Shown one piece after another: positions 1 through 64,000 of a stretch of DNA of 64,000 nucleotides (positions are counted from its first letter, which is position 1; each line of letters opens with the position of its first letter). The translations under genes were made by a program, and so were the position numbers. The notes below the pieces were generated by a model. That model ran no database searches, was not told the origin of the DNA, and saw nothing but the letters and a program-made list of their open reading frames with translations. The stretch is from an uncultured Ruminiclostridium sp. (GTDB lineage Bacteria > Bacillota > Clostridia > Oscillospirales > Ruminococcaceae), in the NCBI GenBank assembly GCA_934490165.1, contig CAKSTB010000008.1, forward strand, positions 3,095-67,094. The letters run 5' to 3'.

Positions 1-1
1 G

Positions 2-3000
2 ATGGTGGAGCAGAATGAGCTGATTTACTTTGAGACATATACCGGTCGCACCACAGGCAAAATAGCCGATGTAGGGACAGCTAACAGCCTGCAAAGCTTT
101 ATATCCAATAGCAACACCGCCTCGGACAGTTCACTGCCCAATGTGGATATAAGTGCTTTCAGCAACTATGCCTATATACAGGCTGTGGCATTTGACCCAT
201 ACGGCACGGGACGGCGCGACCACATCGTATATGTTGGTCTGAACCGCGGCGATCGAAAGGTATATGCCCATGTTTACGATGCGGTAAACAACCGTTTTGT
301 CGGCTCACAGGTAGTCGGCGAAATGGAGTGGATCTATGATAACAAAGGTAATCTTGTGGTGGAAAACTACTACTCCAACAACCTGATCACGGTTGCGGCG
401 GGTGACTTTGACAACGACGGTAAAGACACCATTATCGTCTATGTGCCGAACAGCAGTACCTCTATAGGGAAAATTTTCGATGTAAATAACTCCGAAAGGA
501 ATAATAATCTTGGCTGCTTTATCAAGGAATATTCCTTTGACAACGGCACCTTAACAATGCGTAGCAACACAGAAAACAGTCAGGGATACAACGAAATCGG
601 AGACAGGCTGCTTCACGATGAATATATCAAGCGGTATCATACACAAAACGGCGGGGGTACTTTGGATTATATCCGATCAAGTGATTCCGAATACAACCAT
701 ATTCGCAAACTGTATGTCCGAATGCGCGTCGGCGACTTTAACGGTGATGGCATTGACGATCTCGCCGTTTTATCTCTTCCTATCAGTGAGCTCGCGCGTG
801 AAGAGAATCTGGGTTATTTGACACCGCAGCTCAAGATAAAATATGGCACTAGGACGGGCTATAACTCAAATTTGTCTGACAGTATCGTCGATCAAAGAGC
901 CGACGAAGTTTACAATATAATGGATAAAACTCACCCGGACAGTAACGGCAAATATAGTGCTACGACCATCGACGCCGTTTCACTTGTCAGCGGCGACTTC
1001 AACAACGACGGCTACGAGGATCTCGCTGTTGTCGGAGTAGAAAAGAGCGGCACGGTAGACCCAAATAATTCCATATCGGCAATTATAGGAGGTCTTATAC
1101 TCCAGAATGAAGAAAAATTTGCATACTCTGTGCTTCTCAACAATCATAACAAGGGCTTTGCGCAAGGCGCTGTAAAGACCATGAACTCCAATAAATGGAC
1201 GCAGGAAAGTGGCGATGATAAGATTGTCATGTATACAACCGCAGAGGCGGTCGCTTTCGACGGCAGTACCGTAGCTGACTACCTCTTTCTCAATGGCTCA
1301 ATCTATACATACAACGCTACCGCAGGTCAATTTGATGCAGTTTCTTCCAAGGGCTATTCGGTGAGTGGATTCCAGTTCACCGATGGACTTGGCGGCAAGC
1401 AAGAATTGTTCCGCTCGGTTGCCGTGGGTAATTTTGACGGAAATACCGCCGGCAGAGAGCAGATCGTGTTTGTTGCTTCCTGCCGAGACAAGGACGATGT
1501 TTATTCCTTCAAAAAGGGTATGATCACCGGCGTATATAGCGATTCTAACGACGATTACAGCACTGCGACCGGCTTTAAAACAACACTCTCCGATTGGGGT
1601 CCGAACAAAGCAGACGGCGGTTATAAGGGCGGCGGTGCACAGGTACTGCTGACTGCCTGCGACCGTGATCAGGACGGCGTTATCGCACGATATAAGGGCG
1701 TGAGCTACGCCTACAGCGACCCCGAGGTCAAGGCAGTCATGCAGGCGGCGCCCTACTTTGCGGCACTGGGCGATTCGGCAAATAACGAGACCGACTATAC
1801 CATAACCGAAAGCTACGAGTTGGAGCAGTCCTCTTCAAAAAATGTTTCCTACAGCGTGGGTATGTCCTACAGCTACGGCGGACTGTTTGCGCCTTTTGAG
1901 TTGGAGATCTCTGCCGGCTATTCTCTTGAATGGAGCAAGAGCTTTTCCGAAGCACTGGAAACCGAATACGCCATGACCGTCAAGGCGCAGGCGTATAATA
2001 CGGCACTGGTTGCAAGAACGCCGGTATTTGTCTACTGCTATGAGGTGCTGAACGAAAACGGCGAGTGGTCGGACGAGACGGCAATAAGCCTGTCTATCCC
2101 ACAGCAGCCGGTGTATCAGCAGATGAGCATTGACGATTACAACAGCTTTGCCGAAGAATACAACTCCTATATGGAGAAAAAGGGCAATCGCGCCATCACT
2201 AAGGAGTCGGATAAGACCTCAAAAGACGAAGCCTGCTATTATCCCCTTGAGCAGATCAACGAAGAAGAAAACTGGCTGAACAGCAACGAGGGCAACCCTT
2301 ATATGTACAATCAGCTGGGCTGGGGCGCATACAGTGCACTCGGCGCTCAGCAGCTCAGCCAGAACACTATCCGTCTGGGCTATGCGGGAGGTCTGAATGA
2401 GGTTTCCTATTCAAAGAGCAATATCAAATCGGTTTCTGAGGAGATTTCTCACGGATTTTACTTCAACTTCTCCATCAGCTTCGGTGTATTCGGCGATGGT
2501 ATACTATTCTCGCATGATGTTGGTTTTGAAACCAGTCTGAGCTACAGCAACGGTTCGGGCGTTTCGACCACGAAAACCTCCTCGCAGGGTTGCATCGGTG
2601 CGGTAAACGATATTGACGGTCCTGCTCTTGCCGAGGAAGGAATCCCCGCAAGTATTTACACACAGTACACATTCGACTGGACGCTGGGACAGTGGTTCCG
2701 TCACCTCTACGGTGAGGAAGGCAACAAGACTGTCTTTATCGGCTACAGCCTATCAAATGTCAGCACACCCGCTCCTGCGGTAGATGATCTGGAAGCTGAA
2801 CTGTTCGCAGATGACGCAGTGCGCCTTACATGGTCTCAGCCCGACAAGACTCCCGGTTGGCCGGAGGTAGAGGGCTACTATGTGTACAGCATTGAAAACG
2901 GCGAGTATACGAAAATTTCCGAGATGCTCTCCGCCGACACGACCTCCTATGACATTGAAAACATGAAAACCAACACCGACTTTAGCTTTGTTGTTACCTC

Positions 3001-6000
3001 TGTTTGCAAGGTGGACGGCAAAGAAAATGAAAGCACATGGTCGAATATCGCCGAGGTTACAACGGCAAAGAAAGACTATAAGGTCAACTACTCTGTCGAT
3101 AACGAAGATGCCGCCGATATTAAGGTGCGCCATCTCGGTAATGTTGAGATCAAGTCGGGAGATGAGATAAGCGAGAGCGAGATCATCAAGGTAAAGGTCA
3201 CCCCAAAGAGCAAACTGTATGAGCTTGTATCCATGACGCTTGACAACGGCGGAGAATCAATGATATTCACGCCGGAAGCAGACGGAACTATCGAATGTGC
3301 CTTTACCCTGAACGGTGAAGCAAATATTCAGGTTTCAACCAAGCGTGCGGTAACTTCCGCTCAGGTCACATTTACCGATACATATACGGCGGACGGCGCG
3401 GTAATAGGTACGGTCAGTGCGACAGTGGGAGATGCTCCGCTGAGCGCTCCCGGCGGCACAGTCACCGATGATGTAACATTTGCCGCAGTACCGAAAAACG
3501 GCTACGGACTGAAATCGTGGAAGATCACCGATGCGGATAACAATACCGTAACCATAGATGCCGCAGGCTCAGACACCTATACTCTGAGATTGGCATCGGA
3601 AGAATACACTGTTGAAGCAGAATTTGCGTCTCTTTCCGAGATTGGCAAGCAGGTAAAGGTAAATATCCCCGCAGAGGGCGGTACAATAGAGATCACCGAC
3701 GCAAACGACGATATTATAGAGCTGAATGACAACAACAGCGTGTATGTTCCTGTTGATTGTGAACTGACATTCACTGTCAAAGCTGACGCAGACTGCAAAT
3801 TCCGCGCGTGGACAGGCGACGCCGAGGGTCAAAGCGGCGAGAGCTTCACTATGACTATTACAAAGGACACTGAGATCGGTGCAGAATTTGATGTTCCTGT
3901 CCGTCTGATGCTGACCTATTCTGCCGCAAGCGGCGAACAGACAGGTGCAGTGGCAACCAAGCAGGGTTATCAGTCGGGTACGGGTGTTATTGTCGGCACA
4001 AAAATTGTTCTTACCGCACAGGCGGCAGAAAATTACAGAGTGCAGAAGCTCGTCATTACCCGTGACGACAAGGTCGACACCATAACGACAGATGATAAGC
4101 TGTACAGTCAGTACGATTATGAAATCGTTATGGATACCAAAACCGACATTCAGGTATATTTCACCGAAATCGAGCAATATACGGTTACAGTAGACAGCAT
4201 CGAAAATGCCGATATGACTGTTAAAAATGGAAACGAAGATTTTGTAAGCGGTAATACCGTTCGCTACGGAGATGAGATCACCGTTACAGTAAAGCCGAAT
4301 GAAAACTACCGCCTTGCAGACACGGCTTCGTGGATCGACAACAACGACGGCAGTTATACCTATAAGACAGGTGCTGTCAAAGCGAATACAAACATCTCGG
4401 TAAAAATTGAGAAGATACCGGAATATACGGTTACATTCCCCACAACTATTGAGGGCTGTATCCTTTCGGTTAAAAACGGTAAAGAAAAGATCTCAAGCGG
4501 CGACAAGCTCCTTGAGGGAACACAGCTTACCGCTACCGTGACACTTGACCCGACCTTTATTCTCAAGGGCTGGTACATCGGCGGCGAACTGCTTTCCGAA
4601 ACAAACAAAAACGAAATAACATTTACTGTAGACAGCGATATACTCCTTACTGTCATAGTGACAGATGTAAAGGGCGATACAGGTGACACCGGAGTCGGTG
4701 TAAAATCCGTTGTCATTGACGAAGACGGAAAACTGATCATTACTCTGACCGATGACTCTGTACTTGATCTCGGAAAAGTAACAGGAGAAAAAGGCGATAC
4801 CGGCATAGGCGTTAAGTCGGTAACGGTTGACGAGGACGGAAACCTTATTATCACTCTGACCGACGACACCGTGCATAACGCAGGCAAGGTAACAGGAGAT
4901 AAAGGCAATCAAGGCGACAAGGGCGATACCGGTGCTACAGGCGTAGGTGTTAAGTCGGTAACTATCGACGAAGACGGAAACCTTATTATCACTCTTACTG
5001 ATGACACTGTGCATAATGCAGGCAAGGTAACCGGAGATAAAGGTGAACAAGGTGATAAGGGCGACAAAGGCGATATCGGTGCTACAGGTGTAGGTGTTAA
5101 ATCGGTAGTGATCGATGATGACGGAAACCTCATAATCACTCTGACTGATGATACAGTGCATAACCTCGGTAAGGTCACCGGAGATAAAGGCGAACAAGGC
5201 GATAAGGGCAACAACGGCGATAAAGGTGACAAGGGCGACAAGGGCGACAAGGGCGATACCGGTGCTACAGGCGTAGGCGTTAAATCGGTAACGATCGACG
5301 AAGACGGAAACCTTATTATCACCCTGACCGATGACACCGTGCATAACGCAGGCAAGGTTACGGGAAACAACGGTAACAATGGCGAAAACGGCGCTTGGGG
5401 AGTAGGCGTGAAGTCGATAACGATCGATGATGACGGAAACCTCATAATCACATTGACAGATGATACAATGTATAACCTCGGTAAGGTGACCGGAGTTAAG
5501 AACGAAAAAGGCGACAAGGGCGACACCGGAAACACCGGTGCTGACGGAATCGGCATTGCGAATGCTGTTGTAGATGAAAACGGTAATCTGATCATTACCC
5601 TGTCTGACGGCACTGTGCGCAACTTCGGCAAAATCACAGGAAACAACGGTGACAATGGCGAAAACGGCGCTACTGGCGTAGGCGTAAAATCGGTAACGGT
5701 CGACGAGGACGGAAACCTCATAATCACGCTGACCGATAACACAGTCCATAACGCCGGCAAGGTAATTGCAAGCAACGGTGAAAACGGTAAGAATGGCACT
5801 GACGGAGTCGGCATTGAGAATGCTGTTGTTGATGAAAACGGCAATCTGATCATTACACTGTCAGACGGTACTGTACACAACCTCGGCAAAGTCACCGGAG
5901 AAAAAGGTGACGCAGGCAAGGACGGTCAGGACGGTTCAAACGGCAACGGAATACAATCGGCTGATATTGATGCCGACGGCAATCTGATTATCACGTTTAC

Positions 6001-6319
6001 CGATGGCGTTGTTACCAATCTCGGTAAAATCGTCGGCACTGACGGCAAGAACGGTACTGACGGAAAAGACGGTAAGGACGGCGTTGACGGAAAGAACGGT
6101 ATCGGAATCAAGGGCTGCCGCATTGATGACAACGGCAACCTGATTCTGACACTGACTGACAGTACGACGTTGGACGCGGGCAATATTTCCGCTATCAGCG
6201 ACAACGTTAATGTTTCCAAGCCGCTTGCAACCGCGGCAGTATCCGTTGCGGGCACTTCTCTGCTCTGGAATGTCGTGAGCGTTGCGATCAGTATCATAAG
6301 AAAGAAAAAATTGGTCTGA
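2..6319 (+). CDS. Giant cell-surface protein, 5' end outside the window. Contains FG-GAP/VCBS-like repeats, an Fn3-like domain, InlB-B-repeat-like modules, a collagen-like repeat stalk and a C-terminal TM anchor.
   Basis: Uninterrupted 2105-codon ORF, open at the window start. FG-GAP/VCBS-type loops: GDFDNDGKDTIIV, GDFNGDGIDDLAV, GDFNNDGYEDLAV, GNFDGNTAGREQIVF. Fn3-like segment: AVRLTWSQPD...YYVYS...FSFVVTSV. Several ~70-aa modules end in the pattern G(Y/F)xxxxW (NGYGLKSWKI, CKFRAWTG, FILKGWYI). Gly-X-Y runs are present. The hydrophobic tail TAAVSVAGTSLLWNVVSVAISII is followed by RKKK. No canonical LPXTG. A hairpin terminator follows. Confidence 0.85.
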   Translation: MVEQNELIYFETYTGRTTGKIADVGTANSLQSFISNSNTASDSSLPNVDISAFSNYAYIQAVAFDPYGTGRRDHIVYVGLNRGDRKVYAHVYDAVNNRFVGSQVVGEMEWIYDNKGNLVVENYYSNNLITVAAGDFDNDGKDTIIVYVPNSSTSIGKIFDVNNSERNNNLGCFIKEYSFDNGTLTMRSNTENSQGYNEIGDRLLHDEYIKRYHTQNGGGTLDYIRSSDSEYNHIRKLYVRMRVGDFNGDGIDDLAVLSLPISELAREENLGYLTPQLKIKYGTRTGYNSNLSDSIVDQRADEVYNIMDKTHPDSNGKYSATTIDAVSLVSGDFNNDGYEDLAVVGVEKSGTVDPNNSISAIIGGLILQNEEKFAYSVLLNNHNKGFAQGAVKTMNSNKWTQESGDDKIVMYTTAEAVAFDGSTVADYLFLNGSIYTYNATAGQFDAVSSKGYSVSGFQFTDGLGGKQELFRSVAVGNFDGNTAGREQIVFVASCRDKDDVYSFKKGMITGVYSDSNDDYSTATGFKTTLSDWGPNKADGGYKGGGAQVLLTACDRDQDGVIARYKGVSYAYSDPEVKAVMQAAPYFAALGDSANNETDYTITESYELEQSSSKNVSYSVGMSYSYGGLFAPFELEISAGYSLEWSKSFSEALETEYAMTVKAQAYNTALVARTPVFVYCYEVLNENGEWSDETAISLSIPQQPVYQQMSIDDYNSFAEEYNSYMEKKGNRAITKESDKTSKDEACYYPLEQINEEENWLNSNEGNPYMYNQLGWGAYSALGAQQLSQNTIRLGYAGGLNEVSYSKSNIKSVSEEISHGFYFNFSISFGVFGDGILFSHDVGFETSLSYSNGSGVSTTKTSSQGCIGAVNDIDGPALAEEGIPASIYTQYTFDWTLGQWFRHLYGEEGNKTVFIGYSLSNVSTPAPAVDDLEAELFADDAVRLTWSQPDKTPGWPEVEGYYVYSIENGEYTKISEMLSADTTSYDIENMKTNTDFSFVVTSVCKVDGKENESTWSNIAEVTTAKKDYKVNYSVDNEDAADIKVRHLGNVEIKSGDEISESEIIKVKVTPKSKLYELVSMTLDNGGESMIFTPEADGTIECAFTLNGEANIQVSTKRAVTSAQVTFTDTYTADGAVIGTVSATVGDAPLSAPGGTVTDDVTFAAVPKNGYGLKSWKITDADNNTVTIDAAGSDTYTLRLASEEYTVEAEFASLSEIGKQVKVNIPAEGGTIEITDANDDIIELNDNNSVYVPVDCELTFTVKADADCKFRAWTGDAEGQSGESFTMTITKDTEIGAEFDVPVRLMLTYSAASGEQTGAVATKQGYQSGTGVIVGTKIVLTAQAAENYRVQKLVITRDDKVDTITTDDKLYSQYDYEIVMDTKTDIQVYFTEIEQYTVTVDSIENADMTVKNGNEDFVSGNTVRYGDEITVTVKPNENYRLADTASWIDNNDGSYTYKTGAVKANTNISVKIEKIPEYTVTFPTTIEGCILSVKNGKEKISSGDKLLEGTQLTATVTLDPTFILKGWYIGGELLSETNKNEITFTVDSDILLTVIVTDVKGDTGDTGVGVKSVVIDEDGKLIITLTDDSVLDLGKVTGEKGDTGIGVKSVTVDEDGNLIITLTDDTVHNAGKVTGDKGNQGDKGDTGATGVGVKSVTIDEDGNLIITLTDDTVHNAGKVTGDKGEQGDKGDKGDIGATGVGVKSVVIDDDGNLIITLTDDTVHNLGKVTGDKGEQGDKGNNGDKGDKGDKGDKGDTGATGVGVKSVTIDEDGNLIITLTDDTVHNAGKVTGNNGNNGENGAWGVGVKSITIDDDGNLIITLTDDTMYNLGKVTGVKNEKGDKGDTGNTGADGIGIANAVVDENGNLIITLSDGTVRNFGKITGNNGDNGENGATGVGVKSVTVDEDGNLIITLTDNTVHNAGKVIASNGENGKNGTDGVGIENAVVDENGNLIITLSDGTVHNLGKVTGEKGDAGKDGQDGSNGNGIQSADIDADGNLIITFTDGVVTNLGKIVGTDGKNGTDGKDGKDGVDGKNGIGIKGCRIDDNGNLILTLTDSTTLDAGNISAISDNVNVSKPLATAAVSVAGTSLLWNVVSVAISIIRKKKLV
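4670..6190 (+). repeat. 11 in-frame tandem units: a ~32-aa module (GVGVKSVTIDEDGNLIITLTDDTVHNAGKVTG) alternating with variable-length collagen-like Gly-X-Y linkers (GDKGEQGDKGDKGDTGAT and similar).
   Basis: I counted 11 module copies in the translation. Several units are near-identical at the nucleotide level, for example around 4920-5050 versus 5260-5345. Gly-X-Y linker length varies from about 4 to about 10 triplets. Confidence 0.9.
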
Positions 6320-6378
6320 GCGTAATTGAGGCTTCCGTTGAAGCAGTGCATCATGTACGATAAGAAAATATGAAGGAA

Positions 6379-6425
6379 CACCGCCGCACAGAAAGTAGCT
6401 TCTCTATGCGGCGGTGTTTACTGTT
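6379..6425 (+). terminator. Rho-independent terminator of the giant surface-protein gene.
   Basis: 10-bp GC-rich stem CACCGCCGCA (6379-6388) / TGCGGCGGTG (6407-6416), followed by TTTACTGTTT. Confidence 0.7.
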
Positions 6426-6438
6426 TGATTTTATTGAG

Positions 6439-6998
6439 ATGGCATTGATTTTTAGTATGATGAGGTTTCTTGAAAGCCGCCTGCACGACCTTCAGCGCAG
6501 TGTGGAGGAGATGCGCCTGCGGCTTATGAAGCCGTCCAGTATCTCGGTACAGATGATGAACCTGCCGTCCGTTACCTGCCGTATGCACTGGTGCAAGTGT
6601 CTTACCACCGCAGAACGATACACGGAAATGTACGCATTTTACAGCGAGTGCGTCCGCAAGGGTTGCTTACTTTCCGACGAGCCGCTCTTCGCTATTATGG
6701 ATCGTAAGGACTACCTGGAAGGCTATATAGGCGATACGCCCTACCCCAATGCGGTATGTGTGCCCGTTCGCCCGAACAAGGCGGCGGCAGATGCGGTCGT
6801 ACTGCCGGAATGTCGGGTGCTGTCGGTATTGTACAGCGGCATTGACGAAGCTTGGCTGGCACTCGGACGTGAAGCAAAAGCCCGCGGTCTGAAGCCTGTA
6901 GCTCCGCCCGTGTACTCGGAATAGTAGCCCAATATACAGGCAGAGAGATCGACACCAGCCGCTACTGCTCCCGCATCGTACTGCCTGTTGAGGAATGA
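6439..6998 (+). pseudogene. Remnant of a MerR/BmrR-type regulator. It keeps the coiled-coil and the GyrI-like effector domain, has no HTH, and has a frameshift near the 3' end.
   Basis: The translation begins in a coiled-coil-like segment (LESRLHDLQRSVEEMRLRL), followed by a GyrI-like pattern (VQMMNLPSVTCRMHW..., VCVPV, LPECRVLSVLYSGIDEAW). The 5' part of the listed ORF (from 6370) overlaps the upstream terminator, so an N-terminal HTH cannot be encoded. After the stop at 6922-6924, the expected domain end (IVAQYTGREIDTSRYCSRIVLPVEE*) continues in another frame from 6924 to 6998. Confidence 0.45.
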
Positions 6999-7065
6999 TA
7001 CAACCGTTTCAAAGCAGGGATATACGCCGCAGAAGCGACTTACGACAACAGATTTTACATTTATA

Positions 7066-7120
7066 TAAAAAATACAGCAGTGGGTTCTTGTATCTGGACC
7101 CACTGCTGTATTTTTATATT
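7066..7120. terminator. Bidirectional hairpin terminator.
   Basis: 14-bp perfect stem ATACAGCAGTGGGT (7072-7085) / ACCCACTGCTGTAT (7098-7111), flanked by an A-run upstream and a T-run downstream. Confidence 0.7.
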
Positions 7121-7147
7121 TTTGGCACTTCAGCTGTTATTAAAAAA

Positions 7148-8464
7148 TTATGAAAAATAGGTTATGATCGTGATATTCTCCTTACTGCCGTCCGCCTTTA
7201 CAACATCATAGGCATCTTTCAGTTCAAATCGGAAAACGCCCTCTGCGTTATCGGGCATAACAAACGTAATGCTCAGGTATTCATCAAGATCCACAATATC
7301 AATGTCCGATACAAGCACCTCAGAACCATCTGACGCATACACGCTGAACGGATAGAAGTCAAGCAAATTGAATTCCTCATGCTCCAGAGTGAGCTCCATG
7401 CTTACGGTATGATCTTTAACTTCTATCAAAGAATGGATCGCGGGAGCTGCCACAACGGTCGAACAAGAGTATTCGGCATTTGTTGTATTGGTTTTTGCAC
7501 TGAAATTTATATACCCTATGCTGTTGTCATTTTCAATATAGGTGTAAGGGAAGGACAGGTGCAGAGCAATCAGCGTTTCATTAACATAATCGACCGCGCT
7601 GATCACGGCGTAGTCCTTAAGACAGCCGTCAAGAGAAATATCTTCAGCCTTGATGTCATTAACAAATGTTATATTTTTCGCCTGTACATAGACAATATCG
7701 GAAAGCGTGAATGTATCCACATGGTCGTTTGTTACATATACGCCGTAAAAGTCGGTTGTAAGCGTCAACGTCAGAGGTTTATTGAATGTAGTCGCGTTAC
7801 CCGGGATCTCGATATAAGCATAGTCGCTTCCGTCAGTCGAGCCGGAAAGAGTGAGTGTTGCCGTCTGCGACAGAACTTCATCTCCGTCATCATCTGTAAC
7901 GAAATCCGTTTTGACCGATTCCACAGTCATATTCTGCGCCGCTCCGCTCAGTGTAAAGTCAGAAGCGGAAATATCCTTATTGAAGCAAGCGGATTCCAGA
8001 TTTATTTCGATCTGCTGTTTTTCGGTTCCGCCGTAAACAACGGATTCAGAATGCGCCTGCGCCTGTGTGATCGGGATTTCGGCTTTCACCGATTTGTTTT
8101 TGATAATGCCCTCGCCCTCTATCGTGCCGTATTCACCTTCCGCCAATGCTCCGGAAATAGAGAAAACAATACAGCCGTTTTCCTCATCATACGCGGCGTT
8201 ATCCACTTTCATACCGGTAAATGCACCGCCGAGCGTAAACGCGGAAAGGTCTTTGAAATCGGTTTCCGGCTCGCAGTCGTCCATCGGTGCAACAGCAAAA
8301 GAACCGTAGTTGCCGAAGCCCGCATTATACTGTGAGCTACAGTATACATATGCCGTATCATCCGTTACAGAAGAAGTGTCGTTTTCATCACAGCCCGCAA
8401 GGCACAGCATACACAGCGCGAATGCAAACGCTGTAACAAGCAGTTTCTTTTTCATTTCTCTCAT
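7148..8464 (-). CDS. Lipoprotein of unknown function.
   Basis: N-terminus MREMKKKLLVTAFAFALCMLCLAGC has a lipobox (LAGC). SD-like GGAAAGG lies 4-5 nt upstream. The ATG overlaps the stop of the upstream gene (ATGA). The protein is acidic and Thr/Ser/Asp-rich. Confidence 0.75.
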   Translation of the reverse strand: MREMKKKLLVTAFAFALCMLCLAGCDENDTSSVTDDTAYVYCSSQYNAGFGNYGSFAVAPMDDCEPETDFKDLSAFTLGGAFTGMKVDNAAYDEENGCIVFSISGALAEGEYGTIEGEGIIKNKSVKAEIPITQAQAHSESVVYGGTEKQQIEINLESACFNKDISASDFTLSGAAQNMTVESVKTDFVTDDDGDEVLSQTATLTLSGSTDGSDYAYIEIPGNATTFNKPLTLTLTTDFYGVYVTNDHVDTFTLSDIVYVQAKNITFVNDIKAEDISLDGCLKDYAVISAVDYVNETLIALHLSFPYTYIENDNSIGYINFSAKTNTTNAEYSCSTVVAAPAIHSLIEVKDHTVSMELTLEHEEFNLLDFYPFSVYASDGSEVLVSDIDIVDLDEYLSITFVMPDNAEGVFRFELKDAYDVVKADGSKENITIITYFS

Positions 8465-9999
8465 TCTACCTTTCCGAACACTTCGGGCATATTGTTCATA
8501 TTACCCTGAAACATATTGTAAATGGCATCTACAGTTGTATTACCGTTGTCGCTGTATATTTCGTCATATGAGCCGAGCAGGATACCGTCCGTGCCTGCAA
8601 ATGCGATATAGGACCAATCTTTTCCGCTATAATATCGCGGAGTGGGAGAGCCGAAAACCTTGTATTTCAGGTCGCCCCAGTATACTTCATCTACAGAGTT
8701 GCCGTTTTGGCTGACATAGCTTGTGTAAAATTTATAGTATTCGTTAGAGAGCGTACTTCCCTCGTGCTTCATTCTCTGCTTACGGTAGAGCGAATGATTC
8801 CAGTCATTGCAAGTAAAGCCTGCTGTCTGCAAAAACTGTGCCATGGTAAAATTGTTATCCTTGTTGTAATTCTTCTTGTAATTCTGAAAATCACTTTGGA
8901 TCATATCCACGAAAGCTGCATTGTTAAGTGCATAAACTTTTACGGTTCTCATATTTCCCTGCCTTGTCGTACTGCGTCTGGAGGCATATGTATAGTGATT
9001 ACTTCCGCTTGTCGGAAAAGCTTTTGAAACATAGAGCTTTGCGGATAACACCTTACCGCTGGCATAATGAAGAACGCTGTTTGTATCCTTACGGTTCTGC
9101 TCCTGTTTATCCAGCTCATTTATCTCTTTTTGCAGGTATTCAAACGCTTTTTCTGCCGCGGCTTTTATTCTCGCCCATCTGTCGCGGTATATTTCTTTCT
9201 GTGTATCGCTTGCGTTTTTGGTTTCGTATGCATTCTGGAACGCATACAGAACAAGTCCTTCCAGCGCCGTTGCCGAAACATACTCGAGAAATTCACGCTT
9301 CGGTGCAAAGGACTGTGTATCGAATGCCCACAGATGCTCATAAGTCACGTTATAGTGGTTCATCAGGGAAAGATTGCCTGTTGTAACATTCGGAAGTGTT
9401 ATTTTCTCAAGCAGAGTCTTTAACTGAAGATAGAGATCGCCCGTAGAGGTCGAAGAGCCGAAAAGAATATGCTCGAGATTGTTCTTATAGAACATTGCTT
9501 CCTCAGCATCTGCCTGTTCCTTTGTATACCCTCCGGACGCTTCCTTGACAGTCATTGCGGAATATCCGGCGTAGATCGGATAAACAGTACCCGAAAAAAC
9601 ATCTACGGTATTGTAAAACTCTATCATCGTGTTCTGAGAAATACGTTTTTCCTGATTTTTAAGGATCTCTACCAGACTGTTCTGGATTTCACCGAGCTTT
9701 TTATTTACTTCCTTTATCTGCTTTGTATAGCTGTCTGTATAGTCGATGCCAAGACAATCAAATACCTGTGCGCAAAGATAATCGCCCACTGTAGGCAGAC
9801 TGTCCTTTACTATTCCCGCTCCCTTTTCGCTGACAAGATTTATCACACTGTCAAAAAGGGACGCTTCCTTTGTGCCTGCCGTCTGTGCGGAAACAGTATC
9901 TCCGCCGCCCGCATTGATCATCATTGTAAATGTGGGAAAAATCATGGTAAGAGCCAGTACAAGCGCAAGTGCGGATCTCATAAAATGACGTTTTAACAT
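8461..9999 (-). CDS. Secreted protein of unknown function, with a helix-rich N-terminal half.
   Basis: I place the start at ATG 9999 (MLKRHFMRSALALVLALTMIFPTFTMMINAGG, a signal peptide), preceded by GGAGGT. The 97-codon upstream extension of the listed ORF is low-complexity and runs into the tRNA promoter region. Confidence 0.7.
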   Translation of the reverse strand: MLKRHFMRSALALVLALTMIFPTFTMMINAGGGDTVSAQTAGTKEASLFDSVINLVSEKGAGIVKDSLPTVGDYLCAQVFDCLGIDYTDSYTKQIKEVNKKLGEIQNSLVEILKNQEKRISQNTMIEFYNTVDVFSGTVYPIYAGYSAMTVKEASGGYTKEQADAEEAMFYKNNLEHILFGSSTSTGDLYLQLKTLLEKITLPNVTTGNLSLMNHYNVTYEHLWAFDTQSFAPKREFLEYVSATALEGLVLYAFQNAYETKNASDTQKEIYRDRWARIKAAAEKAFEYLQKEINELDKQEQNRKDTNSVLHYASGKVLSAKLYVSKAFPTSGSNHYTYASRRSTTRQGNMRTVKVYALNNAAFVDMIQSDFQNYKKNYNKDNNFTMAQFLQTAGFTCNDWNHSLYRKQRMKHEGSTLSNEYYKFYTSYVSQNGNSVDEVYWGDLKYKVFGSPTPRYYSGKDWSYIAFAGTDGILLGSYDEIYSDNGNTTVDAIYNMFQGNMNNMPEVFGKVE

Positions 10000-10255
10000 T
10001 TTTACCTCCTCTGTTTCATTGAATTCGTTTCCCCGATAAAGTAAGGGAGCAACGATATCTTTATATAGCTTTTTCGAGCATAGCAACGCTCGTATCAAGC
10101 TTAACGGTATGGCATTATTATAAAGAATTCTCCGCAAGAAGTCAATATAAAACGCATAAACAGCGATATAGAGGAACGAAAGCACGAAAAACTTGCATAT
10201 GAAACACGATATGTTTTGTTCAAAACCGAAAATATAAAATTGTAAATTTTTGTGC

Positions 10256-10284
10256 TTGACAAAACCACAACATTCTGATATAAT
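10256..10284 (+). promoter_or_regulatory. Consensus sigma70-type promoter for tRNA-Leu copy 1.
   Basis: TTGACA (10256-10261), 17-nt spacer, TATAAT (10279-10284), 14 nt upstream of the tRNA 5' end. Confidence 0.65.
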
Positions 10285-10290
10285 AAACAA

Positions 10291-10466
10291 GCTGATTTGC
10301 GGGGATGCTGGAATCGGCAGACAGGCAAGCTTGAGGTGCTTGTGTCAGTATTGGCGTGTGGGTTCAAGTCCCATTTCCCGCACCACGAAAAAGCCACATT
10401 TGTCTTTAGACGAATGTGGCTTTTTCAATTAAATCCGTCCTACTGACGGAATAAATCTTCCTTACG
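10291..10466. repeat. Inverted-repeat arm 1: tRNA-Leu plus its terminator plus about 80 nt of downstream flank. Its partner is at 40775-40950.
   Basis: By-eye alignment to the reverse complement of 40775-40950. The 87-nt tRNA is identical. The flank differs by one substitution and two 1-nt indels within the terminator hairpin and by about 2 changes further downstream. Confidence 0.9.
10299..10385 (+). tRNA. tRNA-Leu (anticodon GAG), class II, with encoded CCA.
   Basis: Acceptor stem GCGGGGA/TTCCCGC (one G-U). D stem CTG/CAG. Anticodon stem CAAGC/GCTTG with loop TTGAGGT. Long variable arm. T arm GTGGG-TTCAAGT-CCCAT. Discriminator A plus CCA. Confidence 0.9.
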
Positions 10467-10598
10467 AAAGATGAAATCACTTTGTGATGAGATCTGCCTT
10501 TTGGCAGGAGAAAGACGGATTTGATTTTCAAGTACCATTATTCACATATAAGAGAAAACGGACAACGGCAAGTATCAACTTACCATTGTCAGTTTATA

Positions 10599-11768
10599 TT
10601 ACTTATTTGCGATATACCCGTTAATTCCTTTTTTCAGCCTTTCAAGGCCGTCATTCAGCACCGAATGCGGGCAAGCAATATTAAGTCTTAAGAACAGATT
10701 TCCGTTACCTCTGTATGCCGCTCCCGCCGAAAGATACAACCCTGTTTCTTTTCTTATGAAGGAGGCGAGTTCCTTGCTGTTATCTGTTAATGCCGATACA
10801 TCGAGCCACATAAGATAGGTAGCATCGCTGTGCAGTGCTTTCACCTGCGGGATATTCTCTTCCAGAAAGCGGTACACAGTTTGCTTGCTTTCCGACAGAT
10901 ATTCATTCAGACTGTCGAGCCACTCGCCGCCGTCCGTCAGTGCCGCAATTGCCGCCGTCATCGCAAATACATTGGGCTCGGCGCATTCATCGGTATTTAT
11001 CGCTCTCCACACCTTGTGGCGAAGTCTTGGCGACGGAACGCTTATTGCCGCCGTCTGAAGTCCGGCTATATTAAACGCCTTTGTCGGAGAGATAAGCGTT
11101 ATACTGTTATCTCTGCATTCGTCATTTATGCTTGCAAACGGAACATATCGCTTTCCGGGCTCGGTAATGTCGCAGTGTATCTCATCGGATATAACCGTAA
11201 CGCCGTACCTTATGCACAGCTCCCCGACCTTTTCAAGCTCTTCCCTGCTCCATATTCTGCCCGACGGATTTTGCGGATTGCAAAGTATCATAAGCGTTGT
11301 CTGAGGATCGGCAAGTTTTTGCTCAAGATCGTCATAATCCATACAGTAATTGCCGCTTTCATATACAAGTTTATTGTCCAGAACCTGTCTGCCGTTGTTC
11401 TCAATACAGTTGCAGAAAATATTGTATACCGGTGTTTGTACCACTACCTTTTCGGCAGGAGTGGTAATTTTTCTCACAATTGATGATATGGCAGGGATCA
11501 CGCCGGTGCAGAACATCAACCAGTCTTTATGAAGCTCTATTCCGTGACGTGACTTCCACCATGATATATATGCGTCGTACCACTCATCGGGTATTATCGT
11601 GTAGCCGAATATTCCGTGCTTTGCCCGCTGCTCTACTGCCGAGGTGATACACGGCGCGGTTTTAAAATCCATATCAGCCACCCACATAGGCAGCTCACCG
11701 TCTTTGATATCCCACTTGAGCGAATATGTGCCCGAGCGGTCGTTTATCTCATCAAAATCAAATTCCAT
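10599..11768 (-). CDS. MalY/PatB-family PLP-dependent C-S lyase (cystathionine beta-lyase-like aminotransferase class I/II).
   Basis: N-terminus MEFDFDEINDRSGTYSLKWD is typical of the family. The PLP-lysine motif SPTKAFNIAGLQ is present. 389 aa. Confidence 0.85.
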   Translation of the reverse strand: MEFDFDEINDRSGTYSLKWDIKDGELPMWVADMDFKTAPCITSAVEQRAKHGIFGYTIIPDEWYDAYISWWKSRHGIELHKDWLMFCTGVIPAISSIVRKITTPAEKVVVQTPVYNIFCNCIENNGRQVLDNKLVYESGNYCMDYDDLEQKLADPQTTLMILCNPQNPSGRIWSREELEKVGELCIRYGVTVISDEIHCDITEPGKRYVPFASINDECRDNSITLISPTKAFNIAGLQTAAISVPSPRLRHKVWRAINTDECAEPNVFAMTAAIAALTDGGEWLDSLNEYLSESKQTVYRFLEENIPQVKALHSDATYLMWLDVSALTDNSKELASFIRKETGLYLSAGAAYRGNGNLFLRLNIACPHSVLNDGLERLKKGINGYIANK

Positions 11769-11841
11769 AACATAATCCTTTCATACATTTCTACCCGCAT
11801 TATAAGCCGCATCAAGCGCATAATGTACCTTTATTGCGCTC

Positions 11842-12714
11842 TTACGCACAGCCCTTTGAGCCTTTGCCGCCGCAGTTATCACGGCATATTATTGTTGTTT
11901 TTGACGGATCGACCTTGTCCGGTTCTATCGTCAATTCACCTATCGAGTCGGCTGTAATCCTGCCCTGAGAGGGATTGAGCACGCTGTCTACACTACCCGT
12001 TATGTCCGCATTTACGGACGAATACTCAAATGCGAGCGTAGTATTGAGCAGCTTGCAGTTTTTCAGCGTCAGGTGCTCAATGTAGCACAGTCCCTGCAGG
12101 CTTTCGATCGTACAGTCGATAAGCGTCAGGTTTTCGGCATTCCAACCGAGATATTCTCCCGAAATAAACGAATTTCTAACGGTCACGTTTTTGCTGTTCC
12201 AGAATGCGTCCTTGCTGAGAAGCTTTGAATTGCTTATCACCACGTTCTCCGCACCGTCAAAGCAATAGTTTCCGTACAGTGTAAGTCCGTCTATTCGCAT
12301 ATTCTTGCAGTTCATCGCAAAGTAATCGCCTTTTGCCGAAACCTTGTCGAGCCTTACATTATTGCAGTTCCAAAGCGTTTCTGCGGCATTTGCAAACGAT
12401 ACGTTTTCAAGCGTAAGTCCGTTGCAACGGCGGAAGTTTTTCGGAGCTTCGATAAGGCAGTCACTGACCTTTATATCATCTGTGTACCACACGCCTGCCC
12501 TTGCATTCTCAAACCACGTCGTATTGCTTACAGCGATATGCTTTGAATACCACAGCGGGTACTTCCAGCGGAACATACTGCCGTCAAGCTCTATATTTCT
12601 GCACTCTTTGAGCGGTGATTCGCCGTCGGCAAATATCGAATCCTTTATCGAAAGGTCGCACGAGCCGAACAGCGCGCGCTCACCGGTAAAATAACCGCGT
12701 TCAATATTTTTCAT
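11842..12714 (-). CDS. Right-handed beta-helix repeat protein. From memory it resembles the DUF3737 family.
   Basis: 290 aa with a repetitive ~22-aa pattern rich in N/C/L/F (NVSFANAAETLWNCNNVRLDKVSAKGDYFAMNCKNMRIDGL...). The family label is recalled, not searched. Confidence 0.6.
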   Translation of the reverse strand: MKNIERGYFTGERALFGSCDLSIKDSIFADGESPLKECRNIELDGSMFRWKYPLWYSKHIAVSNTTWFENARAGVWYTDDIKVSDCLIEAPKNFRRCNGLTLENVSFANAAETLWNCNNVRLDKVSAKGDYFAMNCKNMRIDGLTLYGNYCFDGAENVVISNSKLLSKDAFWNSKNVTVRNSFISGEYLGWNAENLTLIDCTIESLQGLCYIEHLTLKNCKLLNTTLAFEYSSVNADITGSVDSVLNPSQGRITADSIGELTIEPDKVDPSKTTIICRDNCGGKGSKGCA

Positions 12715-12745
12715 ATCGGCACCTCTTTTCTTTCTGTCCTTCTGT

Positions 12746-12776
12746 ATTGTATCACATGGAGTTCACTCCAAGTCAA
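12746..12776 (-). promoter_or_regulatory. MerR-type promoter/operator, copy 1, reading leftward into 11842-12714.
   Basis: On the minus strand: TTGACT (12776-12771), a 19-nt spacer containing the dyad TGGAGT-GA-ACTCCA (12757-12770), then TACAAT (12751-12746). About 31 nt separate the -10 from the ATG at 12714. A near-identical copy sits at 48379-48409. Confidence 0.6.
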
Positions 12777-12848
12777 GAGGTTTTGCGAAAAAAGTCGGAA
12801 TATTTACGAAAATCTTATCCGAAAGCGCATAAAAACATAAAATTTTGC

Positions 12849-12877
12849 TTGACAAACCCAGCTCTTTGTGCTACAAT
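12849..12877 (+). promoter_or_regulatory. Sigma70-type promoter of ssrA.
   Basis: TTGACA (12849-12854), 17-nt spacer, TACAAT (12872-12877), 14 nt upstream of the tmRNA 5' end. Confidence 0.65.
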
Positions 12878-12891
12878 AATTATCCAAACAA

Positions 12892-13242
12892 GGGGCCGTA
12901 AAGGTTTCGACGGGGGTTGTGAACCCGGCTAAGCACGCAGAGATCGCCTTATCTCTTTAAACGGGGCATTTTTAAAATTAAACGCAGACAATAGATCTGA
13001 ATTAGTAGCTGCCTAAGTGCGCTACCGTCCTTGTAGAGAGCGCTGTGGCTCTATAAAGGGCGTCGACTAACAGCCAATGTTTTCGGTGAGAGTCCTGTAA
13101 CCGTCAACACATCAAAGGACTACCGGACTTCTATCCTGTGAGTCGGAGCGGAGAAAGGGAATTTCAAAAGACTTCACTAAGCGTGTAGAAAGGTTGGCGG
13201 ATCGGTTTTCGGACAGGAGTTCGATTCTCCTCGGCTCCACCA
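12892..13242 (+). ncRNA. ssrA: tmRNA (transfer-messenger RNA).
   Basis: The 5' end is GGGGCCGTAAAGGTTTCGACGGGGG. The 3' end is GGACAGGAGTTCGATTCTCCTCGGCTCCACCA, a tRNA-Ala-like T arm and acceptor. The internal tag frame is GCA GAC AAT AGA TCT GAA TTA GTA GCT GCC TAA (12984-13016), giving ADNRSELVAA. A terminator hairpin and T-run follow. Confidence 0.9.
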
Positions 13243-13288
13243 TTTTTTCCACGCTCATATATATGGGTGTGGAATTTTTTGTGTACGG
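13229..13288 (+). repeat. Direct repeat copy 1 (attL-like): the last 14 nt of ssrA plus its terminator region.
   Basis: CCTCGGCTCCACCATTTTTTCCACGCTCATATATATGGGTGTGGAATTTTTTG recurs, with a few changes, at 14091-14152. Confidence 0.8.
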
Positions 13289-13468
13289 TAGTACAAAACG
13301 CATAAAATTATCCGACATTTTCCGTACCTGTCAGCACTGCCCTGACACCGTCATAATTATAGTATAATCACCTTTGACTTTTAATTCCCGATATGCTATA
13401 CTGGTTTTGATAACAGAATTTTTTCAGGCTAAAGATTTAATTTTCACGCATCAAGGAGAAAGCATTAA

Positions 13469-13942
13469 ATGAAACTATTATTTAAGCAAAGATTATTCTC
13501 GTGGTTTGACAGCTACGACATTTATGATGAAGCCGGAAATACTGCGTTCGTTGTAAAAGGTGAGCTTGCATGGGGACACCTGCTCCGTATTTATAACACC
13601 AACGGAAAAGAGGTTGGGTATATTAAGGAAAAGGTGTTTACCTGGCTTCCGAAGTTTGAGATGTATGTTGACTCTCGATATGTTGGTTGCATCAGCAAAG
13701 AGTTTACATTCATAAGACCCAGATTCAACATTGATTATAACGGCTGGAATATAGACGGCGACTGGCTTGAGTGGGACTATACGATCCGTAACTCTGCCGG
13801 TCATTACATAGCCTCTGTATCCAAAGAAATCTGGAACTGGACAGATACCTATGTGCTTGACGTACAAGACCCGCAGGACGCATTGTATGTTTTGATGTTG
13901 GTTCTTGCCATCGATGCGGAAAAATGCTCAAGAAACAACTGA
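13469..13942 (+). CDS. LURP-one-related (LOR / tubby-C-like, DUF567) family protein.
   Basis: 157 aa starting MKLLFKQRLFSWFDSYDIYDEAGNTAFVVKGEL..., a pattern I recall for the LOR/YxjI-like family. SD AAGGAGA is upstream. Confidence 0.7.
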   Translation: MKLLFKQRLFSWFDSYDIYDEAGNTAFVVKGELAWGHLLRIYNTNGKEVGYIKEKVFTWLPKFEMYVDSRYVGCISKEFTFIRPRFNIDYNGWNIDGDWLEWDYTIRNSAGHYIASVSKEIWNWTDTYVLDVQDPQDALYVLMLVLAIDAEKCSRNN

Positions 13943-14090
13943 ATTTATTATAAACAAATCACAATTATCTAATTTATTTCAGCGATGAACGACTTTTATT
14001 GCTTTTGTAAACGAGCTAAAATCAGTTAATGCAGTATCAGCAGATTTTTATTGCAAATCGGGTGATTTTCGAAAAAACGTAGTATCCATA

Positions 14091-14152
14091 CCTCGGCTCC
14101 ACCATTTTTTTCACACTCATATATTATATATGGGCGTTGATTTTTTGCGTAT
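14091..14152 (+). repeat. Direct repeat copy 2 (attR-like) of the ssrA 3' end.
   Basis: CCTCGGCTCCACCATTTTTTTCACACTCATATATTATATATGGGCGTTGATTTTTTG. The first 14 nt are identical to the tmRNA 3' terminus. Confidence 0.8.
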
Positions 14153-14499
14153 AATTACGGATATTTTCTCTCGCCGCATTGTGCGGCTTTTCCTTTTACC
14201 GACAGCCGATATTCCGCATAACAGAGCCATTCGGTTAGTTTAGAATAACCATTTTCTTCTTGACTGCGACTTACTGCCGTGCTATACTTATATCAAGCGA
14301 TTAGCTATATCTAACAGCTGTATTATTTTTACATCTTATGACATCTGCATTGCCTTGAAGATTTTAAATACCTGTCGTTTTTACGACAGGTCATATTTAA
14401 GCTCGCAAAACCGCATTTTCCGACATAATATTACATTTTCGGCAAACGCAATATGCAGACACATTAACATACAAATTATGTCACGGAGGACTTGTCACG

Positions 14500-16881
14500 A
14501 TGACAATGGACGAATTAAAGCCGGGAGAAAGCGCCTATATCAAAACGGTAGGCGGCACCGGTGCTTTACGACATCATCTGCTTGATATGGGACTTACTCC
14601 CGATGCAGAGATAACATTACAGAAAGTAGCCCCGATGGGTGATCCTGTGCAGTTTGAGGTGCGTGGCTATGAACTTACACTGCGCCTTGAAGAAGCAAGA
14701 AAGGTAACTGTCTGCGATGTGCATAAAAAAGACAGTCCCCTGCGGATGTCAGCTGAACGTCACAATAACACCCCGCACCCCGGTGTCGGCGAACTCGCCC
14801 AATATGAGAAGCTTAAGCTGAAGCACGGCGTAGTCCTTGCTAAAGGCGCACCGCTTACTTTTGCTCTTGCGGGAAATCAGAACTGCGGTAAAACCACCCT
14901 GTTCAATCAGCTGACAGGCTCAAACCAGCACGTCGGCAACTTCCCCGGAGTAACAGTCGACCGCAAGGACGGAACTATCAGAAATCACCCTGAAGCGACA
15001 GTTACGGATCTTCCCGGTATATATTCCCTGTCACCGTATTCAAGCGAAGAGATCGTGACCCGCGACTTTCTGCTTAATAACAACCTCAGCGGAATTATAA
15101 ACATAGTGGACGCATCGAATATCGAACGAAACCTGTACCTCACTATGCAATTGATGGAGCTCGGTATTCCTATGGTGCTTGCCCTCAATATGATGGACGA
15201 GGTAAAAGCAAACGGCGGTTCAATCCGCGTAAACGACCTGGAACGTATACTCGGCATACCCGTTGTTCCTATTTCGGCAGTCAAAAACGAGGGTATTGAC
15301 GAGCTTATCGACCATGCAATACATATCGCAAGATACGGTGAAAAACCTGCCCGTATGGATTTCTGCTCAGACAGTGACGATCCTCACGACCCTGTTGCCG
15401 CAGTACACCGCTGTATTCATTCTGCCGCAACGCTTCTCGAACCCGATATCAGGGCGGCAGGACTACCCGTAAGGTTTGCCACAACAAAACTCGTTGAAAG
15501 CGATGAGCTGATAAAGGAAAAAATCACGATCCCCGAAGAAAAGCATGACGCTTTCGACCACCTTGTTTCCATTATGCAACAGGAAACAGGCATGGACAGA
15601 GAGGCTGCACTTGCAAATATGCGCTTCACGTTCCTTGAAAAGCTGTGCCGTGAAACTGTAGTACGTCCTCACGAAAGTAAGGAGCATAAACGCAGTATGG
15701 CGATAGACCGCCTGCTGACAGGTAAATATACCGCTGTTCCCTGCTTTTTAGGCATAATCGCACTGGTTTTCTTCCTGACTTTCTCGGTGATCGGCGCGGC
15801 ACTGTCCGACCTTATGCAACTCGGAATAGATTATCTTACCGGGCTTATCGACAACGGGCTTACCTATCTTGAGATAAACCCCGTTGTACACTCGCTTGTC
15901 GTGGACGGAATATGTGCCGGTGTAGGCAGTGTGCTCAGCTTCCTGCCCACTATAGTAACGCTGTTCTTCTTCCTGTCTATCCTCGAGGATACGGGCTATA
16001 TGGCAAGAGTTGCGTTTGTAATGGACAGACCGCTGAGAAAGCTCGGTCTGTCGGGAAGAAGCTTTGTACCAATGCTGATGGGATTTGGCTGTTCAGTACC
16101 TGCAATAATGGCTACAAGAACATTGTCAAGCGAACGTGACCGTAAGATGACGATACTACTTACTCCGTTCATGAGCTGTTCGGCAAAGATACTCATATAT
16201 ACAACGATCGCGGGTGCGTTCTTTGAGCCGCAGTACCGCTGGCTTGTACTTGTCGGACTGTATCTGTTCGGAATAATCTGCGGTATCCTCTACTCGCTTA
16301 TACTGAAAGTAACCGCATTTCACGGCGAGCCTGTACCTTTTGTAATGGAACTGCCTAACTACCGTCTGCCCGGTGCAAAAAGCGTCTGTCAGCTGATATG
16401 GGAAAAGGCAAAGGACTTTATACAAAAAGCATTTACTGTGATCTTTGCCGCTTCTATCGTTATATGGTTTTTGCAAACATTTGATATCAGACTCAATGTT
16501 GCCGACAGCACCGAAAACAGCCTGCTTGCAATGCTTGGCAGTCTGTTCGCCCCGATATTCGCACCGCTGGGCTTTGGCGACTGGAGAGCGTCGACCGCAC
16601 TCATCACCGGTCTTACCGCAAAGGAAAGCGTTGTTTCCACCCTTACTCTGTTGCTCGGTGGAGATGTTTCACAGATACAGACGCTTTTCACGCCGTTCAC
16701 GGCTGTCGTGTTCCTCGTATTTACTCTGCTGTACACCCCGTGCGTTGCCGCTATAGCAACAGTAAAGCGTGAACTCGGAAGTGTACGTTCTGCCGCAGCA
16801 ACAGTGTTTATGCAGTGTGCTATTGCGTGGATAATGGCGCTTCTTGTACGCTGTGTCGGAATGATTTTCGGTGTTGCATAA
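14500..16881 (+). CDS. feoB: Ferrous iron transporter, FeoA-FeoB fusion.
   Basis: The N-terminal ~75 aa are FeoA-like (LKPGESAYIKTVGG...LLDMGLTPDAEITL). The G-domain has GNQNCGKTTLFNQLTG and DLPGIYSL. A polytopic C-terminal permease follows. 793 aa. Confidence 0.92.
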   Translation: MTMDELKPGESAYIKTVGGTGALRHHLLDMGLTPDAEITLQKVAPMGDPVQFEVRGYELTLRLEEARKVTVCDVHKKDSPLRMSAERHNNTPHPGVGELAQYEKLKLKHGVVLAKGAPLTFALAGNQNCGKTTLFNQLTGSNQHVGNFPGVTVDRKDGTIRNHPEATVTDLPGIYSLSPYSSEEIVTRDFLLNNNLSGIINIVDASNIERNLYLTMQLMELGIPMVLALNMMDEVKANGGSIRVNDLERILGIPVVPISAVKNEGIDELIDHAIHIARYGEKPARMDFCSDSDDPHDPVAAVHRCIHSAATLLEPDIRAAGLPVRFATTKLVESDELIKEKITIPEEKHDAFDHLVSIMQQETGMDREAALANMRFTFLEKLCRETVVRPHESKEHKRSMAIDRLLTGKYTAVPCFLGIIALVFFLTFSVIGAALSDLMQLGIDYLTGLIDNGLTYLEINPVVHSLVVDGICAGVGSVLSFLPTIVTLFFFLSILEDTGYMARVAFVMDRPLRKLGLSGRSFVPMLMGFGCSVPAIMATRTLSSERDRKMTILLTPFMSCSAKILIYTTIAGAFFEPQYRWLVLVGLYLFGIICGILYSLILKVTAFHGEPVPFVMELPNYRLPGAKSVCQLIWEKAKDFIQKAFTVIFAASIVIWFLQTFDIRLNVADSTENSLLAMLGSLFAPIFAPLGFGDWRASTALITGLTAKESVVSTLTLLLGGDVSQIQTLFTPFTAVVFLVFTLLYTPCVAAIATVKRELGSVRSAAATVFMQCAIAWIMALLVRCVGMIFGVA

Positions 16882-16890
16882 GGTGAAATT

Positions 16891-17052
16891 ATGGATGAGA
16901 TGAATATACCGAGCATTATTCTGCTTGCGCTGATAGTGATCGCTCTCGTGCTTGTGATCATACATATTATAAGAAACGGCGGTTGCTCCGGCGACTGTTC
17001 GGCGTGCAAGGGCTGTAATAATTGCAAAAAAGGCAGAAAAGGCAAAAAGTAA
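16891..17052 (+). CDS. FeoB-associated Cys-rich small membrane protein (53 aa). It is not in the supplied ORF track.
   Basis: ATG lies 10 nt after the feoB stop, preceded by AAGGTGA. Translation: MDEMNIPSIILLALIVIALVLVIIHIIRNGGCSGDCSACKGCNNCKKGRKGKK, one TM helix plus a CxxxCxxCxxC tail. This matches the family I recall immediately downstream of feoB in Firmicutes. Confidence 0.75.
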   Translation: MDEMNIPSIILLALIVIALVLVIIHIIRNGGCSGDCSACKGCNNCKKGRKGKK

Positions 17053-17432
17053 AACATATACTATACTGAAAGGCAGAGCCGAAGCTCTGCCTTAAGATTG
17101 TCGAAAAAGTCAAGCAGAAATGCTTGGCTTTTTCATTGATATGTGGTATAATAAATATGGTGATGAAATGTGCTGAAAACAGGAAAATAAGAACGACATC
17201 AGATAGAATTTGTATGTATGGACTCGCTTGTTAAAACATTGGAGTTTGTTTCAAGGTGGTAATGTAACCTTGCTGTTTTGACATATTCCTTTTTGAGCGA
17301 TGTACACTATATTCTTTCGCCGTATAGATTTCCTTTAATATGCGCATAATAATAAGGGATTTTTTGCTTACCCGATTGACTATTCGCTTAAATTGTGCTA
17401 CTATTTAAGGGAAAACCGATGGAGGTGAGAGA

Positions 17433-18479
17433 ATGAGAGCATTTAATTATTCTGCAATAAAGGAACAAAAATGGGATTCGGAGATTTTAGGTTTGATAGC
17501 CGCCATATATAAAGAAGCGGGAAAGCAGGAATTATATCTGAAGCAACGCCCCGAACAACTCGAAAAGCTGATTGACATTGCCAAAGTACAAAGCACAGAA
17601 GCATCCAACGCCATTGAGGGTATTGTTACAACAAATACCCGTATCCGCCAGCTTGTCAACGAAAAAACAGCACCTAAAAATCGTGACGAACAGGAAATAG
17701 CAGGATACCGCGACGCATTGAACATCATCCATGATAGCTTTGACGCTATTCCTATCACACAAAATTATATCCTTCAACTTCACAAAATACTGTACAGTCA
17801 CATGAATAATCCGCTTGCGGGACGCACTAAAACCGTACAGAACTATATAAGCGCCACCTACCCTGACGGTCACACCGAAACCTTGTTTATACCGCTTGCC
17901 CCATACGAAACACCCGAAGCACTTGACAGAATTTGTGAAGAATACAATCGTGTTATCGGAAATATGGAACTGGAACCGCTGATTGCTATTCCGATTTTCA
18001 TTCACGACTTTCTGTGTATTCACCCTTTCAACGACGGAAACGGAAGAATGAGCAGGCTTCTGACCGCATTACTTCTGTATCGTAACGGTTTTTATGTAGG
18101 AAGGTATATTTCACTTGAAGCCAAGATAGCCCAAAACAAAGACCTGTACTACAATTCGCTTGCAAAATCACAGACCGATTGGCATGAAGGTAATGAAAAT
18201 GCTGTGCCGTTTATCAAGTATATCCTCGGTACAATTCTTGCCGCATACAAGGATTTTGAGGAACGTATGGCACTTGTGGAAACAAAACTGACAACTACCG
18301 AAATGGTCAGAAGGGCAAGCAAAAACAAAATCGGGCGATTTAACAAACAGGACATACGGGAGCTCTGTCCTACAATCAGTGACAGCTCTATCGAAGGCGC
18401 ACTGCGAAAGCTTGTCGCAACAGGTGAGCTGAAAAAAGAAGGTAAAGGAAAAAGCACTTGCTACTACAGACTGAATTAA
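17433..18479 (+). CDS. Fic-family protein (AMPylase-type, class II with an N-terminal inhibitory motif) and a C-terminal winged-helix-like domain.
   Basis: Fic motif HPFNDGNGRMSRLL. Inhibitory-helix motif [ST]xxxE[GN] present as SNAIEG. 348 aa. SD GGAGGTGA. Confidence 0.88.
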   Translation: MRAFNYSAIKEQKWDSEILGLIAAIYKEAGKQELYLKQRPEQLEKLIDIAKVQSTEASNAIEGIVTTNTRIRQLVNEKTAPKNRDEQEIAGYRDALNIIHDSFDAIPITQNYILQLHKILYSHMNNPLAGRTKTVQNYISATYPDGHTETLFIPLAPYETPEALDRICEEYNRVIGNMELEPLIAIPIFIHDFLCIHPFNDGNGRMSRLLTALLLYRNGFYVGRYISLEAKIAQNKDLYYNSLAKSQTDWHEGNENAVPFIKYILGTILAAYKDFEERMALVETKLTTTEMVRRASKNKIGRFNKQDIRELCPTISDSSIEGALRKLVATGELKKEGKGKSTCYYRLN

Positions 18480-18521
18480 CGATATACCGCAAGCGCCTAT
18501 CGTAAAAGGAAATCAATAAAT

Positions 18522-19286
18522 ATGAACTCACCGAATTTAAAGCAAATATCCGATACTACACTTGCCTATTATTCGCTTTGGATAGGGCAAAAGAATAATC
18601 TTTCGCAAAGCAAAAACAGCATTGAATTTCTATATTCGGAAGAACGCGAAAAAACTCAGCAGGGCTACGGCGCTCCGTTCGACATATATATTTTCAAAAG
18701 CCCGGAGCGCACGGTTATATCATACGGAAGCAAAGCAAAGCCGTATATAAGCACATTTAATGAAAGCATAACAGAAAATATGACGATCGACGAGATTGGC
18801 TGTATTGCCGAAAGGATTTTTCATATCAAGCCTGTTCACAACATCAAATATGTATACGCAAAACAGATAACGCTCAGCTCGGACGCCGTTACTCTTAAAG
18901 CGGCGGATTTTGATAAATACAAAGAGTTTTTTGAAAAATGCCATCATATAACGGCAGGCGACTGGTTATACGACTATTTTATCGCGATGGCGGAAAAGCG
19001 CTTCTGTTGCGGAGTTTTCCATGACAATACACTTGTCAGCTGTACAGATGCTCCCGATGTACCGTATATGAACGATACGGTTGTCGAAATAGGCGTAAAC
19101 ACGTTACCCGACTTTTACGGCAAAGGATTTGCAACAGAGTGCTGTAAAAAATGTATTTCCAACATATTAGAAAACGACTTATGCCCGATATGGTCGACCT
19201 CGTCTGATAACCTTGCTTCTCAAGCCTTGGCGGAAAAAGTGGGGTTTGAAAAAACTGCCGATGTTATCACTTTGACTATGCCTTGA
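18522..19286 (+). CDS. GNAT-family N-acetyltransferase.
   Basis: The C-terminal acetyl-CoA-binding pattern VNTLPDFYGKGFATECCKKCI...ASQALAEKVGFE is typical of GNAT. Confidence 0.7.
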   Translation: MNSPNLKQISDTTLAYYSLWIGQKNNLSQSKNSIEFLYSEEREKTQQGYGAPFDIYIFKSPERTVISYGSKAKPYISTFNESITENMTIDEIGCIAERIFHIKPVHNIKYVYAKQITLSSDAVTLKAADFDKYKEFFEKCHHITAGDWLYDYFIAMAEKRFCCGVFHDNTLVSCTDAPDVPYMNDTVVEIGVNTLPDFYGKGFATECCKKCISNILENDLCPIWSTSSDNLASQALAEKVGFEKTADVITLTMP

Positions 19287-19415
19287 TTTCAATCGGTATT
19301 TTTTGCTTATCACAGATAACTGTTGACAAGCTGATTTTTCGTGATATAATATTACGAATCAAGCACAAAATAAACAACAAAGGCAGAGCCTCGGCTCTGC
19401 CTTTCATACTATACT

Positions 19416-20498
19416 TTAACTGTTTTCGTTTCTCATAAATCTGTAACCTTCCGGTGTTTCCTTTACATCAAAGTAAGCAATGTTCAGACTGTAAGCTTTG
19501 TCGTCCGTACCTACATTGATGAAAAACAAAACACCTACACTTGATCCCGCACCTCCTGTCGTGCCGGCATTCACTGCAAAACAGCGCGGTGACACGTCAA
19601 AAATGTTATATGTCGGTGCATTGAACGGTAATTTCTCAAAGTACAAACAATCGGTAGGTTTATTTGTCGTATAATAGAAATTGCCCTGCTCGTCAAATTT
19701 GAAGTACTCACTGTATCTGCTCAGGAATGTATCATAATCCGGCATATCGGCATACAGCGCGCAAGCGGTATCATACCATTCTTTCATGCTGTGGCAGTTG
19801 CCGGGTGTAGCAGGTGTTATATGCCATTCATCGTCATTCTCATATCCGCCTGACGCTATAAATCTATTGAATGTCTGCTGTATCGTTTTATTGTATTCGG
19901 CTCTTGCTTTTATAAGCTCGTCCAGATCTTCGTTTATATTATAATCGCCTTTATACACATACTCAACCAGCTTTGCAAATTCATCATCGGAAAGCTCATC
20001 ATCCATTATTTTGTTATAAAGCGCCTTGTTGATAATATAATTTCCATTGTTATCCGTTGTTATTTCCGGCTCTGTTACATTATCAACAGATGAATCCACA
20101 TAGCTTTCCGGACTTGAGGAATCAGACAAGCTGTCATTACCATTTGACGGATTTTCCGCGTTTGAATCATCGGCTTTACTGTCATCCGCATTGCTTCTCA
20201 CATCCGGAACACCGCCATTACTGTCGTCCGCTCTGCTTGTCACAAGATCGGCAGTGCTTACCGAACTTGACGAGCTGCCGCTCATAGTGTAATCTATTCC
20301 GTTGCCTCTTGTTGCAAAGTATATACCGACTGTCGCAGTTCCGACAACCACAACCGTTGCCGCCACAACCGATGTATAGCGCATTACCTGATGTCTGAAG
20401 TCGGTCTTTATTCTGCTGCTTTCTTCTATGCGCCTGAAAATATCTTTTTTCTGCTTTTCTGTAGGATCGATTTTCTCAAATTCATCTCTGATACTCAT
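19416..20498 (-). CDS. Anti-sigma-factor-like membrane protein with a large extracytoplasmic domain.
   Basis: ATGA overlap with the upstream ECF sigma gene. A short cytoplasmic N-terminus is followed by one TM helix (YTSVVAATVVVVGTATVGIYFA), a Ser/Asp-rich linker and a ~230-aa C-terminal domain. Confidence 0.65.
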   Translation of the reverse strand: MSIRDEFEKIDPTEKQKKDIFRRIEESSRIKTDFRHQVMRYTSVVAATVVVVGTATVGIYFATRGNGIDYTMSGSSSSSVSTADLVTSRADDSNGGVPDVRSNADDSKADDSNAENPSNGNDSLSDSSSPESYVDSSVDNVTEPEITTDNNGNYIINKALYNKIMDDELSDDEFAKLVEYVYKGDYNINEDLDELIKARAEYNKTIQQTFNRFIASGGYENDDEWHITPATPGNCHSMKEWYDTACALYADMPDYDTFLSRYSEYFKFDEQGNFYYTTNKPTDCLYFEKLPFNAPTYNIFDVSPRCFAVNAGTTGGAGSSVGVLFFINVGTDDKAYSLNIAYFDVKETPEGYRFMRNENS

Positions 20499-20980
20499 TC
20501 TATACTCCTTTCCGAGCTCAAATGCTCTTTTAACCGCTCTCTCGCTTTTTGCAGTCTTGAACGCACCGCCGAGGCGCTGATATGAAGCATACTGCCAATT
20601 TCCTTACTGTTGTATCCGTCACAATAAAACAGATAAACAGGTATCTTCAGCTCGTCCGGAAGCGCAGACAGCTCAACCATCACATCGCTGACGGCAGGCT
20701 TGTCTGTTACGGCAATATCCTCAGTCAGCGGTTCGCGCCGTCTGTTGTTTGCCCTCAGCATATTCTTGCAGACATTTTGTGATACGCGTATCAGCCATGC
20801 CTTTTCATGCTCGGTGCTTTCAAAGTGCTTTTGCTTTTCGATAAGCTTAATAAAAGTGTTATGTACTGCGTCCTCCGTATCGTGCACATTTCTTAGGTAC
20901 ATAAAGCACACTCTGTACACGGTTACAAAATGTCGCTCATATATTTCCTTTATATTTTCAGAAGAATAATTCGACGTCAA
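20495..20980 (-). CDS. ECF-type RNA polymerase sigma-70 family factor.
   Basis: 161 aa. Region 2 (DTEDAVHNTFIKL..., AWLIRVSQNVCKNMLR) and region 4 (YCDGYNSKEIGSMLHISASAVRSRLQKARERLK). Confidence 0.88.
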   Translation of the reverse strand: MTSNYSSENIKEIYERHFVTVYRVCFMYLRNVHDTEDAVHNTFIKLIEKQKHFESTEHEKAWLIRVSQNVCKNMLRANNRRREPLTEDIAVTDKPAVSDVMVELSALPDELKIPVYLFYCDGYNSKEIGSMLHISASAVRSRLQKARERLKEHLSSERSIE

Positions 20981-21252
20981 AATTCTTCCCCCTTTTTCTT
21001 TTTATAGCTGAAAATGTACATCTTCATACATAATACACCATAGCAAAGAGAAATGTCCACAAAAAATTAAAAATTTTTATTTCCAAACGGACAACATATA
21101 ATTTCGGCGTGGCGCAAAAATTTCCAACCGTAATTTTGTTACTATTGACGAAATAAACCGGATAATATTGCTTTTTTTGTTCGGAAGTGATATAATTATG
21201 GCGTATATTAAATATGTATCTTTGACGAGGGTACAGAAATGAGGCAGATACT

Positions 21253-23232
21253 ATGAAATCCATAAGCAAAAAAATGACATTGTTCACTGTTTTGCTGGTA
21301 GTAATATCACTGATCGTGGCTACGGTCGCATCGGTAGGTATAATTTACACCACGACAAAATCACTGACCCAGCAGACTCTGACCGAAACGGCTATAGTTG
21401 CGGCCGACAGAGTTACATGGGAACTGAAAGCTATTCAGAATGTTGCAATACAGGCAGGCTGCAACCCCAAGCTGTCATCGCCAATTTATACAAACTCTCA
21501 GAAGCAGAGAGAGGTTGACACGATCGCCGCAAACTTCGGTCTTAACAGAGGCGCATCGATAGATTACGAAGGTCACGGCTCAAACAAAATTGAATATGCA
21601 GACCGTGAATACTACAAAGCCGCTATGGAAGGCAAAACAACGATCACAGAGCCTATGATCGGAAGATCCAACGGCAAGCTGAGCGTAATAATTGCCGCTC
21701 CTATATGGAAAAACGGCGAGCTCAACACCGAGGTCGTAGGTTGCGTTTACTTTGTTCCCGATGAAGAATTCCTCAATGATGTAGTCCGTGCGATCAAGGT
21801 AAACGAAAACGGTGCGGCATATATCATAGATAAGAACGGTAACACCATTGCCGACATTGATATGCAGCTTGTCAGGGACGGCGAGAACATACAGAAGATC
21901 GCCGAGGAGGATACAAGCTACACAGCTCTTGCTCAGGCACACGAAAAGATGGAAGCCGGAGAAACAGGCTTTGCTGAATATGTATCAGGCGGTATTTCAA
22001 AGTACATAGGCTACGCCCCCATATCCGGAACTAACGGCTGGTCTATTGCGGTAACAGTCCACGGTGATGATTATATGGTTCACTGCTTCAGAGGACTTAT
22101 TATACTCGCTATAATATGTGCGGCATCTGCTGTAGCAGGCGGTATAATCGCAGGAATTATCAGCCGCAAGATTGGCAAGCCCATTAGACTTTGCGCAGAG
22201 CGTATCGAAAAGCTCTCCGAAGGCGATCTCACAAGCCCTGTACCTATGGTTAAGTCACATGATGAGGTCAAGATACTCGCTAAGTCAGCCGCCAAGGTTG
22301 TAAACGAGCAGAATGCTATGATAAGCGATATCGGCAATATCTTAAGCAATATGGCTCAGGGTAATTTCGATGTACACAGCAATGATGCCGACAATACATA
22401 CCGCGGCGATTACAAAGTGCTTATCGAGTCTGTAAGAAATATCAACCGCAGACTGAACGACACCTTAAGCCAGATAAGCATTGCGGGCGATCAGGTATCA
22501 AGCGGTTCAGAGCAGGTATCCGCAGGTGCTCAGTCACTTGCTCAGGGTGCTACCGAGCAGGCGGCATCTGTTGAAGAGCTTGCGGCAACTATCCACAACA
22601 TCAATGCTCATATCGAAGCGACCTCGGAAGACTGCCAGAAGGGCAGACAGCTTGTTGATGAAACAGCCGAGTACATAGGTTCGGCAAATGAAAAGATGCA
22701 GAACCTCACAGCCGCTATGCAGGAGATCAACGATGCTTCTACAGAGATAGGCAAGATCATACAGACTATCGAGGATATCGCATTCCAGACAAATATTCTT
22801 GCACTTAATGCCGCAGTCGAGGCGGCAAGAGTCGGCGAAGCCGGCAAGGGCTTTGCGGTCGTTGCCGATGAGGTCAGAAACCTTGCAGGTAAATCTGCCG
22901 ATGCGGCACACGATACAACGGTGCTTATTGAACGTGCCGTTGCCGCTGTTGAAAACGGTAACAACATCACAAACGAAACCGCTCAGGCTGTTTCAGAGGT
23001 TGAAGCAAGATCCGGCGGCGTAAGCGAGATAGTAAATAAGATCGCAGGAGCAAGCATAGAACAGGCTGACATGGTAAAGCAGGTCAATATCGGCGTAGAG
23101 CAGATCTCAAACGTTGTACAGACAAACTCTGCTACAGCAGAAGAAAGTGCCGCCGCTTCAGAAGAGCTTTCAGCTCAGGCACAGACACTGCAAAAGCTTG
23201 TAAGCCGCTTCACCTTCAGAGAAGACGAATAA
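21253..23232 (+). CDS. Methyl-accepting chemotaxis protein with a periplasmic Cache-like sensor and HAMP domain.
   Basis: Two TM helices flank a ~250-aa sensor. The highly conserved signalling hairpin is [39 protein letters not shown]. Confidence 0.92.
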
Positions 23233-23440
23233 TAAAGCATTTAAAGATCCTCGGGCTTAATGTCCGAGGATTTTTTTAATATCAAATACAAAAACGGGCT
23301 TCTCGCTTTAAATCATTGAATAAATATCCCGGTTATGATAAAATTGTCACAACACGACAGTTTTGATGATCTGTGTCGTTCAGTTCTGCTTTTTTCTCTG
23401 ATATAATTAAGACAACAAAGAAAAAAAGGAGGCTGTGAAA

Positions 23441-23797
23441 ATGAACACAGACAAAATTTATGCGGAACAGCTCGCAAACGAATATGCACCCAAGGACACC
23501 TCAAAGGTAGTCGCACTGAGAAAGCTTGACGCTAAGGCAAAGATGCCGGCTACGGTGTTTACCTACACACTGGGCATTGTATCGGCGCTTATATTCGGCA
23601 CGGGAATGTGCCTTTCAATGAACATTATAGGTTCGGGCAGTGTCGCAATGACCGTACTCGGAATAATCATCGGCGTTATCGGAATGATCGGTGTCAGCGT
23701 AAATTACCCGATATACAAAAAAATGCTTGCAAGCGGAAAACAGAAGTATGCTTTTGAAATAATACAGCTTGCAAAAGAGATAAGCGATAAGCAGTAA
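23441..23797 (+). CDS. Small membrane protein (2 TM), unknown function.
   Basis: AGGAGG lies 8 nt upstream of ATG 23441; the listed GTG at 23435 is too close to the SD. Two hydrophobic helices. Confidence 0.6.
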   Translation: MNTDKIYAEQLANEYAPKDTSKVVALRKLDAKAKMPATVFTYTLGIVSALIFGTGMCLSMNIIGSGSVAMTVLGIIIGVIGMIGVSVNYPIYKKMLASGKQKYAFEIIQLAKEISDKQ

Positions 23798-23799
23798 GC

Positions 23800-24744
23800 G
23801 TGCAAATGCTCAGACGGATATTACAGACGATATTCGGTCGCTCCCTCACCTTTCTTCTGCTTACCTCAATACCTGTATCGGTCGCGCTTATCTGTGTATT
23901 TGTGAACGGATACAACGAAAGCATAACGGCATATGTGATATACTTTCTGTCCGCATACTGCCTTGCTTCCTGCGTTTATTCAGGCATAATCGCAATAAGA
24001 CGGGCAAAAATATCGGGGCTGAGGTTTACCTATAAAAGCAGGGTCATATCAAAGCTTCGTTCATCAAAGCTTATATGTCGTTACCTTGACAGCAGGCATT
24101 TCAGAGGAGAAGCGGGCATTTATATCAGTCTTACCGCCGATACTCTCTATACGGCATTCCGTGCAGTGACAGGTATAATCTACGGCTCGGTATGGTTTTT
24201 ATCACTGGCGGCATATCACGCTGTACTGGCTCTTATAAGACTGTATCTTGCCTTTTCATACAGAAAAGCCGCACATACAGCCGAAAGCGCTAAAAAAGCC
24301 TATGAATACCGCCGCTATATTAAAACCGGCATACTGCTGTTATTTCTCAATATCCCAATGGGTGGTATGATATTGCTTATGATACACACAAATTCGGGTT
24401 TCGTATATCCGGGATACATCATATACTTGTCGGCAATGTACACATTCTATACCGCAATTACGGCGGTAATAAATATAGTACGATACCGCAGGCTCGGAAG
24501 TCCCGTTTTATCGGCGGCAAAAGCGTTAAACCTTGTATCGTCCGCAATGTCACTGCTCGGTCTGCAAACTGCAATGATAGCGGTTTTTTCCGGTGAGAGC
24601 GATGATTTCCGTATGATAATGAATACGGCAACCGGAGCTGGAGTGCTTGTTATCACTGTATCAACCGCAATATATATGATCGTGCGGTCAGTACCGATAC
24701 TCAAAAACGAAAGGGCAGGTAAATATGACAAAATCGGAGAGTAA
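23800..24744 (+). CDS. Polytopic membrane protein, unknown function.
   Basis: 314 aa, about 7 hydrophobic segments. It starts 3 nt after the previous stop and overlaps the downstream TetR gene by 20 nt, suggesting an operon. Confidence 0.6.
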   Translation: MQMLRRILQTIFGRSLTFLLLTSIPVSVALICVFVNGYNESITAYVIYFLSAYCLASCVYSGIIAIRRAKISGLRFTYKSRVISKLRSSKLICRYLDSRHFRGEAGIYISLTADTLYTAFRAVTGIIYGSVWFLSLAAYHAVLALIRLYLAFSYRKAAHTAESAKKAYEYRRYIKTGILLLFLNIPMGGMILLMIHTNSGFVYPGYIIYLSAMYTFYTAITAVINIVRYRRLGSPVLSAAKALNLVSSAMSLLGLQTAMIAVFSGESDDFRMIMNTATGAGVLVITVSTAIYMIVRSVPILKNERAGKYDKIGE

Positions 24745-25315
24745 ATACTTCAATACAGCCGCCCGTATGGACAAGGCTTTTCTTGAGATCCTCGAAAAAA
24801 AGGATATTGAATATATCACCGTAAAGGAGATATGCACTGCCGCGGGTGTGAACCGCTCCACATTCTATCTGCATTACGAAACGATCGACGATTTGCTTGA
24901 AGAAAGCGCGCAATACATAAACGACAGCTTTCTGTCTTATATGGGTAAAGACCCAAAACACGTCATAGGCAGTATAAGCAATGTCGAAAACGAAAAGCTG
25001 TATTTTCTCACCGATGAATATTTACTGCCGTATCTTAACTTTGCCAAGGAGCATAAAAGATTGTTCTGCACCATACTTAACAACCCGGTATCGCTGAAAA
25101 TGGATAAGTCGTATACGCTTATGTTCCGGCACATATTCAGCCCCATACTTGAACGCTTCGGAATACCCGAAGAAAGCAGAAATTATATGATGGCTTTCTA
25201 TGTACGCGGAATGATGGCGATAGTCACCGAATGGCTTAAAAACGACTGTAAAGAGCCTGTCGAAAAAATAAGCTCAATAATGCAAAGCTGTACAGGCTCT
25301 GTAAAAAAGCAATAA
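24725..25315 (+). CDS. TetR/AcrR-family transcriptional regulator.
   Basis: N-terminal HTH: ITVKEICTAAGVNRSTFYLHYETIDDLLEE. Confidence 0.85.
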   Translation: MTKSESKYFNTAARMDKAFLEILEKKDIEYITVKEICTAAGVNRSTFYLHYETIDDLLEESAQYINDSFLSYMGKDPKHVIGSISNVENEKLYFLTDEYLLPYLNFAKEHKRLFCTILNNPVSLKMDKSYTLMFRHIFSPILERFGIPEESRNYMMAFYVRGMMAIVTEWLKNDCKEPVEKISSIMQSCTGSVKKQ

Positions 25316-25444
25316 TAACAGATATAAAAATGCGGCATTGAGAAATCTCTCCGTGCCGCATTTTGTATCCGTTCCATACCAAAAACTCCGCCCTGCCGTA
25401 TTAACAGAGCGGAGTTTGTTATTCGTAATTTTCCGATACCGTTA

Positions 25445-26284
25445 TCATTTTCTTAACAGCTTCTTATAAAGAAAACCTGTTATACAGTTCGGGATTATAA
25501 ACAGAACTATCTGACCTGCACACGGAATAAGAAAATCCGCAAAGCTTGAAAATCCCATTTTTCTTATCTTTTTTCTTACCGCAATAAAGCTCTTGGTGTT
25601 GCGGAAATTTCTGCGGCGGTTCAGGTTGCCCGGTGTGACTCTGTACCTTACAAGCGCCTCCGGAATGTTAGCGGCTTTAGCGCCCGCCATCAGCATACGA
25701 ACCATAAAGTCGTAATCCTCACAACGCTCAAGCTCCTCGCTGTATCCGCCTATTGATAATGCAAGTGACCTTCTGTACACAAGCGTTTGATTATTGAAAG
25801 GGGCTCTGCGCCTTGCAAACTTGCGTATCTCGTCATTTTCGACCGGCGGGCAACGCGTTGCTATATCTTCTCCTGTGCCGCTGTTGAACTCCTGAATATA
25901 ACAGCCGAGAATAGAAATATCCGAGTGCTCGGCAAGGTATCTCATCTGCTTCTCTGCTCTGTTATCAAGGCAGATATCGTCGGAGTCCATCTTCATTATA
26001 AACTCATTTTTACAAAGAGCAAGCCCTGTGTTTGCACATTTGGCAGTACCGCCGTGGCTTTCAAGGCGATTAACTACCAGTCTTCCGCCAAACTTTTCAC
26101 TGTATACCGCAATAACATCGTTAAGCTCCTTATCAAGAGCACCGTCACATACAAGCACTACCTCATCGGCAGGATAAGTCTGTATATATAGACTTTCAAG
26201 GCTCTGCTCAAAAAATGCGGCATTTTCACCGCCGTATACAGACATAAGGACGCTGTACGGCTGTAATTCTGTTAAATTTTCCAT
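25445..26284 (-). CDS. Family 2 glycosyltransferase.
   Basis: YSVLMSVYGGENAAFFEQSLESLYIQT, a DxD region (MDSDDI) and the typical GT2 length and pattern. Confidence 0.8.
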   Translation of the reverse strand: MENLTELQPYSVLMSVYGGENAAFFEQSLESLYIQTYPADEVVLVCDGALDKELNDVIAVYSEKFGGRLVVNRLESHGGTAKCANTGLALCKNEFIMKMDSDDICLDNRAEKQMRYLAEHSDISILGCYIQEFNSGTGEDIATRCPPVENDEIRKFARRRAPFNNQTLVYRRSLALSIGGYSEELERCEDYDFMVRMLMAGAKAANIPEALVRYRVTPGNLNRRRNFRNTKSFIAVRKKIRKMGFSSFADFLIPCAGQIVLFIIPNCITGFLYKKLLRK

Positions 26285-26407
26285 ACAAAGCCTCCTTAAA
26301 TTTCATTGCGTCAGGTGTAATCGCTTACAATGATTTTATCACACAGTAAAGTAAAAGTCAATCGAAACCCGCATTTTTTATCCGTTTTTCTCCGTATTGT
26401 CATATTA

Positions 26408-28033
26408 TCAGTCGAAATATAACGCTTTTCGGTAATCTATCTGACCTGTGAACGGGTCGTATGCTATCTCCTCGCAGTTTTCGGTACTGATAAAGTACTC
26501 GGTAACATATGCGATCGGTATAAAGCGCCCGTCTGTCATAAGCTGTTTTTCAGCCTTTACGCAAAGCTCATACTCCTCACTCAGATCCTTTGCCTGCGCT
26601 GCCTGCCGGAGCAGATCTGAATATGTATCGTCCATCGCACTGTACTTATAGCCGCTGTCGGTAAACTGCCTGAGATACGCCTCGGGACGGTTGTATTCAC
26701 CGTTTATTCTTGTAAGCGCCAGTGCATAATCTCCGCTTGCGATCTTCTCGTCATATTCACTCTCGCTTACATAAGAGATACTGCAATAAAAGCCAAGCTT
26801 GGCCTGCCACTGCTGTAATATCCCTCCGAGCGACTCGCCTATCTCCTCGTCGCGGTTCTGCACCGCAAGAATGTTCACGCTGTGCAGGTCAGCCTTGTCG
26901 ATATTTTCGCAGGCGCTCTGATATGAAGAATACGCCTTTATTTCATCGGGCTTTACAGCAGTCCTGCTTCCTGCTGTATCGCGATAGCTGCCGAGAGAAT
27001 TTTTAACCGACGGAGCTACAATTCCGTCAGCTGCAGAATAGCCGAACGGCAGACTGAGCGATGATTTATCCGATGCAAAGAGCAGTGCATATCTCAGCTT
27101 GTCGCTCTTGAAGATCGATTTTTTCGTATTCATCATAATGCCGTATACGGCGGTCGAATACTCGTCATAAACATACCCGCTTCCGAGATAATCCTTTGCC
27201 GTGCTTCCCGAAAGCACTATGCTCTGAGATGTGCCGTCCGTAAAATCGGTCATATGATTATCTTCGACAAAGAAGTTAAGACCGAGCGGTGTTACCTCAT
27301 CGTGTTCATCGTACTTGTCGCTGTAGCGCAATACCATATTGTTATTATTTTTGCTCCACGCATCGTAATACCACGTCTTTACATAAAAAGGTCCGTTTGA
27401 CGGGGTTCTCTCCGCGTCAAGCCCGTATTTGCCCTGTGCCGCCGTGAAGTATTCCTTACTGCACGGCATAGCCGCAGGCATAGTGAGCAACAGCTCAAAT
27501 GACGGCTCGGTGTATTCAAGCTCTATTGTAAGCCCGAACTTTCCGTCCGCCTTTACTCCAAGCTGTGATACATCGGTAATTTCGCCGCTGTTTATCTTCT
27601 GCGCATTCTTTATGCAGAAATATTCGGACGCTTTAGGCGCCCTGGTTTCGGGCATAAACAGGCGCTGAAAACCGAAAACAAAATCATCTGCGGTCACCTG
27701 TTTGTTGTATTCGTTGACATCTGTCCAGCATCTGTTCTGCTTCAGCTTAAAAGTATATGTAAGTCCGTCATCGGACACGGTGTAGCTTTCCGCCATAGCC
27801 TTTTCGACACTGCCGTCACCCGATGTTCTGAACAATCCCTCAAATATACAGCCGATTATCAGATACGATTCCCTGTCGGAGGCATACTGAGGGTCAAGAC
27901 TTCCGGGATTTGAGGATATGTCGTATCCGAATACATATCCCTTACCGTCATCCTCCTTGCACGATGTCATCAGTAAGCAACTGATACACAGCAGTAATGC
28001 CGTAATGCACGCTGTAAGTCTTCTCTTCATCAA
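26408..28033 (-). CDS. ABC transporter substrate-binding lipoprotein, family 5 (peptide/nickel, OppA-like).
   Basis: Signal peptide with lipobox LLMTSC. 541 aa with the family-5 SBP pattern (LDPQYASDRESY..., FKLKQNRCWTD). Confidence 0.8.
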   Translation of the reverse strand: MMKRRLTACITALLLCISCLLMTSCKEDDGKGYVFGYDISSNPGSLDPQYASDRESYLIIGCIFEGLFRTSGDGSVEKAMAESYTVSDDGLTYTFKLKQNRCWTDVNEYNKQVTADDFVFGFQRLFMPETRAPKASEYFCIKNAQKINSGEITDVSQLGVKADGKFGLTIELEYTEPSFELLLTMPAAMPCSKEYFTAAQGKYGLDAERTPSNGPFYVKTWYYDAWSKNNNNMVLRYSDKYDEHDEVTPLGLNFFVEDNHMTDFTDGTSQSIVLSGSTAKDYLGSGYVYDEYSTAVYGIMMNTKKSIFKSDKLRYALLFASDKSSLSLPFGYSAADGIVAPSVKNSLGSYRDTAGSRTAVKPDEIKAYSSYQSACENIDKADLHSVNILAVQNRDEEIGESLGGILQQWQAKLGFYCSISYVSESEYDEKIASGDYALALTRINGEYNRPEAYLRQFTDSGYKYSAMDDTYSDLLRQAAQAKDLSEEYELCVKAEKQLMTDGRFIPIAYVTEYFISTENCEEIAYDPFTGQIDYRKALYFD

Positions 28034-28536
28034 AGCTCCTTAATTACAACACTGCCGCTCTCAAGCGACTTCCGGCAGTCGATTATTCTCTGATTTTTAC
28101 TTCCTTTGAAGCGCAGCTCAAGACTTTTCTCCGAAAGAACAAATCTACCGTCCACCAGTATATCCACTACCGACAGCAGATTTTTAACGTCCTCGTCCGT
28201 CTTTGATTTTTCAACAAGCTGTTCAAAGGTAAAGCCTGTATATGACATTATATCAAGCTTTGTGTTCTCTTTTATCTTCTTTGCAAGCTCATACAAGGGT
28301 GCAGGCTGGCAGAACGGCTCTCCGCCGGAGAATGTCACACCTTTGAGCAGAGGGTTAGCCACTATATGATTATATATCTTATCCGTATCGGCAAGCCTGC
28401 CGCCGTTAAAATCATGCGTTTCGGGGTTGTGGCAACCCTCGCAATGGTGCGGACAGCCCTGAGTAAATATTGTATATCTTATTCCCGGTCCGTCCACGAT
28501 CGATTCACTGACCGTACCGGCTATTCTGATAAGCAT
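28030..28536 (-). CDS. nrdG: Anaerobic ribonucleoside-triphosphate reductase activating protein (radical SAM).
   Basis: GPGIRYTIFTQGCPHHCEGCHNPETHDF and GVTFSGGEPF. 168 aa. Confidence 0.88.
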   Translation of the reverse strand: MLIRIAGTVSESIVDGPGIRYTIFTQGCPHHCEGCHNPETHDFNGGRLADTDKIYNHIVANPLLKGVTFSGGEPFCQPAPLYELAKKIKENTKLDIMSYTGFTFEQLVEKSKTDEDVKNLLSVVDILVDGRFVLSEKSLELRFKGSKNQRIIDCRKSLESGSVVIKEL

Positions 28537-28675
28537 TGTATCACTTTCCTTTTTACATTATCCTATTTATTATAGCCTTATTCAGAGGAAAAAGCAATAG
28601 ATTGAAAACGTTTCCCGAATTTTTCACATAAAAAACAGGCGGTTGATTTCCGCCTGCTATATTACCTTGACATTT

Positions 28676-29074
28676 TTACGCCGACTCTCCGCTTTCCTGC
28701 TTCTCTCTGCATTCACTGCAAATGCCCTTTATACTTATCTCGTACTCGGTAACGTCAAAATCATACTTTGTGCGTATCTTATCGTTAAGGCACATCATCT
28801 CTCCGAGCTCGACATCAAACACCTTTTCACAGCAGCTGCATATCATATGAAAATGCGGATCTGTCCTGCCGTCAAAACGCACGCTTCCGTAAGAACTGCA
28901 TATCTTCTTGAGTATACCGTGGTCTGCAAGCTGGTTTAAATTGCGGTAAACAGTACCTAGGCTTATTTTTGGGTAACTGCGCCTTGCTATATCGTATACC
29001 TGCTCCGCTGTCGGGTGGATAGGATTTGACACAACGATATTCAGTATACAGTTTCTCTGTTGGGAATAGTTCAT
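28676..29074 (-). CDS. Fur-family metalloregulator (Fur/Zur/PerR type).
   Basis: Winged helix (ISLGTVYRNLNQLADHGIL). HFHMIC, CCEKV and CSEC provide CxxC pairs. 132 aa. Confidence 0.85.
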   Translation of the reverse strand: MNYSQQRNCILNIVVSNPIHPTAEQVYDIARRSYPKISLGTVYRNLNQLADHGILKKICSSYGSVRFDGRTDPHFHMICSCCEKVFDVELGEMMCLNDKIRTKYDFDVTEYEISIKGICSECREKQESGESA

Positions 29075-29094
29075 ACTGCTCTCCAGTCCTCCTA

Positions 29095-29712
29095 TCAGGT
29101 ATAGCTCTCGTTATCCGTCACCCAATGACGAATTCTGAGCGGGATACCCAGTCCTTCGGCAAGCTCCTTGCACTGCTCGATCTGCTCCGGTGTTATTACG
29201 TCTACCACCGTAAACTTTACCTCGGGTACAATAGTCTTTACAGTCTTTGCAAAATTCAGCATTGAATTGAATGACGGAAGTCCGAACTTAGGACGCGTCA
29301 CCTCAAGATAGCTCTCTGGGTCGGGAGCATTAAGGCTTATAGAAATACAGTCGATTATATATCGCATTTTGTATGAGTCAAACGCGGGATTTATAAAGTC
29401 GACCAGTCCGTTGGTATTTATACGGATCTTCATACCCGTAGCTTGCTTTACATACTTTGCGACCTCGAGCAGAACGTCCGCACGTTCCATAGGTTCACCG
29501 TAGCCGCAGAATACAAGCTCGTGAAGTCCCGTCTTGTCAAAATCGTCAAAAGCCTTGATGATCTCTTCATAGCTCGGCTCATGCTCAAGCCAAAGGCTGT
29601 CGTTATCCGCCACACTGTCGCCGTTTTTTCTTATGCAGAAAACACAGGCACATGGACATTTATTCGTTATATTGGCATAAAGCTTACCCTCAAATTCATA
29701 GAATATCGTCAT
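29095..29712 (-). CDS. Small radical SAM protein. From memory it resembles the TatD-associated radical SAM family.
   Basis: CxxxCxxC cluster motif NKCPCACVFCIR near the N-terminus. 205 aa. Confidence 0.7.
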   Translation of the reverse strand: MTIFYEFEGKLYANITNKCPCACVFCIRKNGDSVADNDSLWLEHEPSYEEIIKAFDDFDKTGLHELVFCGYGEPMERADVLLEVAKYVKQATGMKIRINTNGLVDFINPAFDSYKMRYIIDCISISLNAPDPESYLEVTRPKFGLPSFNSMLNFAKTVKTIVPEVKFTVVDVITPEQIEQCKELAEGLGIPLRIRHWVTDNESYT

Positions 29713-29826
29713 ATTACACCTCCGTGGATAAACTGATAATCTTTCTCACATTAGTATAACATAAAGGCAAAAATTAGTCAATAGAAAAAACGGCTTTTCT
29801 GCGCGGAAAATTAACCCTGTCGGCGA

Positions 29827-31416
29827 TTATCCCCGCATTCTGTCGTATATCCCGTCGGATTTTACGGTAGTAACCGAAAGAGGGAAATATACTTGTGATA
29901 TTCTGCTTTCCTTCATCTGAGCCAGTGCAACACGACACCTCGGACGCAGATTTTCATCGGTATCACCGAGCTTTTCAATATAAGGAGCGGCACCCTCGGA
30001 CAAGGCGGAAAGGCTGTAAGTATCAATCTCCGCTATATTGCCGCTGAGATAGCTTTCAACATTATATTGTGCTATTCTGGCATCGGGGTCGCAAAAGCAC
30101 AGCGCACCGAGCATTGCGGTAAACGACACAAAAAGCGTCAGCACGGTTTTCATATCAGGTAATATCTCGTGCAGTATCAGCACAAAGAAAACTATACCGA
30201 GCAATATCATAAACCATGATGTGTAAAATCTGAGTCCCGTAAGTCCATATTCACCGATGTACATTATCATCTTTGACATTGCGCTGCATATCAGAAGTAT
30301 TGTGGCAATACCGAATACCGCAGAGTAAATCCTCACAACAGCAGGCTTTCTGCCATTGTCATTTCTTTTAGCAAGCACTTCTGCAAGGAATATCACGAAA
30401 AGATCAAGCACCGCAACTCCGCACAACTCAAAAAAGCCCTGTCTGGCATATTCGCTGTAGCTGTAGCCCTCGGGCAGGACACCGCCGAACGCACTTAGAA
30501 AATACGGTATCTGGCACGCGAAGAACAGAAGATATATAACTATAAGAGGCGTAAGCGCCGCGCATACAGCCGCGGCAGGCACTTTCGCCGCTTTCCCGCT
30601 GTCACCTGTCATCTTGCGCTTTCTGCCCTTTGCACCGCTCATAATGCCGAAAAGTAGAAACGAAAAAGGTATGCTTACTGCGAGAATTATAATATTACTG
30701 AAAAAGTTGTTGAAAAATCCGCCTGTCATAACGGATATCATTCTGCCGAAATTATCATCTGCGCTTGAAAGCGCCGCACCCGCTATCAATGTTGCGGGAA
30801 TAGAGCAAAGTATCCCGAGCAGAATATACAGTGCGGTTTTGCTCTTATGCTCCTTTTTTGCAAACGGAACAGCCATGCTCCTCGGTGCTGCTGTGAAGTT
30901 TCTGAACGATACCGAAAATACCGCTTCGCACAGCTCCCTTGCAAACCCCTCCGAAAACAGCGGCTTGGTTGTAGTAAAGCTGTAAGCAAAGTAACAAAGC
31001 AGAATTGCGGCATACACCCATGAAAGAAAGCGTACAAGTCCGGTTGATGCAAATATCGGAACAGTGCAGAATATTATCACACAGCCGAATATCGCCCACT
31101 GTGAAGCTGTCGGCTTTTTGCCGATATATATTACCGCCATAACAGCAAGAGCGGCAACAATAATATGATACCAGCCCGATGCTATAACCTCTGCAAACGG
31201 AAATATCTCGCCCTCGGTAAAGAACAGCTTAAGTGTTATAAAGCCGAGTACAGCCGTAAGCACAGCGAATATGAAGTCGCGCATATTGTAAGTTTTCTTC
31301 GCCTCGGGAGGACCTTGCAGACTGTTATACATCGGTGCATATTGACCCTCTGCCCTGCCGTATACATTCACCGGCTGAACATTGCCGTATTGTTCTGCAT
31401 TATTATACTCATTCAT
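29827..31416 (-). CDS. Polytopic membrane protein (DUF4153-like).
   Basis: I place the start at ATG 31416 (MNEYNNAEQYG...), which overlaps the stop of the upstream HTH gene by 8 nt. More than 10 hydrophobic segments. The family label is from memory. Confidence 0.65.
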   Translation of the reverse strand: MNEYNNAEQYGNVQPVNVYGRAEGQYAPMYNSLQGPPEAKKTYNMRDFIFAVLTAVLGFITLKLFFTEGEIFPFAEVIASGWYHIIVAALAVMAVIYIGKKPTASQWAIFGCVIIFCTVPIFASTGLVRFLSWVYAAILLCYFAYSFTTTKPLFSEGFARELCEAVFSVSFRNFTAAPRSMAVPFAKKEHKSKTALYILLGILCSIPATLIAGAALSSADDNFGRMISVMTGGFFNNFFSNIIILAVSIPFSFLLFGIMSGAKGRKRKMTGDSGKAAKVPAAAVCAALTPLIVIYLLFFACQIPYFLSAFGGVLPEGYSYSEYARQGFFELCGVAVLDLFVIFLAEVLAKRNDNGRKPAVVRIYSAVFGIATILLICSAMSKMIMYIGEYGLTGLRFYTSWFMILLGIVFFVLILHEILPDMKTVLTLFVSFTAMLGALCFCDPDARIAQYNVESYLSGNIAEIDTYSLSALSEGAAPYIEKLGDTDENLRPRCRVALAQMKESRISQVYFPLSVTTVKSDGIYDRMRG

Positions 31417-31627
31417 TTTCGCCACCGCCTTTATAACACAGGATATCACCGGGCTGACACTGTAAGACCTCACATATCTTTTCAAGCGTTGAAAAGCGGA
31501 TAGCCTTTGCCTTGCCCGTTTTCAGCACCGACAGATTTGCGGGGGTTATGCCGATGGCGGCGGCAAGCTCGTTTGACGAGATTTTCCGCATAGCCATCAT
31601 TACATCAAGATTTATTTCAATTGCCAT
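31409..31627 (-). CDS. Small XRE-type helix-turn-helix transcriptional regulator (YozG-like).
   Basis: 72 aa: MAIEINLDVMMAMRKISSNELAAAIGITPANLSVLKTGKAKAIRFSTLEKICEVLQCQPGDIL. Confidence 0.85.
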   Translation of the reverse strand: MAIEINLDVMMAMRKISSNELAAAIGITPANLSVLKTGKAKAIRFSTLEKICEVLQCQPGDILCYKGGGENE

Positions 31628-31643
31628 ATCAGTACCTCACAAA

Positions 31644-32105
31644 TCAGATAGTAAAGTCGTTCTCTTCTTTTATTTCGATCGCCTGCTCAAAGACATTCTT
31701 GATAACGCGGAGAATAAGTCCGAAGAACGCGGCAGCCGCAACGATCAGCCATGCAAACGGTCTTATAAAACTGAAATAAATGAAAATAACACTTGCCGCA
31801 AAACAGCAATACGATATTACCCTGAGCATTGTTACATTCTTAGCGGTAAATACATCACCGCGCTTTATATTCGATATCAGTCTGTCAAGTGCAATTACCA
31901 GTAAAGTTGCCGGTACTGCCGAACAATACAGCGTAACTATAAGCGGAACAAACACCGACTGACCCGTAAGCTTTATGACCCCTTGGTCGTATATTTTCAC
32001 AATATAAGGACCTATAAAACAGCTTACGATTATAAGTGCAAATACTATTCTGACAAGTACAAGAGATAAAGTTACCGAAAAATTCTTCCTTTTCAAAAAA
32101 TTCAT
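31644..32105 (-). CDS. DUF2975-like membrane protein, the usual partner of YozG-like HTH genes.
   Basis: 153 aa, 4 TM segments, immediately upstream of the small HTH gene. The association is recalled from family knowledge. Confidence 0.65.
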   Translation of the reverse strand: MNFLKRKNFSVTLSLVLVRIVFALIIVSCFIGPYIVKIYDQGVIKLTGQSVFVPLIVTLYCSAVPATLLVIALDRLISNIKRGDVFTAKNVTMLRVISYCCFAASVIFIYFSFIRPFAWLIVAAAAFFGLILRVIKNVFEQAIEIKEENDFTI

Positions 32106-32264
32106 ATCCTTTCATAAGGCGGTTGCCTTTGTTTTCCTGAATTATAACACAGCGTTTTTCGTTTGTCAATAGATTTTTATCGTTTTTCGATAATTTTTTA
32201 TTGCTTATAGATATAAAAAAGAGCGGATGTACTTTTACATCCGCTCTTTTCGGGTAAGCTCTGT

Positions 32265-33590
32265 TTAATTACCTGTTTTTTTAGTATTCATTACAATTAT
32301 ACCTGTATATACTCCGTTTTCTTCAAATGCAGTAAAGCTTCCTGAGTAAATCCCTGCAATATCACGCAGTATCTGCTGACCGTATCCGTGCAGAAAAGTA
32401 TCGTCTTCTCTGGGCACTTCAACACCAGATACATAATTTTTAACCGTTATGTAGACACTTGTGCTGTCGTTTACAGCCTTGACTGTTATCACCTTTTTAT
32501 CTTTCTGTTCATCTGTAAATCCCGCTTCGGCTCTTATCGCGTTGTCAAGCAGATTTGCAAACACACTGCACAGATGGTTCTGCGTTATATTATGAATATC
32601 TTCTAGTGAGATGTGCGTATCGAAAGTAATACCGAATTTTTCAGCTTCCGCCTTTTTTTCGGCAATTACAGCATTTATTATTGATACACTGCAGAATTCG
32701 TACTCTTTCGTAGCTCTGATACTGCTTTCGAGTTCACCGAGAAGCTCGTCCGCCTGTTCGGTATGTCCACGCTTTACAAGACTTCTTATAGCCACGAGCT
32801 GATTATTTATATCATGCCGTATCTTCGCTACCTCATAGCGTTTTTCTTCGATCTCCCTGAAGTGCTGTTCTTCAAGCCTGTGAGCATATTTAAGAGAGTT
32901 CACCTCCTGCTCAAGAAAATATTTTTTCTCTATATCGGAAATGAAATTCATATAAATTATATCCGCGATAAGAAATGTTACAAAAGCCAGTGTCAGCATC
33001 AGTGAAGAATTTTCGCGCAAGAGAGGATGCTGAGGATTATCGGCTGTACCTGCATGATCCGCAACAATTGCTATCATAGCGAATATCTGTGCGAGGGGAA
33101 ACAGAATGAGTGTGGGATTCATCTTTACCGATACCGAGCGATTTACGATTTTGTTCCACAAAAGTGAATATAAATACTTCAAAGGAATGCATATTACGGT
33201 AAACATAATAGTAGCCACCATGCGGTTGAAAGTGTAGATATCTTCCGTTGTCTGAAAATCATTCATATTGAGTGCCATCATCAGCCCCAGAATAGCCATA
33301 TCCACACCTACGTTTATCAACATATCAAATGCACAGAAAACAAAAGCTTTAACTGTATTTGCTTCGGATAAAAGCCTCAGCACGGCAAAAAGAAGCAGAA
33401 ACAGTACCAGTGTTTTGAGCGGGATATAAATGTGCAAAAATATCTGAGGAAAAACCACAATAAACGACACTGCCGAAGCTGCCGCTGTATATCTCAAATG
33501 GGATACCTTCATAGTAAAGCACAACGAAAAAGACCAACAGGTTACTAAACACTGTATTAGATAAGAAACCAGAGTCACCCATGCGTACAC
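32265..33590 (-). CDS. AgrC/LytS-type sensor histidine kinase (GHKL ATPase, polytopic N-terminus).
   Basis: Six to seven TM helices. H-box IRHDINNQLVAI. N-box FANLLDNAIRA. Confidence 0.8.
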   Translation of the reverse strand: MYAWVTLVSYLIQCLVTCWSFSLCFTMKVSHLRYTAAASAVSFIVVFPQIFLHIYIPLKTLVLFLLLFAVLRLLSEANTVKAFVFCAFDMLINVGVDMAILGLMMALNMNDFQTTEDIYTFNRMVATIMFTVICIPLKYLYSLLWNKIVNRSVSVKMNPTLILFPLAQIFAMIAIVADHAGTADNPQHPLLRENSSLMLTLAFVTFLIADIIYMNFISDIEKKYFLEQEVNSLKYAHRLEEQHFREIEEKRYEVAKIRHDINNQLVAIRSLVKRGHTEQADELLGELESSIRATKEYEFCSVSIINAVIAEKKAEAEKFGITFDTHISLEDIHNITQNHLCSVFANLLDNAIRAEAGFTDEQKDKKVITVKAVNDSTSVYITVKNYVSGVEVPREDDTFLHGYGQQILRDIAGIYSGSFTAFEENGVYTGIIVMNTKKTGN

Positions 33591-33652
33591 ATTATCGTAA
33601 TTTATAAGCTGCGTAATTATCCGCCTCCTTATCCGCAGTTATTTCCGACGGA

Positions 33653-34366
33653 TCATGCGTTATCATCGGCAAGAAAGCCGGTATATCTGAGAAGAAACTC
33701 CTGTCGCTTGGCGCGTGATACAGGTATTGTCGGACAGCCGTCAATGATTATATTGTCGCCGACAAAGCCGTTTATCTTTCTCATATTTACGCAGAAGCTC
33801 TTATGACAGCGCATAAACCCATAAGGGAGATGTCTGCATTCATCGTCAAGCTTCCCCAGACAAAGATATGTACCTGTTGCAGTAACATATTTAATGTTGT
33901 GACTGACAGATTCCATGTAAAGCACATCTTCGACTTTAATTTTAACATATCCGCCCCTGTATTCACGTTTAATGATCGTTGAACGACTGCGCTCAATAAG
34001 CTCTTCTGCCTTTTCAAGCGATTTCATAAGCGCATCTTTCGCAATGGGTTTTACCAGAAAACCCGCTACGTTATCTTTTTTCAGAAATACATCCTGGATA
34101 TATTTTTCCGTATAGGCCGTTACCATTATTATCTGTGTACGCTGATTTTTGTTAATAACATCATCTATATAATCAAGTCCGTTCCCGTCTTCACCGAACT
34201 CTATGTCAAGCAGTAATACATCACACACCTCATCGCCCGTAAGGTACTCGGAAGGGGTTCTCATAACCGAACAAATGTGATCGGATAATATATCAGCGAA
34301 GTCATCTTTAAACTTGTTCAGATAATCCTCGTTATCATCTATATAACAAATCCTCATACTATACAC
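33653..34366 (-). CDS. LytR/AlgR (LytTR) family response regulator.
   Basis: Receiver domain (DVLLLDIEFG...IIMVTAY) plus a LytTR DNA-binding domain (IKVEDVLYMESVSHNIKYVTATGTY...FMRCHKSFCVN). Confidence 0.88.
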   Translation of the reverse strand: MYSMRICYIDDNEDYLNKFKDDFADILSDHICSVMRTPSEYLTGDEVCDVLLLDIEFGEDGNGLDYIDDVINKNQRTQIIMVTAYTEKYIQDVFLKKDNVAGFLVKPIAKDALMKSLEKAEELIERSRSTIIKREYRGGYVKIKVEDVLYMESVSHNIKYVTATGTYLCLGKLDDECRHLPYGFMRCHKSFCVNMRKINGFVGDNIIIDGCPTIPVSRAKRQEFLLRYTGFLADDNA

Positions 34367-34624
34367 CTCTTTTGGTATTATAGCATTTTATACAGAATGT
34401 TGCAAGTAAAAATATGTTATTTCGACGTGATTAAAAATTATTGCAAATAAGGATTTTCAAGAAAATTCGATATCGATTTATCGGTTTATTCAACAACAAC
34501 AGACGATTTTTCAGTCGGAAATCTATCCGATAAATTTATTTAAGACATAAGCAAGCACAAAAACGCAGAAAGCAGAAATATACACTTTTCTGTATATAAT
34601 ACATTTTCGGCAAACGGTAAGGGT

Positions 34625-34658
34625 ATAAAAAAGCCGATGATAAACACTGTTATCATCG
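34625..34658 (-). terminator. Terminator of the c-di-GMP phosphorelay operon.
   Basis: Stem CGATGATAA (34635-34643) / TTATCATCG (34650-34658). The minus-strand transcript then reads GCTTTTTTAT. Confidence 0.6.
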
Positions 34659-34674
34659 ACCCGGTTGTTATTAT

Positions 34675-35055
34675 TTACTTGCACCTTTTCAATATACTTA
34701 TTATCCTTGTGTACTCCTTAACGGCAGGGATAAGAAGCTGTTGTGCGTTGTCATAATCACCTTTTCTCAGATATTCTGTAATTTCAACGAATATGCAGCG
34801 CAGCTTCTCAAATCCGAGATTAGCGGCTATACCTTTCATAGTGTGAGCCGCTCTGAATGCTTTTTGTGTTTCATGTTCGTTCATTGCACCGACAAACTCT
34901 GCAAAGTGTTCATCGTGCAAAAATTCGCGTATTGCCGGCTCTACGGCTTCTTCATCGCACTCAAGCCGCTGTAATATGCTGTCATAGCTTTCTCCAAGAA
35001 GCTCATAGCATTCTCTCATTGAAAGACCGCTATCGTATTTGTCATTCATATTCAT
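34675..35055 (-). CDS. Stand-alone Hpt (histidine phosphotransfer) domain protein.
   Basis: 126 aa. The phospho-His motif is AAHTMKGIAANLGFEKL. Confidence 0.85.
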   Translation of the reverse strand: MNMNDKYDSGLSMRECYELLGESYDSILQRLECDEEAVEPAIREFLHDEHFAEFVGAMNEHETQKAFRAAHTMKGIAANLGFEKLRCIFVEITEYLRKGDYDNAQQLLIPAVKEYTRIISILKRCK

Positions 35056-35102
35056 GCCGTTACCCTCACATTTATCCGAATATAACTGTCATCGGATAGT
35101 AA

Positions 35103-37022
35103 TCAGCTTTTGAATTTTTCTTTTATATCGTCCTGTATATCAAGCAGACATTCGAGAAGCTCGGGATTGAACGCTCCGCATTCTCCGCCGAGTATCATAA
35201 TTATTGCCTTTTCATGCGGGAATGCCTTTTTATACACACGTTCGCTTACAAGCGCGTCATATACGTCTGCTACCGATACTACCTGTGCGGCTATCGGTAT
35301 CTCATCACCCTTAAGGCCATCGGGATATCCCCTGCCGTCATAGCGCTCATGATGCCATCGGCATATGGTGTATGCCACTTTGATAAGCTCTTCGTCCTTA
35401 TACTGTTCGAGCTTTTCAAGCATATCCGCACCTATCATCGAATGTGTTTTCATTATTGCAAACTCCTCATCGGTAAGTCTGCCGGGCTTATTGAGTATCT
35501 TGTCGTCGATACCCATCTTGCCTATATCGTGAAGCGCCGATGCCATTGTTATAAGATGCCTTTTATTGCTGTCAAGCTTGTACTTATCCGTTTTCTTAAC
35601 GAGCTGTTCAAGCAGCATCTCCGTCAGCATTCTGATATGTACAACGTGCAATCCGCTCTCACCGTTTCTGAACTCAACTATCTGGCTCAATATGCCTATC
35701 ATCATATCATTGTTGCGTTCTTTTTCGTTTATCTGATCGGTAAGCAGCATAAGCAACCTGCGCTGCTTGGAATAAAGCTTTATCGTATTGAAAACTCTGT
35801 GATGCACCACTTTTGCGTCAAACGGTCTGTTTATAAAGTCGGATACACCGAGCTCATATGCCTCACGCACCGTATCCGCCGAGTGGTCGCTTGATATCAT
35901 AATTACCGGTATATCATCGATAAAATGATTGTCATTCATGTAGCTCAGCACATCAAAGCCGCTCATACCGGGCATCACTATATCAAGCAGTATCAGTGAA
36001 ATGCCTGTGCCGTACTGCTCGAGCATAGATATGCACCTTTCACCGTTTTCGGCTTCAAGTACATTAAATCCGACACCGAGCATTGAAGAAAGTATCGCAC
36101 GGTTAAGCTCAGAATCGTCTACTATCAGGATATTCAGCTTATCCTCGGCTTCATCTTCCCGCCTGTCCTTATCGGTAACTACCGTATTCTTGTGTGCCTT
36201 TGCCGTATACATCAGCTTGTCCGCACGGATAACGGCATTCTGTAAAGGCTCTTTATCCGCAATTACACCGCCTATGCTGACCGACAGATTTATGCCCGAA
36301 TAGTCAGTCATATCTGTCCTGCGAACCTTTCTTTTGATCTCCCCCAGCTTGCGGTTGAAGTTTTTTTCATTTTCAACACCGGGCATCAAAAGCAGAAACT
36401 CATCGCCGCCGTAACGGATAAGCGTATCCGTTCTTCTGATACAGTCCTTTATCGCACCGACAACCGCTTTAAGGACCTCATCGCCGGTATCGTGCCCCCG
36501 CGTATCGTTGTACACCTTGAAATCGTCAAGGTCTATCATAACGACACCGCCTGAGAACGCCGTATTCTTCAGCGTTTCTTCAAAATATCTGCGATTGAAT
36601 GTACTTGTCAGGCTGTCGCGGTAAACCTCCTCGTTGCTTTTTGCAAGCTTGCCGATAAGCTCTTCTCTGCCGTTTAAGCTGAACACCGCGTTCTTGTCTA
36701 TGGGCTTCATCATTTCCATTATGCAAGGCTCTCCGTCAACCTCAACATACTTTGCGATGACCTGAAATATGTCTTTTCCGACAAGGTCAAACTTTGCTAT
36801 CTGCGACTTTGTTTCAAGCGCTTTCAATTCAATTCCGTCAAGATAGATCTCATCATCGTCAACATTCAGAAACAGGTTATTGTCCCTGTCCTCCTGCGTA
36901 CATATTCTGCCGTTTCTGACCTGTTCCTCGCTCAGCAGTCTTGCGTGGGCAAACAGTGTTGAGAAGCACTGTACCTGCGCCTGCGCCTGCTGATTTGTAA
37001 GCTTCATTACTTCTTCTGTCAT
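35103..37022 (-). CDS. Multidomain c-di-GMP enzyme: N-terminal sensor-like domain, GGDEF, receiver, HD-GYP.
   Basis: I place the start at ATG 37022, preceded by AGGAGGAAAT. GGDEF active site RYGGDEF with I-site RRTD 5 residues upstream. REC: ILIVDDSELNR...LLDIVMPGMSG. HD-GYP: LHDIGK...HHERYDGRGYPDGL. Confidence 0.88.
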   Translation of the reverse strand: MTEEVMKLTNQQAQAQVQCFSTLFAHARLLSEEQVRNGRICTQEDRDNNLFLNVDDDEIYLDGIELKALETKSQIAKFDLVGKDIFQVIAKYVEVDGEPCIMEMMKPIDKNAVFSLNGREELIGKLAKSNEEVYRDSLTSTFNRRYFEETLKNTAFSGGVVMIDLDDFKVYNDTRGHDTGDEVLKAVVGAIKDCIRRTDTLIRYGGDEFLLLMPGVENEKNFNRKLGEIKRKVRRTDMTDYSGINLSVSIGGVIADKEPLQNAVIRADKLMYTAKAHKNTVVTDKDRREDEAEDKLNILIVDDSELNRAILSSMLGVGFNVLEAENGERCISMLEQYGTGISLILLDIVMPGMSGFDVLSYMNDNHFIDDIPVIMISSDHSADTVREAYELGVSDFINRPFDAKVVHHRVFNTIKLYSKQRRLLMLLTDQINEKERNNDMMIGILSQIVEFRNGESGLHVVHIRMLTEMLLEQLVKKTDKYKLDSNKRHLITMASALHDIGKMGIDDKILNKPGRLTDEEFAIMKTHSMIGADMLEKLEQYKDEELIKVAYTICRWHHERYDGRGYPDGLKGDEIPIAAQVVSVADVYDALVSERVYKKAFPHEKAIIMILGGECGAFNPELLECLLDIQDDIKEKFKS

Positions 37023-37050
37023 ATTTCCTCCTGACACAAACACACAAGTG

Positions 37051-39618
37051 TCATCGGTTGTGCAGTGTACCGCTCCACTCAGACAAAATGCTCTCGGCTT
37101 TGTCAAAGTCGCAGTCATCTACTGCCTTTTTTATATCATCAAAATACGTCATGTCGGAAGCAGACGTATTCTGCGATATCTTCTCCAAAACATCATCGAT
37201 CTGCAAAGCGTCCATATCCGACAGCGCATCGGACAGCTCGTCAAGCAGAGGTTTTATTTCCTGCTTTTCGGGCTTTTCGTTATCCTTATTGCCGAAATGC
37301 ACGGAAAGCACATTCTTCATAGCCTTGTACTCATCAAGGAACTTTTCGATATTCTCACTTATATAAATGTAATTGTTTTCTTTGCCCGCCGTTTCCAGAT
37401 CTTTCGCCGTCTGCGACAGTCTGTTTGCACCTATCTGCTTCGAAGTGCTTTTAAGCGAGTGGAACTCTATCGTCAGCAGTTCAATGTTGCCGTTGCCGTA
37501 AGAAGCGTTTATCCTGGCAATATTTTTGTCTATCGACCTGTAATACTGCTCAATAACGCCGAGCAGCAGCTTTTCGCTTCCCATAAGCGCCATAGCACCC
37601 TTAAGGTCAAGCTCGGGTATATCGGGGAGTATATGCTGTGGCGGCTCGGTGTCATTCGGCTTGCCGACAGGAATTATTTTTTCCGACGGCAGCCATCGCC
37701 TTATCTTGTTTGTGATAGTCCTGAGCGAAATAGGCTTTGCTATAAAGTCGCTCATGCCCTCTCTCAGAAACATTTCCCTTGCGTCAACCGCGGCGTTTGC
37801 CGTCAGTGCTATTATCGGCACATCGGCATACGACGGAAAACGCTGTTTTATAATATGTGCCGCTTCTATACCGTCCATTTCGGGCATCATATGATCCATA
37901 AAGATGATATCGTAACGGAAATTACGCGCTTTCTCAATACATTCCGCACCGCTAGCGGCTACGTCGACCTGCATACCGAGCGGTTCTATAACACCTTTCG
38001 CGACTGCACGGTTTATATCGTTATCATCAACGATAAGCACATATGCTTCGGGTGCGGTAAAGCTGACATCGCTTGAGGTATCATCATTTCGGGTGAACTT
38101 TTCGCCTATTCCCATTGCGGCGGAAAGCGTGAACGAATAAATCGGCTTTCTTATAATCGTTATATTTTTATCATCGGAATACGCCGTGCTGTCAAATCGG
38201 TCTATCAGTACGCACCTGAGCCCCGGATTTTCGGCAACAAGCTCCCTTGCGTCATTTAAAAGCTCATAATCTCCTATAATATACGCCTTGCTGTCAAGCA
38301 GTGCACGGTCAATGCTTACAGGCAATACGCCTATCTGTCTGACAGCGGTTTCAACGCTCTCCCTCAGGTACTGATTTCCGATCAGAAGACACGCTACAGT
38401 TCCTTCAAGGGCTTTTCTCGCATTTGAATGTTCGTCCTTTATAAGCTCCTGCGGAACTTCAACTGTAAACGTACTGCCCTTGCCCGGCTCGCTTTCCACA
38501 GATATTGTACCGCCCATAAGGCTCAGCAGCTTTTGGGATATTGCAAGACCTAGCCCCGTACCCTCGGCGTTTCGGTTTCTTTTGCTGTCTATCTGTCTGA
38601 ACATCTTGAACAGCCTGCCTATGTTCTCCTGAGATATTCCGCAGCCGGTATCCGATACAGACGCAATAAGCATAACATTCTCGTTAGATATCGGTCTTGT
38701 GCTTATTCTCAGCGATACATTACCGCTCCTTGTAAACTTGACCGCGTTGTTAAGCAGATTTATAAGCACCTGCTGAATACGCACATTATCACCCTTGAGG
38801 CTAAGCGGCAGATCAGGAGGTACATCTATTGTAAATTCTATATTCTTACTGCCTATCTGGTTATTGACGATACCTGCCACATCGTTTATAAGCGACAGCG
38901 GCTCATAGTCGACAGGCACTATAGACATTTCACCTGTTTCTATCTTTGAAAAATCAAGTATGTCATTTATGATCATCAGCAGATGATGTGCAGACGACTT
39001 TATCTGATGAAGATACTCCCTCATCTCATCGCTCATATCGCGTCTTAATGCGATCTCGGCAGTACCGAGAACAGCATTGAGCGGTGTTCTCATCTCGTGG
39101 CTGACATTGGCGAGAAAGTCCGAACGGTGTTCGGCTATCTTAAGTGCGGCATCAGTCATCTGCTTCATCTCGGCGGAAGACGCAACTATTGCCGAGAGAT
39201 TTATCGCAAGCTCGCATACCGCTTTGGAAAGCTTGTCGGCAAGCTCATATGATATGATATTCTCGGACGGTATCGTCTTTTCGCCGATCTTTGTAAAGCC
39301 TGCGGCAAGATATCCGACTGTCTGTGAGCCCTGCTTTATCGGAGCGGAAAAGAGCGTCAGTCCGTCAAAGCACATACCGCTTGCCGCATATCCGTTTTCC
39401 GCTCTTCTGATCGATGCAGAAATTATACAGCGCATACACTCAACCGCGCCGGCATCGGTATCAAGCCGCTTACGCAACTCCTCGGAAAAGCCTGTTCCGC
39501 CCGAATGGCTCTTGCCAAACAAATTCAGTATCATTGCCGCAACTCCGAAAACATCGGATATTGATTTTTCCATACGGCTCAGCGTCTGAGCGGAAATGTA
39601 TTCGGTGATATCTGTCAA
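37051..39618 (-). CDS. Hybrid sensor histidine kinase: N-terminal sensory domain (tentatively PocR/PAS-like), HisKA, HATPase, receiver, Hpt.
   Basis: H-box SHEMRTPLN. G-boxes DTGCGI and GTGLGLAISQ. REC: VLIVDDNDINR...FMDHMMPEMDG. C-terminal Hpt: EFHSLKSTSKQIGA. Confidence 0.9.
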   Translation of the reverse strand: MTDITEYISAQTLSRMEKSISDVFGVAAMILNLFGKSHSGGTGFSEELRKRLDTDAGAVECMRCIISASIRRAENGYAASGMCFDGLTLFSAPIKQGSQTVGYLAAGFTKIGEKTIPSENIISYELADKLSKAVCELAINLSAIVASSAEMKQMTDAALKIAEHRSDFLANVSHEMRTPLNAVLGTAEIALRRDMSDEMREYLHQIKSSAHHLLMIINDILDFSKIETGEMSIVPVDYEPLSLINDVAGIVNNQIGSKNIEFTIDVPPDLPLSLKGDNVRIQQVLINLLNNAVKFTRSGNVSLRISTRPISNENVMLIASVSDTGCGISQENIGRLFKMFRQIDSKRNRNAEGTGLGLAISQKLLSLMGGTISVESEPGKGSTFTVEVPQELIKDEHSNARKALEGTVACLLIGNQYLRESVETAVRQIGVLPVSIDRALLDSKAYIIGDYELLNDARELVAENPGLRCVLIDRFDSTAYSDDKNITIIRKPIYSFTLSAAMGIGEKFTRNDDTSSDVSFTAPEAYVLIVDDNDINRAVAKGVIEPLGMQVDVAASGAECIEKARNFRYDIIFMDHMMPEMDGIEAAHIIKQRFPSYADVPIIALTANAAVDAREMFLREGMSDFIAKPISLRTITNKIRRWLPSEKIIPVGKPNDTEPPQHILPDIPELDLKGAMALMGSEKLLLGVIEQYYRSIDKNIARINASYGNGNIELLTIEFHSLKSTSKQIGANRLSQTAKDLETAGKENNYIYISENIEKFLDEYKAMKNVLSVHFGNKDNEKPEKQEIKPLLDELSDALSDMDALQIDDVLEKISQNTSASDMTYFDDIKKAVDDCDFDKAESILSEWSGTLHNR

Positions 39619-39630
39619 GATTATCCTCCT

Positions 39631-40491
39631 TTAACCTATCAGACTTCTTATAAGAAGGAACAGCCTGTCCATATTTATCGGCTTGAGAAGATATCCCTGC
39701 AAATTCATCGATAAGACCTGCTGTACCTTATCCGAATCGGTAACACCCGTAAGGAATACAACCGGTATGTTAGCAAGTCTGCTGTTATCTCTTATCTTGG
39801 TAAGCACCTCTGCCCCGCTCTCGCCCGGCATATGGTAGTCAAGAAGTATAAGATCCGACATTTTGGTTTCAAGATACTTTTCAGCCATTCTGCCGCTTGA
39901 AACGGTCGTAACATCATACTTGTCCTCAAGTGCCGATTTCAGCATTCTCAGTATGTCCTTATCATCGTCTACCACAAGGATATGCTTTTTAATGATTTTT
40001 TCCGCTGTCGGCGCGAAATTACCTATCCTGTCATAAGAGCCAGCCGAAACGCTCTGTGCAGGACGTATATGCTTGCTTCCGGCGGAATAGATATCATCAT
40101 TGTCGTCATGACGTTTTTCACACATAGGTCCGGCTATCTCAAATACATTGGTAAGTATTGCAGGTATCGTTACCGGCCGCCTCAGCATAGCGTCAAACAG
40201 GTCTGCGTTTTTCAGTCTGCACTCGTCGCAAACATCTGCATTTGCAATAAGCATAAACGGCAGATCAAAAGTCGACTCGTCACGCTTCATAAGATAATAC
40301 TGCTGTATCATCTCTTCGTCATAATCCTCAAATACCGTGATGAACATATCGGGCTTGAATACAGCGATATGCTGTTTTATATCATCGGGATAACCCGGTG
40401 TACTCAAAAATACAAATCTATCATCGGGATAAGCCAGCAGATCTTTGAAAAGTGACGGTCTGCGGCTGTTTATCAGAACTCTTATTTTCAA
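39631..40491 (-). CDS. Response regulator with a degenerate N-terminal receiver-like domain and a canonical C-terminal receiver. No output domain.
   Basis: C-terminal REC: ILVVDDDKDILRMLK...LLDYHMPGESG...LKP. The N-terminal half is REC-like in length but I cannot find the acidic pocket. Confidence 0.8.
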   Translation of the reverse strand: MKIRVLINSRRPSLFKDLLAYPDDRFVFLSTPGYPDDIKQHIAVFKPDMFITVFEDYDEEMIQQYYLMKRDESTFDLPFMLIANADVCDECRLKNADLFDAMLRRPVTIPAILTNVFEIAGPMCEKRHDDNDDIYSAGSKHIRPAQSVSAGSYDRIGNFAPTAEKIIKKHILVVDDDKDILRMLKSALEDKYDVTTVSSGRMAEKYLETKMSDLILLDYHMPGESGAEVLTKIRDNSRLANIPVVFLTGVTDSDKVQQVLSMNLQGYLLKPINMDRLFLLIRSLIG

Positions 40492-40664
40492 AATTTCACA
40501 GCTCCTTCATTTCTTTACAAAAGTGTATCGTTGACCCTATACAAAATTAAATATATAGTTCTCCAAATTAAAATTTTATCAGGAAATAGCAAAAAAGTCA
40601 AGAAAAACGTGAGTGCGGCAAAAAATAAAGGACACCCGAAACGGAATGTCCCTTAGTATGATAT

Positions 40665-40751
40665 AATGAAATCATTGCCGCAGGCAACGATGAAATCTGC
40701 TATGCAGATGAAATCTGTTGCACAGGTGAAATCCGCTACGCGGATGAAATC
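40665..40751. repeat. Tandem array of five RRTGAAATC motifs. The last four are spaced 18 nt apart, and each interval forms a mini-hairpin.
   Basis: AATGAAATC-ATTGCCGCAGGCAAC-GATGAAATC-TGCTATGCA-GATGAAATC-TGTTGCACA-GGTGAAATC-CGCTACGCG-GATGAAATC. For example, ATCTGC-TAT-GCAGAT and ATCCGC-TAC-GCGGAT are perfect 6-bp stems with 3-nt loops. Confidence 0.85.
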
Positions 40752-40774
40752 AAACACGTCTTATCTCTTGCTGT

Positions 40775-40950
40775 AAGGAAGAATTATTCCGTCAGTAGGA
40801 CGGATTTAATTGAAAAAAGCCACATCCGTCTAAAGACAAATGTGGCTTTTTTCGTGGTGCGGGAAATGGGACTTGAACCCACACGCCAATACTGACACAA
40901 GCACCTCAAGCTTGCCTGTCTGCCGATTCCAGCATCCCCGCAAATCAGCA
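40775..40950. repeat. Inverted-repeat arm 2, partner of 10291-10466.
   Basis: The reverse complement aligns with 10291-10466. See arm 1. Confidence 0.9.
40855..40941 (-). tRNA. tRNA-Leu (anticodon GAG), second identical copy.
   Basis: The reverse complement is identical over all 87 nt to 10299-10385. It has its own consensus promoter upstream on the minus strand (TTGACA, 17 nt, TATAAT around 40957-40985). Confidence 0.9.
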
Positions 40951-41048
40951 TAATCTATTATAGCAGAATAAAAACGGTTTGTCAAGCAATTTTTAAAATT
41001 TTCTTCAGAAAATTTTAAAAATCCGACAAACCGTTTTGTTATTCCGTT

Positions 41049-41513
41049 TTATCTGTTGCGCATTTTAAGCTCGCGGTCGATCGTACGCTTTGCGTCACGC
41101 TGTGCCATAGCGTCGCGCTTATCGTGGAGCTTTTTACCTTTGCAAAGTCCGACCTGAACCTTTACTCTGCTTCCTTTAAAGTAAACGGAGATCGGGATAA
41201 GCGTCAGACCGTCCTGCTTCACCTGTCCGAGCAGCTTCATTATCTCACGCTTATGCATAAGGAGCTTTCGGGTTCTCAGCGGGTCTTTATTAAAGATGTT
41301 GCCTTTCTCATAAGGTGATATGTGCATCTGCTTTATATATGCCTCGCCGTCATCTATCGAGATCCAGCTATCCTTCAGGTTAAGCCCGCCCTCGCGGATC
41401 GACTTTACCTCTGTTCCCGTAAGCTCTATTCCCGCTTCATAGCTTTCAAGCACAAAATAGTCATGCCGTGCCTTTCTGTTGTCAGCTATCGTTTTAAGTG
41501 CCGTTTTCTCCAT
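41049..41513 (-). CDS. smpB: SsrA-binding protein.
   Basis: [36 protein letters not shown]...[27 protein letters not shown]. 154 aa. Confidence 0.95.
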
Positions 41514-41955
41514 TGTGACCCCTCTTTTCTTATATATAAGGTATGATCCGGTTTATTCTCGACCGGACTGTATGCCTGTATTCACTGTCATAAATAAGGT
41601 GTAAATATTATTTTACTATAAAACCGATATTTTTGCAAGCTAATTTGCAAGTACATTGTAAAAAATTCCTGCATTTTGCAATAACATAATTCAAAACTTG
41701 CGTAAATATGCGGTGAAACAGGTCGTTTTTGTGCTTTTTTGAGTTTTTTAAACTTTTTTATGAAAATTTTAAAAAAACTATTGCAAATTTTGCGTATATG
41801 TGATATACTTTTTCTTGCAGTTAAAAAACACTTACGGCTTTAGTTCTTAAGAATGTACTAAAACTTACCGATTGAGTCGGTTTTCTCACAAATTACTTTC
41901 TGAAAAACGCAGAAAAACCGAGCATATCCGTAAAAATGCGGTATATCGTACTTGA

Positions 41956-43335
<1,380 letters not shown>

Positions 43336-43379
43336 TAATCCGATTTCGCTAAAACTACTCCCTTAAAGGAGGGCTTTAT

Positions 43380-43544
43380 ATGAAACACGGTACTTTATCT
43401 CATGGCAAGAAGAGCACGGTCGACCCGAAAACCTCCCTTGTAAGAAATGACGGAAGTGTCAAGCGCACAGACGATCTTTCAAGCACAGGACTGGAATTTC
43501 ACAAACCGTTTACTCATGGCAAGCCCGATAAAGATAACAAGTAA
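43380..43544 (+). CDS. Small basic hydrophilic protein (54 aa), unknown function. It is not in the supplied ORF track.
   Basis: SD AAAGGAGGG lies 7 nt upstream of the ATG. Translation: MKHGTLSHGKKSTVDPKTSLVRNDGSVKRTDDLSSTGLEFHKPFTHGKPDKDNK. A strong terminator follows immediately. Confidence 0.5.
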   Translation: MKHGTLSHGKKSTVDPKTSLVRNDGSVKRTDDLSSTGLEFHKPFTHGKPDKDNK

Positions 43545-43552
43545 ATAAACGG

Positions 43553-43584
43553 CCTCCGCACTGTAACAGGTGCGGAGGTTTTTA
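43553..43584 (+). terminator. Rho-independent terminator (gdhA / small ORF).
   Basis: CCTCCGCA-loop-TGCGGAGG followed by TTTTTAT. Confidence 0.75.
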
Positions 43585-43594
43585 TATGTTGAAA

Positions 43595-43639
43595 CTAAAA
43601 TAAACCCGCCCTGTGTTACTGTACACACGGGGCGGGTTT
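43595..43639 (-). terminator. Terminator of the GH2 gene.
   Basis: Stem AAACCCGCCC (43602-43611) / GGGCGGGTTT (43630-43639). A T-rich tract follows on the minus strand. Confidence 0.7.
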
Positions 43640-43648
43640 CATAATATA

Positions 43649-46333
43649 TCAGTAATTCTCTGCTATGCTCTTTGCAAGCTGTTTTATTTCGGGAGCGTTT
43701 GCCGCTTCCCACAGCCTTATACTGCAATGAAGAACGCCGTTCTTCTTATACAGCATTCCAAGGCGGTGACAACGTTCGGTGTTGTCTACGACCTGAACTA
43801 TAGGTGTAATTTCAGGATCATCGTCAAGTATATCAGCCTTGCTGTGAGTTACCGCCTCATACCACTGGGGAGTGGTGAACTTTTCGGACGGGAAAGCGCT
43901 TAAAAGCTTGTCGTTCTTGTCAATAAGAAGTCCCATCGTTCCGGGTGCTACAGGCTTGTTCATGCTCTCGGAAATGATACGGAACATATGATAGTTCCAG
44001 AAATCGGCGCAGTATGCGTTTTCGATGGCGTTACTGCCGTCTGTTATAACCATGGCCTTTTTGCCGCTTGCGACAAGCTCGTTTGCCTTTTCTGCACTGT
44101 CAACAAATATCAGCTCATCGTCTGCCGTCTTTATGCCGTTCTCGGTAATTTCAACATCGACATCGGGATAAAGCCAGAATACATAGCTGTTGTGAAGCTC
44201 GCCGAGAGTAAGGGTGAGTACTGCTTTCTGCGGCTTTGTAATATTGCTGAAATCGGGAGTAAATGTGCCGACAGACGTAAGACGTGTATCGGAAGATGTG
44301 AACTCGGCACTGCCTTTTATGTTGAGTTCATCGCTAGTAAGCGAATACTGCACTGCTCCGCTCTTTATCTTCTCCTTTCCGTATGACGAAAGGAGAATTT
44401 CGATAACGGGCTTTTCATCTGCACCGTAAACGTACTTTTCGGATCTTGCGAGCAGAACGTTGCTGTCGCAGAAGCCTCTCCAGTCCTCGGGAGTAATAAA
44501 TCCCTTTGACTGCATAAATGCATTGAGCACACCGACAAGCGATACGCCCTGACCGTTGAAGTCCTGCAAGTCAAGAAGCTGGAAGCCGCTGAGCTCAGAT
44601 GAACGCAGAGCCGTTTCAATTTCGTCCTTATAGCACTGCGTACAGTGTGCGCCGACCGCTTCAAAGAAATCTCTCCACTGCTTATACAGTCCCTTTTCTT
44701 CAAGTCTTTCTCTGAATATGTCGAGATAACGGGGGTTAAGCGGACCTGTGTACATCTTCATCTCGTCGAAGTCGGGGAAGTAATCGTACTGTCCGACCTC
44801 GTGTGAGATCACGGGCTTGTGGGGGATATAGCTTCCGTCTGCGGCGTTAAGCTTGACGGTCTTTACGCCTGTACCGTACTGTATCTGTATCGTGTCGCCG
44901 CCCTCGTTCTCGGAGCCGTTCTCGCCGCGAATTATCGCGTCATAATCGTGAACGGTATTAGGCTTGTCGGTCTGAATATGTCCGAGAGGTGCGTCACACA
45001 TAGCGTATGAACCTCTGAAAAGTCTGTCGCGGGAAAGTCTTACGCCTGCGAAGAAGTCTTCCTGAGGAATTTCGGCGGGCCAGAACTGGAAGTTGTTTGA
45101 GCCGCTCGTGAAATAGATCGAATGATTTTCGCGGCGGAGGATATCGATTATTTCTCCCAGTCTTTCACGGCTGCCCCAAAGCTCGTTTCCGAGCGACATC
45201 ATAACAAATGAGGGGTGGTGTGAAAACTCTCTTATTATGCGGATACCCTCGTTTATGAGGTAGTTCTGCTCCTCCTCGTTGTAGCCGTCCTCGCCCTTTG
45301 CGGCGATCGTTCCCCAGAAAGGAAGCTCGGGCTCCATATAGATACCCAGCTCATCGGCGGCTGTAAATGCGGCATCGGGAGGACAGCAGGTATGGAAACG
45401 ATAGTGGTTTATACCATAGCTCTTAGCTATTTTCAAGCGCTCCTTCCACTCGTTCACATCGCACGGAGCGTAGCCTGTGAGCGGGAATATAAGTCCGTCA
45501 TGCTTTCCTCGCAGGAACGATTCTCTGCCGTTTACAAGCAGCTTTCTGTCAATATTCGAGAATGTGACAAATCCGAATGTAGTATTGTAAATATCCTCGC
45601 CGCACTGCAAAGTAAGGCGGTAAACGTTGCGTTCAAATTCGTCCCAGAGTTGAGCGTTTTCAAGCTTGAGCTCCGCTTCAAATGTATCGCCGTCTGCAAT
45701 AATATTCGCTTTGAGCACGCGTATTCCGTCAGGGGCTGTAACGGTAGCCATAATGTCGGCGTTATCCGCGCCGATAACACAGCCTTTTACAGATAATGCT
45801 CCGTCTGCCGAAGCGATCACCCTTACATCGGAAATATAGCTCTTGGGATAGATCTCAATATTCATCTTTCCGACAATACCGAGCCAGTTTGTCTGTGTAT
45901 CGGGGCTAGTCATATGTCCGCCGCCTGTCTTATAGCCGACATTTGCAACACGGATAACTATCTCGTGTGTGCCTGCAGTCATATATGAAGAAATGTCATA
46001 ACGGTGCGTACTGCAAAGGCTGTCGCAAGTGCCGACTTCCGCGCCGTCTATGTACAGTGTGCTGACTCTTGTACGTTCAAGTGTGAGCACAGATACAAAG
46101 CCTGTTATATCGCTTTCAAGCGTAAGCGAGCGCCTGAACCATGCGTATCCCGTAAAAGTATACTTATCGGTGAGATATCCCTCGTCCTTGTTCTTGTTCT
46201 CAGCTACCTTTGCGGCATTTGAAAGCGTATCAGGGAGAGTTATGCTGTCATTATACTTTTCAGGGAGTGCGGGAAGATTATTTTCGCTTATAAAAAGCTC
46301 CCACTTTCCGCTTATGTCTATTGTATTTATCAT
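43649..46333 (-). CDS. Glycoside hydrolase family 2 (beta-galactosidase/beta-mannosidase-like).
   Basis: 894 aa. The N-terminal sugar-binding pattern (GKWELF...WFRR) and a TIM-barrel with MMSLGNELWG are typical of GH2. Confidence 0.82.
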   Translation of the reverse strand: MINTIDISGKWELFISENNLPALPEKYNDSITLPDTLSNAAKVAENKNKDEGYLTDKYTFTGYAWFRRSLTLESDITGFVSVLTLERTRVSTLYIDGAEVGTCDSLCSTHRYDISSYMTAGTHEIVIRVANVGYKTGGGHMTSPDTQTNWLGIVGKMNIEIYPKSYISDVRVIASADGALSVKGCVIGADNADIMATVTAPDGIRVLKANIIADGDTFEAELKLENAQLWDEFERNVYRLTLQCGEDIYNTTFGFVTFSNIDRKLLVNGRESFLRGKHDGLIFPLTGYAPCDVNEWKERLKIAKSYGINHYRFHTCCPPDAAFTAADELGIYMEPELPFWGTIAAKGEDGYNEEEQNYLINEGIRIIREFSHHPSFVMMSLGNELWGSRERLGEIIDILRRENHSIYFTSGSNNFQFWPAEIPQEDFFAGVRLSRDRLFRGSYAMCDAPLGHIQTDKPNTVHDYDAIIRGENGSENEGGDTIQIQYGTGVKTVKLNAADGSYIPHKPVISHEVGQYDYFPDFDEMKMYTGPLNPRYLDIFRERLEEKGLYKQWRDFFEAVGAHCTQCYKDEIETALRSSELSGFQLLDLQDFNGQGVSLVGVLNAFMQSKGFITPEDWRGFCDSNVLLARSEKYVYGADEKPVIEILLSSYGKEKIKSGAVQYSLTSDELNIKGSAEFTSSDTRLTSVGTFTPDFSNITKPQKAVLTLTLGELHNSYVFWLYPDVDVEITENGIKTADDELIFVDSAEKANELVASGKKAMVITDGSNAIENAYCADFWNYHMFRIISESMNKPVAPGTMGLLIDKNDKLLSAFPSEKFTTPQWYEAVTHSKADILDDDPEITPIVQVVDNTERCHRLGMLYKKNGVLHCSIRLWEAANAPEIKQLAKSIAENY

Positions 46334-46350
46334 ATGATATTATCCTTTCG

Positions 46351-46364
46351 TGTGAACGTTTACA
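46351..46364. promoter_or_regulatory. Candidate cre site (CcpA/LacI-type operator) in the GH2 leader.
   Basis: TGTGAACGTTTACA fits the cre consensus TGWNANCGNTNWCA at every constrained position. It lies directly upstream of the GH2 SD (AAAGGA) and ATG (46333). Confidence 0.5.
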
Positions 46365-46614
46365 TTCTTTGCTAATAATACTATAAAGATCTTCCTGTGT
46401 CAATAGACAATCGGGAAGAAATATTAAATATTATCGGGTGAGATCAGGAAAAATTACCCGTTTAATTTAAATTCAGTTTAAAAAAGGCTAATATAATACA
46501 GATACAGGGTGAACAAAGCCCTATAAATGTTGCTATCTTCGTTTTCATATATTTCCCCAAAACAACGGTGTCCGGCTGTAAAAGGTCGGACACCGTTGTG
46601 TTTTATATTCTGTT

Positions 46615-48225
46615 TTATTCCGAATAGTCTACCCACATCTCAGTAACATCTCCGTCACCGTTATGTTCCGCGTAAATATCACCCATAAGCATTGCATAGG
46701 TGTAATCTCCGCACTCCCACACCTCGCGGTAACGCTCGCGCACCTCCATAACTATGCCCTTTCCGAGCGCCTCGGCTATGTAGATATTATTTTCATCAAA
46801 GCCCGCGATTATCGCAATGTGACCGTCACAGCCGATAAGGTCGCCGACCTGTAATACCCCGCTTCGCATTACGTCCTCGTCAAGCCATACGCGCTTTCCG
46901 AAGTCGGAATATTCATAGTCATAATCGGGCGTATCTCCCGCGCCGACATCACCGAGCGGTACACCGCCGTTATACAGACACCACGAAACAAATCCCGAGC
47001 AAGTCATTCCGTTTGCATACTTTGCACCGGGAATAAGTCCGAATGCGTCCTCCCAGTTTGTGAGCGGTTCACCCCACGTTGCAGGTCCGTACAATATACC
47101 TTTTTTGTCAAGAAGCTCAAACTTGCTGTGAGTAAGATAAAGACCCTTGTGATAAAATCTGCCCTCGCCGTCACAATACGGTCTTTCGGGCTGTGGGTCA
47201 AGTCTGCCGTTTTCATAAAAATACGGTATCTTGTAATTGAATTCAAGCGGGATAAATCTCGCCGCCGCAACCACCCCTGCCCTCGTGCCGTAGCCTGCGG
47301 TATTGACGCGGCTTTCGAGCACGGCATCGATCAGCGCGCCCTCCTCCTCGGTGTACTGTCCCGCAGGTAAAAGCGGCTTTGTCGCTGTTATCTTCGGCGC
47401 TCTGAGCAAGTCGGTAACGGTAATTTCCAGGCTGTCCGAAAGCCCGCTTGCAGTAGTTGCCGTTACAGTCGCTTTACCCGCTTTCAGTGCGGAGATCACT
47501 CCGTCATTTACACTGACTGTTTTCGGCGCGGAGCTTTTCCATGTGACCGCTTTTTCTTTATCGCCGGGTTTGCCTACAGTATCCACCTGTGCGCACAGCG
47601 TATAATTCATTCCGACATTCATATATGTATCGGTCTTGCCTATTTTGACCGAGGTTACCGCGTCGACTTTTACCGTTATCTTGTCGCTCTTTGCAAGCTC
47701 GCCGCTGTCATTCGTGACATAAACGTAATACTCTCCCCCGGAAAGCTTTTCTTCCGCCTCTCCGCCGTCCGCAGTATTCCAGCTGTCCGTATCTGTAGTG
47801 TCTGTCTGTTCTTTATCGGAAATATAATAACACAGACCGTTTTTGGTATTGTCATCATTTTTACACTTTAAAGTTACGGTACGGGTAAAATCTTCATTTA
47901 TACTGTCGGATATATCGACAGATACTATAACAGGAAGCGGCAGTGAAGGCGGTTCTTTATCCGTTGTTTTCTGCACTGTAGTCAGTTGCGCAGCTGATAT
48001 CTCCGCAATAACGGGCTGACCGTTTTCAAGCAGTGCATATCCGCAGTACAGTGATATACCCGCGCAAAAAGATATGACTACCGAAAGCGATACAACACAG
48101 ACTGACCTGAGCCGTCCATGCCTTCTTACGGTTTTCTTTCGTTCATACTTTTCGGCGGAAACCTCCGCCTCTTCATTGGATACGGATTTTATCGGAGTTT
48201 TGATCATGGTGTTCAATCCATTCAA
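46615..48225 (-). CDS. Membrane-anchored cell-wall hydrolase with a Big_2 domain and a C-terminal NlpC/P60 (C40)-like peptidase.
   Basis: N-terminal TM anchor. Big_2 pattern VTWKSSAPKTVSVNDGVISALKAGKATVTATT. C-terminal catalytic-Cys context MTCSGFVSWCLYNGG and His context GDLIGCDGHIAIIAG. Confidence 0.78.
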   Translation of the reverse strand: MNGLNTMIKTPIKSVSNEEAEVSAEKYERKKTVRRHGRLRSVCVVSLSVVISFCAGISLYCGYALLENGQPVIAEISAAQLTTVQKTTDKEPPSLPLPVIVSVDISDSINEDFTRTVTLKCKNDDNTKNGLCYYISDKEQTDTTDTDSWNTADGGEAEEKLSGGEYYVYVTNDSGELAKSDKITVKVDAVTSVKIGKTDTYMNVGMNYTLCAQVDTVGKPGDKEKAVTWKSSAPKTVSVNDGVISALKAGKATVTATTASGLSDSLEITVTDLLRAPKITATKPLLPAGQYTEEEGALIDAVLESRVNTAGYGTRAGVVAAARFIPLEFNYKIPYFYENGRLDPQPERPYCDGEGRFYHKGLYLTHSKFELLDKKGILYGPATWGEPLTNWEDAFGLIPGAKYANGMTCSGFVSWCLYNGGVPLGDVGAGDTPDYDYEYSDFGKRVWLDEDVMRSGVLQVGDLIGCDGHIAIIAGFDENNIYIAEALGKGIVMEVRERYREVWECGDYTYAMLMGDIYAEHNGDGDVTEMWVDYSE

Positions 48226-48378
48226 GTGTTATTTTAGTTTAGATTTTTGGTATGTAATAAGTATAACATAAAATAATGAAAAATCAATCGAAAAAAGGTT
48301 ACAATTTGGTAACAATTTCATCAGTAGCTGTAATTCAATAAGATAAAAAATTATTTTTAAAAATTTTTCAAAAAACTC

Positions 48379-48409
48379 TTGACTTGGAGTGAACTCCATG
48401 TGATACAAT
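48379..48409 (+). promoter_or_regulatory. MerR-type promoter/operator, copy 2, reading rightward into the dxs-like gene.
   Basis: TTGACT (48379-48384), a 19-nt spacer with the dyad TGGAGT-GA-ACTCCA (48385-48398), then TACAAT (48404-48409). The 41-nt core differs from copy 1 at one position. Weaker similarity extends about 45 nt upstream. Confidence 0.6.
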
Positions 48410-48507
48410 ACGTTCGTAACAAACAAAAAAGCAGCGCTTAGCGTATTTATACGCACCGTCACGAGCGCTCAGCAATCTATAATTATAAGGAAAAGGAGAA
48501 AAAGAAA

Positions 48508-50265
48508 ATGTACCTTGAAAAAATCAACTCACCTGCCGATGTAAAGAAGCTCAGCACAGAAGAAATGAAAAAGCTTGCGCAGGAAATGCGCGATGCGCTT
48601 ATATTCAAGCTCAGTCGTCACGGCGGACACTGCGGTCCTAACCTCGGTTTTGTAGAAGCTACTATCGCACTGCACTATGTTTTCGATTCACCTACGGATA
48701 AAATGGTGTTCGACGTATCCCACCAGACATATTGTCATAAGATGCTGACCGACAGAAAGGACGGCTTCCTTTACGAAGAGCATTTTGATGATATTTCCGG
48801 CTACTCAAACCCCCGCGAAAGCGAGCATGACTTCTTCACAATAGGTCATACCTCAACTTCCGTGAGTCTTGCGCTCGGCCTTGCAAAGGCAAGGGATTTA
48901 AAGCATGAAAACGGAAATGTCATTGCCGTTATCGGTGACGGTTCGCTCAGCGGCGGCGAAGCTCTCGAAGCGCTCGACTACGCAGGAGAATTTGACGGAA
49001 ATCTTATTGTGGTAATAAACGATAACGATATGTCTATCGCCGAAAACCACGGCGGTATGTACAAGAACTTAAAGGCTCTGCGCGACGGCAACGGCAAGGC
49101 GGACACAAACCTCTTCACCGCTATGGGTCTTGACTATGTATTTGTTAAGGACGGCAACGATATCGACAGCCTTATTGCCGCTTTCGGTAAGGTCAAGGAC
49201 AGCAAGCGTCCGGTTGCTCTGCATATCGTGACCGAAAAGGGTAAGGGGCTCTCTTACGCCGAGGAAAACAAGGAAGACTGGCACTGGCATATGCCGTTTG
49301 ACATTGAAACAGGCAAGGCAAAGTACAATTATGACGGCGAGGATTACGGCGACCTTACAGCAAAAATGCTACTCGACAAAATGAAAAAGGACGAAAAGGT
49401 ATGCGTTCTGACTTCCGGCACTCCAACCGTTGCGGGCTTCTGGAAAGGCAGAAGAGATGAAGCAGGCAAGCAGTTTATCGATGTCGGCATTGCAGAAGAA
49501 AATGCGGCTGCAATGGCATCGGGCATAGCAACAGGCGGCGGAAAGCCTTTCTACGGCGTTTACAGCACATTCATCCAGCGTACCTACGACCAGATCTCAC
49601 AGGATATCTGCATAAACAACAGTCCTGTCGCAATAAGCGTATTTGCAGGATCTGTCTACGGTATGAGCGATGTTACACATCTCGGTCTTTATGACATTCC
49701 TATGCTGTCAAACATTCCGAACCTTGTATACCTTGCCCCCGCAACAAAGGAAGAATATCTTTCTATGATCGACTGGGCTATAGAGCAGAATGAACACCCC
49801 GTTGCTGTCCGTGTACCCGGCGGTGCGGTAGTTTCGGACGGCAAGGAAGTAAAGAACGACTGGTCGGATCTTAACAAGTATGAAATCACAAAGAACGGCT
49901 CAAAGATCGCCGTAATAGCACTCGGTGCATTCTATCAGCTCGGCGAAAAAGCCGCAAAGCTTATCGAAGAAAAGACAGGCACAGCGCCCACGCTTATCAA
50001 TCCTCACTATATCACAGGTATTGACAAGGAAATGCTCGAAAACCTCAAGAAAAACCACAATGTTGTGATCACGCTTGAGGACGGCGTTCTTGAGGGCGGC
50101 TTCGGCGAGAAGATCGCACGCTTCTACGGCGACAGCGATATAAAGACGCTCTGCTTCGGACTTGACAAGAAGTTCTACGACAGATACGATGTAAACGAGC
50201 TTATGCGTGAGGCTCACCTGACACCCGAACAGATAGCCGAAGACGCAACAGCTCTTCTGAAGTAA
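48508..50265 (+). CDS. dxs: 1-deoxy-D-xylulose-5-phosphate synthase-like transketolase-family enzyme, a short and divergent form.
   Basis: N-terminus MYLEKINSPADVKKLSTEEMKKLAQEMR. ThDP motif GDGSLSGGEALEALDYAG...NDN. Pyrimidine-binding and C-terminal transketolase domains are present. At 585 aa and with HGGHCGPNLG it differs from the canonical Dxs I recall, so paralogue status is possible. Confidence 0.75.
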   Translation: MYLEKINSPADVKKLSTEEMKKLAQEMRDALIFKLSRHGGHCGPNLGFVEATIALHYVFDSPTDKMVFDVSHQTYCHKMLTDRKDGFLYEEHFDDISGYSNPRESEHDFFTIGHTSTSVSLALGLAKARDLKHENGNVIAVIGDGSLSGGEALEALDYAGEFDGNLIVVINDNDMSIAENHGGMYKNLKALRDGNGKADTNLFTAMGLDYVFVKDGNDIDSLIAAFGKVKDSKRPVALHIVTEKGKGLSYAEENKEDWHWHMPFDIETGKAKYNYDGEDYGDLTAKMLLDKMKKDEKVCVLTSGTPTVAGFWKGRRDEAGKQFIDVGIAEENAAAMASGIATGGGKPFYGVYSTFIQRTYDQISQDICINNSPVAISVFAGSVYGMSDVTHLGLYDIPMLSNIPNLVYLAPATKEEYLSMIDWAIEQNEHPVAVRVPGGAVVSDGKEVKNDWSDLNKYEITKNGSKIAVIALGAFYQLGEKAAKLIEEKTGTAPTLINPHYITGIDKEMLENLKKNHNVVITLEDGVLEGGFGEKIARFYGDSDIKTLCFGLDKKFYDRYDVNELMREAHLTPEQIAEDATALLK

Positions 50266-50472
50266 GCAATGTAAATTCAGCAAGAAATATGACAAGCGCC
50301 CCGTGATTTAATCGGTCATGGGGCGTTTTTCCTCGCCCTGCAAGCATTCAGAAAAGCGGAAAACGCAGATAATCAGGAAAGACTTACAATTATTAGACAC
50401 ATTCTATTGACTTGAACATCAAAAAGGTTTATACTTATATAATGACGAAGAGCAGAAAAGGGGTGTGATATT

Positions 50473-52881
50473 GTGAGCAATTCAAAACAGAAAAGTGCCC
50501 GGATACTTGTTGTTGACGACTCTGCGATAAACCGCGAGATGCTCAGCGATATGCTGATAGAAGATTACGATATAACAGAAGCGGCAAATGGTGAGGAAGC
50601 ACTGAATATTCTTAAAGAACACGTATACGATATTGACCTTGTACTGCTTGATATAATAATGCCGGTGATGGACGGCTTCGGCGTACTTGAAGTAATGAAG
50701 CAATATCACTGGTTAGACGATACTCCGGTAATAATGATATCTACCGAAACGTCACGCAGCTTCATACGCAAGGCTTATGAGCTCGGAATTACAGACTATG
50801 TCCGCAGACCGTTTGACAGCTTTGTCATTCACAAGCGCGTATCTAACACCCTTATGCTGTACCGCAAGCAGAAAAAGCTGATCGGTGCGCTTGAAGAGCA
50901 GGTTTATGAAAACGAAAAAAACAACCGTATGATGATAAACGTTCTGGCTCATATAGTCGAATTCAGAAACGGCGAAAGCGGTATGCACGTTCATCACATA
51001 AAACAGCTTACGGCTATCCTTCTGCAAAAGCTGATGGAAAAGACCGACAAGTATCACCTTACGGAAAACGATCTGCTTCTGATAAGCACCGCCTCTTCCC
51101 TGCATGATATCGGCAAAATATCGATCGATGACAATATTCTCAATAAGCCGGGAAAGCTGACTGCAGAAGAATTTGAGATAATGAAAACGCATTCGGTTAT
51201 CGGTGCGGAAATGCTGCACGATCTGCACGAAACACATAACTACCCGCTTTTCGATAAGGCTTACGAAATATGCCGATGGCATCACGAAAGATATGACGGC
51301 AGAGGCTATCCCGATGGACTTATGGGTGAGGAGATACCGATAGCCGCACAGGTAACGGCTCTAGCCGATGTATATGACGCTCTGACAAGCAACAGATGCT
51401 ACAAGAAGGCTTACTCCCACAAAAAAGCGATGGAAATGATACTCGACGGTCAATGCGGCGCTTTCAACCCCTTGCTCCTCGAGTGTCTTAAAGAGTGTGA
51501 AAGTCAGATACTTGCCGAGCTTACAGACAAACTTGATAATACGCAGGACGACAGGCTTCTCCTGCGTGCTACCGAGGAGCTGGTCGAAAACAAAGTTTCT
51601 TCCGAAACGCTAAATATCAATTCTCATCTGCCTATTCCTGCAAGAGAACGCTGGAACTTCTTCTCTTCAGGCTCGGGTGAGATACAGTTTGAATACGATG
51701 CAGTGCTCGACGTGTTGAGACTCACATCGCAAGGTGCAGAACAGCTCGGACTTCAGGAAATGACAATGCACCCTAAAGGACTGAGACAAAACTATATCGG
51801 TGAAGACACTATAAACGAAATGCTTGAGTGCATAAATAACGCTTCTCCGACCGCTCCTACAGTCAGCATGAAAACACAGCTTGATCTGACAGGTCAGAAA
51901 CGGTGGTATGAAATACGCATACGCACTCTCTGGAACAATGAAGAGTACCCGCGGTACATAGGCGTTCTCGGCAGGATAATAGACATCAATGACCGTGAGC
52001 TTGCAATTGTGCACCCCGAATACAGGCTCAGTGCCGATGAGGACGGCGAGATAAGAGAAACAATAAACAGGCTTACAAATGTATTTGACGTTGTAAGGCT
52101 GGTGGATATAACCGATAATGAAGTGGTAAGATCCGGTTGTAAAGAGGGCAACGAGGATATGATCGATGTCTGCCGCGGTCAGAAATGCTACGCCATCTGG
52201 GGCAAGACGCAGCGTTGTAAAAACTGTGTGTCGGCTAAGGCTTTTGAAAAGCGCGGTCAGATGAGCAAGCTCGAATTTGCCGACGACAGCATATATCAGA
52301 TCATATCAAAATACGTTGAGATAAGCGGCAAGCCGTTCATACTCGAAATGATATATAAGGATAAAGACGGTGTACTGCTCGGCGCATACGGCAAAACCGA
52401 CTTTATGGATAATATAGTGAATTACAACCGTCAGCTGTATCACGACGCACTGACAGGCGCATATAACCGCCGTTATTATGAAGAGCAGACCAAGTCAATG
52501 CGGTACATAGACGCAGTCGCAATGCTTGACGCAAACGACTTCAAAGCGATAAACGACCGCTACGGACACGCCGCAGGCGACTGTGTACTCAGAGCAGTGT
52601 GCGAGAGCATCAGGAGCTGTATAAGAAGCAGCGATATCCTTATACGCCTGGGCGGTGATGAATTTGTGCTGCTGATGACCAATATTCCCGAAAAAATATT
52701 CCATCAGAAGCTCAAAGAAATAAAACAAAGCATATCTGAGATAAAATTTGAAGATTATCCCGATATAAATTGCACTGCCGCTATCGGCGGTGTATACGGC
52801 ATACAGCCGATAGAAAAAGCGTTAGCCGAGGCGGACAGACTTATGTACATTGATAAAAACGCCTCAAAGGAGGAAAAATGA
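50473..52881 (+). CDS. Multidomain c-di-GMP enzyme: receiver, HD-GYP, Cys-containing sensor-like domain, GGDEF.
   Basis: REC: ILVVDDSAINR...LLDIIMPVMDG. HD-GYP: LHDIGK...HHERYDGRGYPDGL. Cys motif CRGQKCYAIWGKTQRCKNCVSAKAF. GGDEF site RLGGDEF with I-site RSSD. Confidence 0.9.
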   Translation: MSNSKQKSARILVVDDSAINREMLSDMLIEDYDITEAANGEEALNILKEHVYDIDLVLLDIIMPVMDGFGVLEVMKQYHWLDDTPVIMISTETSRSFIRKAYELGITDYVRRPFDSFVIHKRVSNTLMLYRKQKKLIGALEEQVYENEKNNRMMINVLAHIVEFRNGESGMHVHHIKQLTAILLQKLMEKTDKYHLTENDLLLISTASSLHDIGKISIDDNILNKPGKLTAEEFEIMKTHSVIGAEMLHDLHETHNYPLFDKAYEICRWHHERYDGRGYPDGLMGEEIPIAAQVTALADVYDALTSNRCYKKAYSHKKAMEMILDGQCGAFNPLLLECLKECESQILAELTDKLDNTQDDRLLLRATEELVENKVSSETLNINSHLPIPARERWNFFSSGSGEIQFEYDAVLDVLRLTSQGAEQLGLQEMTMHPKGLRQNYIGEDTINEMLECINNASPTAPTVSMKTQLDLTGQKRWYEIRIRTLWNNEEYPRYIGVLGRIIDINDRELAIVHPEYRLSADEDGEIRETINRLTNVFDVVRLVDITDNEVVRSGCKEGNEDMIDVCRGQKCYAIWGKTQRCKNCVSAKAFEKRGQMSKLEFADDSIYQIISKYVEISGKPFILEMIYKDKDGVLLGAYGKTDFMDNIVNYNRQLYHDALTGAYNRRYYEEQTKSMRYIDAVAMLDANDFKAINDRYGHAAGDCVLRAVCESIRSCIRSSDILIRLGGDEFVLLMTNIPEKIFHQKLKEIKQSISEIKFEDYPDINCTAAIGGVYGIQPIEKALAEADRLMYIDKNASKEEK

Positions 52882-53222
52882 CACTTGAAGAATGCTACAA
52901 GGCACTCGGAGGAAGCTATACCGATGTGCTTTCAAGACTGATGAACGATAAGATGATAACAAAATATCTCGGCAAGTTCATCGAAGATACAAGCTACAAC
53001 GATATTTTCACAGCTCTTGAAGCCGGGGACTATGAAACGGCTTTCCGCGCCGCTCATACTCTCAAAGGACTTTGCCTTAACCTCGGACTTGATAAGCTGT
53101 ACAAATCGGCATATGATGTAACCGAGGCACTGCGCGGCAAGACGGACGAAACAACTCGGGATATGCTTGAAGAGCTGAAAGCCAATTATGAAAGCTCGGT
53201 TCTCGCTATAAAGCAGCTTTAA
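52878..53222 (+). CDS. Stand-alone Hpt domain protein.
   Basis: ATGA overlap with the upstream gene. Motif AAHTLKGLCLNLGLDKL. 114 aa. Confidence 0.85.
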   Translation: MTLEECYKALGGSYTDVLSRLMNDKMITKYLGKFIEDTSYNDIFTALEAGDYETAFRAAHTLKGLCLNLGLDKLYKSAYDVTEALRGKTDETTRDMLEELKANYESSVLAIKQL

Positions 53223-53267
53223 TAACAGACAACAGCCACACTTTCACAGCAGGGTGTGGCTTTTTAC

Positions 53268-53296
53268 TTGACGATAACCGCAAAAAAAGGTATAAT
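53268..53296 (+). promoter_or_regulatory. Sigma70-type promoter of nadA, with a dyad just downstream.
   Basis: TTGACG, 17 nt, TATAAT. The dyad CTTTTG (53315-53320) / CAAAAG (53329-53334) lies in the leader and is a possible NAD-regulator operator (unverified). Confidence 0.5.
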
Positions 53297-53412
53297 ATTT
53301 TCAGACGTTAGATCCTTTTGTCTATGGTCAAAAGACGGCTTTTGCCGATTTGATCTGCGATATCCGGATAAAAACGAAATGACAACTCCGCTTCTTAAGA
53401 AAGGGACAAACA

Positions 53413-54330
53413 ATGACAGTAAGAGAAATGCAGGACGAGATCCTGAGGATAAAGAAAGAAAAGGATATATGCATTCTGGCGCACGCATATCAGCGTCAGG
53501 ATATATTGGACGTTGCCGATTTTGTAGGCGACTCGTTCGCGCTAAGTCAGATGGCGGCAAAAGCACCTCAGAGCACAGTGCTTATGTGCGGTGTGCGCTT
53601 TATGGCTGAAACGGTCAAAATACTCTCACCTCAGAAAAAGGTAATTTTATCCGACAGCAACGCGGGATGTCCTATGGCTGAGCAGATGGATAAGGATCTC
53701 ATCTCACAGCTTAAGGAAATGTATCCCGACTACAAGGTAGTAGCTTACATAAACACGACCTCAGAGCTTAAGACCGTGTGCGATGTATGTGTTACTTCAT
53801 CAAGCGCAGTAAAGATAGTCAAAAAGCTCGACAGCGACAAGATACTCTTCATACCCGACTGCAACCTCGGCGATTTTGTTCAGAAGCAGTGCCCCGATAA
53901 GACGTTCAAGCTTGTAAGCGGCGGCTGTCCCACGCATCTGCGTATGACGGTAAAGGACGTTGAAAAGGCAAAGGCACAGCACCCCGACGCTCTCCTGCTC
54001 GTTCACCCCGAGTGTGCTCCTGCGGTAACTGCACTTGCGGACTATGCAGGCAGTACAACAGGCATTATGAACTATGCCAAAAAGAGCGACGCAAAAGAAT
54101 TTATAATCGGTACGGAAAACAGCATTGTCGAGCACTTAAGCTTTGACGAGCCCGATAAGAAGTTCTATCCCTTGTCGAAGGACTGCGTATGTCACAATAT
54201 GCACCTTACAAGCCTTGCAACGGTTTACAACTGCGTATGCGGCACGGCAGGCGAGGTAATTGAGCTTGACGAGGACGTAAGGCTCGGCGCAAAGCGTTGC
54301 ATAGATGAAATGTTAAGACTCGGCGATTAA
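53413..54330 (+). CDS. nadA: Quinolinate synthase.
   Basis: 305 aa. ILAHAYQRQDILDVADFVGDSFALS, VRFMAETVKILSP and three conserved Cys contexts (AGCPMA, GGCPTH, CVCHNM). Confidence 0.9.
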   Translation: MTVREMQDEILRIKKEKDICILAHAYQRQDILDVADFVGDSFALSQMAAKAPQSTVLMCGVRFMAETVKILSPQKKVILSDSNAGCPMAEQMDKDLISQLKEMYPDYKVVAYINTTSELKTVCDVCVTSSSAVKIVKKLDSDKILFIPDCNLGDFVQKQCPDKTFKLVSGGCPTHLRMTVKDVEKAKAQHPDALLLVHPECAPAVTALADYAGSTTGIMNYAKKSDAKEFIIGTENSIVEHLSFDEPDKKFYPLSKDCVCHNMHLTSLATVYNCVCGTAGEVIELDEDVRLGAKRCIDEMLRLGD

Positions 54331-54480
54331 CCGCCGGTATACGGTTTATAATAAACCTGTAATAATATGTCTGCTTGACTTTTCGGGCGGCGTGAATTAT
54401 AATAGAATAAGCAGAAATTTCCGCCCGAAAAGGCGGTGTTTTTGCAAAAGCATATATTCATAGTTGAAAGGAATAAAAAA

Positions 54481-55347
54481 TTGAATTTTAAAAGAAAAAT
54501 AGCGGCAGTACTGGCAGGAATAACAGCTGTAGCGGCATTCTCCGGCTGTTCATTGCTCGGCGGTCAGTCTACAAACGCACTCGGAAGCTACGACTTTACA
54601 CAAATGAACCTTATTCAGCTTGATAAGCCCGCTGACGGTCAGGACGTTGCAATAATAGAAACCAATGTCGGCACAATAACCGCCGTACTTTATGCGGAAT
54701 TTGCCCCCAATACGGTAGCAAACTTCAAAAAGCGCGCAGAGGAAGGCTTTTATGACGGAAAGCCGTTCTTCGCTTTACAAAAGGGCATATACGCGATAAC
54801 AGGCGCTTCAAACGATGAAGGCACAGAGGGCATCACAGATGACGGCAAGTATATTGAAAACGAATGCTCCGTAAATCTCTGGCCTTTCAAGGGTGCTCTT
54901 TTAGGCTACAGCTCACAGCAGGGCTACTCCGACAGCCGTTTCTTCTTCACAGGCGCTCTTGAGTTGACCGAGGAAAACAAGAAGGAGCTCAGGGGCTATA
55001 CAAATCAGGAAACAAGCGCTCAGGTAATACCCGAAGAGCTTATAACTGCATTTCAAAAGAGAGGAAGCGTCCCCGGCTTTGCAGGCGCTTATACGGTATT
55101 CGGTCAGATCATAAACGGCTTTGACGTGCTCGACAAGATACTGTGGACCAACTCTGACAAGTCAAATATGAAGCCGCTTGAAGAGCTGAAGATAGTAAAA
55201 GTAACGCTTGATACCTATAAGGACGGCAAGTTCACGATAGAAGAGCCGACATCGGATAAGTATCTTTCGGCGGAAGAAATCGAAAAGCTCCAAAACGAAT
55301 CAAACGGCACGACAAGCAGTGTAACCGAGTCAACATCATCAAACTGA
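54481..55347 (+). CDS. Cyclophilin-type peptidyl-prolyl isomerase lipoprotein.
   Basis: I place the start at TTG 54481 (LNFKRKIAAVLAGITAVAAFSGC, a lipobox), preceded by GAAAGGA. The listed start at 54436 lies inside the nadA terminator hairpin (CCGCC-CGAAAA-GGCGG, 54421-54436, plus TGTTTTT). Cyclophilin pattern: TVANFKKRAEEGFYDG...YTVFGQIINGFDVLDKI. Confidence 0.75.
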   Translation: MNFKRKIAAVLAGITAVAAFSGCSLLGGQSTNALGSYDFTQMNLIQLDKPADGQDVAIIETNVGTITAVLYAEFAPNTVANFKKRAEEGFYDGKPFFALQKGIYAITGASNDEGTEGITDDGKYIENECSVNLWPFKGALLGYSSQQGYSDSRFFFTGALELTEENKKELRGYTNQETSAQVIPEELITAFQKRGSVPGFAGAYTVFGQIINGFDVLDKILWTNSDKSNMKPLEELKIVKVTLDTYKDGKFTIEEPTSDKYLSAEEIEKLQNESNGTTSSVTESTSSN

Positions 55348-55380
55348 TAACAAATCGTAACGGTGAAAGGAACCGATAAA

Positions 55381-56307
55381 ATGAGGTTTAGGTCTTTATG
55401 CAAGGCTGCGGCGGCAATAACGCTGGCGGCGGCTATGATAACGGCAAGCGGCTGTAGCTCACAGAAAAGCGATAACACCGCAGAGATAACTGTAGGTCCG
55501 GGCGATACGCTCGCAGAAATGACGATACAGATAGGCGAAGAAACAGGCAAGATACGTTTCAAGCTGTTCCCCGAGGTCGCTCCTAAGGGCGTGGATAACT
55601 TTGTAAAGCTTGCCCAGAGCGGCTATTACGACGGTAAGACCATTCACAGAGTTATTAAGGACTTTATGATACAGGGCGGCTCACTCAGAGGAAACGGCAC
55701 AGGCGGAACAACCGCCGATAAGACCGAAATCCCGCGTGAAACAAACGACCGTATGAGAGCGTATTACGGTGCGCTCGGCTATGCGGAGAGCGGCGACGGC
55801 ATCAACAGCCAGTTCTTTATCATAAATAACAAGACACCCTTCGACATAGCCAAAACAGCCGAGAATATCTCGTCAGACCTTGAAGAATACAAGGACAGGC
55901 TGACGGAAGAGGATAAAAAGACATACACCGACTACCTTTCAAAGCTCAATGCGACCCCCGATGATGTAAGGGCAAAGTACCTCTCAAACGGCGGTGCATT
56001 CAGCATTGACGGCAACTACACGATATTCGGTCAGGCTATTGAGGGTCTTGATTTTCTTGACAAGATAAGCGATGTTGAGGTTTCCTCGGGAAACTCTATC
56101 GATGATGAACAGGGCATCGCATCAAAGCCCGCCGTTTCGGTTGTGATCAAGAAAATCGAGATAGCGACTATCCCGACAATTACCGAAACCGAGGCTACCA
56201 CTACAACAAGAAAGAGCATCAGACCTTCTGCCGCAACGACCCCCGCAGAGGTTACGACAACTGCGGAAACACCCGCCCCCGAATCCTCAACAACACAGTC
56301 GGAATAA
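55381..56307 (+). CDS. Second cyclophilin-type peptidyl-prolyl isomerase lipoprotein, with a Thr/Pro-rich tail.
   Basis: MRFRSLCKAAAAITLAAAMITASGC lipobox. GVDNFVKLAQSGYYDGKTIHRVIKDFMIQGG...YTIFGQAIEGLDFLDKI. The alternative GTG start is at 55363. Confidence 0.8.
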   Translation: MRFRSLCKAAAAITLAAAMITASGCSSQKSDNTAEITVGPGDTLAEMTIQIGEETGKIRFKLFPEVAPKGVDNFVKLAQSGYYDGKTIHRVIKDFMIQGGSLRGNGTGGTTADKTEIPRETNDRMRAYYGALGYAESGDGINSQFFIINNKTPFDIAKTAENISSDLEEYKDRLTEEDKKTYTDYLSKLNATPDDVRAKYLSNGGAFSIDGNYTIFGQAIEGLDFLDKISDVEVSSGNSIDDEQGIASKPAVSVVIKKIEIATIPTITETEATTTTRKSIRPSAATTPAEVTTTAETPAPESSTTQSE

Positions 56308-56332
56308 GTACATAGCGTAATATGACAGACAG

Positions 56333-56377
56333 CCGCGCCCCCTGATTTAAGTTCAGATCAGGGGGCGCGGTTTTATT
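56333..56377 (+). terminator. Rho-independent terminator.
   Basis: 14-bp stem CCGCGCCCCCTGAT / ATCAGGGGGCGCGG followed by TTTTATT. Confidence 0.8.
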
Positions 56378-56434
56378 GTGAAAGCTGTGCAAAAGCAGTC
56401 AGCTTACCTGCGGCACGGTTATGTTAAGTTCGGC

Positions 56435-56686
56435 TTACTTTCTTCCGAAAAGTCCTTTCTTCTCGTAAGGCTCGCTTGATATGCCTTTGAGCTCATAGCC
56501 GGTTGGCTGTAAGACTTCCTTGATTTTGGCTTCGGGAAGCGCTTCTTCGCTGATTATCACGGTTTCGCCCTTGGAGTGGGAAGAGGTCACCTTCTTCACC
56601 TGAAAAGCGCCTCTGATAGCGTCATTTACGTGCGATTCGCACATTCCGCACATCATTCCGTCGATCTTAAGTGTTGTCTTTACCAT
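56435..56686 (-). CDS. copZ: Heavy-metal-associated (HMA) domain copper chaperone-like protein.
   Basis: 83 aa with a GMMCGMCESHV metal-binding loop, directly downstream of copA. Confidence 0.8.
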   Translation of the reverse strand: MVKTTLKIDGMMCGMCESHVNDAIRGAFQVKKVTSSHSKGETVIISEEALPEAKIKEVLQPTGYELKGISSEPYEKKGLFGRK

Positions 56687-56700
56687 TGTAAATTCCTCCG

Positions 56701-59229
56701 TTACTTTATTGATATTACTTTATAGCCGCTGTTTTCAACGGCTTTTTTAAGCTGTTTGTCGGGGATTTCGCCCGAAAGCTCCGCCACGGCGATGCCGTCT
56801 GTATGGCTTGCTTTGGCAGATATTACCTGTGGTATTGCTTCAAGTGCGGTCTTGACATGATGCTCGCACTTCTCGCACATCATACCTTTTATCCTGATCG
56901 TTCTGGTAATATTTGTGTTATTTTTGGTTTGTACCACCGGTACGTTTTGGTATACTATCGGTTTTGCCTTCCTATCATGCTTTGTACTGTAAATCTTACA
57001 GAAATTAAGTCTTAGTGCATTTGAAACAACGCAGAAGCTTGACAAGCTCATAGCCGCCGCACCGAACATGGGATTAAGTGTAAGTCCGAGTGAAACGAAC
57101 ACACCTGCGGCAAGAGGTATGCCGATGATGTTATAGATAAATGCCCAGAACAGATTTTCGTGAATATTACGCAATGACGCGCGGGAAAGTCTTATTGCCG
57201 CGGGTACATCGGAGAGCCTGCTCTTCATTAGTACGACATCTGCCGCATCTATCGCTACGTCTGTTCCTGCGCCTATGGCGATACCGGTATCTGCGGCGGT
57301 GAGTGCGGGGGCATCGTTTATGCCGTCACCGACCATAGCGACCTTACCCTGAGCCTTAAGCGAGCGGATAACCGCTTCCTTGCCGTCCGGGAGAACACCT
57401 GCGATGACCTCGTCAACGCCTGCCTTGTCACCGATAGCCCTTGCGGTGCGCTCGTTGTCGCCTGTAAGCATAACTACCTTTATACCCATATTTCTGAGCT
57501 GACGTATAGCCTCGGGGCTGTCTTCCTTTATCGTATCGGCTACCGCGATCATACCGAGTGCCCTGCCGTTTCGGCTGAACAGGAGCGGGGTCTTACCCTC
57601 GTTTGAAAGGCGCTCCGCTTCGGCGGTTATTGTATCTGAAAGCTCGGTATTACTGCCGATGAACTTAAGGCTTCCGCCGTAGAGGGTTTCGCCGGAAACC
57701 GTTGCGGTAAGTCCGTTGCCGCTGAGCACCTTAAAATTCTCAACGTTCTGCGCTGTTATGCCGTGCTCACTGCCATATACGTTTATTGCCTTAGCAAGCG
57801 GGTGCTCGCTCTTGGCTTCAAGCGATACCGCAAGGCTCAGAAGCTCGCTTTCGGTCACATTCTCCGCGGGGATAATATCCGTTACCTGAGGTTCGCCCTT
57901 TGTGATAGTTCCTGTCTTGTCGAGGGCTACTATCTGTGTTTTACCCGCCTGCTCAAGTGAAACGGCGGTCTTGAACAGAATGCCGTTCTTTGCGCCGACA
58001 CCGTTTCCGACCATGACCGCAACGGGGGTCGCAAGACCGAGTGCGCACGGACAGCTTATTACCAGCACAGAAATTCCTCTTGCAAGGGCGTATGCAAAAT
58101 CCTGACCGAGGAGCAGCCATACTATCATTGTAATTATTGAAATTGTGATAACGGCAGGTACGAATATACCCGATACCTTGTCGGCTATCTTTGCGATAGG
58201 CGCTTTGGTAGCCGCCGCATCGCTCACCATTTTGATGATCTGCGACAGGGTCGTATCCTCGCCGACCCTTGATGCCTTACAGGTGATGAAGCCTGTCTGA
58301 TTTATCGTTGCCGCCGAAACATTGTCACCGACTGTCTTATCAACGGGAATGCTCTCGCCTGTCAGAGCCGACTCGTTGACTGCGCTTTCGCCGTCTGTCA
58401 CGACACCGTCAACGGGTATGCTCTCACCCGGTCGTACTACAAAGATATCGTCCTTTACAACATCTTCTGCGGGGATAGTCTGCTCTACACCGTTCCGTAT
58501 TACATTTGCGGTTTTGGGGGCGAGCTTCATAAGACCTTTGAGCGCGTCGGTGGTTTTGCCCTTCGAGCGTGCTTCAAGCATCTTGCCGACTGTGATAAGC
58601 GTTAAAATCATAGCCGCGGACTCAAAATAGAACTCGTCCATATACATCATTACAGCGTCCGCGTTGCCGTGAAGCTGTGCGTCCGTCATCATAAACAGGG
58701 CGTACACGCTCCAAACAAATGATGCACCCGAGCCGAGCGCAACGAGCGTATCCATATTCGGAGAACGGTTGATAAAGCCCTTGAAGCCGTTTACAAAGAA
58801 CTTGCTGTTTATAACCATTATAATGCCGCTGAGAAGCAACTGTACAAGTCCCATAGCCACATGGTTTCCGTCAAACCATGACGGGAGCGGAAATCCCCAC
58901 ATCATATGTCCCATCGAGAAGTACATCAGTATCACAAGGAATATGACGGAGGCTATAAGCCTTTTGCGGAGCTTAGGCGTTTCTGTATCACGCAGTGAAT
59001 CGGCACTATTATCCGATTTCTTTGTGCCTGCGCCTTTAAGCTTTGCGCCATAGCCCGCTTTTTCCACAGCGGAAATTATATCCTGCGGTGACGCTGTGCC
59101 CTCAACGCCCATTGAATTTGTCAGCAGGCTGACAGAGCACGAGGTAACGCCTTTTACCTTTGTTACCGCCTTTTCTACTCTTGCACTGCAAGCGGCACAG
59201 CTCATGCCTGTGACATCATATTGTTCCAT
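56701..59229 (-). CDS. copA: Copper-translocating P1B-type ATPase with both N-terminal and C-terminal HMA domains.
   Basis: N-terminal [16 protein letters not shown] motif ([11 protein letters not shown]). [16 protein letters not shown]-terminal extra HMA: [13 protein letters not shown]. Confidence 0.93.
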
Positions 59230-59278
59230 TTTGATCCTCTTTTCCTTTGTTTTATCTGTATATTATGTCCGTTTTACG

Positions 59279-59602
59279 TTACTTCATCAGCTTTTGCAGA
59301 GTTGCAACAAGCTCGTCTATGACCTCGTCCTTACCCTCTCTGATATCCCGTGCGACACAGCCGCGTATATGGCTTGCGAGAAGCTCTTTATTAAAGGCGT
59401 TCATTGCGGCATTGACTGCGGCAGACTGGATAAGCACATCGTTGCAATATGCGTCATTTTCGATCATAGCTTCAATGCCGCGTACCTGACCCTCAATGCG
59501 CTTAAGGCGGTTCAGAAGAGCCTTTCTGTGCTTTTCGTCCCTGACTGTATGCTTCTGACAGCACGGACAGACTTTTTTTACGGTTGTTTTATTTTCACTC
59601 AT
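59279..59602 (-). CDS. csoR: CsoR-family copper-sensing repressor.
   Basis: I place the start at ATG 59602 (MSENKTTVKKVCPCC...). Core: LLNRLKRIEGQVRGIEAMIENDAYCNDVLIQSAAVNAAMN, with the C-H-C ligand pattern. The 58-codon upstream extension of the listed ORF covers the promoter and operators. Confidence 0.88.
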   Translation of the reverse strand: MSENKTTVKKVCPCCQKHTVRDEKHRKALLNRLKRIEGQVRGIEAMIENDAYCNDVLIQSAAVNAAMNAFNKELLASHIRGCVARDIREGKDEVIDELVATLQKLMK

Positions 59603-59636
59603 AGCATTACCTCTGAATTTGAATTGTGGTTTCAAT

Positions 59637-59686
59637 ATACCCTCACGGGGTATTTTTATTATATACCCCCTTAGGGTATTTGTCAA
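59637..59686 (-). promoter_or_regulatory. cop operon promoter with two CsoR-type operators.
   Basis: Minus strand: TTGACA (59686-59681), 17 nt, TATAAT (59663-59658). Operator 2, ATACCC-CCTTA-GGGTAT (59663-59679), fills the spacer. Operator 1, ATACCC-TCACG-GGGTAT (59637-59653), sits at about +1. The GC-rich ATACCC...GGGTAT dyad matches the CsoR operators I recall from Bacillus and Listeria. Confidence 0.75.
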
Positions 59687-59728
59687 GAGTTTTTTAAAAA
59701 ACAAAAAAATGTTGCGCCGCACTGTGAC

Positions 59729-59854
59729 AGCTCCCTTTACACAAGGGAGCCAAGTATTGTGTTGGCTATAAAACACACAAACGATTGTGTTTCAAATCCC
59801 GTTATAAACGGAAACTGTTTTCAGCGGTGCTAGCGATACATTCTATTATACTGC
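59729..59854 (+). repeat. Repeat family U, copy 1. This is the short form, lacking the ~129-nt 'ext' segment.
   Basis: AGCTCCCTTTACACAAGGGAGCCAAGTATTGTGTTGGCTATAAAACACACAAACGATTGTGTTTCAAATCCCGTTATAAACGG, joined directly to AAACTGTTTTCAGCGGTG...TATACTGC. It aligns with 60125-60209 plus 60339-60378. Confidence 0.85.
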
Positions 59855-60124
59855 CGCATTCTTAAATATGCTCTAACAATTTAATAAAAAACTACACGCT
59901 ACGCCAAGCACTGATTTTTAGCTCCCTTGCCAAAGGGAGCTGGCTTGCGGCAAGGCTTGCTTGTTTTCAATACAATCATATTCAGCGATGCTTACACCGT
60001 TCATATTACACATACCTTATCTGCCGTCAAGACTGAGGGATCGCTTGCTATTAACTTTTTCGCTTCTGCCATCACCTCCGCTAACAATCCCTCAAGAGTT
60101 GGCTGAGTTTAACTCAGCAACAGA

Positions 60125-60378
60125 AGCTCACCTTTACACAAGGGAGCCAAGTATTGTGTTGGCGATAAGACACACAAACGATTGAGTTTCAAGTCCCGTT
60201 ATAAGCGGGTCGCTGACGCTCACTTAGTCCCATTTTAGTACAGATATCTTAGGATAGTAGCGTTCTTTTTTGATAGTCGGTGATAATGCAGTTGCACTGA
60301 TACACTCACGAAATAATTAACACCTTGTCGGTGCGGATATGTTTTCAGCGGTGTTGGCTGTATGTTTCATAATACTGC
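60125..60378 (+). repeat. Repeat family U, copy 2. This is the long form and the left arm of foldback unit Y.
   Basis: Same core as copy 1, plus 'ext' (about 60210-60338). The reverse complement of 60681-60897 aligns along the core, ext and the TGTTTTCAGCGGTG tail. Confidence 0.85.
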
Positions 60379-60426
60379 TTTATCGGGAATGTGCTGTAAT
60401 GAGAATTATTGCTATATATAAAAGGT

Positions 60427-60569
60427 GGGGTGTGACGCGACCCGAAAAAGGTGAGTCGAAGCGCAAAGATAGTGCGTACGGCTCACTTTGATAGAAGGCT
60501 ACCGATAGTTCTTTTTGTCGGATAGCACTTCTCGGGTTCGCTATTCTGTGCGATAACGTTGCTACTATG
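60427..60569 (+). repeat. Repeat family B, copy 1, the structured core inside unit Y.
   Basis: Aligns with the reverse complement of 61019-61231. Contains the hairpin GTGAGTCG...CGGCTCAC (60451-60486), enclosed by ACCCGA (60440-60445) / TCGGGT (60532-60537). Confidence 0.8.
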
Positions 60570-60680
60570 TTCGAGGGAGGCAACCAAAGCTACTAGGAAG
60601 AGCCTGGAACTGTGACACAATTCCTCAGTTTATCAAATTACATTAAAATTGCAATGTAATATATTGTAAAAATGTCAAAA

Positions 60681-60897
60681 CAATAAATATATCACCAACA
60701 ACGCTGAAAACAATTTCGGAGCGGATAAGGAGTTAGTAATTTCGTGAGTGTATCATTACAACTGCACTGTCACCGAAATTTCCAAAAGACGTACTATCCC
60801 AAGATATCTGTACAGTCCCCCGGGTCGAACAGAGCGGAGCGTCCCGCTTATACCGACTTTTTAAACACAATCGTTTGTGTATCTTATTGCCAACACC
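60681..60897 (-). repeat. Repeat family U, copy 3. Long form, inverted, the right arm of foldback unit Y.
   Basis: The reverse complement reads GGTGTTGGCAATAAGATACACAAACGATTGTGTTTAAAAAGTCGGTATAAGCGGGACGCT...GTACAGATATCTTGGGATAGTA...GATACACTCACGAAAT...AAATTGTTTTCAGCGTTGTTGG, colinear with copy 2. It lacks the 5' AGCTCCC hairpin. Confidence 0.85.
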
Positions 60898-60960
60898 CCA
60901 TTATGGCAGAAGAGATGAGGAGTCAGGAAAGTGGGAGCGCGAGGGAGAAAACCTAAGGGG
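60898..60960 (-). repeat. Repeat family D, inverted copy, the left arm of foldback unit X.
   Basis: The reverse complement CCCCTTAGGTTTTCTCCC...CTTTCCTGACTCCTCATCTCTTCTGCCATAATGG aligns with 61235-61337, which carries an extra internal segment of roughly 40 nt. Confidence 0.8.
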
Positions 60961-61017
60961 AGAGGGGAAAGCGCCTTTGGAGCGCCTTCCTCTCTCCCCT
61001 TGGGTTGTCTCCCTCGC
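60939..61017. repeat. 79-nt imperfect hairpin C.
   Basis: Outer stem GCGAGGGAGA (60939-60948) / TCTCCCTCGC (61008-61017). Inner stem AAGGGGAGAG.../...CTCTCCCCTT. Its left arm overlaps D. Confidence 0.8.
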
Positions 61018-61018
61018 A

Positions 61019-61231
61019 CATAGCAGCAACGTTATTAAATAGAATAGCGAACCCGAAAAGTGCTGTCCCGCAAAAGGCACTATCGGTAGCCTGCTATCAT
61101 TGTTAATTACTAAAACGTTATAACAGAAGTACACAAAAACAGACTTTCTCAACATATCAAAAAAGTGAGCCGAGCGCACTATTTTTAGCGCTTCGACTCA
61201 CTTTTTCTTTTCCGGGCTGTGACACAGCCCC
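61019..61231 (-). repeat. Repeat family B, copy 2. Inverted, inside unit X, with an extra internal segment of about 65-70 nt.
   Basis: The reverse complement is colinear with 60427-60569. The core hairpin GTGAGCCGAGCGC...GCGCTTCGACTCAC (61165-61201) is flanked by an A-run and a T-run, so it looks like a bidirectional terminator. Confidence 0.8.
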
Positions 61232-61234
61232 GTA

Positions 61235-61337
61235 CCCTTAGGTTTCCTCCCAAATCAGTTATTCCTCTGGAGCGACGAGAGGAGCGGGAGCATTGCTTTT
61301 GCCGCTTTCCTGACTCCTCACCTCTTCTACCATATAG
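61235..61337 (+). repeat. Repeat family D, direct copy, the right arm of foldback unit X.
   Basis: CCCTTAGGTTTCCTCCC...CTTTCCTGACTCCTCACCTCTTCTACCATATAG. Confidence 0.8.
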
Positions 61338-61605
61338 AAACCTCCTTGACTTAATTATAGCATTTTATGGTTAATTTGTCAACTTTTTCACTTACAAATG
61401 TGCTGTTTGCACATAAACAGATAATAACGTTCAGTTACCCGAGAACATTTAAGCCGACCACACAATTATATATACAGCGCAATTTCTACTATATATCCAA
61501 AAACGCAAGGTCTGCAAAATGAAAAATCGTTAATATTTAAGCCGCGGATTTGTTGACTTGACGGCTTTATTGTGATAAAATTATTCTCGTAAAAGTCCGC
61601 AAACC

Positions 61606-61681
61606 GGTTAGCATTGTGCATTTTGGTTAGCGGTAGCTAATTGAGTTAGGTTTATGTAATTTAGTTAGCGTTCACTAATCA
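61606..61681 (+). repeat. Four direct repeats with core RGTTAGS, spaced exactly 19 bp apart, upstream of the ABC transporter.
   Basis: GGTTAGC at 61606, GGTTAGC at 61625, AGTTAGG at 61644 and AGTTAGC at 61663. The rest of each 19-mer is degenerate. The last repeat ends about 50 nt upstream of ATG 61733. Confidence 0.8.
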
Positions 61682-61732
61682 AGCTATATCGGCGGACTGT
61701 GTGAACGAAGAATATGAAAGGAAAAATGTAAA

Positions 61733-62431
61733 ATGTTTCTTACTATCAAAGACATAAGAAAGCACTTTGGCGAGGGCGACAGCCGCGTTGAAGTTCTGAA
61801 CGGCATTGACGCAGAGATCGAAAAGGGTGAGATATGCGTTCTGCTCGGTCCGTCGGGCTCGGGCAAATCCACACTGCTTAATATCATAGGCGGCATCGAC
61901 AGTGCCGACAGCGGATATATCGCGATAAACGGCGAAAAGACAGCGGATATGAACGAGAAGAAGCTGACGCTGTATCGCAGAAAGCACCTCGGTTATATAT
62001 TCCAGCAGTACAACCTGATACCTAATCTGAATATCAAGGAAAATGTTGAGATCGGTGCATACTTAAGCGATAATCCGCTTGACACGGACGAGATACTGAA
62101 AACGCTCGGTCTGTATGAGCACCGTCACAAGCTCCCGAATCAGCTGTCGGGCGGTCAACAGCAGAGAACGGCTATCGGCAGAGCTATTATAAAGAACCCC
62201 GATATACTGCTGTGCGACGAGCCTACGGGTGCACTTGACTACAAGACATCAAAGGATATACTTAAGCTTATAAGCGATGTCAACAAGAAGTTCGGCAACA
62301 CTGTCGTAATGGTAACTCACAATGACGCTATCAAAAATATGGCGGACAGAGTAATCAAGCTGCGTGACGGTATGATAAGAAAGAACTATCTCAATGAGAA
62401 CAAGATCGCCGCAGAAGATCTTGACTGGTAA
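61733..62431 (+). CDS. ABC transporter ATP-binding protein (MacB/LolD/FtsE-like).
   Basis: Walker A GPSGSGKST. Signature LSGGQQQR. Walker B ILLCDEPTGALD. 232 aa. Confidence 0.92.
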   Translation: MFLTIKDIRKHFGEGDSRVEVLNGIDAEIEKGEICVLLGPSGSGKSTLLNIIGGIDSADSGYIAINGEKTADMNEKKLTLYRRKHLGYIFQQYNLIPNLNIKENVEIGAYLSDNPLDTDEILKTLGLYEHRHKLPNQLSGGQQQRTAIGRAIIKNPDILLCDEPTGALDYKTSKDILKLISDVNKKFGNTVVMVTHNDAIKNMADRVIKLRDGMIRKNYLNENKIAAEDLDW

Positions 62432-62442
62432 GGGGGATAACG

Positions 62443-64000
62443 ATGAGAAATCCTCTTGTTAAACGTCTGCCGAGCGAATTTAAAAACGAGCTTGGTAAGT
62501 ACATAGTTATCTTCTTATTTATGGTTCTTTCCGTGTCGTTTGTATCGGGCTGGAACGTTGCGGGCGGCAGTATGGCTACCGCATATGATGAGAGCTTTGA
62601 AAAGTACAGCATCGAGGACGGTAACTTTGAACTGTACGCTAAGGCTGACGATAAGCTTTTAAAGGCAGTAGAAGACAGCGATAAGTATGACGCGAAGATA
62701 TACGAGAACTTCTATGTTGAATTTCCGACCAAGGAAGTTGACAGTACACTGCGTATATTCAAAAAGCGTGCCGATATCAACCTTGAGTGCCTTATGGACG
62801 GTGAATTTCCGTCAAGCGACACTGAAATAGCTATCGACAGAATGTATGCCGATAACAACAGTCTTAAGACAGGCGACAAGCTGACACTTCACGGCAAGGA
62901 ATACAAGATATGCGGACTGGTCGCTCTATCGGATTACAGTGCACTGTTTTCAAGCCCGTCTGATATGATGTTCGACTCTATCAAGTTCGGTGTTGCCATT
63001 GTAACACCCGATACATTCAAGGAGTATCCCGAGGACAAGATCCACTATGTTTACTCGTGGAAATATGCCGAGCGTCCCGCAGACGATGCAAAGGCAAAGG
63101 TACTGTCCGAGGACTTCCTTGATAAGCTGTCCGAGGAAGCGCCTAAATATATGAATGCGGTTACGGGCTACATTCCCGAATACACAAACCAGGCTATCTT
63201 ATTCACCGGTGACGATATAAAGGGCGATACGACCTTTATACAGATGTTTCTTTATATAATCGTGGTTATCATCGCATTCATCTTTGCAATAACGACTTCA
63301 AACACGATCGCAAGGGAAGCAGGCGTTATAGGTACGCTCCGTGCGACAGGCTATACACGGTGGGAGATAGTACGGCACTATCTGGCGCTCCCGATGCTTG
63401 TAGTATTCTTAGGTGCGGCAGTCGGAAATGTGCTCGGATATACATTCCTCAAGGACTATGCGGCAAGTGCATATTACGGAAGCTACAGCCTGCCGACATA
63501 TGTAACGCTGTGGAATCCGCAGGCATTTATAAATACAACGATAATCCCGATCATAATCGTATTTATTATTGACCTTGTAATGCTGACAAGAAAGCTCAGC
63601 CTTTCACCTCTTCAGTTTATCCGTCATGACCTTTCGAGAAGAAAGAAGAAAAAGGCGTTCAGGCTGAACACGAAGATCGGCATTATGAAGCGTTTCAGGC
63701 TGCGTGTGCTGTTTCAGAATATGCCGAACTATATTATAATGATCATAGGTGCACTGCTCGGAAACATTCTTGTGATGTTCGGACTTGTTTTAGGTCCTGT
63801 GCTCGACAGCTATCAGCAGGAGATAACGACCAATCTGCTTGCGGATCACCAGTATCTTCTGAAGGCTCAGGTCGAAACGGAAAACAAGGACGCTGAAAAG
63901 TTTTCCGCAACGACCCTCAAAACTATCGAGGGTACACTCAAAAGCGAGGAGATAACCGTTTACGGCATTGCTAAGGACAGCAAGTATGTCGATATTTCAC
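62443..64000 (+). CDS. ABC transporter permease with FtsX-like domains, 3' end outside the window. It is not in the supplied ORF track.
   Basis: ATG 62443 lies 5 nt after GGGGGATAA. I translated the frame by hand and found it open to the window end. Translation begins MRNPLVKRLPSELKNELGKYIVIFLFMVLSVSFVSG. A large extracytoplasmic loop is followed by the FtsX-type segment TSNTIAREAGVIGTLRATGYTRWEIVRHYLALPMLVVFLGAAVGNVLGY. Confidence 0.85.
   Translation, partial: MRNPLVKRLPSEFKNELGKYIVIFLFMVLSVSFVSGWNVAGGSMATAYDESFEKYSIEDGNFELYAKADDKLLKAVEDSDKYDAKIYENFYVEFPTKEVDSTLRIFKKRADINLECLMDGEFPSSDTEIAIDRMYADNNSLKTGDKLTLHGKEYKICGLVALSDYSALFSSPSDMMFDSIKFGVAIVTPDTFKEYPEDKIHYVYSWKYAERPADDAKAKVLSEDFLDKLSEEAPKYMNAVTGYIPEYTNQAILFTGDDIKGDTTFIQMFLYIIVVIIAFIFAITTSNTIAREAGVIGTLRATGYTRWEIVRHYLALPMLVVFLGAAVGNVLGYTFLKDYAASAYYGSYSLPTYVTLWNPQAFINTTIIPIIIVFIIDLVMLTRKLSLSPLQFIRHDLSRRKKKKAFRLNTKIGIMKRFRLRVLFQNMPNYIIMIIGALLGNILVMFGLVLGPVLDSYQQEITTNLLADHQYLLKAQVETENKDAEKFSATTLKTIEGTLKSEEITVYGIAKDSKYVDIS

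Follow-up and report, generated by a model that had tools for sequence, protein, structure and literature searches.

Why do a gene for a DUF3737 protein and a gene for a Dxs paralogue (Dxs2), on opposite strands of one contig, stand behind almost the same promoter, and what would read it? The window analysed here, the whole stretch of 64,000 nucleotides (G000:C8:3095-67094), belongs to an assembly of 2.74 Mb in 38 contigs with 45% G+C. Our analysis suggests, with a probability of roughly 85%, that the two sites are operator-promoters of an NmlR/AdhR-like regulator of the MerR family, a protein of 124 aa encoded on another contig.

The preliminary description of this DNA had reported two copies of a 41-nt core with a single mismatch, each reading TTGACT, a 19-nt spacer and TACAAT, with the dyad TGGAGT-GA-ACTCCA in the spacer. 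Both copies bear this out, and the mismatch is C versus A, five bases 5' of the -35 element. The coordinates given for the plus-strand core (48371-48411) were right, whereas the minus-strand core occupies 12744-12784 and had been placed one base off, at 12743-12783. Read from 12784 to 12744 the minus strand gives AAAAC-CTC-TTGACT-(19 nt)-TACAAT-AC, with A at the fifth base of the plus-strand copy, and both copies carry a TG extended -10 that had escaped the preliminary description. A pattern search with the 20-mer TTGACTTGGAGTGAACTCCA returned two matches in the window, at 12757-12776 (minus) and 48379-48398 (plus), and none in 100 dinucleotide shuffles with up to three mismatches permitted. 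The weaker similarity said to continue for about 45 nt further upstream dissolved on inspection: over 50 nt beyond the core 15 of 50 positions are identical, which is chance level, and other promoter pairs share 15-20 of 50 positions upstream of the core in A/T-rich DNA. Neither promoter was called by a sigma-70 scan with spacers of 16-18 nt, because the spacer measures 19 nt. Compared with Rfam at E up to 1, the 98-nt dxs2 leader matched no known RNA, riboswitches included. The tmRNA gene ssrA (Rfam RF00023, 158 bits; 12892-13242, plus) is oriented divergently from the DUF3737 promoter and has its own near-consensus promoter, TTGACA-17-TACAAT plus TG, at 12849-12877 and a terminator hairpin at 13247-13274.

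Table 1. Features of the four putative regulon units; coordinates are those of the window unless a contig or locus is named.
Feature	Position	Strand	Basis or remark
Promoter-operator of DUF3737-patB	12744..12784	-	sequence, pattern search
-35 TTGACT (DUF3737-patB promoter)	12771-12776	-	
20-bp operator ACTTGGAGTGAACTCCATGT (DUF3737-patB promoter)	12754-12773	-	
TG extended -10 (DUF3737-patB promoter)	12753-12754	-	
-10 TACAAT (DUF3737-patB promoter)	12746-12751	-	
Putative transcription start, DUF3737-patB	~12739	-	
DUF3737 protein, 290 aa (unit 1, first operon gene)	11842..12714	-	Pfam PF12541, 432 bits
PatB-family C-S lyase, 389 aa (unit 1, second operon gene)	10599..11768	-	NCBIfam TIGR04350, 421 bits, cut-off 340
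Terminator-like hairpin, 13 pairs and T-rich tail, directly 3' of patB	10561..10590	-	
Promoter-operator of the Dxs paralogue	48371..48411	+	sequence, pattern search
-35 TTGACT (dxs2 promoter)	48379-48384	+	
20-bp operator (dxs2 promoter)	48382-48401	+	
-10 TACAAT (dxs2 promoter)	48404-48409	+	
Putative transcription start, dxs2	~48416	+	leader ~90 nt
Dxs2, 585 aa, ThDP enzyme (unit 2)	48508..50265	+	NCBIfam PRK12315, 910 bits
Cupin-CMD-flavodoxin-like operon (unit 3)	contig C2, locus L003		
124-aa MerR-family gene nmlR (unit 4)	contig C1, L004:1559-1933		

Searching the whole genome revealed exactly four such promoters. The 2.74 Mb contain four perfect TGGAGTnnACTCCA dyads against about 0.16 expected by chance for 12 fixed bases (our own estimate), and all four stand in the same register within TTGAC(T/A)-19 nt-TA(C/A)(A/T)AT promoters that face a gene. 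A position matrix derived from sites in related genomes retrieved only these four, at 46-56 bits, with everything else at or below 18 bits. The promoter of DUF3737-patB is the top match in the genome (55.9 bits) and that of dxs2 reaches 53.3 bits; the two window copies fit the family-wide consensus aaaa-n-c-n-C-TTGACt-TGGAGT-nn-ACTCCA-gGtg-n-TAnaaT better than any other site in the genome, down to its A-tract and the C that precedes the -35. The 19-nt spacer is present at all four genomic sites and the TG extended -10 at three. The site of nmlR itself is a perfect 20-bp palindrome, ACATGGAGTTAACTCCATGT, whose end lies 27 nt before the start codon.

That last gene also suggests which regulator is at hand. 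A six-frame search of the whole genome with PF13411 (MerR_1) gave one match, nmlR, so that the list of MerR-family genes has a single MerR_1 entry, on a contig other than that of the window. A MerR remnant had been proposed within the window at 6439-6998, but the frame given contains stops and lacks Pfam support; the open reading frame covering most of that interval (6370-6924, plus, 184 aa) matches nothing in Pfam at E up to 0.01, nor could a MerR helix-turn-helix be detected in it. Just before it, an open reading frame of more than 2100 aa (2-6319, plus) begins at base 2 of the window, may extend upstream of it, and has many tandem repeats of about 35 residues joined by collagen-like G-x-x stretches (GDKGDTG and similar), with a hydrophobic anchor at the C-terminus.

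NmlR of Haemophilus influenzae and Neisseria and AdhR (YraB) of B. subtilis are thiol-based regulators that respond to formaldehyde, methylglyoxal and nitrosative stress, and class III alcohol dehydrogenase is their classic target. The best NCBIfam model for the 124-aa protein is NmlR, at 149.2 bits and below the equivalog cut-off of 175 (NF041849), and the protein aligns along its length with the H. influenzae NmlR (HiNmlR) structures 5e01 and 5d8c. In the 5e01 alignment its Cys52 stands opposite Cys54 of HiNmlR; the residue is kept in 17/17 aligned orthologues and in 22/22 wider homologues, and Cys44 is a second conserved cysteine within the closer clade. Among the four residues with which HiNmlR reads DNA, Arg20 is kept while Phe21 is replaced by Tyr, Lys24 by Arg and Tyr17 by Asp, and the recognition code should therefore be related to that of HiNmlR, not identical to it. 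Judged by profile and alignment, the regulator is NmlR/AdhR-like, not ZntR-like; we write 'NmlR/AdhR-like' instead of 'NmlR' because adhC/adhA is not in the regulon and the score falls below the equivalog cut-off. The preliminary description had called the regulon stress- or metal-responsive, and of these the stress part is upheld while the metal part is not, since profile and alignment make the regulator NmlR/AdhR-like with a thiol-sensor cysteine. The protein ends about 10 residues past the dimerisation helix, with tails that are not conserved among orthologues. In this species the tail reads CSPECCSKK (cysteines C116-x3-C120-C121), is missing from the aligned orthologues, and may have a role in binding a metal or another ligand here.

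The pairing of operator and regulator extends well beyond this genome. Among 120 further genomes sampled from the family, 18 contain the motif when up to one mismatch is tolerated, and none contains the control pattern, which is the motif reversed. A TAnnnT hexamer stands exactly 19 nt past the -35 at 32/32 family sites, all but one of which have an open reading frame downstream, and 12 loci of other genomes have an NmlR orthologue (49-69% identity) in first or second place downstream of the site. In named genomes, at least 597 loci were seen to encode regulator relatives; the 80 best of these, which also take in Blautia and Adlercreutzia, were examined. The strict promoter pattern, TTGACn-T(G/A)GAG(T/C)-nn-(A/G)CTC(C/T)A-N5-TAnnnT upstream on the same strand, is present at at least 44 of the 80 best, in several phyla (among them Clostridium, Paenibacillus, Pelosinus, Dielma, Christensenella and Chloroflexi MAGs), frequently 50-60 nt before the regulator gene; a relaxed form occurs at about 15 further loci among the 80. 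The proposal of a small stress regulon with MerR-type promoters and a regulator that is not adjacent is supported by these comparisons.

The comparative set also defines the extent of the operator. The search pattern fixed the 19-nt spacing and placed no constraint on the right-hand bases of positions 9 and 10; over the 96 distinct sites that it gathered, symmetry holds at position 9 (C/G) in 72/96 and at position 10 (A/T) in 62/96 and is lost at position 11 (2/96). The operator thus comes out as a palindrome of 20 bp, a length in line with the two half-sites of 9-10 bp described for the family (PMC5001606); it shares its outer three bases with the end of the -35 and, across the 96 sites, overlaps that element by only these 3 nt. 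In Clostridioides difficile (L111, OX244046.1) a regulator orthologue with 64% identity has a relaxed site, TTGACT-TGAAGTTAACTCTA-agtag-TAAAGT, about 1.3 kb upstream, a distance that probably places the regulator inside an operon there. Another genome of the same genus (G018) has neither regulator nor sites and keeps DUF3737-patB, which implies that control by the regulator is recent or variable.

The genes behind these sites form a recurring set. DUF3737 and dxs2 had been taken for unrelated genes, a description that the comparison overturns, as they cluster in another genome and each is tied to the regulator in other taxa. Dxs2, DUF3737, PatB, CMD, cupin and flavodoxin are all found co-clustered with the regulator elsewhere. 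In most of 14 loci of other genomes (L069-L082) dxs2 is linked to an NmlR-type regulator; an NmlR-like gene lies directly upstream on the same strand at L069, L071, L072, L074 and L075, and L070, L072, L074 and L080 have a promoter whose 19-nt spacer carries the dyad T(G/A)GAGTnnACTC(C/T)A. At L079 a divergent merR faces dxs2-CMD-cupin-flavodoxin, L077 has the order flavodoxin-cupin-dxs2, and L076, from a different family, carries genes for Fe-ADH, CMD, MerR, Dxs2, DUF3737 and PatB head to tail on one strand. At L073 (G327:C12), all that stands between a 19-nt-spacer MerR-type promoter and dxs2 is the final ~30 codons of an NmlR-like gene, which looks like the outcome of a deletion that took out most of the regulator gene. 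On the DUF3737 side, a site precedes a homologue with 36% identity in G087 (L058), an NmlR orthologue lies immediately 5' of a homologue in G035 (L057), and Clostridium hydrogenum (L109) has the order site-patB-DUF3737-nmlR. The five closest DUF3737 orthologues in the family (62-68% identity) have no site, and membership of the regulon must therefore vary by lineage.

In relatives the commonest motif target is an aldo-keto reductase fused to 4Fe-4S domains; the targets there also include FMN reductases, CMD proteins, cupins, DUF362 and DUF3842 proteins, an ECF S-component and Fe-ADH. Aldo-keto reductase-4Fe-4S fusions, FMN reductases, CMD, cupin and Fe-ADH fit a role in electrophile detoxification. 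The four targets of the present genome include no alcohol dehydrogenase, whether class III or adhC/adhA, and no estD, and no metal efflux pump or metal-binding protein was found among the targets here or in relatives. At L026 (G035:C42) a one-mismatch site precedes genes for a chloramphenicol-phosphotransferase-like (CPT-like) kinase and a CsoR/FrmR-family repressor, an arrangement suggestive of cross-talk linking two sensors of electrophiles or metals.

Several other explanations of the two sites were weighed against this body of evidence. A metal-responsive regulon of the ZntR/CadR/CueR kind could draw on the cysteine-rich tail of the regulator (C116-x3-C120-C121) and on the shape of the operator, which the preliminary description likened to that of E. 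coli ZntR; such a likeness would reflect a general operator shape common to the whole MerR family. The tail, however, is missing from orthologues that have the same operator, no C-terminal cysteines are kept throughout the clade, and the targets noted above, in this genome as in relatives, include nothing for metal efflux or metal binding. The profile scores point the same way, with CueR, ZntR, CadR and MerR at 49-66 bits (CueR 66, ZntR 58) against cut-offs of 143-168, compared with 149 for NmlR, and we regard metal control as extremely unlikely. That the window copies are near-identical by descent, as a recently duplicated or transplanted promoter cassette or as members of a dispersed repeat, is in our judgement very unlikely, even though they share 40/45 core positions with each other and 32-34/45 with the other two genomic sites. 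Only four copies exist in the genome, every one positioned as a promoter, so the 41-mer is not a dispersed repeat, the outcome that would have undone the preliminary description. Moreover, identity between the copies ends at the edges of the functional core, and no repeat termini or mobile genes lie nearby. As the two copies are also the ones that fit the family-wide consensus best, selection for a strong site explains their likeness with no need for duplication.

It is also conceivable, if very improbable, that the regulator binds the dyad and does nothing but repress or block the road, with a constitutive extended -10 driving transcription and no distortion of the DNA. Three of the four sites do carry a TG extended -10, which could yield substantial activity without an activator, and MerR-family proteins repress when resting (PMC5001606). 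Yet a plain repressor needs no such fixed spacing, whereas the 19-nt distance is kept at all 32 family sites and is built into the 96-site pattern, and a fixed over-long spacing is the hallmark of the MerR activation mechanism (PMC5001606).

The preferred reading, an NmlR/AdhR-like switch, can be set out as a working mechanism. That the regulator binds, that it activates by distorting the DNA, and what signal it answers are here drawn by analogy from the MerR family. Its members have spacers of 19-20 bp, quasi-palindromes of 19-20 bp made of two half-sites of 9-10 bp, and an essential Cys54/Cys52, and NmlR-type operators extend into the -35 (PMC5001606). Here, a dimer of the regulator would occupy the 20-bp palindrome, with the consensus ACTTGGAGT-nn-ACTCCAAGT, which would fill the 19-nt spacer and reach over the final three bases of the -35. 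The over-long spacer would leave the promoter poorly aligned for RNA polymerase until a reactive electrophile modified Cys52, and possibly Cys44 too, whereupon the modified dimer would untwist the DNA and turn transcription on. Likely triggers would be aldehydes, quinones, and nitrosative or thiol stress. The switch would thereby govern an autoregulated regulon of four units: nmlR, cupin-CMD-flavodoxin, DUF3737-patB and the Dxs paralogue. The presence of a CMD protein, YraC, in the AdhR regulon of B. subtilis (PMC4776306) offers a precedent for one of these targets.

The first window target, the DUF3737 protein, had been described as a DUF3737-like beta-helix, and both its PF12541 match and an AlphaFold2 model built with 27 sequences agree: the model is a right-handed beta-helix with a pLDDT of 93. 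Foldseek searches of the PDB turned up nothing more specific than beta-helix proteins in general (alginate epimerases, tailspikes, polygalacturonases and pentapeptide-repeat proteins), with TM no higher than 0.49 and identity no higher than 15%, and so provided no functional lead. The family has three invariant cysteines and many invariant aromatic and charged residues. No mention of DUF3737 was found in the literature searched. No terminator was found between DUF3737 and patB, and the pair is conserved at L040, L041, L043, L076 and L109.

The second target had been described as a divergent Dxs-like enzyme. It is Dxs-like; it is better regarded as a distinct paralogue than as a divergent version, since a canonical Dxs is encoded elsewhere in the genome. 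That canonical Dxs (contig C1, 598 aa) is 32-48% identical to Dxs2, and has E. coli Dxs (PDB 2o1s) as its best structural relative. A canonical-type Dxs accompanies Dxs2 in 6/6 genomes tested (this one and five others). Dxs2 is rare, occurring in 3/120 genomes of the family and 10/398 of the class. A multiple alignment of 15 Dxs2-type proteins, with E. coli numbering transferred through the alignment of the canonical Dxs to 2o1s, showed no change at the positions of H49, E370, R398 and H431 in any of the 15. R420 is replaced in all 15 (by A, S, W, C, T, M, G, Y or F), as is R478 (by G, A, E, C, I, S or N), and both arginines are present in the canonical Dxs of this genome. In E. coli Dxs, R420 and R478 are reported to be important for binding D-GAP, and DXP synthase also takes other aldehydes, nitroso compounds and O2 (bioRxiv 10.1101/2025.03.03.641193). 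The closest solved relative of Dxs2, PDB 9kpq (about 65% identical by eye), is itself of the Dxs2 type and was named DXP synthase by its depositors; our search for a paper describing it returned unrelated papers only. Annotation pipelines would likewise name Dxs2-type proteins DXP synthase despite the lost arginines. No paper linking dxs with NmlR or AdhR was found in the literature searched. Directly after dxs2, at 50473-52881 (plus), lies a gene whose product joins a response regulator to HD-GYP-type (HD_5) and GGDEF domains. This gene has a promoter-like site of its own (50407-50435), and no terminator was detected in the gap that separates it from dxs2.

We infer an accessory role for Dxs2 as a ThDP enzyme, possibly with an acceptor other than D-GAP. 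A more specific reading, which we offer tentatively and hold to be possible though doubtful, is that Dxs2 may be a stress-induced ThDP carboligase and not a DXP synthase, whose acceptor would be some reactive, non-phosphorylated aldehyde or a different electrophile, and that together with DUF3737, PatB, CMD, cupin and a flavodoxin-like protein it could form a conserved, hitherto undescribed electrophile-detoxification module of anaerobes switched by an NmlR-like thiol sensor. Such a reading is allowed because R420 and R478 are lost in 15/15 proteins, a canonical Dxs is present in 6/6 genomes, and clusters with the regulator are seen repeatedly.

As a regulatory device the system is textbook MerR/NmlR biology, and it is the content of the regulon that is new relative to the literature searched. 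The widespread DUF3737 family is now tied to a putative thiol-based electrophile sensor, and so is a 'Dxs' paralogue that lacks the D-GAP-binding arginines and is annotated as DXP synthase. This provides a testable hypothesis for two unexplained gene families of gut and environmental anaerobes; C. difficile, which carries a regulator orthologue, is a genetically tractable species. The operator model, a 20-bp palindrome with a 19-nt spacer, can be used for regulon prediction across many taxa.

In summary, the system described here shares parts with three known ones. With E. coli ZntR and its target zntA it has in common a MerR-family promoter with a dyad inside an over-long spacer, and it differs from ZntR in its low profile score, in having no conserved metal-binding loop and in having no metal transporter as target. 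Dxs2 resembles canonical DXP synthase (E. coli, 2o1s) in belonging to the three-domain ThDP fold family and in its catalytic residues, and departs from E. coli Dxs in the replacement of both D-GAP-binding arginines. The closest likeness is to NmlR/AdhR, shared in the small size of the MerR protein, which appears to have no large sensor domain, an invariant cysteine (Cys54/Cys52), probable autoregulation, a 19-nt-spacer promoter and perhaps an operator that reaches into the -35, here by 3 nt (PMC5001606), to which B. subtilis AdhR adds a CMD-family protein in the regulon (PMC4776306). Unlike NmlR/AdhR, the present regulator scores below the equivalog cut-off, has changed the DNA-contact residues Tyr17 and Lys24, conserves Cys44 as a second cysteine in its closer clade, and has no adhC/adhA or estD target. 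In place of those targets it would control a Dxs paralogue, DUF3737-PatB and cupin-CMD-flavodoxin in this genome, and aldo-keto reductase-ferredoxin fusions and FMN reductases in its relatives.

Follow-up and report, generated by a model that had tools for sequence, protein, structure and literature searches.

Bacterial interspersed mosaic elements (BIMEs) of Escherichia coli and its relatives are composed of REP/PU units. REP units are imperfect palindromes of 20 to 40 nt that are present in hundreds of copies and have a cognate transposase (RAYT). Neisseria has intergenic mosaic elements (NIMEs) with dRS3 repeats, and also Correia elements, which are 100 to 155 bp long, end in true inverted repeats, and have a TA duplication. 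Analysis of a 64,000-nt stretch of DNA from an uncultured Ruminiclostridium sp. (the window) revealed an intergenic repeat mosaic that can be set beside these systems. At positions 59729-61337 of the window, copies of one non-coding repeat family are piled up: one is near-complete, and four or five are partial. With clear reservations, these are probably mosaic repeats of the BIME/NIME kind, from an old family that no longer moves, and recombination piled them up here.

The spacer between csoR and the ABC ATPase gene

All open reading frames (ORFs) between csoR (minus strand, start at 59602) and the gene of an ABC ATPase (61733) are of 92 amino acids or fewer, and a Pfam search with 10 local ORFs of the spacer gave zero matches at E<=1. 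A preliminary description of this DNA had seen no credible ORF here and had considered the frame at 60744-60956 not to be conserved between copies. Both points were confirmed: a codon-position test of substitutions in the 60744 frame revealed no 3-nt periodicity, and frame-breaking 1-nt indels distinguish the repeat copies. Protein-coding readings, including small conserved ORFs and type I toxin-like peptides, were ruled out because of the indels and missing segments between copies.

Repeats make up nearly the whole of 59729-61337. The preliminary description had placed repeats U, B and D and a hairpin C in this segment, and all of them were recovered at the same coordinates, with BLAST E-values of 1e-23 to 1e-8 for the main pairs, far past chance expectation. 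The direct copies of U (59734-59811 and 60131-60208) are 94% identical and have tails at 59816-59854 and 60340-60378; the inverted copy lies at 60685-60898, with arms of 53 to 82 nt that are 74 to 83% complementary. The B pair (60489-60589 and 60999-61099) shows 85% identity over 101 nt, with a second B-side match between 60446-60489 and 61162-61206, and the D pair (60902-60934 and 61302-61334) shows 91% over 33 nt. Hairpin C has 36-nt arms (60939-60974 and 60982-61017; 89%) and a loop of 7 nt, 79 nt in total. A AGCTCCCTT...AAGGGAGCT hairpin was found at the three sites where it had been reported (59729, 59919/59920 and 60125/60126), the third being degenerate. The remaining 62 kb of the window contain zero additional repeat copies, and the TGTGACACA hairpin is not enriched there (20 matches versus 17.6 expected).

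The 2,140-nt spacer is 99.9 to 100% identical in three independent assemblies (L001, L004, and L009) and is therefore no assembly artefact, in agreement with the earlier view. The earlier statements that CRISPR periodicity and adjacent mobility or Cas genes are lacking were upheld as well: repeat analysis revealed no periodic array in the spacer, and no transposase, integrase, recombinase, or cas gene was seen in the neighbourhood. A reading of the region as degraded protein-coding genes or as an assembly artefact is extremely improbable and effectively refuted. Assembly gaps do arise at long palindromes like C (N runs in UBA contigs), and a real gene was lost here, of which the zinc-ribbon promoter, ribosome-binding site, and ATG persist; but the repeats themselves show neither Pfam similarity nor a codon signature, and the unit to which they belong is found at more than 100 loci.

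A single unit and a dispersed family

End-to-end alignment of seven copies from four genomes gave the order B-C-D-U. When the window was compared with a 604-position profile built on five of these copies, every repeat fell on some part of this unit (Table 1). The repeats of the preliminary description thus stand, but they are not independent modules: U, B, C, and D together make up a single unit. In the canonical unit of about 600 nt, the B core is followed by the long hairpin C, then by D, in which a 62-nt insert is optional, and then by U; with its two similar palindromic end hairpins and its terminator-like hairpins the unit measures 607 to 882 nt. A second, shorter form of the family consists of hairpin H and U. 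The unit ends in similar hairpins of 18 to 19 nt, GGGGTTGTGACACAACCC and GGAATTGTGTCACAGCTCC (or a version 16 bp longer), which are direct and inverted repeats at once because each is self-palindromic.

Table 1. Parts of the repeat mosaic and adjoining relic signals, positions 59717-61382 of the window
Feature	Position	Strand	Evidence and remarks
Leader CCGCACTGTGAC and hairpin H1 (AGCTCCCTTTACACAAGGGAGC)	59717-59751	+	5' end of the short H-U form; the leader-H1 combination also heads U-only copies in L107 and L099
U1, partial U (profile 393-445 plus 3' end), then tail ATTATACTGCCGCATT	59759-59876	+	nhmmer 59759-59811; about 125 nt deleted internally; tail by BLAST match of 59809-59876 with 60334-60399
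Module X, itself a dispersed repeat	59877-60124	+	Includes second H-type hairpin, 59919-59941; matches in L026, L032, L057, L092, L111, and L120 (80 to 90%) and in L052 and L126 (about 75%); two tandem copies in L003
Degenerate H3 and U2, complete U (profile 393-603) with tail	60125-60400	+	nhmmer 60156-60366, score 154.7
5' part of another copy	60427-60599	+	nhmmer 60485-60599, inverted repeats; terminal hairpin GGGGTGTGACGCGACCC (60427-60443), terminator-like hairpin (60445-60489), B core (profile 125-239); stops at left arm of hairpin C; the junction of a U tail with the terminal hairpin recurs in L095 and L113
Near-complete unit (profile 2-603) without the optional 62-nt Dlong insert	60606-61231	-	nhmmer 61230->60686, score 519
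Near-complete unit: terminal hairpin	61231-61214	-	
Near-complete unit: terminator-like hairpin, then AT-rich spacer	61206-61160	-	
Near-complete unit: B core	61103-60999	-	
Near-complete unit: hairpin C	60939-61017		36-bp imperfect arms, 7-nt loop
Near-complete unit: short D	60936-60902	-	
Near-complete unit: U3, then AT-rich tail	60898-60686	-	
Near-complete unit: second terminal hairpin	60624-60606	-	
D', fragment of a further copy (profile 263-389)	61229-61336	+	nhmmer 61229-61336; 3' arm of C, then most of Dlong and D; lacks about 19 profile positions, among them the 3' arm of the GAGCATTGC hairpin; right end is the relic ATG of the lost gene
Relic expression signals of the lost zinc-ribbon (DZR) gene	61259-61382	-	Promoter scan and intact L002 gene

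Searches of genomes and metagenomes with the modules had been proposed beforehand as a test, and they showed that the region is neither unique nor a match to an annotated family. The GTDB search revealed 19 loci in 4 genomes, many of them sitting at contig ends, with at least 10 loci in Ruminococcaceae bacterium UBA6413; copies with a full U numbered 9 in UBA6413 and 17 in a single gut assembly. Metagenomes yielded 88 loci with 191 profile matches, 23 of which were near full length. Relatives with 66 to 75% identity were seen as well. The family recurs at loci from many samples, at no fewer than 10 to 17 copies per genome and an estimated 15 to 20, and occurs only in a clade of gut Ruminococcaceae/Oscillospiraceae. 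All copies are intergenic, their orientation relative to neighbouring genes is variable, and large internal deletions are present in many of them. Tandem and inverted combinations of segments were found in the csoR-ABC spacer and at other loci. Clustering of 292 flanking proteins revealed no recurrent neighbour protein within 1.5 kb of the copies, the clusters being just orthologous loci sampled several times.

The plasmid database contained no match to the family. Matches in the phage database were to unannotated gut contigs only, with the copy in the bacterial flank wherever this could be checked, and scans of viral contigs gave zero matches for U and three, at locus ends, for B. Keyword searches of the literature returned nothing relevant to the repeat family, and the family matches no known RNA or transposon family.

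Age and spread of the copies

Paralogous copies are 71 to 93% identical, with no pair at 97% or more. Copies keep fixed loci across samples, and no occupied/empty polymorphism was found in 94 cross-sample comparisons in which size differences of at least 120 nt were sought. Orthologous copies of two species share 87 to 90% identity, similar to their own flanks. Two species whose gene for a 1157-aa protein is 77% identical both have a copy at the site beside this gene. For eight complete units, the best flanking direct repeat (target-site duplication [TSD]) was 0 to 4 nt, as it was between flanks of unrelated copies, and about 1.1 Mb of flanks of the collected loci contained no parent insertion sequence (IS). 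Judged from these comparisons, the family appears to be old and no longer mobile. As regards the mechanism of spread, there is no transposase, TSDs are at chance, and no occupied/empty pair was found outside the csoR-ABC locus, which counts against the explanation favoured here. The earlier idea of nested non-autonomous elements agrees with a dispersed multi-copy family that has one complete copy and partial copies in both orientations here, but not in the strict sense of foldback or MITE-like elements, given TSDs at chance, no parent, and no polymorphism.

In the alignment, 43% of the columns are invariant versus 4% expected (Poisson), a value that is inflated by shared ancestry, and invariant runs are no longer than in shuffles. 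These non-coding copies of 0.6 kb take up about 1% of a small genome and keep their sites from one species to another. Such retention exceeds the prediction for a purely neutral fossil and likewise counts against the favoured explanation.

Rearrangements in the spacer and relics of lost genes

Comparison of related strains revealed several structural variants of the csoR-ABC spacer with breakpoints at repeat palindromes. The L003 spacer has an additional 397-nt H-U1-X unit and a palindrome of D, hairpin, and D' where C plus B' would be, and in the L096 spacer U2 is fused straight to the relic promoter. Hairpin C is a breakpoint of the local rearrangements; together with the D hairpin and sites of microhomology it accounts for most mosaic junctions. 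The relic promoter (61382-61354; TTGACA-17-TGnTATAAT, 12/12 in the promoter scan) is followed by a relic ribosome-binding site (AAGGAGG, 61347-61341) and by an ATG (61333) that opens an ORF of a mere 24 codons running into D'. An intact zinc-ribbon gene with an identical promoter is located at L002:7779-8636. The zinc-ribbon gene is retained in L002, L020, and L023, and a Fic gene in L002 and L020.

In L009, two copies on the same strand (9498->8954 and 14047->13447) flank the ABC-FtsX genes, which in a sister species are located at a different place, without repeats. Judged from the arrangement alone, ABC-FtsX may have been translocated through recombination between copies. The region had also been proposed as a substrate of recombination or inversion. 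The strain variants with palindrome breakpoints support the former; as to the latter, no inversion isomer was present among the spacer variants compared.

Alternatively, the modules could be scars or sites of site-specific recombination, with the CTGTGAC end hairpins acting as attachment sites of a phage or other integrase and with integration and excision shuffling the modules. The motif CTGTGAC/GTCACAG marks both unit ends, the stretch before hairpin H (59717-59729), and the junctions between modules (60606-60624 and 61214-61231). At five loci a copy starts 16 to 35 nt past a phage GH25 endolysin gene, and in L106 and L043 AACTGTGAC is duplicated at the endolysin junction. In L034, repeat modules are found at both ends of a 13-kb cluster that extends from terminase to endolysin. 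These observations are offset by the location of most mosaic junctions, which is not at CTGTGAC, and by the lack of an integrase or recombinase in or beside the window region or the examined copies. Only one prophage end was recovered, so that no attL/attR pair was obtained, and the L125 copy lies 7 kb from the prophage. We consider shuffling by attachment sites very unlikely.

Structure, terminators, and promoters

The main rival to an old, immobile repeat family is a multi-copy RNA gene. According to this rival, the unit would be a self-contained non-coding RNA (ncRNA) gene of about 0.5 kb in many paralogous copies, which is possible although not probable. In the complete copy of the window, such an RNA would be encoded on the plus strand. 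Its start would lie in the AT-rich region near 60640-60695, which has a conserved TTACAAT-N7-ATTGTAA palindrome as a possible operator, and its end at the predicted intrinsic terminator (61160-61211). From the short H-U copies, shorter minus-strand RNAs would arise.

Individual copies have a much stronger fold than shuffled sequence (z = -10.4, on the plus strand, and -7.8). Consensus folding is weak on both strands (alifold energies of -56 and -51 kcal/mol over about 500 columns), which speaks against an RNA gene. In the test for covariation, 97% of cells are paired, and changes on both sides of a pair affect 7 of 71 predicted pairs, no more than in shuffles (6.0 +- 0.7; 7 is reached in 99 of 500); nearly all are located in hairpin C. 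No other helix has clear compensatory changes within the family; those of hairpin C are at pairs 112-188 (CG 16/UA 16), 132-168 (GC 16/AU 14), and 144-156 (CG 23/GC 14). The strand signals conflict: in hairpin C, A.C mismatches of the minus strand are G.U pairs on the plus strand (13 versus 2), whereas the G.U pairs of the U hairpin and the B-side terminator point to the minus strand. In an all-versus-all scan for column covariation, subfamily structure swamped the signal.

Hairpin and T-run motifs bracket most copies. On the B side, 49 of 54 distinct copies have one in one direction and 41 have one in the other, the 41 having the terminator-like hairpin and T-run after the B end as expected for an RNA gene, and on the U side an outward-pointing hairpin with a T-run is present in 64 of 101. 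The terminator-like hairpins at both ends are often bidirectional. In the divergent copies of L125, L112, and L033, an unrelated B-side hairpin with a T-run occupies the same position. The AT-rich segment upstream of U and its palindrome are conserved over 45 distinct copies, and this too agrees with an RNA gene. A scan and an alignment of 45 and 68 distinct flanks revealed no conserved -35/-10 pair in either orientation, and no hexamer pair has the conserved final T of a -10 box, which argues against it.

The Rfam scan suggested by the preliminary description identified no family, either at gathering score in the window or at permissive E-values. Sub-threshold matches (window, E<=10; full copy of L016, E<=1) were mostly to eukaryotic miRNA-hairpin models on hairpin C, together with a few weak matches to small RNA, cis-regulatory, and snoRNA models, all far below gathering scores. 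The bacterial large-RNA families ROOL, GOLLD, OLE, and raiA, as well as HEARO/IS605-orfB, group II introns, and 6S RNA, gave no Rfam match. A group II intron, as suggested by a domain-V-like hairpin, was rejected in view of this result and of the lack of a GNRA loop. A guide RNA was likewise discarded, as the 20-nt stretch with the most variation gave no better match to the flanks than controls did. A remnant of an IS200/IS605 omega RNA or an IS110 bridge RNA was rejected, with no TnpB, IscB, or IS110 gene near any copy and no Rfam match.

The constancy of loci between samples, and in at least one case between species, and the proportion of invariant columns would suit an ncRNA gene, whereas the unfixed orientation relative to neighbouring genes, the large internal deletions in many copies, and the divergence of orthologous copies about as fast as their flanks would not. 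The earlier proposal of a cluster of paralogous structured ncRNAs is possible but not well supported: Rfam has no matching family, the consensus fold is weak, and compensatory changes hardly extend beyond hairpin C. The changes in hairpin C, the strong folding of single copies, and the replaced B-side hairpins would also fit an RNA gene. That B-C-D-U is an undescribed large (about 0.5 kb) ncRNA class with at least 15 copies per genome in human-gut Ruminococcaceae, or an overlapping sense/antisense pair, as might be supposed because terminators face outward at both ends, is doubtful. The AT-rich, palindrome-bearing end would then be a regulated promoter, and of the genes in the spacer one would be intact and several decayed. 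Such a class of large, multi-copy RNA would be new and would come from a poorly studied, abundant gut lineage.

Proposed history of the locus and comparison with described systems

Under the preferred explanation, an old mosaic repeat family, the copies may once have been dispersed, either as a non-autonomous element or through duplication and ectopic recombination. At present they would act mainly as substrates of homologous recombination and palindrome-driven template switching, and also as ready-made hairpin terminators between genes. Repeated events in the csoR-ABC spacer, with breakpoints at hairpin C, the D hairpin, and short microhomologies, would have replaced one zinc-ribbon gene and one Fic gene, left ABC-FtsX between two direct copies, and yielded the nested direct and inverted fragments of 59729-61337.

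If this explanation is true, clade-specific intergenic repeats of 0.6 to 0.8 kb are documented in common Ruminococcaceae of the human and animal gut. Such repeats would break metagenome assemblies, with copies at contig ends and N gaps at palindromes, and would place hairpin terminators between genes. They would also mark a recombination hot spot at which genes are gained, lost, and moved, as exemplified by the loss of the zinc-ribbon and Fic genes and by an ABC-FtsX exporter newly placed beside a copper-resistance operon. The repeat family is worth masking or modelling in annotation pipelines.

Large bacterial ncRNAs of unknown function such as OLE, ROOL, GOLLD, and raiA resemble the unit in being non-coding, about 0.5 to 0.6 kb long, and present in gut and rumen Firmicutes (PMC12286853, PMC9723947, PMC10861870). 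Extensive conservation of primary sequence and a flanking intrinsic terminator, predicted here, are further likenesses. In contrast to these RNAs, which have one or few copies per genome and many covarying helices, B-C-D-U is present in tens of copies, shows weak covariation, matches none of their covariance models, and is not fixed in orientation and context.

Miniature inverted-repeat transposable elements (MITEs) are similar to the B-C-D-U family in that the latter is non-coding, has no transposase of its own, is dispersed in tens of copies, includes internal-deletion derivatives, and has similar sequences at both ends. The difference is that the "inverted repeats" of B-C-D-U are two self-palindromic hairpins of 18 to 19 nt and that its copies show neither TSDs nor a parent IS, near-identical pairs, or insertion polymorphism.

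The resemblance to the NIME (dRS3)/Correia repeats comprises an intergenic position, a mosaic of repeat blocks with short inverted repeats at their borders, strain-variable local pile-ups, phage DNA adjoining repeats, and hairpins with terminator potential. Compared with a Correia element, the B-C-D-U unit is four to six times longer, its TSDs are at chance, and no polymorphic insertion was seen. Finally, the BIMEs differ from the B-C-D-U family in that the unit of the latter is about 600 nt long with long non-palindromic conserved stretches, numbers in the tens and not the hundreds, and has a clade of Clostridia as its host. Like the BIMEs, it is strictly intergenic and multi-copy, combines a few segments in direct and inverted orientation, carries palindromic hairpins with a possible terminator role, and provides sites of rearrangement.

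Repeat content of the csoR-ABC transporter spacer

The repeat mosaic in the spacer is real. Repeat finding and self-BLAST of the region between the csoR start (59602, minus strand) and the ABC ATPase gene (61733, plus strand) recovered all U, B, D, and C repeats and the thrice-occurring hairpin where the preliminary description had placed them. U is present in two direct copies and one inverted copy, B and D each form an inverted pair, and hairpin C spans 79 nt with arms of 36 nt (89% complementarity). The self-BLAST E-values of the repeat pairs (1e-23 to 1e-8) rule out chance, and no extra copy was detected by self-BLAST in the other 62 kb of the window. As had been claimed, the spacer contains no credible ORF: all ORFs are ≤92 aa, and none of the ten longest revealed a Pfam match at an E-value of ≤1. 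The reported lack of CRISPR-like periodicity was also confirmed. Three independent assemblies (L001, L004, and L009) share the same 2140 nt at 99.9 to 100% identity, which upholds the view that the spacer is not an assembly artefact.

The spacer borders carry signals of their own. Two ATATACCC-N4/5-GGGTAT copies directly upstream of csoR overlap a promoter that matches TTGACA-17-TATAAT at 12/12 positions; they look like paired CsoR operators of the csoR-copA-copZ operon. Among the parts of the spacer, only the ABC ATPase leader is conserved in the sister species (approximately 73%); its 3.1 tandem copies of a 19-nt unit may bind a regulator, or the leader may be structured. In a predicted surface protein of 2105 aa elsewhere in the window, collagen-like GDKGD triplets and VKSVTIDEDGNLIITLTDDTVHN units alternate in a long C-terminal array, and the internal repeats of this protein cause extra BLAST hits.

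Coordinates of the features in the window and, where a locus is named, at related loci
Feature	Position	Strand	Detail
Predicted surface protein gene	2-6319		extra BLAST hits at 4670-5911
tRNA gene	10299-10382		Rfam, gathering score
tmRNA gene	12892-13242		Rfam, gathering score (157.9 bits)
ATATACCC-N4/5-GGGTAT copies	59635-59655; 59661-59681		
csoR-side promoter	59686-59658	minus	
AGCTCCCTT...AAGGGAGCT hairpin	59729; 59920; 60126		
U1, internally deleted	from 59759	plus	profile match
Module X	59877-60124		
U2	60156-60366	plus	profile 393-603
5' fragment with B core	60427-60599	plus	profile match
Near-complete copy	61230->60686	minus	profile match
C-D fragment (D')	61229-61336	plus	profile match
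DZR relic signals	61259-61382	minus	promoter at 61382-61354
ABC ATPase leader	61483-61740		19-nt unit TTTAGTTAGCGTTAACTAA at 61622-61679
ABC-FtsX pair	61733-64000		
Copies flanking ABC-FtsX	L009:9498->8954; L009:14047->13447	same strand	second copy just past window end
CGTAGGGG/CCCGCCCGTTGCAC module	L009:13186-13295; L029:~4700-4860; L059; L034:12900-13056		

The modules are parts of one noncoding unit

The preliminary description had treated the modules as separate elements. BLAST of the window spacer against the GTDB loci revealed instead that U, D, C, and B are contiguous, adjoining pieces of one unit in constant order. Seven copies were aligned together with flanking sequence, which defined a canonical unit oriented along the window minus strand, and five of the seven were used to build a 604-position profile. 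The unit begins with the terminal hairpin GGGGTTGTGACACAACCC and a terminator-like hairpin (AAAAAGTGAGTCG...CGGCTCACTTTTTT). An AT-rich stretch and the B core come next, then hairpin C, then D, which either has or lacks a 62-nt insert containing two small hairpins, and finally U. An AT-rich tail bearing a TTACAAT-N7-ATTGTAA palindrome lies 3' of U, and beyond it is a second hairpin containing CTGTGA...TCACAG. U1 and U2 belong to a shortened version of the repeat, where B-C-D is replaced by hairpin H together with a CACTGTGAC leader. Module X is a dispersed repeat in its own right. Some U copies lack the usual AT-rich tail and are followed instead by another dispersed module (...CGTAGGGG...CCCGCCCGTTGCAC...), which contains a hairpin of its own. 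These genomes seem to harbor a linked set of several intergenic modules (H, X, and the CGTAGGGG/CCCGCCCGTTGCAC module).

The repeat unit is noncoding. Indels of 1 nt between copies occur in every candidate reading frame, and substitutions demonstrated no third-codon-position excess, in line with the earlier observation that the ORFs are not conserved between copies. The repeat gave no Rfam match at the gathering score; the tRNA and tmRNA genes were the only such matches in the window. Permissive searches (E-value of ≤10 for the window and ≤1 for a full copy with insert) returned almost exclusively models of eukaryotic miRNA hairpins, which matched hairpin C below threshold; the few other hits were weak ones to sRNA, cis-regulatory, and snoRNA models, and no bacterial large-RNA family was among them. 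Membership in an Rfam family, including OLE, ROOL, GOLLD, and raiA, was therefore rejected, and no known RNA family had been recognized at first inspection either. Because Rfam, Pfam, and a plasmid collection gave no match, the matches in a phage collection are all unannotated, and literature keyword searches revealed nothing relevant, the family appears to be undescribed.

Distribution and genomic context

A U-core pattern search revealed 19 loci in four GTDB genomes: 10 in Ruminococcaceae bacterium UBA6413, 7 in a MAG labelled Sodaliphilus, and the remainder in Oscillospiraceae UBA11449 and Ruminiclostridium RGIG9130. The Sodaliphilus-labelled MAG is probably mis-binned, since the cop locus on its contigs is the same as that of the window. 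Many of the 19 loci lie at contig ends; the repeat, above all its 36-bp palindrome, breaks short-read assemblies. Runs of N occur inside or beside hairpin C in the UBA6413 MAG contigs (L019:~3600, L029, and L030). A metagenome scan added 88 loci with 191 profile hits, near full length in 23. The complete U segment is present in 17 copies in one human-gut assembly with uniform coverage and in 9 copies in UBA6413.

Every copy is intergenic, and the neighbors are unrelated housekeeping genes found in all relative orientations to the repeat. Clustering of 292 proteins encoded ≤1.5 kb from copies revealed no recurrent partner, transposase, recombinase, or reverse transcriptase; the clusters comprised only orthologous loci from different samples. 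The phage-collection matches are 14 gut contigs with 66 to 85% identity, and in L125, the sole contig allowing placement relative to phage genes, the copy lies in the bacterial flank.

Loci that bear on a link with phage DNA are L034 (throughout its length), L035, L036, L043, and L106. At five loci, a copy starts 16 to 35 nt past the stop codon of a GH25 endolysin gene, and the motif AACTGTGAC is duplicated at this junction in L106 and L043. In L034, a 13-kb phage-like terminase-to-endolysin cluster (portal, capsid, tail, holin, and GH25) has repeat modules at both ends; its recovered contig contains no replication or integration genes. This arrangement suggests that the end hairpin may be an attachment site, but neither an integrase nor a matching second junction was recovered at these loci, and we regard this as a minor alternative.

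Rearrangements at the cop locus

Comparison of related loci supported the recombination part of the earlier proposal that the region is a recombination substrate, through structural variants in L002, L003, L020, L023, and L096 and through fragment ends at hairpin C and D. Zinc-ribbon (DZR) and Fic genes lie between the repeats and csoR in L002 and in UBA6413 (L020); in the mis-binned MAG (L023), the DZR gene is immediately upstream of csoR with no intervening Fic gene. The window keeps only the perfect promoter, the ribosome-binding site AAGGAGG, and the ATG of the DZR gene, and this relic is fused to D' at the microhomology ATGGCAGAA. The relic signals precede only a 24-codon ORF running into D' and a terminator hairpin; the gene is intact in L002, L020, and L023. 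L003, with 96 to 98% identity to the lineage of the window, has one additional 397-nt H-U1-X unit and a D-hairpin-D' palindrome, centered on a small GAGCATTGC hairpin, in place of C plus B', and lacks the copy downstream of FtsX. In L096, U2 is joined straight to the relic promoter. L002 has lost ABC-FtsX through a deletion, and a 58-aa FtsX tail is all that remains. Within the window, fragments end at hairpin C (profile positions 239 and 263) and at D, which fits recombination or template switching at palindromes.

In the lineage of the window, the ABC-FtsX pair is itself flanked by two same-strand copies. A sister species has the same pair, with an identical ATPase protein and approximately 86% DNA identity over the pair; there it follows a metallophosphatase gene, repeats are absent, and the cop operon runs the other way. 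From the bracketing copies and this repeat-free arrangement, we infer that ABC-FtsX moved via recombination between repeat copies.

Structured-RNA potential

The main alternative, a multi-copy RNA gene of approximately 0.5 kb, is possible, though less likely. In its favor, single-copy folding exceeded that of shuffled sequences (z = -10.4 for the plus strand and -7.8 for the minus strand), with most of the excess supplied by hairpin C and the terminator hairpin, and divergent copies keep the position of the B-side hairpin with unrelated sequence. The consensus fold of 30 non-redundant copies (~500 columns) was weak (-56 kcal/mol canonical and -51 kcal/mol reverse). In a 37-sequence alignment, 97% of cells pair in the predicted structure, but both-side changes affected only 7/71 predicted pairs, nearly all within hairpin C, and did not exceed shuffles (6.0 ± 0.7; observed value reached in 99/500). 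A conserved -35/-10 pair was found in neither orientation. The strand indicators conflict. In helices common to both strands, the canonical strand has 13 A.C versus 2 G.U pairs, a ratio in favor of the window plus strand; G.U pairing on the canonical strand is seen in the U hairpin and the B-side terminator. B-side terminator-like hairpins point inward in 49/54 copies and outward in 41/54, and U-side ones outward in 64/101 and inward in 39/101. Invariant columns amount to 43% versus a 4% Poisson expectation, a value inflated by subfamily structure, and invariant runs are no longer than in shuffles. A guide role of the most variable 20-nt segment was rejected, as its flank matches were no better than those of control segments. 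If the RNA-gene reading is true, the repeat would constitute a new RNA class, a chance that can be tested.

Age of the family and comparison with known repeats

The eight complete units measure 607 to 882 nt between the end hairpins. The direct repeats shared by their flanks do not exceed the 0 to 4 nt that unrelated flanks also share. The two ends are alike only as self-palindromic hairpins, and the rest of the window shows no enrichment of the end-hairpin motif. Paralogues in one genome are 71 to 93% identical (median, 85 to 89%), with no pair at ≥97%. Occupied sites whose two flanks could both be located in a second sample or strain gave 94 comparisons, and in none of these did the size differ by ≥120 nt. 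Orthologous copies of two species are 87 to 90% identical, compared with 88% for flanking intergenic DNA and 85 to 90% for flanking genes. Next to the gene for a 1157-aa protein, two species that share only 77% identity in this gene both carry the repeat; it still aligns there at 75 to 91%, but the neighboring spacer is no longer alignable. Taken together, paralogue divergence, the site comparisons, and the orthologues indicate that the family is old, fixed at its sites, and today without visible mobility. The most likely reading, held with modest confidence, is that the repeats form an old, dispersed family and that its copies accumulated and were rearranged in one hot spot.

BIMEs of Enterobacteria and NIMEs and Correia elements of Neisseria are intergenic, multi-copy, hairpin-rich repeats that occur in both orientations, carry terminators, and are rearrangement hot spots. 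Membership in these groups or in MITEs was rejected, because the unit is far longer and has no target duplication, parent element, or polymorphic insertion. The family resembles BIMEs, NIMEs, and Correia elements in its multiple hairpin-rich copies, their combination in both orientations, their terminator-like hairpins, and their likely role as rearrangement hot spots.
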